32,000 nucleotides of DNA from the NCBI RefSeq assembly GCF_000019605.1, contig NC_010482.1, forward strand, positions 60,001-92,000. Reading direction: 5' to 3'. Origin of the DNA: Candidatus Korarchaeum cryptofilum OPF8. GTDB taxonomy: Archaea > Korarchaeota > Korarchaeia > Korarchaeales > Korarchaeaceae. This document shows positions 1 through 32,000 of the stretch, one piece after another; positions within the stretch are counted from its first letter, which is position 1, and each line of letters opens with the position of its first letter. The notes beneath the pieces were generated by a model. That model did not search any database and had not been told where the DNA came from. It saw only the letters and a list, made by a program, of their open reading frames with translations. Position numbers and translations under genes: made by a program.

Positions 1-455
1 TTAAAGGATTCAGATAAAACTTTTTGAATAGCTCTCAAGATTTCCTTCCTCTCAGGCTTGAAATACCATATCTGCATCCTGCCCTTGAGATCCCCCTCTG
101 ATATGCCCTGAGAGAAGGGGGAGGGGCGTATTATAGCTAAGTCCCTTATCCTCCCATCGATCGCTCTCATAAGTTCCTCGATCAATTCCTCGGGTATCTG
201 AACTGATGAGAGGGAGGACTTGAGCTCCCTCTCCATCTCCAAGAGGTAGTTCCAATCCTCCGAGATCAGAGATCTGGAGAGTTCAAATATCTCGTGCCTC
301 AGGCCCTCCATCAGGATCTTGGAAACCTCTGTGGATGGGATCAAGAATGTCTCGGGGACCTTCAGTCCCTCAGATAATACTTTCGCCAAGTTCCAGGCTT
401 TAGAACCGACTTCCTCCTCCGATCTGAGCGGGACTTCTCTCAACGATAGGATCAT
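1..455 (-). CDS. PEP/pyruvate-binding (PEP synthase / PPDK N-terminal, ATP-grasp-like) domain protein; only the N-terminal part is in the window, the gene runs off the window start
   Basis: Absent from the ORF track because there is no stop in the window. Own minus-strand translation from ATG 455-453: MILSLREVPLRSEEEVGSKAWNLAKVLSEGLKVPETFLIPS...LAIIRPSPFSQGISEGDLKGRMQIWYFKP...ILRAIQKVLSESF. This follows the VGGKxxxLgel..G.xVPxGF / vRSSaxxED..SFAG / aikxvwaS pattern of PEP-synthase N-terminal domains. The ATG overlaps the TGA of the upstream gene (ATGA). Confidence 0.6.
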   Translation of the reverse strand, partial: MILSLREVPLRSEEEVGSKAWNLAKVLSEGLKVPETFLIPSTEVSKILMEGLRHEIFELSRSLISEDWNYLLEMERELKSSLSSVQIPEELIEELMRAIDGRIRDLAIIRPSPFSQGISEGDLKGRMQIWYFKPERKEILRAIQKVLSESF

Positions 456-1225
456 TCGATCACCTCCAATGAGATCTCATAATTCAAATCAGCATTCAAT
501 AGTTCTGCAGCGCTCCCCTTAGCGATAGAAACCTCAAGTAAATCGCTACTCCCCCTTATGAGGAGGAGCCCCCTGTACTCATAGTTAGGGGATACTCTAG
601 CTCTCCCATAGGAATCGCCCACTCTCACAATAGCCTCTTCAAATCTCACATAGCTCCAGGGTATGTTAGTCACTATATTACCGAATCGGTCTACGTTCCT
701 AACTTCGCCTACGATCCTTCTCCCCTCAGCCCTGATCCTCCATAAGTCGAGGATCTCCAGGGACTTCTTCTCAAAACCCAGTTCGTCCATTGATTTACCG
801 CAGGCTAGCATAGCAGCTATAGGAGCGAACACATCTCTACCATCGAATGTCCCGGTCCTCCTCTCAGCTAGTCCAGTGCTCCTTAGATCTATCTTATAAG
901 CCTCATAAGACCCTATGCTTTGGACGGCTGGCCAAAACAAGCCATTATCAGGCCCTACGAAAGTGAATTGTCCCGACCTTATCATCACCGGATCCCTAGA
1001 AGTCCCGACTCCCGGATCCACTACTCCAACTATTATCGAATTTTTCTCGAGCCATTTCAAGCTCTGCCAGAGTAGAAATGCTCCATGCCTCACATCGAAC
1101 TTCCTGACTTCATGAGTCAGGTCGATTATCTCGGCCCTCTGGCAGATAGATTTTATCACGCCCTTAAGAGCTCCTACATAGTAGTCCTGATACCCGAAAT
1201 CGGTAAGTAGGTATAGAGTGACCAT
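452..1225 (-). CDS. S-adenosyl-L-methionine hydroxide adenosyltransferase family protein (DUF62, chlorinase/fluorinase-like SAM hydrolase)
   Basis: LLTDFGYQDYYVGALKGVI...IIDLTHEV, VVDPGVGTSR and GPDNGL are the family signature. Start set at ATG 1225 (MVTLYLL), preceded by GGGAGGTGA 7 nt upstream. The track's GTG at 1243 lies inside that SD. Confidence 0.8.
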   Translation of the reverse strand: MVTLYLLTDFGYQDYYVGALKGVIKSICQRAEIIDLTHEVRKFDVRHGAFLLWQSLKWLEKNSIIVGVVDPGVGTSRDPVMIRSGQFTFVGPDNGLFWPAVQSIGSYEAYKIDLRSTGLAERRTGTFDGRDVFAPIAAMLACGKSMDELGFEKKSLEILDLWRIRAEGRRIVGEVRNVDRFGNIVTNIPWSYVRFEEAIVRVGDSYGRARVSPNYEYRGLLLIRGSSDLLEVSIAKGSAAELLNADLNYEISLEVIE

Positions 1226-1275
1226 CGGAAGTTCACCTCCCACTATTTTTTAATATTGTCGTTACAGGGTATCCT

Positions 1276-1476
1276 GTGAAGTTGAAGGGCTTACTTTTCG
1301 GCTTGGGTGGAATCGCTCTACTGACGACTTCGTTCTTAGTCTTAATAGTAGATGAGAGGAGCTTAATCCAGATCCTGAGGGTATTAAGTTCGATAGGGCT
1401 GTTGATAATCTCATCCTTAATGCTGATAATAGCTTGGAAGCTGCTAACTATGAGACCGGCTCCTCCAGCCTCCTGA
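1276..1476 (+). CDS. small hypothetical membrane protein (two predicted TM helices)
   Basis: 66-codon ORF with a GTG start and two long hydrophobic stretches (LLFGLGGIALLTTSFLVLIV; IGLLIISSLMLIIAW). An A/T-rich TATA-like box lies at 1245-1256. No family recognised. Confidence 0.35.
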   Translation: MKLKGLLFGLGGIALLTTSFLVLIVDERSLIQILRVLSSIGLLIISSLMLIIAWKLLTMRPAPPAS

Positions 1477-1481
1477 GAGTC

Positions 1482-2045
1482 TCACTGGCCCGAGAGTTTC
1501 ACTACGTGCATATCCCCATATATGGGCCCCCTGGGAGTCAGTGTGCTCTTCTTCAGCTTCACCTCCCTGACATCAATATAGCCGATCTCTATATCCGAAA
1601 GTTTCCTTATGATCTCTGGCAGATTCCCTATCGGACCCTTAACCCTCGCTATCGTCAGATGGGGCTCTATTCCCTTCTCCCTCTGGAATCCCATCTTGGA
1701 GAGGGCTCTATCGAGTTCACTAGCCACTCTCACGAAGGCCTCTCTTCCCTCCTCAGCTCCAATCCAAACTACATTTGGTCTATTTATCGTTGGAAATGCG
1801 CCAATTCCCTTTAATTTCATCCTAAATTGTGAGAATTTTTTCAAAATATCATCCATAATACTCATTACTTGAGTTAGCCTATCCTCCTCTACCTCCCCGA
1901 GGAACTTAAGGGTGAGGTGCAGATTCTCCCTCTCCACGGGCTTGAGTTTCGCCGAAGAAGAGCATATTTCCTCTTGTATGCTCAATATCTTCGAGATAAC
2001 TTCGGGATCCTCTATATCTATTGCTATGAAGCTCCTTATGGGCAA
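1482..2045 (-). CDS. thpR: RNA 2',3'-cyclic phosphodiesterase (2H family, LigT/ThpR)
   Basis: Two H-x-T-x motifs at the expected spacing (HLTLKFLG and HLTIARV). 187 aa. TTG start 3 nt after an AGGTGAT SD that overlaps the stop of the upstream cupin gene. Confidence 0.85.
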   Translation of the reverse strand: MPIRSFIAIDIEDPEVISKILSIQEEICSSSAKLKPVERENLHLTLKFLGEVEEDRLTQVMSIMDDILKKFSQFRMKLKGIGAFPTINRPNVVWIGAEEGREAFVRVASELDRALSKMGFQREKGIEPHLTIARVKGPIGNLPEIIRKLSDIEIGYIDVREVKLKKSTLTPRGPIYGDMHVVKLSGQ

Positions 2046-2049
2046 GGGA

Positions 2050-2403
2050 TCACCTGTACTCAGGCGGTACCCCGCTGTTCGGGATCAAGCAGAGGAAGAG
2101 CATCTCAGTATCCGCATGGTATTCGTGAGGTACGTCAGGAGGTACGAGTATGGCATTACCCTCCGATACCTCATAAACCGTTTCATTAACTCTTATCCTT
2201 CCACTCCCCTTGAGAATGAATATCTCGTGTTCCCATGGGTGAGAGTGTTCCGGTATCTCACCACCAGCCTCTATCCTGATCAATCTCATCGCGAAATTTG
2301 GCGCTCCATCCTTAGGAGAGATCAGCCACTTGATCTGAGCCCCCCTCGTTCCTGGGACATCGGAGAAGTCTATTGAGCTCACATCCCTGATAAGAGCCGG
2401 CAT
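2050..2403 (-). CDS. cupin domain protein
   Basis: 117 aa with cupin motifs G(x)5HxH...E (GGEIPEHSHPWEHEIFILKGSG) and a second motif around PPDVPHEY. Confidence 0.75.
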   Translation of the reverse strand: MPALIRDVSSIDFSDVPGTRGAQIKWLISPKDGAPNFAMRLIRIEAGGEIPEHSHPWEHEIFILKGSGRIRVNETVYEVSEGNAILVPPDVPHEYHADTEMLFLCLIPNSGVPPEYR

Positions 2404-2522
2404 GCGATTATGAAGTACCTATTTAAGATAAAGATTGGGGCTCGGCTCCTCGATATTAATCATGGATCATGGATCACCTCCCACCTCATCGCCCCCTATA
2501 TATGCTCATGCTCCTTTAAATC

Positions 2523-3410
2523 TCAGAGATCCACGACCTCGAGGGGCATGAAATTCCTTATCCTCTCTATAACCTCCGGCATGCTCGATGGCATTATGAG
2601 GGCTCCTGCGGCATGCTCATGCCCCCCGCCTCCAAAAGCTTCAGCTAATTGAAGAGCTGTCAGAGGGGAATCGGCTCTGCTCCTTATTGAGAGCCTCAAG
2701 AGGCCATCCGATCCTCTAGTCACCGTACCTAATAGCTTGTAGCTGTTGGCGACGAGTTGGATGATGGGTACTAGGTAGGAGGGGTAGCTCTTTATCCTCA
2801 GCAATATTGAATCTCCGCCCGGAAGTCCCAAGATTTTATCAATAAGATTTCCATATTCTCTCATTATTAGATTAACCTCTGACTTTATTGAGGGAAGCTC
2901 TATTAAAGATTCAGCAGAACTTGGGGGGTTCCTGAGGATATCCCTGCACACATTGATGAGCTTCCTCCTCCTCTCCTTGAAGATCTTCCTCACAGCCGAT
3001 GTGAAGAGAGCCGATTTTAAATCCATCTTGCCGGAGTCAATCTCATCCGTGAGCCTGACTGCTTCCGAGTATCTCTCTATTCCAGGTTCCCACTCGCCGA
3101 TGAGCTCATACACTATCCTAGCTGTCGATGGGGAATCCACCCTCAGTATGGGGATCGCCACTCTATCCAGAGCCGAGGAGTTGGAAACGTGGTGGTCTAT
3201 GAGCACCCTGGCCCCTCCCCTGGGGGGAGGTAGATCTAGCACTATATCATAGCTTTCCTCGCTGTTCTTTATCTCATAAGGGGCCGAGAAGTGGATTTCA
3301 AGACCCTCCGGCTTCACTATCATCATTAGGGAAGCAGACAGGAGACCGTCTAAGTCCTCCCCATGACTGCATATTGACAGCCTTTCCCCCTTAAGTATCT
3401 CCTCGAGCAT
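2523..3410 (-). CDS. DHH/DHHA1 family phosphoesterase (NrnA-like)
   Basis: Motifs in order: HGEDLDG, DLPPP, LIDHH, and the C-terminal DHHA1 GGGGHEHAAGA. Confidence 0.8.
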   Translation of the reverse strand: MLEEILKGERLSICSHGEDLDGLLSASLMMIVKPEGLEIHFSAPYEIKNSEESYDIVLDLPPPRGGARVLIDHHVSNSSALDRVAIPILRVDSPSTARIVYELIGEWEPGIERYSEAVRLTDEIDSGKMDLKSALFTSAVRKIFKERRRKLINVCRDILRNPPSSAESLIELPSIKSEVNLIMREYGNLIDKILGLPGGDSILLRIKSYPSYLVPIIQLVANSYKLLGTVTRGSDGLLRLSIRSRADSPLTALQLAEAFGGGGHEHAAGALIMPSSMPEVIERIRNFMPLEVVDL

Positions 3411-3471
3411 TTCCGATCATCTTAAGTTCAATGATAGCTTTTTTAATTTTACGGGAATCCGATTGCTCGAA

Positions 3472-3906
3472 ATGGGACGCAGGGTCATGGTTGCCGGGAC
3501 GTTCGATATAATACATGAGGGCCACATAAAAATGCTCTGGAGTGCTAAGAGCTTAGCTGGAGATGATGGTGAGCTAGTTGTTGTAGTAGCTAGGGATGAG
3601 AACGTGAGGAAGTACAAGAAGAGGGAGCCCATACTGGAGGAATCAATAAGGGCATATATAGTGAAGAACCTGAAGCCCGTCGATAGAGTAGTGCTAGGGG
3701 AAAGGGATCCCATAGAATCCGTATTGAAGCTGAGGCCTGATGTAATCGCTCTGGGCTACGATCAGTGGGCTGATGAGAACTGGTTGAGGGAAGAGCTCCT
3801 GAAGAGGGGGCTTAATGTGGAGATAGTTAGACTGCCGAGGTTCGGCGATAGCTCATCCTCATCGATAGTGAGGAGAGTGATAAAATTATTCTGCTCATCT
3901 GAATAG
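3472..3906 (+). CDS. ribL: FAD synthase, archaeal RibL type (cytidylyltransferase-like nucleotidyltransferase)
   Basis: VMVAGTFDIIHEGHIKML...LVVVVARDENV...KPVDRVVLG...PDVIALGYDQ matches the RibL pattern along its whole length. ATG 3472 is chosen over the track's TTG 3463 because the TATA-like ttttttaatttta (3438-3450) sits about 27 nt upstream. Confidence 0.85.
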   Translation: MGRRVMVAGTFDIIHEGHIKMLWSAKSLAGDDGELVVVVARDENVRKYKKREPILEESIRAYIVKNLKPVDRVVLGERDPIESVLKLRPDVIALGYDQWADENWLREELLKRGLNVEIVRLPRFGDSSSSSIVRRVIKLFCSSE

Positions 3907-4302
3907 TTTAATGAAGGAACTCGAGAATTCTTTGGCGAGTATTGAAATTTCATCGACGGATCCCTGGTCCGATTTTACGATTAATTCGCTAAGAATATTC
4001 AATATACCCTCATCCTTCCCGAATTTCCTAGCGACTATTAAGGCCAGATAGAGGGTATCTCTCATGACATCGCAAGCCAATTCCCTCTCCTCAACGTTAG
4101 CTGAACTCTCACATAACTCAACGCTCCTCATCACCACTAAGGGGATCCCGCATATGAGGGTCCTGAGATCCCCTCCCCTAGCATCTTGAACGTTCTCATG
4201 CAGCGTCTCGAAGAAAAGAAATCTGAGATATCCGCTCATCCTGCAGAGGTCTCTTGCCCTCTGATGGTGCTCCGACTCCGATTCGAATTCCTCAAGTAGC
4301 AT
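3895..4302 (-). CDS. hypothetical all-alpha protein, possibly MazG-like NTP pyrophosphohydrolase
   Basis: The track ORF 3895-4458 would overlap the metG start. The internal ATG 4302 (MLLEEFESE...) has GTATATCA about 26 nt upstream. Acidic pairs LLEEFESE and EERELACDVMRDTLYLAL resemble the ExxE...ExxD of MazG-like proteins. This assignment is weak. Confidence 0.4.
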   Translation of the reverse strand: MLLEEFESESEHHQRARDLCRMSGYLRFLFFETLHENVQDARGGDLRTLICGIPLVVMRSVELCESSANVEERELACDVMRDTLYLALIVARKFGKDEGILNILSELIVKSDQGSVDEISILAKEFSSSFIKLFR

Positions 4303-4407
4303 CAAGAACTCCTCATTAGTCTGATATACGCAATCCTCCAAGGACTTCACGGGATCCGATGCGGGGATACGCTTAAAATTGTTATGATGTCCAGATTGGG
4401 AGCGAAG

Positions 4408-6087
4408 ATGAGGTGGATAGTGGCCTCGGCCTGGCCTTACATAAATGCTGTCCCTCACTTAGGTACCCTAGTCCAGGTCCTCTCTTCGGATGTATTCGCG
4501 AGGTTCCTGAGGAAGATGGGAGAGGAAGTAGTATTCGTCTCTGGCTCGGATGAGCACGGGACGCCTATAGAGATAGAAGCGATAAGGAAGGGTATAGCTC
4601 CCAGGGATCTAACGGACAAGATGCATGCATATATCACATGGCTCTTCGAGAGCTTCGGGATAAGTTACGATAACTACACTAGGACTGAGAGCGATGTGCA
4701 TAAGGAATTCGTGAGGGATTTCTACCTCAAGGTCTATAATGAGGGGCACATATTCGAGAGGGAAACGGAGCAATTATATTGCCCTAAGGATGAGATGTTC
4801 CTCCCTGATAGGTTCGTCACAGGGACTTGCCCTTACTGCGGTTATGAGAGGGCCCACGGAGATCAATGCGATAGATGCGGCAGGCTTCTCAATCCTACGG
4901 ATCTGATAGATCCGAAATGCTCGATATGCGGCTCCGTACCGGAGATGAGAAGGACTAAGCATTGGTTCTTCGACCTCCCAAAGTTCTCGGAGAGATTGAG
5001 AAAATATATAGAGGAAAATGAGAATTTACCTGAGAATGCAAAAACTTTATCCCTATCGATGATCGAAGAGGGCCTCAGACCGAGGTCCCTAACTAGGGAT
5101 AATAAGTGGGGAATCCCCGCGCCTTTCCCAGGTTCCGAGGGGAAGACTATCTACGTATGGATGGAAGCAGTCCTGGGCTACGTTTCGGCCGTGAAGGAGT
5201 ACTTCCTCAAGAGGGGAGAAGCCGAGAGATTTGAGGAGTTCTGGAAGAGTGGGGATACGAGATCCGTTTACTTCATAGGTAAGGACAATATCCCGTTCCA
5301 CACAATAATATTCCCGGCTCTCCTGATGGCGAGTGGGGAGGGCTATGCCTTACCATTCAGCGTCGCCTCCACGGAATTCCTCCTCTATGAAGGGGAGAAA
5401 TTCTCAAAGAGCGAGAGGAGAGGTATATGGATGGATGAGGCCCTCCAGCTACTTCCGGCCGACTACTGGAGGTTTTACATGATCTATATGAGGCCTGAGC
5501 TTAAGGATGCGAGCTTCTCCTGGGAGGATTTCGAGTCCAAAGTGAACGATGAGCTCAACGATACGATCGGTAACTTGGTACACAGGATCCTCTCATTCAT
5601 AGCCTCAAGATATAGCGGTCAGATCCCGTCAGTTGAGCTAGATGAGGAGGCATCGGGCTTCCTCATGAGGGTAAGGGAGATAGGCAGGGAGATCGAGGAG
5701 AACTTGATGAAAATAAAGCTGAGGGATGCTCTAAGATCTCTCATAGAAATGGCAAGATTAGGAAATAAATTCTTCAACAATAGAGAACCATGGAAAGATT
5801 TTGAATCAAATAGGGGAAGAGCTGACTCCACTATACTAGCTTCTTACATACTCCTCAAGATACTCGCATTCTACATGCACATATTCATGCCCTCCTCCGC
5901 TGAAAAGCTCTGGAAGATGCTCGGACTCGAAGGCGAGCCTGAGGATAGGGTTGCATTCTCATATCACGATAACGGGAAGGTAAGTTCTTTGGAGCCCTTA
6001 TTCAGGAAAATAAAGAAGGAGGAATTGATAAACAGGTTAAATCAGATAAGGGAAAGGGGGGAGGTCCTCTCAGCGAGGGAGAGCTAA
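4408..6087 (+). CDS. metG: methionyl-tRNA synthetase (no C-terminal Trbp111-like domain)
   Basis: WPYINAVPHLGTL (HIGH-equivalent, crenarchaeal HLGN-like variant), zinc knuckles CPYCG...CDRCG and CSICG, KMSKS as KFSKS. ATG 4408 is preferred because TTAAAATT (4373-4380) lies about 30 nt upstream. Confidence 0.95.
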   Translation: MRWIVASAWPYINAVPHLGTLVQVLSSDVFARFLRKMGEEVVFVSGSDEHGTPIEIEAIRKGIAPRDLTDKMHAYITWLFESFGISYDNYTRTESDVHKEFVRDFYLKVYNEGHIFERETEQLYCPKDEMFLPDRFVTGTCPYCGYERAHGDQCDRCGRLLNPTDLIDPKCSICGSVPEMRRTKHWFFDLPKFSERLRKYIEENENLPENAKTLSLSMIEEGLRPRSLTRDNKWGIPAPFPGSEGKTIYVWMEAVLGYVSAVKEYFLKRGEAERFEEFWKSGDTRSVYFIGKDNIPFHTIIFPALLMASGEGYALPFSVASTEFLLYEGEKFSKSERRGIWMDEALQLLPADYWRFYMIYMRPELKDASFSWEDFESKVNDELNDTIGNLVHRILSFIASRYSGQIPSVELDEEASGFLMRVREIGREIEENLMKIKLRDALRSLIEMARLGNKFFNNREPWKDFESNRGRADSTILASYILLKILAFYMHIFMPSSAEKLWKMLGLEGEPEDRVAFSYHDNGKVSSLEPLFRKIKKEELINRLNQIRERGEVLSARES

Positions 6088-6782
6088 TCTTTCTTCACTA
6101 TGACCTCTATTGTGACATTTCCGGATGCTATCGGGTGACCTGGCTTCATAGCCTGGACCACGACCCTGAAGGTGGAGTTCTCAGTTACATTCGCACGCCA
6201 TTCAAGAGAGGCTCTCCCATCACCATCCGTCCTAACGTACTCCGTAACTGTCGAGTTCGATCCTAGAGATACTGCCAAGAGCTTAGCGTTCTCAACGGGC
6301 TTCCCGCCCATGGTCACTCTCGCGTATACCCTATCTCTCACTTCCGCATAGGTGGAGTTAGTTATCCTCACCGTTAAGACCGGATTCTCCACCTTCAGCT
6401 CCAGTTCAAGGGGGGGAGCTCCGAATACACTGAAGTAAGACTCCTCAGTGATATCTTGGCCGTTTAAAGTAGCTCTGATCCTCAGAATGTGGAATCCGAT
6501 CCTGTATTTCCCCTCCTCTATACCTATGCTTCCATTGATCTCCCTGCTCGAGGGAAGGGAAGTTATGTATACGGTCCTGTTCAGCTCGGCATCGATGACC
6601 TCGGCTGTCACTTTAGATGGGGTCGATGGGAAGGAGATAGTGAAGTTCAGCTTCCCACCTAAGGGAACGGTCTTCTCTTCGATCGATATCATGAACTTAG
6701 GAGAGCTCATTAGAGGCCAGATCAATAGAATTGCCACGAATATCAAATTCAAAGCAACTGCCATCAGGATCTTACTGTTCAT
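6084..6782 (-). CDS. secreted/membrane-anchored hypothetical glycoprotein with beta-sandwich (carboxypeptidase-regulatory-like) character
   Basis: N-terminal signal-anchor (ILMAVALNLIFVAILLIWPL), eight N-x-S/T sequons in 232 aa, and a TDGDGRASLEW-type motif near the C-terminus. Confidence 0.6.
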   Translation of the reverse strand: MNSKILMAVALNLIFVAILLIWPLMSSPKFMISIEEKTVPLGGKLNFTISFPSTPSKVTAEVIDAELNRTVYITSLPSSREINGSIGIEEGKYRIGFHILRIRATLNGQDITEESYFSVFGAPPLELELKVENPVLTVRITNSTYAEVRDRVYARVTMGGKPVENAKLLAVSLGSNSTVTEYVRTDGDGRASLEWRANVTENSTFRVVVQAMKPGHPIASGNVTIEVIVKKD

Positions 6783-6810
6783 AGAGCACCTACTCCCCTC
6801 AAGATCTCAG

Positions 6811-6818
6811 TATAAATA
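6811..6818. promoter_or_regulatory. TATA box, probably bidirectional (secreted-protein gene on minus, egsA on plus)
   Basis: tataaata. Centre is about 32 nt from the minus-strand ATG 6782 and about 33 nt from plus-strand ATG 6848. Confidence 0.45.
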
Positions 6819-6876
6819 AACGTTACCGATGCCGAATTTTATATTGGATGCGAGTTTATAATCTGGGTGCCCGGAA

Positions 6877-7959
6877 CTGGAGAATAAGAAGGGACTGGAG
6901 AGGATAGAGAGCCCCAGATACATATTCTTCGGCCCCAATGCAATTTCAAAGATAGGAGAAGTCCTAAGAAGCCTGAGTATAAGGTCTCCGATCCTCTTAA
7001 TAAGCGGGCCGAGCGTGACTAGGGCGGTCGCAGAGGACTTAGCATCCTCGCTCGAACCCGATTATAGGATTTTGCATGTATTGACAACTGGTGGGCTCGA
7101 GGACCTGATGGATGCAATTAAGACAGCTAGGAAATCTGAAGTGGATCTCCTAATAGGAGTTGGGGGAGGAAAACCGCTCGATATTACGAAGATATTGGCC
7201 GCAGAACTCGGTGTCAGATACGTAGTTGTCCCGACATCAGCTAGTCACGATGGTATAGCCTCACCTTCAGTGAGCTTCACTCTCTCTAGGGAGATAGAGG
7301 AAAGATTTGGGAGGGTGATCAGGGTGGAGGCACCCACAGCTATACTGGCTGACACGACTATAATAAATAGGGCGTCCCCGATCACATTCAAGTCGGGTTT
7401 CGGGGATCTTGTAGCTAAGATAACGGCTGTAAGGGATTGGGAACTAGCATACAAGCTCAGAGATGAGCCTTATAGTGAGTATGCTGCATCAATGTCTCTA
7501 TTGAGTGCTAAAATAGCGATGGACCATGCTCATGAGATAAGGACACGCTTGGAGGAGTCGACTAGGATACTGGTCAAGGCGCTGATAGGTAGCGGGGTGG
7601 CGATGAGCATAGCTGGCAGCTCCAGACCGGCTAGCGGGAGTGAGCACATGTTCAGCCACGCCCTCGATATACTCTCATCGGAAGCCGGTGTTAAGCCAGC
7701 GCCCCACGGTATTCAAGTAGCGATAGGGACTATAATGATGGCCTATCTGCAGGGTCAGGATTGGAAGATGATAAAGGAGAAACTGATAGAAGCTGGAGTC
7801 CCCACTACTGCTGAGGAAGCCGGTATAAGCCCCGATATGATAGTGAAAGCCCTGACGATAGCTCATAAGATAAGGGAGAGGTATACGATACTGGGGAGCT
7901 CTGGTTTGACATTGAGCGCTGCCGAGAAACTAGCGCGGGTTACAGGAGTAATAAAATGA
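6877..7959 (+). CDS. egsA: sn-glycerol-1-phosphate dehydrogenase (archaeal lipid backbone); 5' end unresolved
   Basis: Track ORF 7015-7959 carries GVGGGKPLD, PTSASHDGIASP and SRPASGSEHMFSHALD. The same frame is open back to 6862 and encodes RIESPRYIFFGPNAISKIGEVLRSLSIRSPILLISGPS, the conserved N-terminal Rossmann strand. That stretch contains no ATG/GTG/TTG. 6877 is an in-frame CTG used only as a provisional limit (see finding). Confidence 0.85.
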   Translation: MENKKGLERIESPRYIFFGPNAISKIGEVLRSLSIRSPILLISGPSVTRAVAEDLASSLEPDYRILHVLTTGGLEDLMDAIKTARKSEVDLLIGVGGGKPLDITKILAAELGVRYVVVPTSASHDGIASPSVSFTLSREIEERFGRVIRVEAPTAILADTTIINRASPITFKSGFGDLVAKITAVRDWELAYKLRDEPYSEYAASMSLLSAKIAMDHAHEIRTRLEESTRILVKALIGSGVAMSIAGSSRPASGSEHMFSHALDILSSEAGVKPAPHGIQVAIGTIMMAYLQGQDWKMIKEKLIEAGVPTTAEEAGISPDMIVKALTIAHKIRERYTILGSSGLTLSAAEKLARVTGVIK

Positions 7960-8608
7960 TGGCAGATGCTGAGATCAATAAAGCTGAAAGTAAGATAAAT
8001 ATAAGAGTGAAACCGGCTGAATACAATAAAGATTTATATGAATTCATCCCAAAAGAGATCCTATGTATCCTGTATAGGATCCATGAGAACCAAATTATCG
8101 AGATTAAGGAGAGGATCGGGAAGATGAAATTCGGGAAGGAGAATAGATAATCCATCATTTCTGCGGAGAATTTCGATATTAGATCTTTCCAACCAGTCCC
8201 CTCGCATGATATTATCCTGCCAGGTAAGATCGCTAATATAATCGTATTGATGCCTCCTACGATCGCGTATATAATCGAGCAATTGCTGATAAGATAGAAG
8301 TACTTTCTCCTCCTCATGTTGAGCTCCTTAGGTACATATCTTGAGAATAGAGCCACTGTGAGGAACCAACTTAGGGCGATGAGCGCCCAGGAGTAGAGGA
8401 AGAGGGAGCCCTTCACCTCCAGGAAGGCCCTCACCCTATCATCTAGAAAAACGCTAGAACAGGATATTTTAAGCTGCAGGAGGAGGAGAGAGGTAGCATT
8501 AAAGGTGAAGAAGAGGAGGAGGGAGATAATCGAATATATAGGATCTAGATTCATACCGAAGCTCCTCAAGTCCTCCCTCCTACCTAAGAGAAAGCCCGGG
8601 ATACTCAA
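7940..8608 (-). CDS. hypothetical polytopic membrane protein
   Basis: 222 codons with 5-6 hydrophobic helices. TTG start overlaps the ABCE1 stop (TTGA); an alternative ATG is at 8554. No family recognised. Confidence 0.55.
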   Translation of the reverse strand: MSIPGFLLGRREDLRSFGMNLDPIYSIISLLLFFTFNATSLLLLQLKISCSSVFLDDRVRAFLEVKGSLFLYSWALIALSWFLTVALFSRYVPKELNMRRRKYFYLISNCSIIYAIVGGINTIILAILPGRIISCEGTGWKDLISKFSAEMMDYLFSFPNFIFPILSLISIIWFSWILYRIHRISFGMNSYKSLLYSAGFTLIFILLSALLISASAIILLLL

Positions 8609-10380
8609 GGGTAGTACCTCCCGGATGCTCTGGCCATCTGATCTAGCTTGGATCCCGGTTTATTGACCCTGGGCCTGCCCGTATCCGGGTCCCTCCTGAA
8701 GGTGATATCGACGTCCATCAGGAACTCGTTCAGCCCTTCCCTAGGATCCTTAGGCGCCGATGCATAGCCCTCCTTCCCGGGGATCCCCCTGAATATCATT
8801 ATCCTATCCGAGTATGTCTCTATGGAGAGTATATCGTGTTCAACAACTATAACTGCCTTCCTCTCCCCCTTTATCCTCCTCCTTATAGCTTTGGCTACGG
8901 AGAACCTGGCCTCAACATCTAGGAATGCGCTAGGCTCATCTATTAAGTAGATATCGGCCTCTCTACCGAGGCAAGCAGCTATAGCAACTTTCTGCAGCTC
9001 ACCACCGCTCAGCTCATCCAAGTACTTATCTAAGAGATGCTCAATGCCGAGCCTCCTGATGACCTCCACCCTGAAGTACGGGCTGGAGTAGTTCTGCTCG
9101 GCCACTTTCCTGAGGAGGGATTCGACGGTCCCATCGTAGCTCGGCCTGACGTACTGGGGCTTATAAGATATCTTAAGAGTCGCATTTATACTTCCCTCAT
9201 CTGGCTGGAGCTCCCCGGCTAGGAGCCTTATGAAGGTAGTTTTTCCGATCCCATTCGGCCCGACAGCAACGACTACTTCGCCCACATATATCTGAGCGCC
9301 GCTAACGTGCAGGGAAAATCCGTTTAAGTGCTTCACCATGTCTGAGTAAGAGATCAGGACCTCCGATGAGGGCTCGGAAGGGACCGACCTCTGAAGGAAT
9401 GATATTGCCTCATCCCTGAACCTGACGTTATCGTCGGGCAGATAACCATCTAGGAATATGTTTATGCCCTCCCTAGTGGGGTGCGGGTGGCTCACGACAC
9501 CGTATACGCCGGGCTCTCCGTAAAGTATGTGGACGTAGTCGCTCAGGTAATCCAATATCGCCAGATCGTGCTCAACGACTATCAAGGACTTATTCTTATT
9601 CTGGAGCTCCCTCAAGAGCTTAGCGGCTTTCATCCTCTGGAAGACATCTAGATAGTTCGTGGGTTCATCGAATATGTAGAGGTCACCTTCCCTAAGGTAC
9701 GCCGCAGCTATAGCAACTTTCTGCAGCTCACCACCGCTCAGTTCCCTAAGATCCCTATCCCTTATGTTCTCGAGCTCCAAAATGGAATTGACCTCATCGT
9801 AGGAGCCTCTCTCATCTACCCTCCTTAGGACATCAGATACCCTGCCCCTCACTACCTCGGGTATCTTATCTATCCTCTCCGGCTTCAAAACGACCCTTAT
9901 TTCATTTTCGATCAGCTTCTTCAAGTAAGTGTGGAGCTCCGATCCCCTGAACCTCTCTAAAATCTCATCCCATGAGACTTCCCTATCGACGATCCCCAGA
10001 TTCGGCTTTATCCTCCCCGAGAGTATTGAGATAGATGTCGTCTTCCCTACGCCGTTCGGGCCTACGAGGCCCAGGACTTTAGAGGGTCTGACTATCGGCA
10101 GCCTGAAGAGGGTGAACCCGTTCACCCCATACCTATGGACCTCCTCGCCCTCTACCGGTGCTGGGAGGTTCACTACAGATATAGCACCAAATGGGCATTT
10201 CTTTACACAAATTCCGCATCCTGTGCACAATTTCTCATCTATTATGAGGGTAGAATCGACTAACTTTATCGTATCTTCTACCCCCATCCTCACCTCTGGG
10301 CAGTACTTTATGCACTCGAGACCGCACTTCTTGGGGTTGCACCTGTCCCTATCGACCACAGCTATTCTCTTGCCGGGCAA
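8605..10380 (-). CDS. abce1: ABCE1 / RNase L inhibitor homolog (ribosome recycling factor) with N-terminal 4Fe-4S domain
   Basis: N-terminal RCNPKKCGLECIKYCP and CTGCGICVKKCP clusters followed by two ABC NBDs (GPNGVGKTT / GPNGIGKTT, LSGGELQKVAIAA twice). TTG start 4 nt after the iorB stop. Confidence 0.95.
   Translation of the reverse strand: MPGKRIAVVDRDRCNPKKCGLECIKYCPEVRMGVEDTIKLVDSTLIIDEKLCTGCGICVKKCPFGAISVVNLPAPVEGEEVHRYGVNGFTLFRLPIVRPSKVLGLVGPNGVGKTTSISILSGRIKPNLGIVDREVSWDEILERFRGSELHTYLKKLIENEIRVVLKPERIDKIPEVVRGRVSDVLRRVDERGSYDEVNSILELENIRDRDLRELSGGELQKVAIAAAYLREGDLYIFDEPTNYLDVFQRMKAAKLLRELQNKNKSLIVVEHDLAILDYLSDYVHILYGEPGVYGVVSHPHPTREGINIFLDGYLPDDNVRFRDEAISFLQRSVPSEPSSEVLISYSDMVKHLNGFSLHVSGAQIYVGEVVVAVGPNGIGKTTFIRLLAGELQPDEGSINATLKISYKPQYVRPSYDGTVESLLRKVAEQNYSSPYFRVEVIRRLGIEHLLDKYLDELSGGELQKVAIAACLGREADIYLIDEPSAFLDVEARFSVAKAIRRRIKGERKAVIVVEHDILSIETYSDRIMIFRGIPGKEGYASAPKDPREGLNEFLMDVDITFRRDPDTGRPRVNKPGSKLDQMARASGRYYP
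8975..9012. repeat. 38-bp exact direct repeat, copy 1 (inside ABCE1 NBD2 signature motif)
   Basis: gcagctatagcaactttctgcagctcaccaccgctcag is identical to 9704-9741. It encodes LSGGELQKVAIAA on the minus strand. Confidence 0.95.
9704..9741. repeat. 38-bp exact direct repeat, copy 2 (inside ABCE1 NBD1 signature motif)
   Basis: Identical 38-mer to 8975-9012, 729 bp away in the same gene. Confidence 0.95.
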
Positions 10381-10384
10381 GGGA

Positions 10385-10987
10385 TCACCTCGGAAGGGAA
10401 GCCTCCCTTCCGAGATCGAAGGCCCTCAGATTTAAATCCCGATACCTAGCTGGCGATAGCTCCGATATGGCCTCCCTTATCAGATCCTCCGGGAAAGGTA
10501 TGGCCCCGCTCGCCTGAGCGGCGCCCAGTATGACGACGTTAGCAGCTATATAGTCGCCAGCTTTCTCAGCTAGGCCGTAAGCATCTACAGTGAACAATTT
10601 CCTCGGATTTAAGCTCTTAATAGCTTCTATAACCTCATCCAAGCTCGGCACCCTGAACCTGCTCAAGTAGGCAGCCATGGGAACTATCATATGATCGCTC
10701 ATAACGACAGTGGTCCTCTCAGATATGTATGGAGCCTGCCTCAGTGTTTCCAGGGGTTCCATGCCTATGAGTAAATCGAGGGTCCCCTCGAGGACTAGAG
10801 GGCTGTGAACCTCGCTCCCTATCCTGAGCTCAGTCCTAATAGAGCCGTATCTCTGCGAGAGACCGTGCACCTCGCTCTGAACGAAGTTTATTCCCATCTT
10901 CAGAGCAGCTCTGGCCAACACATTCGTCGTGAACAGGATTCCCTGGCCTCCGACACCAGCCACTATCACGTTGAATTCCTCTATCAT
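10385..10987 (-). CDS. iorB: indolepyruvate:ferredoxin oxidoreductase, beta subunit
   Basis: FNVIVAGVGGQGIL N-terminus and about 200 aa, immediately downstream of iorA. ATG 10987 (GTG 10993 also possible). Confidence 0.85.
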   Translation of the reverse strand: MIEEFNVIVAGVGGQGILFTTNVLARAALKMGINFVQSEVHGLSQRYGSIRTELRIGSEVHSPLVLEGTLDLLIGMEPLETLRQAPYISERTTVVMSDHMIVPMAAYLSRFRVPSLDEVIEAIKSLNPRKLFTVDAYGLAEKAGDYIAANVVILGAAQASGAIPFPEDLIREAISELSPARYRDLNLRAFDLGREASLPR

Positions 10988-10989
10988 GC

Positions 10990-12882
10990 TCACACCCCCA
11001 CTTTATCATCTCTCCAGTTTAACGATCCCTCCTGAGGCTCTATCGCATCATATGGGCAGACCTGAACGCAAGCACCGCATCCGAAACAGATAGCAGGGTC
11101 TATCTCAACCGAGGAGCCGGTATCGACGAAAGCTGGGCATGCGAATGTATTTATGCACACCCTACAGTAAGTGCACTTATCCTTGTTCACCCTGTAAGGC
11201 ACTATCTTCTTCCCCTCGGCCCTAATGTTCCTGACCGTTAAGAGGGCGCACTCCCTCCTCGTTATCACGACTGAAACACCATCTGTCTTCAGGGCCTCCC
11301 TTATCGCTTCCTCAGTCCCCTTGTGATCGAACGGGTCGACGACCCTGACGTAGTTAACCCCCATAGCTCTGACTAAATCCTCTATACTTATCGAGGGGGC
11401 CTCGCGTCCCACAGCATCGTAGGGCACACCGGGATGTGACTGATGCCCCGTCATTGCGGTCGTTCTGTTATCCATTATAATAACTGTGAGCTTCCTCTTA
11501 TTGTGAACAGCATTTATCAAAGCTGGTATTCCTGCATGGAAGAATGTGGAATCCCCTATGAGCGCAACGACATCCTGCTGAGTCGCTAAGCTTACGCCGT
11601 TGGCTATACCTATGGATGAGCCCATCGCATGGGTCACGTGCTCCACCCTGAACGGGGGCTGGAAGAGGAGGGCATAGCAACCTATATCGCCCATGAAAGC
11701 AGCCCTTCCAGCCGCTCTTCTCAAAGCGTACCCTGCTGATCTGTGGGGACAAGCGGGACAGAGGATGGGTTGCCTAGGTGGAACCATCTCGAGCAATTTA
11801 GAACTTCTTCTATCGATCTCACTGAAATCTATCGGCGATTTAACCCCGAATGCCTTTGAAAATCCTTCAAGAACTGTCCTTATGGTATATTCGTGGACCT
11901 GGGGCATGTGTCCCGTTAGCTTACCCAAGATCTCGAGATCCGGGGCATAATCCTTTGCTAAAGCCTTTATCCTGAGCTCGAGGAAGGGATCAAGTTCCTC
12001 AACAATGAAAGCTGTGTTTATAGATCTCAGGAATTCCCCTATCATTCGCTCAGGTAAGGGGAAGGTCATGCCTATCTTCAGTATCTTGGCCTCGAGGCCC
12101 GCTAACCTCAGGGCATCCTTCACATGGGCGTAAGATACTCCAGAAGTTATTATCCCGATCTCAGAATCTTGAGGGCCTTCAACTCTCGCATAATTCCCTG
12201 AAATTCCCTGAATTTCCTTTATCTTTTTTAGGAGCTCTGCGTGATGCTTCCTCGCTATCGCACCGACCTGCAGATATCTATCGGGTTCGGGAGGTTCGAA
12301 TTTACCAATAGTGCCTTTAGCTGTTATCTCACCGAGCCTTACAGGACCCCTCTGATGATTTATCCTGGTCGTCGTCCTCAGCATGAATGGTATCTTATAT
12401 CTGTAAGATAGTTCCATCGCTTCCTTAGTGAAATCCTTGGCTTCCTGAACGTTGGATGGCTCAAGCATCGGCAGGCCTGCCGCTTCACTATAATGCCTGT
12501 TGTCCTGCTCGTTTTGACTACTGTGGCAATGAGGATCGTCCGCCGATACTATAACCATCGCACCAGTGAGTCCGGCATAAGTGAGAGTGAAGATCGCATC
12601 GGCGGCGACGTTGAAGCCGACGTGCTTCATCATGGTCATAGATCTGAGTCCCGACCAGGCAGCGCCTATAGCTACTTCAGCGGCAACCTTCTCATTCGAT
12701 GACCACTCGAAGTATATACCCAGCTTCTTAGCAGCGAGGGATAGAGCTTCGCCTATCTCCGTACTCGGGGTTCCGGGATAAGCTGCCGCAACATTAAGGC
12801 CGCCCTCTAGAGCCCCTCTAGCTATAGCCTCGTTCCCCAGTAGGGTCTCCAAAGTACCAGGTGGAGCTAATAGGTCCCCCAT
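10990..12882 (-). CDS. iorA: indolepyruvate:ferredoxin oxidoreductase, alpha subunit (TPP-binding, C-terminal 2x[4Fe-4S])
   Basis: LLGNEAIARGALEGG N-terminus, TPP motif GDSTFFHAG...MDN, C-terminal CTYCRVCINTFACP and CFGCGACVQVCP. ATG 12882 is preferred over the track's TTG 12939. Confidence 0.9.
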   Translation of the reverse strand: MGDLLAPPGTLETLLGNEAIARGALEGGLNVAAAYPGTPSTEIGEALSLAAKKLGIYFEWSSNEKVAAEVAIGAAWSGLRSMTMMKHVGFNVAADAIFTLTYAGLTGAMVIVSADDPHCHSSQNEQDNRHYSEAAGLPMLEPSNVQEAKDFTKEAMELSYRYKIPFMLRTTTRINHQRGPVRLGEITAKGTIGKFEPPEPDRYLQVGAIARKHHAELLKKIKEIQGISGNYARVEGPQDSEIGIITSGVSYAHVKDALRLAGLEAKILKIGMTFPLPERMIGEFLRSINTAFIVEELDPFLELRIKALAKDYAPDLEILGKLTGHMPQVHEYTIRTVLEGFSKAFGVKSPIDFSEIDRRSSKLLEMVPPRQPILCPACPHRSAGYALRRAAGRAAFMGDIGCYALLFQPPFRVEHVTHAMGSSIGIANGVSLATQQDVVALIGDSTFFHAGIPALINAVHNKRKLTVIIMDNRTTAMTGHQSHPGVPYDAVGREAPSISIEDLVRAMGVNYVRVVDPFDHKGTEEAIREALKTDGVSVVITRRECALLTVRNIRAEGKKIVPYRVNKDKCTYCRVCINTFACPAFVDTGSSVEIDPAICFGCGACVQVCPYDAIEPQEGSLNWRDDKVGV

Positions 12883-13022
12883 GCTCTCCCAAGAAAATTG
12901 CAGAGAAAAAATTAAAACTTCCCTCCCCGACGAATCCAAAAGATTATGAACTATAAATACATCTAAAATATATTATTAATCGGAAATAGGGGAAGTATGT
13001 GTAAAAATTCTGAAAATTGCTC

Positions 13023-13040
13023 AAAAATAGAAAAATATTT
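13023..13040 (-). terminator. oligo-T terminator after the ACD-alpha-like gene
   Basis: The minus strand reads AAATATTTTTCTATTTTTG starting about 10 nt after stop 13051 (two T5 runs). It is followed by an A/T-rich promoter region for iorA. Confidence 0.4.
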
Positions 13041-13050
13041 GGTGAGTATT

Positions 13051-14346
13051 TCAGTGAGACTCGAAGTACCTAGCTGCGAAATCCAGCGCCTTACCTACGT
13101 TCGCGATATTAACGTAGGACGGTATTCCATCCCTTCTGAGCCTTCTCGCGACCTCCCTGCTTAGATCTCCGCCAAGAAAAACTGGGATCACGGGTTTATC
13201 CATGAGATCCCTCATCTCGAGGAGCATCGTCTGTAGTTTCTCTAGATACATGGGATTTGTCCCGCAGTAGATCAGAATTATGAGATCTATCTCGCTGGAG
13301 TTCATACTACTCTCTAGGATTCCCCTGAATATCTCGGGACTCGCTTCTGGAGTTAGATCTATGGGATTCCTATGGAAAGATCCCTCCGGCATGAATATCC
13401 TCATATCATCTATGGATGCATCGCTCAAATTGGGGATCTCCAGGGAGGTGTTTTCAAGAGATTCAACGAGCAAGTTCCCGGCTCCACTGCTGTTACTTAC
13501 CACTAGAGCCCTCTTTCCCCTGATTTCCTTCCCTAGGAAAGCTGCAGCTATATCGAAGGCAGCTATGAAGTCATTAGTGATTGGAATTTCCTTCCTAAGC
13601 GGTTCAAGCTTCCTCCTAATTTCCGCGGATCCCGTGACTATGATTATTGGCTTCCTCTTAAGGGCTTCCCTGACGGACTCCATGAACTTCTTCTGATCCC
13701 CCAACGTCTCCATGTGGATCATTATGGACTTAGTATCATCATCCTCCGAGAGGTAGCTGAGGAGATCTTCCTCCTCTATATCTGCTTTACCCCCAGTCCC
13801 CACTACAGCGGAGAACTCAAATCCTTCGGAGATACCGAAATCTATCATGGAAATTCCCAGTGTCTTAGATTCCGAGATGAGAGCTATACCTCTCCCTCCA
13901 CTGTTCAATGGTACTGGGGACACATTTATCCTGTTTTTTGGGTAGTAAACACCTAGGGATGATGGGCCCAAGATCCTCATCCCGTGCTTCCTCGATACCT
14001 CCGAAATCGCCTCTCTCAGGGGGCTCATCCTCCTCCCGGATAGTATTATTGCGCTTCTCACACCCTTCGCCCCCAATTCCTCCAGGATCTTAGGGACGTA
14101 GCTCTCAGGGGCTGAGACTACAGCGAGATCTATCTCATCCGTTACATCTAGAACGGACTTATAGCTTCTTATATCTTGAACCTCGGAGTACCTGTGGCTT
14201 ATCGGATATATGGGCCCCCTGAAACCGCACTTCAAAAGGTTATTCATTACCTCATAACCCAGCTTTCCAGGAGTCTTTGAGACTCCAACCATAGCTATAG
14301 ATTTAGGATTAAAGAGACTTTCCAGGTTCCCTTTAGTATTTTTCAA
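13051..14346 (-). CDS. ADP-forming acetyl-CoA synthetase alpha-like / CoA-binding domain protein, apparently lacking the phosphohistidine loop
   Basis: LFNPKSIAMVGVSKTPGKLGYEV..., MRILGPSSLGV, ALISESKTLG and GTGGKADI follow the ACD-alpha/succinyl-CoA-synthetase-alpha layout. TTG start. No SHTGSLAG-like segment and no His between KPIIIVTGS and ALVVSNSSGAG. Confidence 0.75.
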   Translation of the reverse strand: MKNTKGNLESLFNPKSIAMVGVSKTPGKLGYEVMNNLLKCGFRGPIYPISHRYSEVQDIRSYKSVLDVTDEIDLAVVSAPESYVPKILEELGAKGVRSAIILSGRRMSPLREAISEVSRKHGMRILGPSSLGVYYPKNRINVSPVPLNSGGRGIALISESKTLGISMIDFGISEGFEFSAVVGTGGKADIEEEDLLSYLSEDDDTKSIMIHMETLGDQKKFMESVREALKRKPIIIVTGSAEIRRKLEPLRKEIPITNDFIAAFDIAAAFLGKEIRGKRALVVSNSSGAGNLLVESLENTSLEIPNLSDASIDDMRIFMPEGSFHRNPIDLTPEASPEIFRGILESSMNSSEIDLIILIYCGTNPMYLEKLQTMLLEMRDLMDKPVIPVFLGGDLSREVARRLRRDGIPSYVNIANVGKALDFAARYFESH

Positions 14347-14352
14347 TAGGGT

Positions 14353-14871
14353 TCACCCCATTTCAGTTGCCACAGCCCTCCATAACGCGTCTCCTGCATG
14401 GTGAATATTTTTAATAGTTTTTCCCCTCTCCTTGGCCTCATCGCTAGATCTCTGAGCTATTCCGAGGGCTATTACAGCCTTAATTTTCTCATCGACGACA
14501 GCGACGATGTCGCCGGGGTTAAATTTTCCCTCGACATCTTTGATCCCCGGACCCATCACGTCGGCTCCGCTCGCGATGGGCTTAACGGCACCTAGATCTA
14601 CGACGACTCTGGGTATCGGTAACTTCAGTTTCTCTACGGCGGTTAGGAAGGGTATGAGCCTGCCATCAGGAAATTCTATTAGTATTGGGGTATCTTGGAG
14701 GTAATAGACTTTCGCGACATCATCCCTCAGGGGGACCTCCAATACCTGAAGGGAGATCTTCCTCCTCTGAAATACCTCATCCATCCCAGGTATCTCGGAG
14801 ATAGCCCTATCTATGAGCTGCCTGCTCTCCTTAAGCGTTAAAAAGTATTTCTTGAACTTTATTCGGATCAC
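14353..14871 (-). CDS. PUA-domain RNA-binding protein (COG2016 / MCT-1-Tma20-like)
   Basis: VVVDLGAVKPIASGADVMGPGI...PGDIVAVVDE...AVIALGIAQRSS...IKNIHHAGDALW is the classic PUA core. GTG start preceded by GAGGGG. Confidence 0.75.
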   Translation of the reverse strand: MIRIKFKKYFLTLKESRQLIDRAISEIPGMDEVFQRRKISLQVLEVPLRDDVAKVYYLQDTPILIEFPDGRLIPFLTAVEKLKLPIPRVVVDLGAVKPIASGADVMGPGIKDVEGKFNPGDIVAVVDEKIKAVIALGIAQRSSDEAKERGKTIKNIHHAGDALWRAVATEMG

Positions 14872-14883
14872 CCCTCAAAATAA

Positions 14884-14960
14884 TGGCGCCCGGGCCGGGA
14901 TTTGAACCCGGGTCTGGGGCTCGACAGGCCCCTATGCTGGCCGGGCTACACCACCCGGGC
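14884..14960 (-). tRNA. tRNA-Asp (anticodon GTC), genomically encoded CCA, no intron
   Basis: Reverse complement GCCCGGGTGGTGTAGCCCGGCCAGCATAGGGGCCTGTCGAGCCCCAGACCCGGGTTCAAATCCCGGCCCGGGCGCCA folds as a cloverleaf. It has a 7-bp all-WC acceptor stem, anticodon stem GGGGC/GCCCC with loop CTGTCGA, and T arm CCGGG-TTCAAAT-CCCGG. Confidence 0.95.
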
Positions 14961-14985
14961 ACCTGTGATGAGTTAACGCATCTCA

Positions 14986-14993
14986 TTATAAAT
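14986..14993 (-). promoter_or_regulatory. TATA box for tRNA-Asp, overlapping the stop codon of the upstream Endo-IV-like gene
   Basis: The minus strand reads ATTTATAA. Centre is about 29 nt upstream of the mature tRNA 5' end (14960). Confidence 0.5.
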
Positions 14994-15831
14994 CTTTCAC
15001 CTTGCTGAGCGCGCTCATGTAGAGGGCCCTCATCTTAACGGAGTCCCTCTCTAGCAACGGGGACTCGGATATTACGATCCATCTCAATCCATATTCCGCT
15101 ATGATCTCAGCTAAGGGCTCGAATGGAGGTCCATAGCCCGAACCCAGATCGTGGTGCATCCTCTCTCCAATTCCCGATTTAGCGAGCTCGACCTCGGTGA
15201 AGTGTATTATGAGACCGTTCAGATCCCCCAGCCTCCCCTCAATGGTCCTAAGGATCCTCTCATAATCCCCTCTGCCCCTTATGCTTCCTCCCTCCCTCGC
15301 GTGGATGTGCGCGAAATCTATAGTGGGCCTCACTCCATCCACCTCCTCAGACATCCTCAGAACCTCATCCAAGGATCCCAGTTGGGATGGCTTACCCGTC
15401 GTCTCAGGTCCTAGCTCCAAATTTATCCCGAGAGAATTCAGTCCATCCCTTACCCTCTTCAGCGCTTCTATAGCTGCCCTAAGGGCATCTTCGCCACTCA
15501 TCTTCCCATAGTAACCTGGGTGGAATGTAATATGGCCTGCACCCATCTTGCTAGCGGCTATTCCGGAATCTATCAGCCTCTTGATACTAGCCTCCCCCTT
15601 CTCCTCGGAGCAGAGGTTTATCGCATATGGGGCATGTAAGGAGAGCATTATATCGTTTTCAGAGGCTTCCTTCCTCACCCAGGAGAGTACATCTTCATTC
15701 TTCGGTATCGCCCTCACAGCCTGATACTCCATGGCATCTAGACCTATTTCCCTCAAGTAGGAGAAGGCCCTCTCCTTCGGAGCATCTATCGGATAGCCAG
15801 CGGGCCCGAACCTGATCCTATCGATTAGCAC
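14986..15831 (-). CDS. xylose-isomerase-like TIM-barrel protein, endonuclease IV (AP endonuclease family 2)-like
   Basis: LSLHAPYAINLCS, ITFHPGYY, IDFAHIHA and LIIHFTE resemble the metal-ligand strands of Endo IV-type TIM barrels. GTG start. Confidence 0.65.
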   Translation of the reverse strand: MLIDRIRFGPAGYPIDAPKERAFSYLREIGLDAMEYQAVRAIPKNEDVLSWVRKEASENDIMLSLHAPYAINLCSEEKGEASIKRLIDSGIAASKMGAGHITFHPGYYGKMSGEDALRAAIEALKRVRDGLNSLGINLELGPETTGKPSQLGSLDEVLRMSEEVDGVRPTIDFAHIHAREGGSIRGRGDYERILRTIEGRLGDLNGLIIHFTEVELAKSGIGERMHHDLGSGYGPPFEPLAEIIAEYGLRWIVISESPLLERDSVKMRALYMSALSKVKDL

Positions 15832-16009
15832 GATAATTCCAACACTCCCTAAAAGATAAAGGTTCCCTTGTCAGAAGATTCATCATAGGAGAATATTAAT
15901 AAACTCACCATTTATTATGTTATGGTAAATAATGCATGATATTCCTTCATTTCTATAGAATGAGGTTGAAAATATTAATGAAATGGTGAAGGTGCGCTCA
16001 TCCGCGTGG

Positions 16010-16023
16010 CGAAAGGTATTTAT
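16010..16023 (+). promoter_or_regulatory. BRE/TATA-like element upstream of the GC-rich structured element
   Basis: cgaaagg + tatttat. The TATA centre is about 26 nt upstream of 16046, the first base of the 12-bp closing helix. Confidence 0.35.
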
Positions 16024-16045
16024 CCCACATCACCCCATAAATCAC

Positions 16046-16206
16046 GGGTCACCCGGCCCGCTACGGGCTTAGCCCCTTCGTGGGCTATCGCGACATAGTG
16101 CGGGGGAAGGGGCCCTAGATTGGCCCCGATCACCGGCGTCCCAAAGGACGCCACCCCCTCCGTACTTTGCGCCGGGTGACCCCACCTCCGCCTCCCTCGG
16201 TGGAGA
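16046..16206 (+). ncRNA. candidate structured RNA (independent ncRNA or long structured 5' leader of the radical-SAM gene); family not recognised
   Basis: Sharp rise in G+C relative to the flanks. Hand-folded helices: 16046-16057/16171-16182 (12 bp perfect), 16056-16060/16064-16068, 16070-16075/16082-16087, 16097-16106/16156-16166, 16109-16114/16122-16127, 16135-16141/16146-16152. A TATA-like box lies about 26 nt upstream of 16046. Ends are approximate. Confidence 0.4.
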
Positions 16207-16208
16207 GA

Positions 16209-17273
16209 ATGTGGTTCCTGAGGCCGGATTGTCTCACAGCATTTGAGGAAAGGGAGATAAGGGATTCCATACCCCGTTACATAGATGTAGTTGAGGGCAG
16301 GAAACTGCCCCTCTTCAAGCTCTCGAAGATAATAAGGCTTGAGCCCACGGACGATCTCTGGAAAGCCCATGAAGAAGGATTGAGGATCCTCAGGGAGATT
16401 TTGGAGAAGGATGAGACCCCCAAGAGGGGAGAGGAGGGGATATCCCTCCTGGATGTTAAAGCATATCTGTCCCTAGAGCTCGCAGGGAAATGTAGGTTCT
16501 GCGAGTGGAGATGCGGCGTCAACAGGATCGAGGGAGAATCCGGAGCTTGCAGGGTAAAAGAAACGAGGGTCTCGAGCGCCTTCATCCACATGGGAGAAGA
16601 GCCTCCAGTGAGCCCATCAGGTACGATATTCTTCTCCGGCTGCAACTTCAAATGTATATACTGCCAGAACTGGGATATATCCCAATTTCCCGAATCCGGT
16701 AGGGTAGTATCCCCTGAGAAACTGGCAGCTCTGATGGATGATCTCAGGAGGAGGGGCGTCAGGAACATAAACTTGGTCGGCGGGGAGCCGACTCCCAATA
16801 TTCATACGATAATGCTCTCCCTCAGATACGCATCTGAGGATTTTCCAGTGATATGGAACTCGAATATGTACATGAGTGAGGAGGGCATGAAGCTCCTACT
16901 AGGTATCGTAGATCTCTGGTTGCCTGACTTCAAGTATTGGGAGGATGAATGCGCCAGGACCTTGAGCGGGATTCCGAGATACTCCGAAGTCGTCAGGAGG
17001 AACTTATCCATGGCCTACGAATTCCCGCCCGGTGAAATTATAGTCAGGCATCTGGTCCTGCCAAATCATGTAGAATGCTGCACTAAGCCGATACTGACAT
17101 GGGTGGCGAGGAACATACCGAGGGCCCTCGTGAACATAATGGACCAGTATAGGCCGGAGTATAGAGCGCATCAAGTACCCCGGATGAATAGGAGGGTCAG
17201 CTCTGATGAGATGAGGGAGGCGTTCGAACTCGCTGATAGCCTCAAGTTGAGATGGAGATCGGTCAGCCGGTGA
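16209..17273 (+). CDS. radical SAM protein, PflX-like (putative glycyl-radical/pyruvate formate-lyase activating enzyme family, COG1313)
   Basis: CRFCEWRCGVNR...GACRV...HMGEEPPVSPSGTIFFSGCNFKCIYCQNWDISQ is the COG1313 signature including CxxxCxxC. ATG 16209 is preferred. The track's TTG 16167 would add a poly-Pro peptide read through the GC-rich element. Confidence 0.8.
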   Translation: MWFLRPDCLTAFEEREIRDSIPRYIDVVEGRKLPLFKLSKIIRLEPTDDLWKAHEEGLRILREILEKDETPKRGEEGISLLDVKAYLSLELAGKCRFCEWRCGVNRIEGESGACRVKETRVSSAFIHMGEEPPVSPSGTIFFSGCNFKCIYCQNWDISQFPESGRVVSPEKLAALMDDLRRRGVRNINLVGGEPTPNIHTIMLSLRYASEDFPVIWNSNMYMSEEGMKLLLGIVDLWLPDFKYWEDECARTLSGIPRYSEVVRRNLSMAYEFPPGEIIVRHLVLPNHVECCTKPILTWVARNIPRALVNIMDQYRPEYRAHQVPRMNRRVSSDEMREAFELADSLKLRWRSVSR

Positions 17274-17832
17274 CTAGGGAAAGGAGCTTCCATTTGAACT
17301 CCTCAAGGCATCCATCGTTGAGGAGGAAGTGATCTGCATAAGCGAGGGCATCCCCGAGATGGAAGGTCTCTATCTCCTCCCTGTCCTCCCTCAGGAATTC
17401 CTCATAGCTCCCCCTATCGAAACCCTCCCTCTTCCTGAGGGACGTTCTGATGAACCTCAACCATTTAGAGGATAATATTGCTATTGTTATCACGTCTTCC
17501 CCAAACTCTTTTTTGAATTCATCAATTTCCTCGATATTTCTTATACCATTTACGACATAGCATCGGGGGGGAGGGGATCTCTTGATGGTCTCTATAGCTA
17601 GCTTGGCGATAACGCTAGCCCCCCTCTCCCTCCTTAGCTCAATACCAACAGATCTTAAGCTCTCCCTGGTTTTCCTCAACCCTCTCCTCTCAACCTCCTC
17701 GATTAATAAATCGCTCATCCTTATGATCTTATATCCCAGAGCTTCCTCGAGCGCTTTAGAGGCCTCATCCTTCCCGCTCCCGGGCAGTCCCACTATCAGG
17801 ACGATGGGCTTGCCTAGGCACCCAGATCCCAT
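17263..17832 (-). CDS. UPF0200-family P-loop kinase-like protein (dephospho-CoA kinase/adenylate kinase fold, function unproven)
   Basis: IVLIVGLPGSGKDEASK Walker A, VVNGIRNIEEIDEF and a C-terminal ADHFLLNDGCLEEFK match the archaeal UPF0200 layout. ATG 17832 is preferred over the track's TTG 17889. Confidence 0.7.
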   Translation of the reverse strand: MGSGCLGKPIVLIVGLPGSGKDEASKALEEALGYKIIRMSDLLIEEVERRGLRKTRESLRSVGIELRRERGASVIAKLAIETIKRSPPPRCYVVNGIRNIEEIDEFKKEFGEDVITIAILSSKWLRFIRTSLRKREGFDRGSYEEFLREDREEIETFHLGDALAYADHFLLNDGCLEEFKWKLLSLVTG

Positions 17833-17864
17833 TAGACCCACCTTAAACCCGATGGCGGGTTCCC

Positions 17865-17873
17865 TTTTAATAT
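17865..17873. promoter_or_regulatory. shared bidirectional TATA element between the UPF0200 kinase gene and cas6
   Basis: ttttaatat. Centre is about 36 nt from cas6 ATG 17905 and about 37 nt from the kinase ATG 17832. Confidence 0.4.
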
Positions 17874-17904
17874 GGAATAGATAAGTCAAGTGAGGGAATA
17901 AATC

Positions 17905-18720
17905 ATGATCTCGATAATAGAGGTTGAAGCGACCAGTCAGGGGGACGGAGTGATACCTTTCACGGGGCCTTTCTTCAGGGCCGCTGTGCTGAGATCGATA
18001 TCCTCTCAGGATCCTCTGCTCGCAAAAGCCCTGGAATTATCCTCCAAAAAGATATTCGTTGAGGCCCTCAGAAAGGAGAGGAAACAGATGCCTTGCGGCT
18101 CCTTAGAGGAGCCTGTTTACATGGGCTCGGAGTACAGGGGATCGATAATAATATTTAATGATAATGTGATAAGCGATGCAATAAAATCATGGGTATTCAA
18201 GAAACCGACTATAACAATAAAAGATATTCCATTTAAAGTGACATCATACTCGCAGCAGGAGATAAATATACTTGACTTCATTCAGGAGAGTCCGTGCAGG
18301 AATTTCAGGCTCCGCTTCCTCACACCCACGTGCTTCAAGAGGACGACTTCTCAGTACTGCTACCTCTATCCAAACCCCAGGCTTATAGTCTCCTCTCTCG
18401 CTTCTGCCTGGAATGCCCTCTCACCCAAGAAAGGCCCGGAAACTAGATTAGTCGCTACCTGGGCCGATCTCAGCGTTGTAGAGACTGGATATGAATTATG
18501 CACAACTAAACCGGTGGAGATGAGTGGGGAGAAGACATTCGTCGGTTTCATGGGATGGGTGAATTATAAGGTGATAGACCATCCGGAATGGCATAGATCG
18601 TCGCATGAGGAGATGGCCACTTGGCTGGCTACTTACCTCATGTTCGGGGAGCTGATAGGAGTAGGATACATGAGGAACATGGGGTTCGGAAGGATAAAAT
18701 TTGAAGTCAAGAGGAAGTAA
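17905..18720 (+). CDS. cas6: Cas6-like RAMP endoribonuclease (orphan: no CRISPR array or other cas genes in the window)
   Basis: C-terminal glycine-rich loop GVGYMRNMGFGRIKF, core FRLRFLTPTCF...YPNPRLIVSSLASAWN and FVGFMGWVNYKV, 271 aa. All are typical of Cas6. No His in the N-terminal half. Confidence 0.75.
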   Translation: MISIIEVEATSQGDGVIPFTGPFFRAAVLRSISSQDPLLAKALELSSKKIFVEALRKERKQMPCGSLEEPVYMGSEYRGSIIIFNDNVISDAIKSWVFKKPTITIKDIPFKVTSYSQQEINILDFIQESPCRNFRLRFLTPTCFKRTTSQYCYLYPNPRLIVSSLASAWNALSPKKGPETRLVATWADLSVVETGYELCTTKPVEMSGEKTFVGFMGWVNYKVIDHPEWHRSSHEEMATWLATYLMFGELIGVGYMRNMGFGRIKFEVKRK

Positions 18721-18723
18721 TCG

Positions 18724-19116
18724 TTAAATAATGGCCTCCAGCAGATCCTCCCCTGCTCTCTCCAGAAGGAGGATCCCGCTCCTTAACTCAATTGCCTTAT
18801 GATCTCTAGCCCCGAATATCCTTTTAAGCTCCCAGAAGACCCTCCAAGTGCTAACAGCGTCCTTGCAGGAGGAGATGGAGACTGTTATGCTTCCGGACTC
18901 CGGCCAGGTATGAACGGCAGCATGAGATTCCCCTATTATCGCGATGCTCAGGACCCCTCCATTGGGTTTCCGCATCGTTATTATATCGAAAAGCGTGAGC
19001 CCGGAATTCATGACGGATTCTATCAATGCGCTCTCAACGAAACTGATATCCTCGAGTAGATTCCTGCTGACGCCGAAAAGCTCGCCGATCACATGGTACT
19101 CGAAGGCCCTCTCCAT
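18724..19116 (-). CDS. speH: pyruvoyl-dependent S-adenosylmethionine decarboxylase proenzyme family (SpeH type; could be the arginine-decarboxylase paralog known in Crenarchaeota)
   Basis: 130 aa with self-cleavage/active-site context IIGESHAAVHTWPESG. SD GGAGGTGAGG lies about 7 nt upstream of the ATG. Confidence 0.85.
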   Translation of the reverse strand: MERAFEYHVIGELFGVSRNLLEDISFVESALIESVMNSGLTLFDIITMRKPNGGVLSIAIIGESHAAVHTWPESGSITVSISSCKDAVSTWRVFWELKRIFGARDHKAIELRSGILLLERAGEDLLEAII

Positions 19117-19520
19117 TTTTTACCTCACCTCCGCCTCCCTATACATAAAACGACTCACAATTTATTTAAAAAGATTACGAGGAGCCGCCTAATTGCCCTA
19201 AGTTTGAGGATAAGCTCTCAGAGATCTTAATTTTGCTGTCAGATCGGGGGCCAACTTGACTCTTTCGAACTCTACACCAATAAAAATAGCGAATTCAATA
19301 TAATGAGATTTTCTGAGATTTATGGGGGTCAAACAAGATAAAATAGAAAGCATTCCCTAGGATGAACCTCCATTGAGCCCAATTAACTGAGAGGGGCTCA
19401 AGAATAAACCTTCAATTATCTATTGAACTGATCCCCCCCGTATGAGGGGAGGGGGATTATATTAAGCTCCATCTCGAGTAGCCCGCATAGCCTCCACTAA
19501 ATGCATCATCCTGAGGGTGA

Positions 19521-20558
19521 TCAGAAGAAGCCCTCTAAACTCCCACTGAGGCTATATTCCTCACCTAATATCGTTCTAAGCATCCTCTGTAGTGTCTCGC
19601 TCTTAACATCGATTTCGGGTTCCTCAGATAAGTTCTTCTTCCTAGAGAGCCAATCATCCAATATCTTCTTCACGTACTCCACCATCATCTCCTTCCAACC
19701 GGCAGCATCCTCCAAACCCAATTCATGCTCTAGAGGAGCCCTTCCGAGCTCATTATAGTATTCCCTACTTATGCCCTCCCCAGAGGAGCTCCTCTCGAAG
19801 GAGTAAAAGATCCAACCCAAGGAGACGGATTGTGAGATCTCAGCATCCTCTCCCGAGAGGGAGAATTCATCCTGCCTGAAGCATACGAATTCATCTACCC
19901 TGACGAGTTGATATATCTCATCGTAGAGGGGCTGAGCTTCTTCCTCCATCATCCTTATTGCCTCCAGACTGAGGGAGAATCTCTTTCTGAATTCTTCAAC
20001 TGGCCAGCTTCCCAGGAGGATGCTTATTCTTCCGAATGCGCTCACATTCCTATCCTTCAGGTATTCTGAGATAGATTCGAGAGCCAGTTTGATCTCTTCC
20101 TCCGATTTCTCACCGATAACCGAGGATTCTGGGAGGTAGTTCAGGATCTCAGACAGATCCTTGAAATTGGATACCTCAATATCCCTAATCCTAGCTAAAA
20201 CTCTCCTAATTATCGCAATAGACGATAGGGGATCCAATAGGAGGGAGGGGTTCTGAGAGAAGGCTGAAGCGGCAGTCCCTCCGGCTATCCTCCCGAGAGT
20301 CCATAAGGAGTCTAAGACCCTCCATTCACCTCCATCCTCTATCAAAATCATGGGATTCAATCTACCGGATCTATTGCTATTCGGAGATGTCCTGTACTCC
20401 ATTGAAAACCCGCATTTCACCTTCCTGCCATCTACATTCAGATCCCTCAGCAGTAAGAGCGAGAACCCCCCTCTCAGATCCAGCATCCAGGGGGAATCCT
20501 CCCTCACAGCCTTTATGACGTAATCAGCATAATGATCCCTCTTGGACTTATATGTCAT
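19521..20558 (-). CDS. hypothetical protein, no recognisable domain
   Basis: 345-codon ORF with an ATG start. GGGGGAGGTG lies 11 nt upstream. Acidic, mixed alpha/beta-looking sequence. I recognise no family motif. Confidence 0.6.
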   Translation of the reverse strand: MTYKSKRDHYADYVIKAVREDSPWMLDLRGGFSLLLLRDLNVDGRKVKCGFSMEYRTSPNSNRSGRLNPMILIEDGGEWRVLDSLWTLGRIAGGTAASAFSQNPSLLLDPLSSIAIIRRVLARIRDIEVSNFKDLSEILNYLPESSVIGEKSEEEIKLALESISEYLKDRNVSAFGRISILLGSWPVEEFRKRFSLSLEAIRMMEEEAQPLYDEIYQLVRVDEFVCFRQDEFSLSGEDAEISQSVSLGWIFYSFERSSSGEGISREYYNELGRAPLEHELGLEDAAGWKEMMVEYVKKILDDWLSRKKNLSEEPEIDVKSETLQRMLRTILGEEYSLSGSLEGFF

Positions 20559-20770
20559 TTAACTTTGGGCACCTCCCCCTCTGATATCACGGTAAGAAGT
20601 ATATAATCCCACCCGTTCATCACTTCACCTCCGGTCATCGCAGAGTGAAGGTCGAGTGATCCCATGAAAAAGATTAATTAGGCTTCGACTTCCATCTCAA
20701 GGGGGATGAGATAGCCATCCCAGACTGATGGGGACGGATGATTCACCCAGGGGTAATCGACCCCCAAATT

Positions 20771-22051
20771 CTACTGAAGCCCCTTGATCACATCTATCAA
20801 ATCATCTGTCATCTTGTCCGCCTGCTCCATAGTCACGATGAGAGGAGGCTCTATCCTCACCACATTCCCGAAGATACCGCCAGTCCCCATTATGTATCCT
20901 CTCTTGAACATCTCATTCCCTATCCTCTTAGTCGCCTCCGGATCCGGTTTCTTCCCCTCCTTCACGATCTCGACACCTATGAAGAGGCCCCTTCCCCTCA
21001 CTTCACCCACGGGCTTCAGAGAGGCATCTCTCAGCTTACCCATTATGAAATTACCGACTTTAAGTGCGTTCTCATGCAGCTTCTCCTCTAATAATACCTC
21101 TATACCAGCTAAAGCGGCTGCACAAGCGACAGGATTGCCTGAGAATGTCACATTATGGTCTCCAGGCTCCCAAGCTTTATCAACCTCCTCCGTTGCCATT
21201 ATACCAGCTAGAGGAAGGCCCGCGCCTAAGGCCTTGGCCATTGTCATTATATCAGCTCTCACGTTCTCCCATTCATGTCCAAATATCTTTCCAGTTCTTC
21301 CAAATCCGCTCTGAACTTCATCGACAATTAGTAGCACATCATTTTCCCTGCATATCTTCTCTAACTCCTTCAACCATCCATCCGGAGGCACTATTATTCC
21401 TCCTTCCCCTATCACCGGCTCTATTATGACGGCTGCCGTGTTCTCAGGCCCAAGGCGGTACTTTATGTATTCATCGACTTTCTCAAGTGTGTACTGCTTG
21501 CAAGTCTCAACATCCCCGGGGAACCTGTAGCAATAGGGAGTGGGGAGGTGGACGACTCCGGGATAGTTGGCGAAGTGGCCCATCAGCTTCTTGTACTTAT
21601 GCGATGCAGTGAGCGTGAGTGTGAGGCCTCCTCTCCCGTGGAAAGCGCAATCGAATGCGATTATGTAAGAGCCTGTACCTCCCTTTACCTTCACGGAGTA
21701 TTTCTTCGCTAGCTTGATTGCGCTTTCTACAGCCTCGGTCCCGCTATTAGCGTAATATGTTTTCCTCAAATCCCCCGGCGCGATTTCAGCTAATTTCTTG
21801 GCTAATAGTATCGCTGGGACATTATAGTAAAGCATCGAGACATGCGAAAGCTTCTCTATCTGCTCCTGAACAGCCTTAACTATTTTTGGGTGAGAGTGAC
21901 CGTAATTCATCACCCCTATACCAGCGAGGAAGTCTAGATATCTCCTTCCTTCAACATCCCACATTTCAATTCCTTTAGCTCTCTCAAAAATCACGGGATA
22001 TGTTATAGGATAAGCCGATTGGATGAAACGCTTGGCCTCCTCTATCGACAC
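20771..22051 (-). CDS. class-III PLP aminotransferase (4-aminobutyrate/acetylornithine/omega-aminotransferase family)
   Basis: DFLAGIGVMNYGHSHP, YANSGTEAVESAIKLA, LLIVDEVQSGFGRTG and MTMAKALGAGLP (PLP lysine). GTG start after AGGTGAT. Confidence 0.9.
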   Translation of the reverse strand: MSIEEAKRFIQSAYPITYPVIFERAKGIEMWDVEGRRYLDFLAGIGVMNYGHSHPKIVKAVQEQIEKLSHVSMLYYNVPAILLAKKLAEIAPGDLRKTYYANSGTEAVESAIKLAKKYSVKVKGGTGSYIIAFDCAFHGRGGLTLTLTASHKYKKLMGHFANYPGVVHLPTPYCYRFPGDVETCKQYTLEKVDEYIKYRLGPENTAAVIIEPVIGEGGIIVPPDGWLKELEKICRENDVLLIVDEVQSGFGRTGKIFGHEWENVRADIMTMAKALGAGLPLAGIMATEEVDKAWEPGDHNVTFSGNPVACAAALAGIEVLLEEKLHENALKVGNFIMGKLRDASLKPVGEVRGRGLFIGVEIVKEGKKPDPEATKRIGNEMFKRGYIMGTGGIFGNVVRIEPPLIVTMEQADKMTDDLIDVIKGLQ

Positions 22052-22116
22052 ACTATCACCTACTGCTCAGGGAGGTATTAAAATAAAAAGGATGATGTTC
22101 AAATAAACACGGGAAT

Positions 22117-22839
22117 TCATCTCAATATTCCCAGATAGAGCCTTGAAAATTGGGGATGGCTCAATAGCTCCCTGGGATCTCCCTCATACCTCACCTCCCC
22201 GCTCACGAGGAGGTACCCCTTATCCCCTAACTCGAGGGCCTTCTTCGCGTTCTGCTCTACGATCACTATAGTTTGTCCAAATGAATCCCTCAATTCAGCG
22301 AGCTTGCTCAATACTTGATTAACTACTAAGGGCGCTAAATCAGTAGTTATCTCATCTAGCAACAGGACCTTGGGCTTCCTCATGAGGGCCATCCCTATGG
22401 CAAGCATTCTCCTCTCTCCCCCGCTCAAGGTACCGGCCTTCCTCTTCAAGAACTCCTTCAGCTTTGGGAACATCTCCAAGATATCAGAGATCCTTCCATC
22501 CATCTCATCCTGATTCAAGAGATAGCCTGAGATCCTCAGATTCTCTTCTACAGTTAAACCTGCTGCTATATTCCCATACTGTGGTAAATAGGCCAAACCC
22601 ATCCTTGATTTCCTATAGACAGGCAATTTAGTGACGTCCATATCCTCAAATTTGATGCTTCCTGAGTAAATCGTTGCTATACCCATTATACTATTGAGCA
22701 GCGTGGTCTTACCCGCGCCGTTGGGCCCCACTATCACCGTTATTTCCCCTGAGTTAGCGCTGAAGTTTACATTGAACAAAACTTTGAATTTCCCATATCC
22801 AGCATAAAGATTTTTGACTTCAATGATCTTTTTACTCAA
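22117..22839 (-). CDS. livF: branched-chain/hydrophobic amino-acid ABC transporter ATP-binding protein (LivF type)
   Basis: GPNGAGKTT Walker A, LSGGERRML signature, LLLDE Walker B, LivF-like C-terminus. TTG start after a GGGGTGAT that overlaps the livG stop. Confidence 0.9.
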   Translation of the reverse strand: MSKKIIEVKNLYAGYGKFKVLFNVNFSANSGEITVIVGPNGAGKTTLLNSIMGIATIYSGSIKFEDMDVTKLPVYRKSRMGLAYLPQYGNIAAGLTVEENLRISGYLLNQDEMDGRISDILEMFPKLKEFLKRKAGTLSGGERRMLAIGMALMRKPKVLLLDEITTDLAPLVVNQVLSKLAELRDSFGQTIVIVEQNAKKALELGDKGYLLVSGEVRYEGDPRELLSHPQFSRLYLGILR

Positions 22840-22843
22840 ATTA

Positions 22844-23608
22844 TCACCCCAGATATACCTCTAATACTTTGGGATCGTTGGAGACCTCCTCAGGAGTCCC
22901 CTGAGAGATCACGACACCCCTATCCATTACATAAACATAATCAGCGAATGGTAGGGCGAGATCTATTCTATGCTCTATGAGGAGGAGTGTAATTCCCAAA
23001 TTTTTCCTTAAATCACTCAGATATCCGAGGATCTCGTTCGCATACGCAGGATCAACTCCTCCTATAGGTTCATCCAGTGCGATCAGCTTAGCTCCCGCTG
23101 CTAAGGCCCTAGCAACTTCCAACATTTTTAACTGGCCCCCTCCGAGCTTAAAAGATTCTTTATCCCATGAGTCGCTTAGCCCGACTCTCCCGAGGATTTC
23201 CATCGCCCTCTTAACGTTTTCCTCCTCTTCCTTCATCCAGAGAGGTCTCAGCGGAGCCTTTAATGGGCTCTCACCAGAGTTCTTCATCGCTACGAGCACA
23301 TTTTCAAGGACATTAAGTTTTAGAAATGGCATCGGGATCTGGAACGTTCTGATGAATCCTAACTTGTAGATCTCATGCGGAGGAGCGCCAGTTATGTCCT
23401 CGCCATCGAAGAGCACTCTACCCTCATCCGGCTTTAGAATCCCGGAACAGACGTTTATCAGAGTGGTCTTCCCAGACCCATTCGGACCCATAATCATCGT
23501 CAAAGAACCCCTCTCCACCTTTATAGAGACTCTATTAAGTGCTGTCAGACCACCGAATCTCTTCGTTAAATTTTCCGTTTGTAGAATGGTGGACCTCCTT
23601 GCATCCAT
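22844..23608 (-). CDS. livG: branched-chain/hydrophobic amino-acid ABC transporter ATP-binding protein (LivG type)
   Basis: ILQTENLTKRFGGLTAL, GPNGSGKTT, LGGGQLKMLEVARAL, and the LivG-specific C-terminal NDPKVLEVYLG. ATG 23608 is preferred over the track's 23710. Confidence 0.9.
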   Translation of the reverse strand: MDARRSTILQTENLTKRFGGLTALNRVSIKVERGSLTMIMGPNGSGKTTLINVCSGILKPDEGRVLFDGEDITGAPPHEIYKLGFIRTFQIPMPFLKLNVLENVLVAMKNSGESPLKAPLRPLWMKEEEENVKRAMEILGRVGLSDSWDKESFKLGGGQLKMLEVARALAAGAKLIALDEPIGGVDPAYANEILGYLSDLRKNLGITLLLIEHRIDLALPFADYVYVMDRGVVISQGTPEEVSNDPKVLEVYLG

Positions 23609-23771
23609 CTTGAGGGCACCCACATACTGCTCGGGCTCGAGAATTAATATTGTAGTGTCACCTAGTTCGCATGAGCATTTCATTAAAATCGCCTCGGGAC
23701 TGAAATTCAATTTTCTATTAGGACCAGAAAATAGCAGATCTTAGATAATTATCTAAAAAATAGAAAAAAGT

Positions 23772-25109
23772 TTAGCTTTTACCTAAGAGCTTAACGAAGG
23801 CTTCTGTCCAAGTTACGCTGTTCTTTTCATACGAGTAGCTACCAGCTAACTCCCACTCATAGCCCTTATCCGACGGGACGACCATCCAGAACATGTAGTC
23901 TGAGAAAGCCCTATCCCCGTTCTCATTCAACTGGAATACACCGGTCGCTCCGTACCACTTCTGGACTATGAAGGGTATGACCTTAGCCACAGCCACAGGG
24001 TCGTAGCTATCGACGAATTCGAGGGCTACAGCGACTATCCAGACCGCATCATATGATACGTAAGCATAGCTCTCAGGGAGCCTTCCAAGCTGTCTCTTCA
24101 CCTCGGATGAGATCTTCTCCTGAAGCGGGGAGGGAGTACCGAACATCGGGCTTATGAATCTAGTCTCATAGGCGAATTTGGCCGCATTCTCATTAGTCTG
24201 AATGTCCCCTAAGAGGGCCGTTCCATCCGAGCCGATCCACTTAACTCTCCTCAATATATCGTACTGCGATGCTGCGGCTGCGAACTGGATGTACTCACCG
24301 TAACCGGCGTAATAAACCCCGACTTTATCGACCCCATACTTATTCACAAGTTCCTGCACGGCATTCGCTAATTGGGAAGCTATTGCACTGAATTCCTTTG
24401 AATCAGGATCATATCTGATGCCCTTTCCGTTGCTTTTGCCCCAAACCTCACCTTTTTCTCCACTCTGTTCGATCAGCTTAAGGAACGCCTTCTCATATGA
24501 TTCAACGAGCCCATCGCCCCAGGTATCCCCTCTCCAGACGATTACAACGTTCCTTATTCCTAGCTCATAGGTAGCCTTAGCGGATGCCATTCCCTGGAAC
24601 TCGTCGGGAGGGCAGAACCTGTAGATCATATCGTTAGGGATCGCAAGCGCTGGAGAGGTTGAGCTCTGGGATATCACGAGCAGCTTATTAGCGTCCGCAT
24701 ACCCCTTGACTTCCTTCACCTCGGAGCTCGCCATAGGTCCTATGAATATCTTCACTCCCTTCGAGTGCAATGCCTGCAGCTTATCCAACGCTTGCTTCGG
24801 ATCTACTGCAGTATCCTCGATCAGGATCTTTATTCTCCATTTACTGCCGATCTGTGTTAGCCAATCATTTACATCCTTCTCAGCGAGTCTCAAAGCGATC
24901 ATATCATTCTCAGCGAATGAGCCCAGGGGTCCTGTGAGTGGGAGGAGGGCCCCTATGTAAACATCCCCGCTCAGTCCCGCGGACTCGGGTGCTGATGTCA
25001 CTGTACGAGTGACGGTTGATGTAGCCCCGCTACTCGCTCCTACCGCATAGCCTATGACAGCTCCAATGAGCAGAGCTACCAATATCAAAAAGTAAGATGC
25101 TCTGTTCAT
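23772..25109 (-). CDS. livK: LIV-type (type I periplasmic-binding fold) amino-acid substrate-binding protein, membrane-anchored
   Basis: N-terminal TM anchor (YFLILVALLIGAVIGYAV) plus a Ser/Thr linker, then IGALLPLTGPLGSF... typical of Leu/Ile/Val-binding proteins. ATG 25109 is preceded by GGGGGAGTGA. Confidence 0.85.
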   Translation of the reverse strand: MNRASYFLILVALLIGAVIGYAVGASSGATSTVTRTVTSAPESAGLSGDVYIGALLPLTGPLGSFAENDMIALRLAEKDVNDWLTQIGSKWRIKILIEDTAVDPKQALDKLQALHSKGVKIFIGPMASSEVKEVKGYADANKLLVISQSSTSPALAIPNDMIYRFCPPDEFQGMASAKATYELGIRNVVIVWRGDTWGDGLVESYEKAFLKLIEQSGEKGEVWGKSNGKGIRYDPDSKEFSAIASQLANAVQELVNKYGVDKVGVYYAGYGEYIQFAAAASQYDILRRVKWIGSDGTALLGDIQTNENAAKFAYETRFISPMFGTPSPLQEKISSEVKRQLGRLPESYAYVSYDAVWIVAVALEFVDSYDPVAVAKVIPFIVQKWYGATGVFQLNENGDRAFSDYMFWMVVPSDKGYEWELAGSYSYEKNSVTWTEAFVKLLGKS

Positions 25110-25379
25110 GTCACTCCCCCGTGTGAGCTGATTGCAGAGATTGAAGCTGGCTTTTAACTGTTGTGTGTGGGTTAAACTCCACCGCATATTTCTCCTCATT
25201 CATCGATTTTATAGGAATTTTTTAAATAGAATTCGATGATATTGGCAGAAAATACACAGATCTTGCCATTTTATATTAATAGAAATCCGGGCGCAGCAGA
25301 TCAGTTTAGAATGAGCTCAAAGCTTAAATCCTCAACATGCCCCTCCTCCCAAAATCCTCTTAAGCTGGGGGTCGTCGCG

Positions 25380-26312
25380 ATGTTAGATATAGTGCTGACG
25401 GCTATCAGCTATTCGAGTGCTATAGCCTTAGCTGCAGCCGGGATAACCCTGATCTATATGACAACTGGTACATTTAGCTTCGCTCATGCCTCTCTAACTG
25501 CGTGGGGTTTCTACATAGTCTTCTCATTCAGTAAGCTTTTCTTCAGAGAAATCGGCAATCCTTACATATTCTTTCCAATATCAGCTATAGTATCGGGATC
25601 ACTCAGTGTTATGATCTACCTCGCTGTAAACAGATGGTTGCTGAGAAGGAGGGCGGATATGATAACATTAATGATGTCGACACTCGGAATAGATCTCATA
25701 TATTTCGCCTTTCTGAATGTTTTCGCTGATTATCTTACTCAAGAATACAAAATAAATGCGAGACTCGTGGTTCTGACGACGGATGACATCACGATAGCCC
25801 AAGTGGGGGGTTTCACGGTTAGGGCCATCCCCCTAATCTCCATGGCTCTCATGATACTCACTCTACTATCCCTCCACTATCTGCTGAATCGAACTAGATT
25901 TGGAATAGCGATCAGAGTTACAATAGAGAGCCCTTCGCTAGCAGAGATAATCGGCATAAATCCGGAGCGCGTCTATTTGGCATCCTGGTTCATCGGTGGG
26001 GCTCTCGCTGGACTAGCTGGAGCGATCCTCTCAATGGTGGTGACGGGGACACCGGCTATAGGTAACTTGTTGATAGTTCCTGAGTTCGCGGGATCCGTAG
26101 TTGGGGGTCTTTACTCCCTTTTCGGTAGCTTCGCTGGGGGTTACCTCATCGGATTAAGTGAGTACATCATAATAACTCTCCTAGCCACTTTCGTCTCGAG
26201 GAACCTCATCGTATATCAGCCCCTCATCCCTCTCTTGGTGATGACGGTATTCCTACTAGTGTACCCCAATGGTATAGGTGCCTTCAACTGGAGGAAGATC
26301 CTGAGGAGGTGA
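25380..26312 (+). CDS. livH: branched-chain amino-acid ABC transporter permease (LivH type)
   Basis: Polytopic. N-terminus MLDIVLTAISYSSAIALAAAGITLIY matches the usual LivH start. GGGGGT SD. In-frame alternatives are at 25311 and 25236. Confidence 0.85.
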   Translation: MLDIVLTAISYSSAIALAAAGITLIYMTTGTFSFAHASLTAWGFYIVFSFSKLFFREIGNPYIFFPISAIVSGSLSVMIYLAVNRWLLRRRADMITLMMSTLGIDLIYFAFLNVFADYLTQEYKINARLVVLTTDDITIAQVGGFTVRAIPLISMALMILTLLSLHYLLNRTRFGIAIRVTIESPSLAEIIGINPERVYLASWFIGGALAGLAGAILSMVVTGTPAIGNLLIVPEFAGSVVGGLYSLFGSFAGGYLIGLSEYIIITLLATFVSRNLIVYQPLIPLLVMTVFLLVYPNGIGAFNWRKILRR

Positions 26313-27409
26313 TCAGCTTGGAGAGTTTAATAGATTTACTCACGAATCCTCTCCTCCTGAACATACTCGTTAACTTCGGAATTTTCCTCATAGTCACCCT
26401 AAGCCTCAACTTGGAAGCGGGTATAGCTGGAATACCCCAATTCGGGAGGGTTTTGGCTGTCCTAGTCGGTGCAATAGGGGCCGGTTCCATAGCGGGCAGG
26501 CTAATCGCTGCTTACTACGGCCTCCCCTCGGGTGATGAGTATGTCACTGGATCTACTAACATAAGGATAGTTGAGGAACTCAATCAGAGGCTGAGCTCGA
26601 ATCCGGTCGATTCCATACTCATGCTGATCCTCTCGCTCATGATAGCAGCATTTATGGGTGGGGCGATAGGTTATTTGGCATCTTATCCAGCGATAAGGCT
26701 TCGAGAGGCCTACTTGGGGATAACCCTACTCACGTTCGGTGAGGCGGTTCAGACGATCGCTAAGTATTACGATCCAATATCGGGAGGAACTGAGGGTATA
26801 ATGGTCCCGGATGTCTTCAGATTCGTTGGAACGGGTCAGGCGAGGTTCCTCTTCAGCACAGCTGTTATACTATTGATAGCTATCATAATATACCTCTATC
26901 TTCAGCTACTCATAAGATCCCCATTCGGGAGATCTTTGAAGGCTATGAGGGATATGGAACTAGCTGCTAAAGTCTATGGGAAGGATATAGTTAAGCTTAG
27001 AACGCAAGCCTTGATCATAGGCGGCTCAATCGCTGCAATAGGGGGTGCTCTTTGGACTCTCTATACGATGAGCCTCAAGGCCTATACATACAACAGAGTA
27101 ACCTGGTCCTTCTGGCCTTGGGCCTTCATGATGCTGGGTGGCGCTGGAAATAACATGGGAATACTAATCGGCACGTTCATATTCTCAACTCTGAGGAGCC
27201 TTATATTCGCCTATAAGACAGCTCTAGAGACAATTATACCAATAAATCCGAACTGGTTAGAGTATATTCTCATAGGACTTATAATAGTGCTTATCGCGAT
27301 GTTCAGACCTCAGGGCATGCTACCCGAGAGGTCGGAGCTTCCCATGCGCAGGGAGAGGATCGAGGAGCTTAGACTCAAAATAATCGAGAATTTAAGGGAA
27401 GAAAAATAA
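26309..27409 (+). CDS. livM: branched-chain amino-acid ABC transporter permease (LivM type)
   Basis: Polytopic. LNLEAGIAGIPQFG, GRSLKAMRDMELAA. GTG start overlaps the livH stop (GTGA) after AGGAGG. Confidence 0.85.
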   Translation: MISLESLIDLLTNPLLLNILVNFGIFLIVTLSLNLEAGIAGIPQFGRVLAVLVGAIGAGSIAGRLIAAYYGLPSGDEYVTGSTNIRIVEELNQRLSSNPVDSILMLILSLMIAAFMGGAIGYLASYPAIRLREAYLGITLLTFGEAVQTIAKYYDPISGGTEGIMVPDVFRFVGTGQARFLFSTAVILLIAIIIYLYLQLLIRSPFGRSLKAMRDMELAAKVYGKDIVKLRTQALIIGGSIAAIGGALWTLYTMSLKAYTYNRVTWSFWPWAFMMLGGAGNNMGILIGTFIFSTLRSLIFAYKTALETIIPINPNWLEYILIGLIIVLIAMFRPQGMLPERSELPMRRERIEELRLKIIENLREEK

Positions 27410-27422
27410 AAAATTATTTTTT
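27402..27422. terminator. bidirectional oligo-T terminator between convergent livM and gdhA
   Basis: aaaaataaaaaattatttttt. This gives a T6 run 8 nt after the livM stop on plus, and T6 then T5 runs 8 nt after the gdhA stop on minus. Archaeal termination typically uses oligo-T. Confidence 0.45.
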
Positions 27423-28689
27423 AGGGCCAGATCCCCCTCAACTCGATAGCCTTGGCTACCCTCTTAACTGCTAAGCAGAGGGCCGCTGTCCTCATATCTA
27501 CCTTGAGTTCCTTATGCATCTCATATACATCTCTGAACGCCTTCGTCATCTTAGCCCTGAGCTTCATCCTCACGGTATCTATGTCCCAGAACTCCCTCGT
27601 CCTAGCTTGTACCCACTCGAAGTAGCTCACAGTGACCCCTCCTGCGTTAGCGAGTATATCGGGAGCCACCACCACGCCCCTCTCGTAGAGTATGCTATCT
27701 GCTTCAGGCGTGGTCGGTCCATTAGCGGCCTCAACTACGAGCTTTGCCTTGATTTTATCAGCATTCTTATCAGTTATGACGTTCTCCACAGCAGCAGGTA
27801 TGAGCACATCGACATCAAGCTCCAGCAACTTCTCATTTGCCCTCTGAGGATCATTATCTAGGGAAGTGGCCCCTGGGAACCCGACTACAGAACCAGTCTT
27901 CTCCTTGTGCTCCAAGACCTTATCGGGGTCCAGTCCATCTGGGTTGTATATCGCTCCCTTCGAATCGCTTACAGCCACAACTTTCATGCCGAGCTCCTTC
28001 ATGAATTTAGCGGAGAAGTAACCAGCATTACCATAACCCTGAACTGCTACCTTAGCCTTCTTCGGGTCCATATTCAGGACTTTCAGTGCCTCCTCCGTGA
28101 CGTATTGAAGCCCTCTAGCTGTCGCCTCATTCCTCCCCTCGCTCCCTCCTATCTCGAGGGGCTTGCCCGTTATAACTCCCGGCTCGAAGTAACCCTTTAT
28201 CGCACTGTATGTGTCTGTTATCCAGGCCATCGTCTGGGGGTTCGTGTAGACGTCTGGAGCCGGTATATCTATATCGACGCCTATTATTGGAGCAATAGCA
28301 TAAGCATATCTCCTCGTCAGCCTCTCCAGCTCGCCCGGGCTCAGGGCCTTCGGATCGACTCTAACTCCACCCTTCCCACCGCCGAACGGGACATCGACTA
28401 CGGCAGTCTTCCAAGTCATCCACATAGCTAAAGCCTTAACTTCATCCACGTTCGTGTTCGGATGGTACCTTATCCCGCCCTTGAACGGTCCTCTAGCGTC
28501 GTTGTGCTGGACCCTCCATCCCATGAAGACCTTTATAGAGCCATCATCCATCTTCACTGGGAGCTGGACCTCCAGCACCCTTTTCGGCGTTGCAAGGATT
28601 TGATGTATTCCGGGATCCAGTTTTAAAACTTTTGCAGCCTTATCCAGCTGCTTCAGGGCATTCTCCCATGGATTCAACTCCTCGGCCAT
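27421..28689 (-). CDS. gdhA: glutamate dehydrogenase (hexameric Glu/Leu/Phe/Val dehydrogenase family)
   Basis: FKGGIRYHP, PFGGGKGGV (catalytic Lys motif), Rossmann VAVQGYGNAG. ATG 28689 has GGAGGTG 8 nt upstream; the track's GTG 28698 lies inside that SD. Confidence 0.95.
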   Translation of the reverse strand: MAEELNPWENALKQLDKAAKVLKLDPGIHQILATPKRVLEVQLPVKMDDGSIKVFMGWRVQHNDARGPFKGGIRYHPNTNVDEVKALAMWMTWKTAVVDVPFGGGKGGVRVDPKALSPGELERLTRRYAYAIAPIIGVDIDIPAPDVYTNPQTMAWITDTYSAIKGYFEPGVITGKPLEIGGSEGRNEATARGLQYVTEEALKVLNMDPKKAKVAVQGYGNAGYFSAKFMKELGMKVVAVSDSKGAIYNPDGLDPDKVLEHKEKTGSVVGFPGATSLDNDPQRANEKLLELDVDVLIPAAVENVITDKNADKIKAKLVVEAANGPTTPEADSILYERGVVVAPDILANAGGVTVSYFEWVQARTREFWDIDTVRMKLRAKMTKAFRDVYEMHKELKVDMRTAALCLAVKRVAKAIELRGIWP

Positions 28690-28807
28690 AACGGACACCT
28701 CCGGTCCGGGACATCGGGAACCCTTTTCTTAAAAATTTTTCCCTAGCATGGAGGGACTCCCAGAATTAATGTTAAAAAAATTTCAAGCCATCTTCCGCAT
28801 ATCCCCG

Positions 28808-28815
28808 TATAAATA
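28808..28815 (+). promoter_or_regulatory. TATA box for the pgsC-pgsB-like operon
   Basis: tataaata. Centre is about 33 nt upstream of ATG 28845, which implies a very short leader. Confidence 0.45.
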
Positions 28816-28844
28816 GATAAAAGGATGCGCGGGAAGGTCTGAGC

Positions 28845-29273
28845 ATGCTCTTGGAGTATGCGATATCATCCTCTACGATCCTCCTATCCTATGCTCTATT
28901 CACGCGGTATAATATCAGAAACGTAGTCCCTTATCCAGTAATAGGAGCTATTTATGCGGTAGATAGACCTGCCTTCTTCGTCATGTTCTTGATCTGCTTC
29001 TTGATATCCCTGATATTCGGGGAATTCCTATTCAAAAGATTCCTCATATACGGGATGAGGATCTTCCACGCGCAACTCCTCATAGCAACCACCTTAATGC
29101 TCCCCTACTCCTTAGCTTCCTCGGATCCCCTATCCCTCGTATTGGCGATGCTATCTGGCCAGATGGCATACGATACTCACTCGAGCAGGGATCAGGTCAA
29201 GACGGCCTCCCTATTCTTAGCGATATTTTTACTTTCTTATGCGATTTACTGGATCTCCAGGTGGTTATCTTGA
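28845..29273 (+). CDS. pgsC: PgsC/CapC-like small polytopic membrane protein (poly-gamma-glutamate synthase component-like)
   Basis: 142 aa, about 4 TM helices. VVPYPVIGAIYAV...FLFKRFLIYGMRIFHAQLLIATTLML parallels Bacillus PgsC IVPAGLVVPGYLAL...GVSRFMILYGRRKFAAMLITGICL (recalled from memory). Overlaps the following PgsB-like gene by 13 nt. Confidence 0.55.
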   Translation: MLLEYAISSSTILLSYALFTRYNIRNVVPYPVIGAIYAVDRPAFFVMFLICFLISLIFGEFLFKRFLIYGMRIFHAQLLIATTLMLPYSLASSDPLSLVLAMLSGQMAYDTHSSRDQVKTASLFLAIFLLSYAIYWISRWLS

Positions 29274-30259
29274 GGATCTCCATCTCGGGGATACGAGGGA
29301 AGACGACCACAGTGAGGATGCTCCACCGAGCGCTAGTGAGGAGGGGGCTGAGGGTGGTATCTAAGACGACGGGAGAAGAAGCTCTACTATGGGTGGGAGA
29401 AGAGGTATTGAGGATTAATAGACCCAAATCCGTTCTTGATGAGAACTTTGAGGTGATAAAAATCCCTCATGATGTTGCGATAATAGAGAATCAAGCGATA
29501 ACTCCTTATACGATGAGGGTCTTCCACCATATAGTCAAGCCGGAAGTCATCGCTGTAACTAACGTAAGGCTCGATCATACGGAGTTCCTGGGAGAGAGTA
29601 AGATCGAGATAGCCAAATCCATTGCCTCTTCGTTCAATGAATTCACGGAGTTCGTCATCAATGGGGAGGAAAGGAGCGATATAGAGGGGATAATAAGAGA
29701 GAGAGCTGAGAGAATTGGAGCTAATTACATAAAGGCGAGGAATTATGGTATCCCATGTTCAGAATCCATAGGCATAGTTGAAGAGGTCCTCAGACTGATG
29801 GAAGATTCTTTGAGCGAGGAGGAGAGGGGTGAGCTGATTGCAGAGATAGAGAGGGGGCTCAGCTTGAGGAAGAGGGGGGAGCTCCTTTGGTACAATGGTT
29901 CGAAGGTGAATGATCCCGAGAGCGCCGAGATACTGATAAACTACCTGAGGAAGTATGGGAAGGGGTTTGTGATATCCGCGAACTTCAGGAGGGATAGGAG
30001 GGATAGGACGTCCTTATTCGCCAGATTCCTCAAGGATCTCTCCAAGAGGGATTTCATAGTTAAGATATTCGTCAGTGGATTCGGGGCAAAATCAGTGGCT
30101 AGATATGTGGGTGAGAATTGCATCTACGTTGATGAGTGCCCAGATTCTGCTCAGAAAATAATAGAATTCTCGGAGGGAGAGGGGGCCATTCTCATGCTCC
30201 TAGCTAACAGAAAAACGAAATTAGTCGATATAATGTTGGAAAAGCTCAGTGAGAAATAG
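29261..30259 (+). CDS. pgsB: PgsB/CapB-like Mur-ligase-family amide ligase (poly-gamma-glutamate synthase-like), lacking an N-terminal membrane anchor
   Basis: ISISGIRGKTTTVRML P-loop, IENQAITPY, VTNVRLDH, WYNGSKVNDPES and NFRRDRRDRTSLFARFL. Compare Bacillus PgsB INGIRGKSTVTRL, NVLEDH, VNGFAANDASS and NCRADRVDRTQQFANDVL. GTG start. Confidence 0.8.
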   Translation: MVILRISISGIRGKTTTVRMLHRALVRRGLRVVSKTTGEEALLWVGEEVLRINRPKSVLDENFEVIKIPHDVAIIENQAITPYTMRVFHHIVKPEVIAVTNVRLDHTEFLGESKIEIAKSIASSFNEFTEFVINGEERSDIEGIIRERAERIGANYIKARNYGIPCSESIGIVEEVLRLMEDSLSEEERGELIAEIERGLSLRKRGELLWYNGSKVNDPESAEILINYLRKYGKGFVISANFRRDRRDRTSLFARFLKDLSKRDFIVKIFVSGFGAKSVARYVGENCIYVDECPDSAQKIIEFSEGEGAILMLLANRKTKLVDIMLEKLSEK

Positions 30260-31679
30260 AGATTGCTCTTAACTCATCCCATAGCTTCTCGTTGAACTCG
30301 CAACTTGGGTCAGGCCCGAGAGGATCGTTATAGTAAGCCAATGCCCTGGCCCTGCATCCTCCGCATATGTACCTGTAGCCGCATGTTGAGCACGCGTATC
30401 CAGAATAATCCCTATCCCTGAGCTTATTCAGGAGCTCATTCTCCTGCCAGACCTTGAGGAAGCCATCCCTCAGCACGTTCCCCACTACTATGGGCATGAA
30501 GACGCACGGTTGAATATCTCCATTATGCTCTACTGAGCAATATATCCTTCCAGCCCCGCAGCCACCGAGGAACTCGGCTAGAGCGAATCCCATCGACATG
30601 TACTCCTCTGGAATTGCCAGCTCGGCGAAGTGAGTCGGGGTGAGCTTCCCTCCCTTATCGACATGCTTCAGGGAGACTATCGCATATATCGGACTGGTTG
30701 AGAAGGCCTGGAAGCCGTTTGAGAGCTCGGAGTAAAGGAGCTCTAGGACTTCCATCCTCTCCTTCGGGCTCAAATCGTACTCAACTATGTCCTTCCCCCT
30801 CCCAGTCGGTATGAAGTTGAAGGCTATGAACCTATCAACCCCCAGTTCCTTCGCTAGCTTTATCATATCCGCCACCTCCCTATAGTTCTTCTTAGTTATC
30901 GTCATAGCGATTCCCACATCCATTCCAGCACTCTTAGCGTTCTTTATCCCCTCCACCGATCTCTCCCATGCCCCTCTTATCCCCCTGAAGCTGTCGTGAG
31001 ATTCAGGGTTCGGCGAATCCAAGCTCACCTCAACGTACCTAACTCCGATCTCCTTCAGCCTCCTAGCTACCTCCGGCTTTATCAGAGTACCGTTCGTCGC
31101 TATGCTAATGTACATCCCCGCTTGAGCAGCTCTCCTAGCTACCTCCCAGAAATCAGGGACGATTAATGGCTCCCCTCCCGAGAAGGAAATAGCAGCAACT
31201 CCAGCTTCATCAAGTTGACTCAGGACGGAGAGCCTCTCCTCGAGATTCAGCTCATCAGGTGGCGGTAGGTATGAAGCGTTCGCATAACAGTGAAGGCAGG
31301 AGAGGTTGCACCTCTTCGTGAAGTCCCAGACGACCATGAAAGGCGAGTATAATCTCTGAGGCCTCGTTATACCGTAATAAGCGATGCCAAGTAATATATT
31401 AGCTATCCCCCTCCTCATGTAAGGATCCTTGAGCCTCTCCTTCAGGACGGATTCATCGAATCCGAATTTATCGGCTGACTTAGAAAGTATGTAGCTTATC
31501 ATCTCGGAGAGGACCCTCTCCTTCGCGGACGATGGGTCCTCCAATCCGGCATAAATTGAGAGTATCTTCACTATATCAAGGGGCTTTCCTATCATTTTTA
31601 TAAATCTTCTGGTGAGACCATTTCCAAGAATTCTCCTTATATCTAGGATCAGCTCATTAACGTTGATATCGTTGGCCAT
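30246..31679 (-). CDS. radical SAM / SPASM-domain protein with about 110-aa N-terminal helical extension (AhbD/NirJ/PqqE-like maturase class; substrate unknown)
   Basis: FTKRCNLSCLHCY (CxxxCxxC), SFSGGEPL, and the C-terminal SPASM cysteines GGCGAGRIYCSVEHNGDIQPC and CSTCGYRYICGGCRARA. Confidence 0.85.
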   Translation of the reverse strand: MANDINVNELILDIRRILGNGLTRRFIKMIGKPLDIVKILSIYAGLEDPSSAKERVLSEMISYILSKSADKFGFDESVLKERLKDPYMRRGIANILLGIAYYGITRPQRLYSPFMVVWDFTKRCNLSCLHCYANASYLPPPDELNLEERLSVLSQLDEAGVAAISFSGGEPLIVPDFWEVARRAAQAGMYISIATNGTLIKPEVARRLKEIGVRYVEVSLDSPNPESHDSFRGIRGAWERSVEGIKNAKSAGMDVGIAMTITKKNYREVADMIKLAKELGVDRFIAFNFIPTGRGKDIVEYDLSPKERMEVLELLYSELSNGFQAFSTSPIYAIVSLKHVDKGGKLTPTHFAELAIPEEYMSMGFALAEFLGGCGAGRIYCSVEHNGDIQPCVFMPIVVGNVLRDGFLKVWQENELLNKLRDRDYSGYACSTCGYRYICGGCRARALAYYNDPLGPDPSCEFNEKLWDELRAISISH

Positions 31680-31901
31680 ACCCCTTCATCTCCCACTGAT
31701 ACGCAAGTTCATGATTTTTAATGTTTATCATTTAGGCTCCAGCTAGTTAGCTCATGAATTTAATTTATCTAACATATTGAAATATTAAAAATTAATCAAA
31801 TAATCCCCACTATTGTGATAAGAATTAGAGTTCATGTGGGTCTCAGATCATGATTTCCAACTTTTGTAATGCTGAACGCTCGAGGCATATGTTTAAATAG
31901 C

Positions 31902-31909
31902 GGAACTTG
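31902..31909 (+). promoter_or_regulatory. TATA box for the ssb-like gene
   Basis: tttaaata. Centre is about 35 nt upstream of ATG 31941. Confidence 0.45.
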
Positions 31910-31940
31910 GGAGTGAGGCAACGCCTTCGAGGCGAGTAGT

Positions 31941-32000
31941 ATGTCGACGAGTCGGAAGGTATTGGATCTGAGACCCGGAGAAAATAGTGTGAACGTGAAG
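31941..32000 (+). CDS. ssb: single-OB-fold ssDNA-binding protein (crenarchaeal SSB-like), first 20 codons only
   Basis: MSTSRKVLDLRPGENSVNVK resembles the N-terminus of Sulfolobus-type SSB (..VGNLKPNMESVNVTVRV). TTTAAATA lies about 35 nt upstream. Too short for certainty. Confidence 0.5.
   Translation, partial: MSTSRKVLDLRPGENSVNVK

Follow-up and report, generated by a model that had tools for sequence, protein, structure and literature searches.

The question raised by this locus is whether the intergenic gap in front of a PflX-like radical-SAM gene of Candidatus Korarchaeum cryptofilum OPF8 holds a functional RNA and, if it does, what that RNA might do. The gap lies in a stretch of 32,000 nucleotides (contig NC_010482.1, positions 60,001 to 92,000; called the window here, with its first letter as position 1), and an earlier note made from these letters described an abruptly GC-rich, multi-helix RNA element within it. 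Most archaeal mRNAs are leaderless or have short leaders. As far as we know, structured leaders that act in cis on an mRNA occur very rarely in archaea, and we know of no structured cis-acting leader or sensor RNA described from Korarchaeia. On comparative sequence evidence we conclude that the element is a real plus-strand folded RNA that is conserved in Korarchaeia and lies outside the catalogued RNA families. Our preferred reading, to which we give a probability of roughly one half, is that it forms a new lineage-specific cis-acting leader of the PflX-like mRNA, 129-155 nt in length, that would display a surface for a trans-acting factor.

A GC-rich folded element ahead of the radical-SAM gene

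The start of the Endo-IV-like gene on the minus strand (15831) is separated from the radical-SAM ATG at 16209 by 377 nt, and a recount agrees with the earlier note on this length. The abrupt rise in GC content that the note described is also real. Specifically, the GC fraction of 100-nt intervals is 0.68-0.72 over 16050-16200, relative to a mean of 0.485 (sd 0.062) for the 32 kb, and the RNA element at 16046-16182 forms the highest GC peak of the whole window (72% versus 48.5%), with the tRNA-Asp gene second.

Folding of plus-strand positions 16040-16215 with RNAfold gave a minimum free energy of -102 kcal/mol and a z-score of -6.35, with none of 200 shuffled sequences folding as well, while the minus strand exhibited a weaker fold (z = -3.74). 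The fold z-score, together with a covariance model and conservation, delimits a structured core of 137 nt on the plus strand (16046-16182) that is closed by helix P1. The promoter, the parts of the element and the radical-SAM gene discussed below are likewise on the plus strand. The P1 5' strand GGGUCACCCGGC (16046-16057) pairs with the 3' strand GCCGGGUGACCC (16171-16182) through 12 bp that are all Watson-Crick in the window, and the pair counts given below for P1 apply equally to both strands. In addition to P1, RNAfold places the hairpin 16070-16075/16082-16087 and helices P4, P5 and P6 at the positions that had been drawn by hand. P1 stays paired in the prediction even at 85 °C, with probabilities of 0.71-0.98.

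Regarding strand, the element contains many G-U pairs, and the only polymorphism within it among near-identical strains, C16158T, turns a G-C pair into a G-U pair. The covariance model R1 scores the window at 127 bits (E 1.5e-20) on the plus strand versus 25 bits on the minus strand. The wobble pairs, the polymorphism and the model scores thus bear out the plus-strand assignment of the earlier note, and we rejected a minus-strand RNA on the basis of the wobble pairs, the covariance-model score and the z-score.

Conservation and covariation of the element in Korarchaeia

Every Korarchaeia relative that was fetched has the element ahead of its orthologue of the PflX-like radical-SAM gene. These relatives form four clades, A (the clade of the window) to D, and their radical-SAM proteins are 54-79% identical. 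Element length ranges from 129 to 155 nt, and fold z-scores are between -2.9 and -6.2 in 11 relatives. The covariance model finds a single copy in the window with filters off, and among the loci fetched every true match lies upstream of a radical-SAM orthologue with one copy per locus; no second copy was found in any sequence searched. At one locus (L095) the upstream gene is RHH/CcdA-like instead of Endo IV and the element is still present. The PflX loci of other archaea, used as negative controls, have neither a covariance-model match nor a GC spike.

Note that an exclusive location upstream of the radical-SAM gene applies to loci fetched from two scans. The scan of genome contigs with a protein alignment used conserved peptide patterns that are common to PflX homologues of all archaea and bacteria, and among the matches listed it gave one Korarchaeia-like locus (L009), with other loci serving as the negative controls. 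The scan of metagenome contigs with a P1...P5 DNA pattern gave at least 120 matches, which were mostly chance matches in GC-rich soil contigs. Sorting the listed metagenome matches with the covariance model recovered six loci (L131, L143, L148, L195, L174 and L124), and two others (L218 and L192) were rejected as chance matches. The register of one alignment (A7) was set by hand, and another alignment (A8) was fitted to the model.

The earlier note had proposed that compensatory changes be sought in P1 and in the helices from P4 inward, and these are observed in P1 and P5 across all four clades. When P1 and P5 are scored on 14 distinct sequences from the four clades, 89.8% of cells are paired, and there are 11 pair changes that involve both sides, relative to 5.0 +/- 1.4 in shuffles (0 of 500 reach 11) and 0-3 in slid controls. 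In clade A, P1 is paired in 99% of cells with 5 of its 12 pairs changed on both sides. Across the four clades, where the helix has 11-15 GC-rich bp, 7 of 14 pairs exhibit compensatory changes and CCC.G/C.GGG is invariant. Five inner pairs are invariant or nearly so amid neighbours that covary freely. P1 as first drawn is therefore reproduced by RNAfold, covaries and is common to all clades. The same is true for P5 (GGGGCC-CUAGAUU-GGCCCC, 16109-16127; stem 16109-16114/16122-16127), which is in the RNAfold structure and, alone among the interior elements, occurs in all clades. All of its clade-A cells are paired (100%), and its compensatory changes are C-G to U-A in loci L222 and L219 and G-C to A-U in L219. 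By direct reading, the P5 loop follows the pattern C-NNN-R-UU, with the ends C...R-U-U kept and the middle variable in clades A and D and in loci L174 and L124; exceptions are L009, where the loop ends ...GUC, and clade B, which has a longer CCUAUUUA loop.

The remaining helices of the original drawing fare less well. P6 (GGCGUCC-CAAA-GGACGCC, 16135-16152; stem 16135-16141/16146-16152) is in the RNAfold structure and is 96% paired in clade A. Its loop varies, it has one wobble change and its register is shifted in L095, but none of its pairs has changed on both sides. Hairpin B (UAGCCC-CUUCGU-GGGCUA, 16070-16087) is likewise folded by RNAfold and is 94% paired in clade A, but it does not covary and is disrupted in L095. 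Both are conserved only in the clade of the window. An alternative hairpin GGGC-UUA-GCCC at 16065-16075, which is 98% paired in clade A with one compensatory change, competes with hairpin B, and four GCCC/GGGC segments of the element are able to form mutually exclusive hairpins. The first hairpin that had been proposed, 16056-16060/16064-16068, reuses the last two pairs of P1, is paired in 72% of clade-A cells and is not conserved. P4 is reproduced by RNAfold but as a whole is paired in only 64% of cells in clade A, so it is not a conserved feature. Its inner strand CGGGGG (16101-16106) pairs with 16156-16162 (CCC-U-CCG) in the window and in loci L131, L089 and L091, and it is in this inner helix that the strain polymorphism C16158T produces a G-U pair. 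The strand 16156-16162 is part of the conserved C-rich tract CCCCCUCCGUA (16154-16164), identified in the clade-A alignment and containing a CCUCC motif; CCCUCCG within this tract is nearly invariant in clade A while its proposed partners vary. For interior helices beyond P1, P5 and P6 these statements rely on RNAalifold and explicit pair counts over approximately 15 distinct sequences, among which GC-rich alternative pairings compete. Unpaired tracts inside the element are identical among clade-A relatives, and the flank upstream of the TATA box is too divergent to align by eye. Between clades A, B, C and D the interior architecture and the junction sequences differ.

Taken together, the fold z-score, the GC outlier and above all the conservation with covariation indicate that the element is more than a product of chance. 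Maintenance of P1 and P5 by compensatory change despite protein identity as low as ~54% further indicates real selection on the element. These results bear on the view that there is no functional RNA here at all, the GC-rich segment being a chance palindrome, a decayed MITE or an N-terminal coding extension from TTG 16167. The terminal inverted repeat, of 12 bp, does bear a superficial likeness to MITE ends. However, the element is single-copy in the window and present once per locus, occupies the orthologous site in all four clades and has evolved by compensatory change, and a MITE was rejected on these grounds. Regarding the coding extension, an in-frame ORF from TTG 16167 exists and is used by some database models, namely P0003 (368 aa) and P0014 (449 aa). 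However, the peptide that would precede the ATG reads PPPPPSVER in the window, TPTSASPVGK in L089 and RTSTSFGDS in L148, so neither frame nor peptide is kept in relatives, and the extension was rejected. Gene callers on 8 metagenome contigs place the start at ATG 16209, yielding a 354-aa product (16209-17273), and an exact-product look-up found this protein on record while the 368-aa version was absent. The earlier note had held that a true start at TTG 16167 would undo its reading, and the unconserved upstream frame argues against such a start. On the sequences compared, the absence of a functional RNA is already contradicted by the covariation and the frame analysis, and we regard it as extremely improbable. 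The database models of 368 and 449 aa appear to run through the RNA and probably need correction.

Comparison with catalogued RNA families

The element had been described as not assignable to a known RNA family, and a cmscan-type search with the 4227 covariance models of Rfam 15 (including riboswitches, RNase P, SRP, 5S, tRNA, Hgc RNAs and ribozymes) agrees with that description for every clade. At gathering thresholds the whole window contains only the tRNA-Asp. A permissive scan of 15850-16350 gave a best E value of 0.59 (hya, 19.7 bits versus the 56.8 needed), and the elements of clades D, B and C gave nothing better than E 0.13. ARAGORN also reports only the tRNA-Asp (14884-14960) over the window, and a tRNA-like identity was rejected as the P5 loop has neither U33 nor a purine at position 37 and does not fit the T-loop consensus. 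A number of other candidates were rejected because their helix order or signature motifs do not fit by eye and no model matches: RNase P (type T/A), the SRP Alu domain, 5S rRNA, H/ACA and C/D sRNAs, an intron-containing tRNA, HDV-like and hammerhead ribozymes, T-box and Y RNA. By eye, no canonical K-turn and no tandem G-A is present in the P4/P5/P6 junction (GG-AA-P5-GAUC). Our search of the literature on Korarchaeota riboswitches and noncoding RNA, PflX, COG1313 and archaeal RNA motifs found nothing relevant.

As a separate observation on gene order, a stand-alone cas6 endoribonuclease gene lies two genes away from the element in most loci. There is no CRISPR array in the window, and L095 keeps the element with no cas6-like gene detectable at the corresponding place, so a CRISPR link was set aside as synteny only.

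The element as the probable 5' end of the radical-SAM mRNA

A BRE/TATA-like promoter composed of CGAAAGG and TATTTATC is present at 16010-16025. The earlier note had centred this box about 26 nt upstream of the element, and the distance to G16046 is 22 nt. Its position is conserved: a TATA-like 8-mer occurs 20-26 nt before the first base of P1 in 15 of 15 sequences, with a purine-rich BRE ahead of it. From standard archaeal promoter geometry we infer that transcription starts at approximately G16046. The linker between P1 and the ATG in clade A is 26-36 nt and C/U-rich, with no TATA and no conserved T-run, and there is no conserved oligo-T or terminator-like site in the interval between element and ATG across the loci compared. 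A second promoter for the mRNA after the element is not conserved among these loci, and no separate one was found in clade A. The conserved TATA before P1 and the lack of a conserved terminator or second promoter together suggest that the element would be the 5' end of the mRNA.

The earlier note had left a choice between a leader and an independent ncRNA. On the latter view this promoter yields a stable RNA that acts in trans, in that transcription ends ahead of the gene or an enzyme such as an endoribonuclease cuts the RNA out of the 5' UTR, and the link of this RNA to the gene is no more than transcriptional. A GC island ahead of even the tRNA in the window is typical of stable RNAs in thermophiles, and the uniform length (129-155 nt) with ends clamped by P1 would also suit such an RNA, as would a T5 run between element and SD in L095, a hairpin followed by a U-rich tract in L174, and the cas6 gene near most loci as a source of processing. 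However, an independent ncRNA gene would have both its own promoter and its own terminator or 3' end, and here the promoter is present and a conserved terminator-like site is absent, as is a second mRNA promoter in clade A. In addition, the different neighbourhood in L095 has not parted the element from the radical-SAM gene, no second copy occurs in the sequences searched, and L095 keeps the element without a detectable cas6, whose link is one of synteny. A long leader, with its 5' end and co-transcription deduced from these features, fits better than an independent ncRNA, and we consider a trans-acting RNA unlikely.

If transcription does start at or next to P1, as inferred for 15 of 15 sequences, then the 5' end of the mRNA would be base-paired. 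This would also be the case if the element were a purely structural 5' stabiliser, that is, a heat-stable helix-capped domain that protects against 5'-to-3' exonucleases or against decay that depends on the 5' end, or a spacer between promoter and RBS, with no sensing involved. The core is predicted to be folded at 85 °C, and the drift of the interior between clades is what would be expected if stability outweighs shape. Against this, one hairpin would suffice for such a role, and no other gene in the window has a leader of this kind. Moreover, the P5 stem and loop ends C...RUU are kept across most clades, the five inner P1 pairs are (nearly) invariant amid freely covarying neighbours and several unpaired tracts are unchanged in clade A, which together point to sequence-specific recognition. 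We therefore view a purely structural role as doubtful.

A predicted clade-specific hairpin at the Shine-Dalgarno sequence

P1 is followed by a pyrimidine linker (16183-16198) that is conserved in most of clade A and contains CACCUCC and then GCCUCC. The Shine-Dalgarno-like GGUGGAG follows at 16199-16205. It had been described as immediately upstream of ATG 16209, but a gap of 3 nt separates it from the start codon. Other genes of the window use GGUG/GGAGGUGA Shine-Dalgarno motifs, which indicates that CACCUCC mimics the 16S 3' end. The best hairpin of this mimic with the Shine-Dalgarno pairs 16186-16192 with 16199-16205 (7 bp including one G-U), and in most of clade A an equivalent hairpin begins 3-4 nt after P1. 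Of the 10 distinct clade-A sequences, 9 keep CACCUCC(R)CCU(C/U)C and L222 has lost it, and in most of the clade GGUG follows. Clades B-D have no such hairpin. For the Shine-Dalgarno region of the window, pairing is predicted with a probability of 0.54 at 37 °C, which falls to 0.40 at 85 °C; values are 0.36-0.54 in clade A, where they amount to approximately 0.4-0.5 at 85 °C, and at most 0.25 in clades B and D. No pairing that competes with P1 was found. The occlusion of the Shine-Dalgarno suggested in the earlier note is thus observed as a predicted hairpin in most of clade A, but its loss in L222 and absence from clades B-D mean that it cannot be a universal mechanism. This also means that the only concrete regulatory step is specific to one clade.

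The same hairpin is what an RNA thermometer would use, with translation switched as heat melts either the anti-SD/SD hairpin or the entire leader, and this option had also been raised. In clade A the hairpin is predicted to be ~40-55% formed at 70-85 °C, which is a responsive range. However, known thermometers such as ROSE and fourU consist of a short hairpin with mismatches that covers the SD or AUG, unlike a GC-rich domain of 137 nt, and a weak hairpin at either site is not the conserved feature here. Instead the conserved core is predicted to remain unmelted at 85 °C (P1 at p 0.7-0.98), while the SD hairpin is limited to clade A, is lost in L222 and is marginal at 85 °C. This combination makes a thermometer very unlikely.

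The downstream enzyme and a candidate function for the leader

The 354-aa protein contains Pfam Radical_SAM and Fer4_12 domains, with no Pfam domain in its first 138 residues, and no NCBIfam family matches at its cut-off. PflX-type radical-SAM homologues number in the thousands across archaea and bacteria. The AlphaFold model (pLDDT 87) has as its nearest fold the E. coli pyruvate formate-lyase activating enzyme (3c8f; E 9.5e-10, TM 0.75 on the target), and a fold search with the model returned radical-SAM barrels only, with no recognisable RNA-binding domain. Judged from this model, this is an uncharacterised enzyme related to the PFL-activase fold. Because no RNA-binding domain is recognisable in the enzyme, simple autoregulation is without support. 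The more specific possibility of autoregulation by the enzyme through a substrate mimic was rejected for this reason and given that the closest fold is PFL-activating enzyme, the substrate of which is a protein.

Control of the radical-SAM gene is probably the function of the leader. One form of such control would be a metabolite riboswitch, in which a P1-closed aptamer binds SAM, SAH, 5'-deoxyadenosine, methionine or a pathway product and the CACCUCC/GGUG hairpin acts as a translational platform; a riboswitch on a SAM-dependent enzyme had been one of the options in the earlier note. The location fits well, as all members lie in the presumed 5' UTR, between the TATA box and the start of a single gene family. 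Also congruent with a riboswitch are the multi-helix domain closed by a covarying P1, the conserved unpaired nucleotides in clade A, the SD-sequestering hairpin that adjoins P1 and the mutually exclusive hairpins available to the four GCCC/GGGC segments. However, the binding core of validated riboswitch classes is their most conserved part, whereas here helix topology and junctions are not conserved over the four clades and only P1 and P5 are common and covary. This difference in interior architecture and junctions argues against one conserved ligand pocket and weakens the small-molecule idea. A P1 of 11-15 GC-rich bp that is predicted to be formed at 85 °C also makes its ligand-dependent opening implausible. 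In addition, clades other than A lack the expression platform, none of the known riboswitch models matches even weakly, and the function of the gene gives no hint of a ligand. A metabolite riboswitch consequently appears rather unlikely to us, and a platform for a protein or other factor is more likely than a classical riboswitch.

In the cis-acting leader that we prefer, the P1-clamped domain would display the P5 hairpin with its C-NNN-R-UU loop, and in the clade of the window the conserved unpaired tracts CUUAG, GGAA, GAUC and CCCUCCG would add to the recognition surface. This surface would be bound by a hypothetical factor acting in trans, for which a protein is more probable than a small molecule. 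Occupancy of the surface would set ribosome access to the start site, which in clades A, B and D follows after 20-36 nt. In the clade of the window this access could be controlled through the pyrimidine tract, where CACCUCC would pair with the GGUG(G/A) Shine-Dalgarno in a hairpin predicted to be marginally stable at growth temperature. The fully paired 5' end would probably also shield the mRNA from 5'-end-dependent decay.

If the leader is regulatory, then it would add a new RNA family and would be a case in a hyperthermophile of a leader that is folded at ~85 °C with a ribosome site that can still be switched. It would also give a starting point for work on what PflX-type radical-SAM enzymes do. 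A bolder variant, which we consider doubtful though not far-fetched, is that the element is a sensor RNA, be it a new riboswitch class with a ligand linked to the chemistry of the PflX enzyme, a P5-loop site for a dedicated regulator or an RNA partner of the enzyme. Such a sensor would help to reveal the function of a radical-SAM family that is widespread yet orphan.

Comparison with known systems

Several known systems share individual features with the element. HgcC-G and their relatives are high-GC ncRNA genes of AT-rich hyperthermophiles that were found by GC-content screens. The element resembles them in being a sharp intergenic GC island in a thermophile with a very stable predicted fold. 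However, Hgc RNAs are independent genes, whereas the element has no conserved terminator, no separate mRNA promoter and a strict linkage to one gene, and the Hgc families in Rfam do not match it. The ompA leader is an example of a bacterial stabiliser stem-loop at the 5' terminus of an mRNA, and the likeness here is a helix that would begin at approximately +1 and leave the 5' end base-paired. By comparison the element is far bigger and multi-helical, and it retains loops and invariant helix positions for which a stabiliser would have no use. In common with ROSE and fourU thermometers the element has a Shine-Dalgarno within a hairpin whose predicted stability at growth temperature is marginal, but its conserved core does not melt, its SD hairpin is clade-specific and there is no sequence or Rfam similarity.

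A further comparison is with the general class of riboswitch-type leaders that sequester the Shine-Dalgarno. To our knowledge only a few riboswitch classes, such as TPP and fluoride, have been reported from hyperthermophilic archaea. Like these leaders, the element is a 5'-UTR domain with a covarying P1 ahead of one gene family and, in the clade of the window, with an anti-SD/SD hairpin. Unlike them, it has no Rfam match, its junction core and topology are not conserved and its P1 is too stable for a switching helix. Finally, archaeal autoregulatory leaders bind proteins, with L7Ae recognizing a K-turn in its own 5' UTR and ribosomal protein L1 binding to its mRNA. The element differs from these leaders in having no visible K-turn signature and in preceding an enzyme of PFL-activase fold with no recognisable RNA-binding domain. 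What it shares with them is a conserved hairpin with sequence-specific loop positions near the RBS, and a protein-binding leader of this type is our favoured working model.

A GC-rich fold upstream of the radical-SAM gene

The gap between the minus-strand Endo-IV-like gene (14986-15831) and the ATG at 16209 that opens the radical-SAM gene measures 377 nt, and the jump in base composition that the earlier note placed near 16046 was also measured: the first part is AT-rich (28-30% GC), and from about 16046 GC content is 68-72%. Relative to the window mean of 48.5% (sd 6.2%; 100-nt windows, whole 32 kb) this is the top peak. The sole further non-coding GC peak in the 32 kb, second-highest in the window, is tRNA-Asp (GTC; 14884-14960, or 14887-14960 in the Rfam match, minus strand, Rfam 59.4 bits). 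The neighbourhood of this tRNA may hold an assembly break or vary among strains: three metagenome contigs (L005-L007) end there, roughly 90 nt beyond the stop of Endo IV. The plus strand of 16040-16215 folds at -102 kcal/mol in RNAfold (z = -6.35; 0 of 200 dinucleotide shuffles as good), and the minus strand is less stable (z = -3.74). On the window sequence, RNAfold reproduced the helices previously drawn by hand, namely P1 (16046-16057/16171-16182), hairpin B (16070-16087), P4 (16097-16106/16156-16166), P5 (16109-16127) and P6 (16135-16152). The feature is real, and the coordinates given for it earlier are essentially right.

Conservation and covariation of the element

Our comparison took in orthologous loci at protein identities of 79, 74, 65, 64, 63, 62, 57, 56, 55 and 54%, together with at least six further loci from a metagenome DNA-pattern scan sorted by covariance model; the comparative results rest on about 15 distinct sequences. 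These loci form clade A (the window, L131, L089, L091, L092, L093, L143, L148, L222, L095), clade B (L096, L097), clade C (L009, L174, L124) and clade D (L219-L221). Another pattern-scan match, L192, carries many hairpin repeats at 1-400 (TTTGCCGAGGGCCC...GGCCCTCGGCAAAG, with T-runs between); it is an unrelated metagenome contig and its repeats are unconnected with the element.

In every orthologous locus among the matches listed, a GC-rich element 129-155 nt long immediately precedes the radical-SAM start. Synteny is mostly kept (Endo IV, element, radical-SAM, AAA_17 kinase-like, cas6, AdoMet decarboxylase); L095 has an RHH/CcdA-like gene upstream and other genes downstream as well, but the element still precedes its radical-SAM gene. 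PflX homologues of other archaea and bacteria (L010-L043, L083) showed no covariance-model match and no upstream GC spike, and a search of the window with all filters off found a single copy. Among the matches listed, the element is strictly linked to one gene family in one archaeal class.

When P1 and P5 were aligned across all four clades (14 distinct sequences, register set by hand), 89.8% of cells formed standard pairs, and both partners had changed in 11 of the 21 pairs, versus 5.0 +/- 1.4 after shuffling (0/500 shuffles reached 11); with the partner strand shifted 1-3 columns, just 0-3 such pairs were left. Compensatory changes include U-A to C-G, A-U to G-C and, in L222, G-C to A-U in P1, and C-G to U-A (L222 and L219) and G-C to A-U (L219) in P5. 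Five inner P1 pairs (CCC[G/A]G with C[C/U]GGG) show little or no variation. In the P5 loop the 5'-end C and 3'-end R-U-U persist around freely varying middle bases, with partial exceptions in L009 (...GUC) and clade B (longer loop).

Within clade A (11 sequences fitted to the covariance model), P1 is paired in 99% of cells with 5 of 12 pairs compensatory, P5 in 100% with one pair changed on both sides, and P6 in 96% with no both-side change. P4 did not fare so well: it is paired in 64% of cells, one pair changes on both sides in one sequence, and RNAalifold favours a 3-bp long-range CGG/CCG helix over it. Hairpin B (94%) lacks covariation and is disrupted in L095; the hairpin that competes with it, GGGC-UUA-GCCC at 16065-16075, reaches 98% with one compensatory change. 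The first hairpin of the earlier note (16056-16060/16064-16068) shares two base pairs with P1 and is paired in 72% of clade A cells without covariation. Predicted topology varies by clade: clade B is rod-like, and in clades C and D an inner multiloop holds a CCCC-loop-GGGG hairpin immediately before P5. All relatives fold better than shuffles (z -2.9 to -6.2).

The strand assignment held up as well. G-U/U-G pairs are frequent, the covariance model scores 127 bits on the plus strand versus 25 on the minus, and C16158T, the sole variable position within the element among otherwise identical copies from different hot-spring samples, converts an inner-P4 G-C to G-U, whereas several sites vary in the initial 50 nt of the intergenic gap. 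What is conserved here is a structured RNA on the plus strand, its P1 and P5 covarying.

The element as the probable 5' end of the radical-SAM mRNA

All 15 sequences conserve the BRE/TATA-like box noticed earlier, a TATA-like octamer and purine-rich BRE 20-26 nt before the first P1 base, with an AT-rich stretch after it. By standard archaeal promoter geometry, transcription would start at G16046 or a few bases away. In clade A the 26-36 nt from P1 to the start codon are C/U-rich and lack both a TATA box and a conserved T-run. Because the radical-SAM mRNA thus has no other visible promoter, we infer that the element is its 5'-terminal domain. A trans-acting ncRNA, processed or terminated, is accordingly improbable, since a terminator scan found none and clade A offers no separate mRNA promoter. 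Two features might each terminate or attenuate transcription in a single lineage: in L095 a T5 run (2985-2989) in the loop between the anti-SD mimic and the Shine-Dalgarno (SD)-like motif, and in L174 (minus strand, about 3090-3130) a strong hairpin, CCGGGGGAUCCUCCCCCGG, with a U-rich tract after it, lying between element and start codon. Sister sequences (L124) keep neither.

That the element is an artefact or coding sequence is scarcely credible. The in-frame extension from TTG 16167 (...VTPPPPPSVER-M) is not coding; it owes its PPPPP run (frame 16167-16208) to CCACCUCCGCCUCCC, which reads CCA CCU CCG CCU CCC, and the same nucleotides give TPTSASPVGK in L089 and RTSTSFGDS in L148. Eight hot-spring metagenome contigs have the 354-aa product of ATG 16209 on record, and the 368-aa product of TTG 16167 is not recorded. 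Some public orthologue models (P0003, 368 aa; P0014, 449 aa) are N-terminally longer and apparently read through the element; as the upstream frame is not conserved, their starts are probably mis-annotated.

Ribosome-binding region

In other window genes the start is preceded, at a distance of 4-10 nt, by GGUG, GGUGA or GGAGGUGA, so that CACCUCC should correspond to the organism's anti-SD, presuming the usual archaeal 16S 3' end. GGUGGAG (16199-16205) is separated from the ATG by 3 nt rather than abutting it, and the best SD hairpin joins it to 16186-16192. The tract CACCUCC(R)CCU(C/U)C occurs in 9 of 10 distinct clade A leaders, with GGUG 5-9 nt further on, giving a 4-7-bp hairpin; the mimic is lost in L222 and absent from clades B, C and D. 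Thermodynamic extrapolation to 85 C predicts P1 pairing of 0.71-0.98 (clade A), 0.78 (B) and 0.77 (D), and SD-region pairing of 0.36-0.54, 0.23-0.25 and 0.13, respectively. The SD occlusion suggested previously is therefore predicted for most of clade A as a marginally stable, lineage-specific add-on, and on these models is not a conserved function of the element core. An RNA thermometer, also raised earlier, is very improbable with an SD hairpin so restricted.

Possible function and gene context

We give a probability of about one half to a cis-regulatory leader that binds a factor. The P1/P5 domain would be the surface read by a trans-acting factor, and in clade A the adjoining anti-SD/SD hairpin would be a plausible output. 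Three patterns in the alignments favour a recognition surface over a metabolite pocket: invariant positions within an otherwise covarying P1, an invariant P5 hairpin with fixed loop ends, and single-stranded tracts conserved in clade A around an interior that varies between clades. A passive stabiliser is unlikely, since it would not need the P1 invariants, the fixed loop ends or the conserved single-stranded tracts. A riboswitch, one of the options raised in the earlier note, is slightly less likely still: conservation would be expected to peak in its metabolite pocket, whereas the interior here varies between clades.

The radical-SAM protein has a Radical_SAM/Fer4_12 core (Pfam), and among its named homologues those of Korarchaeota MAGs are closest. 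No NCBIfam family reaches cut-off (best partial matches: glycyl-radical activases, NrdG) and the PDB holds no sequence relative. The AlphaFold model (pLDDT 87, pTM 0.90) best matches E. coli pyruvate formate-lyase activating enzyme (3c8f, E 9.5e-10, TM 0.75 on target); its roughly 115 N-terminal residues, which match no Pfam domain, are mostly helical and lead into a Cys-rich loop. Pfam and fold searches revealed nothing suggesting RNA binding or pointing to a ligand.

Downstream, the radical-SAM gene (plus, end 17273) and the kinase-like gene (minus, end 17263) converge with an 11-nt overlap, and gene callers start the latter at 17832 (189 aa) rather than at the TTG of a 208-aa ORF. A stand-alone cas6 homologue (17905-18720, plus; Pfam CRISPR_Cas6; TIGR01877 75 bits, above cut-off) keeps its place two genes away from the leader in clades A, B and D, with an unrelated 250-aa gene there in L095; the 32-kb window contains no CRISPR array. 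The S-adenosylmethionine decarboxylase gene (AdoMet_dc, Pfam; 18724-19116, minus), three genes from the SAM-dependent enzyme, is followed by about 400 nt of non-coding sequence (19117-19520).

Relation to known RNA families

At Rfam 15 gathering thresholds tRNA-Asp alone was found in the whole window, a permissive scan of 15850-16350 gave a best E of 0.59, representatives of the three other clades had no Rfam match, and our literature searches found no description of the element. The earlier view that it is not assignable to a known RNA family thus extends to four clades; as an RNA family the element is new, though its general type, that of structured 5' leaders, is well known.
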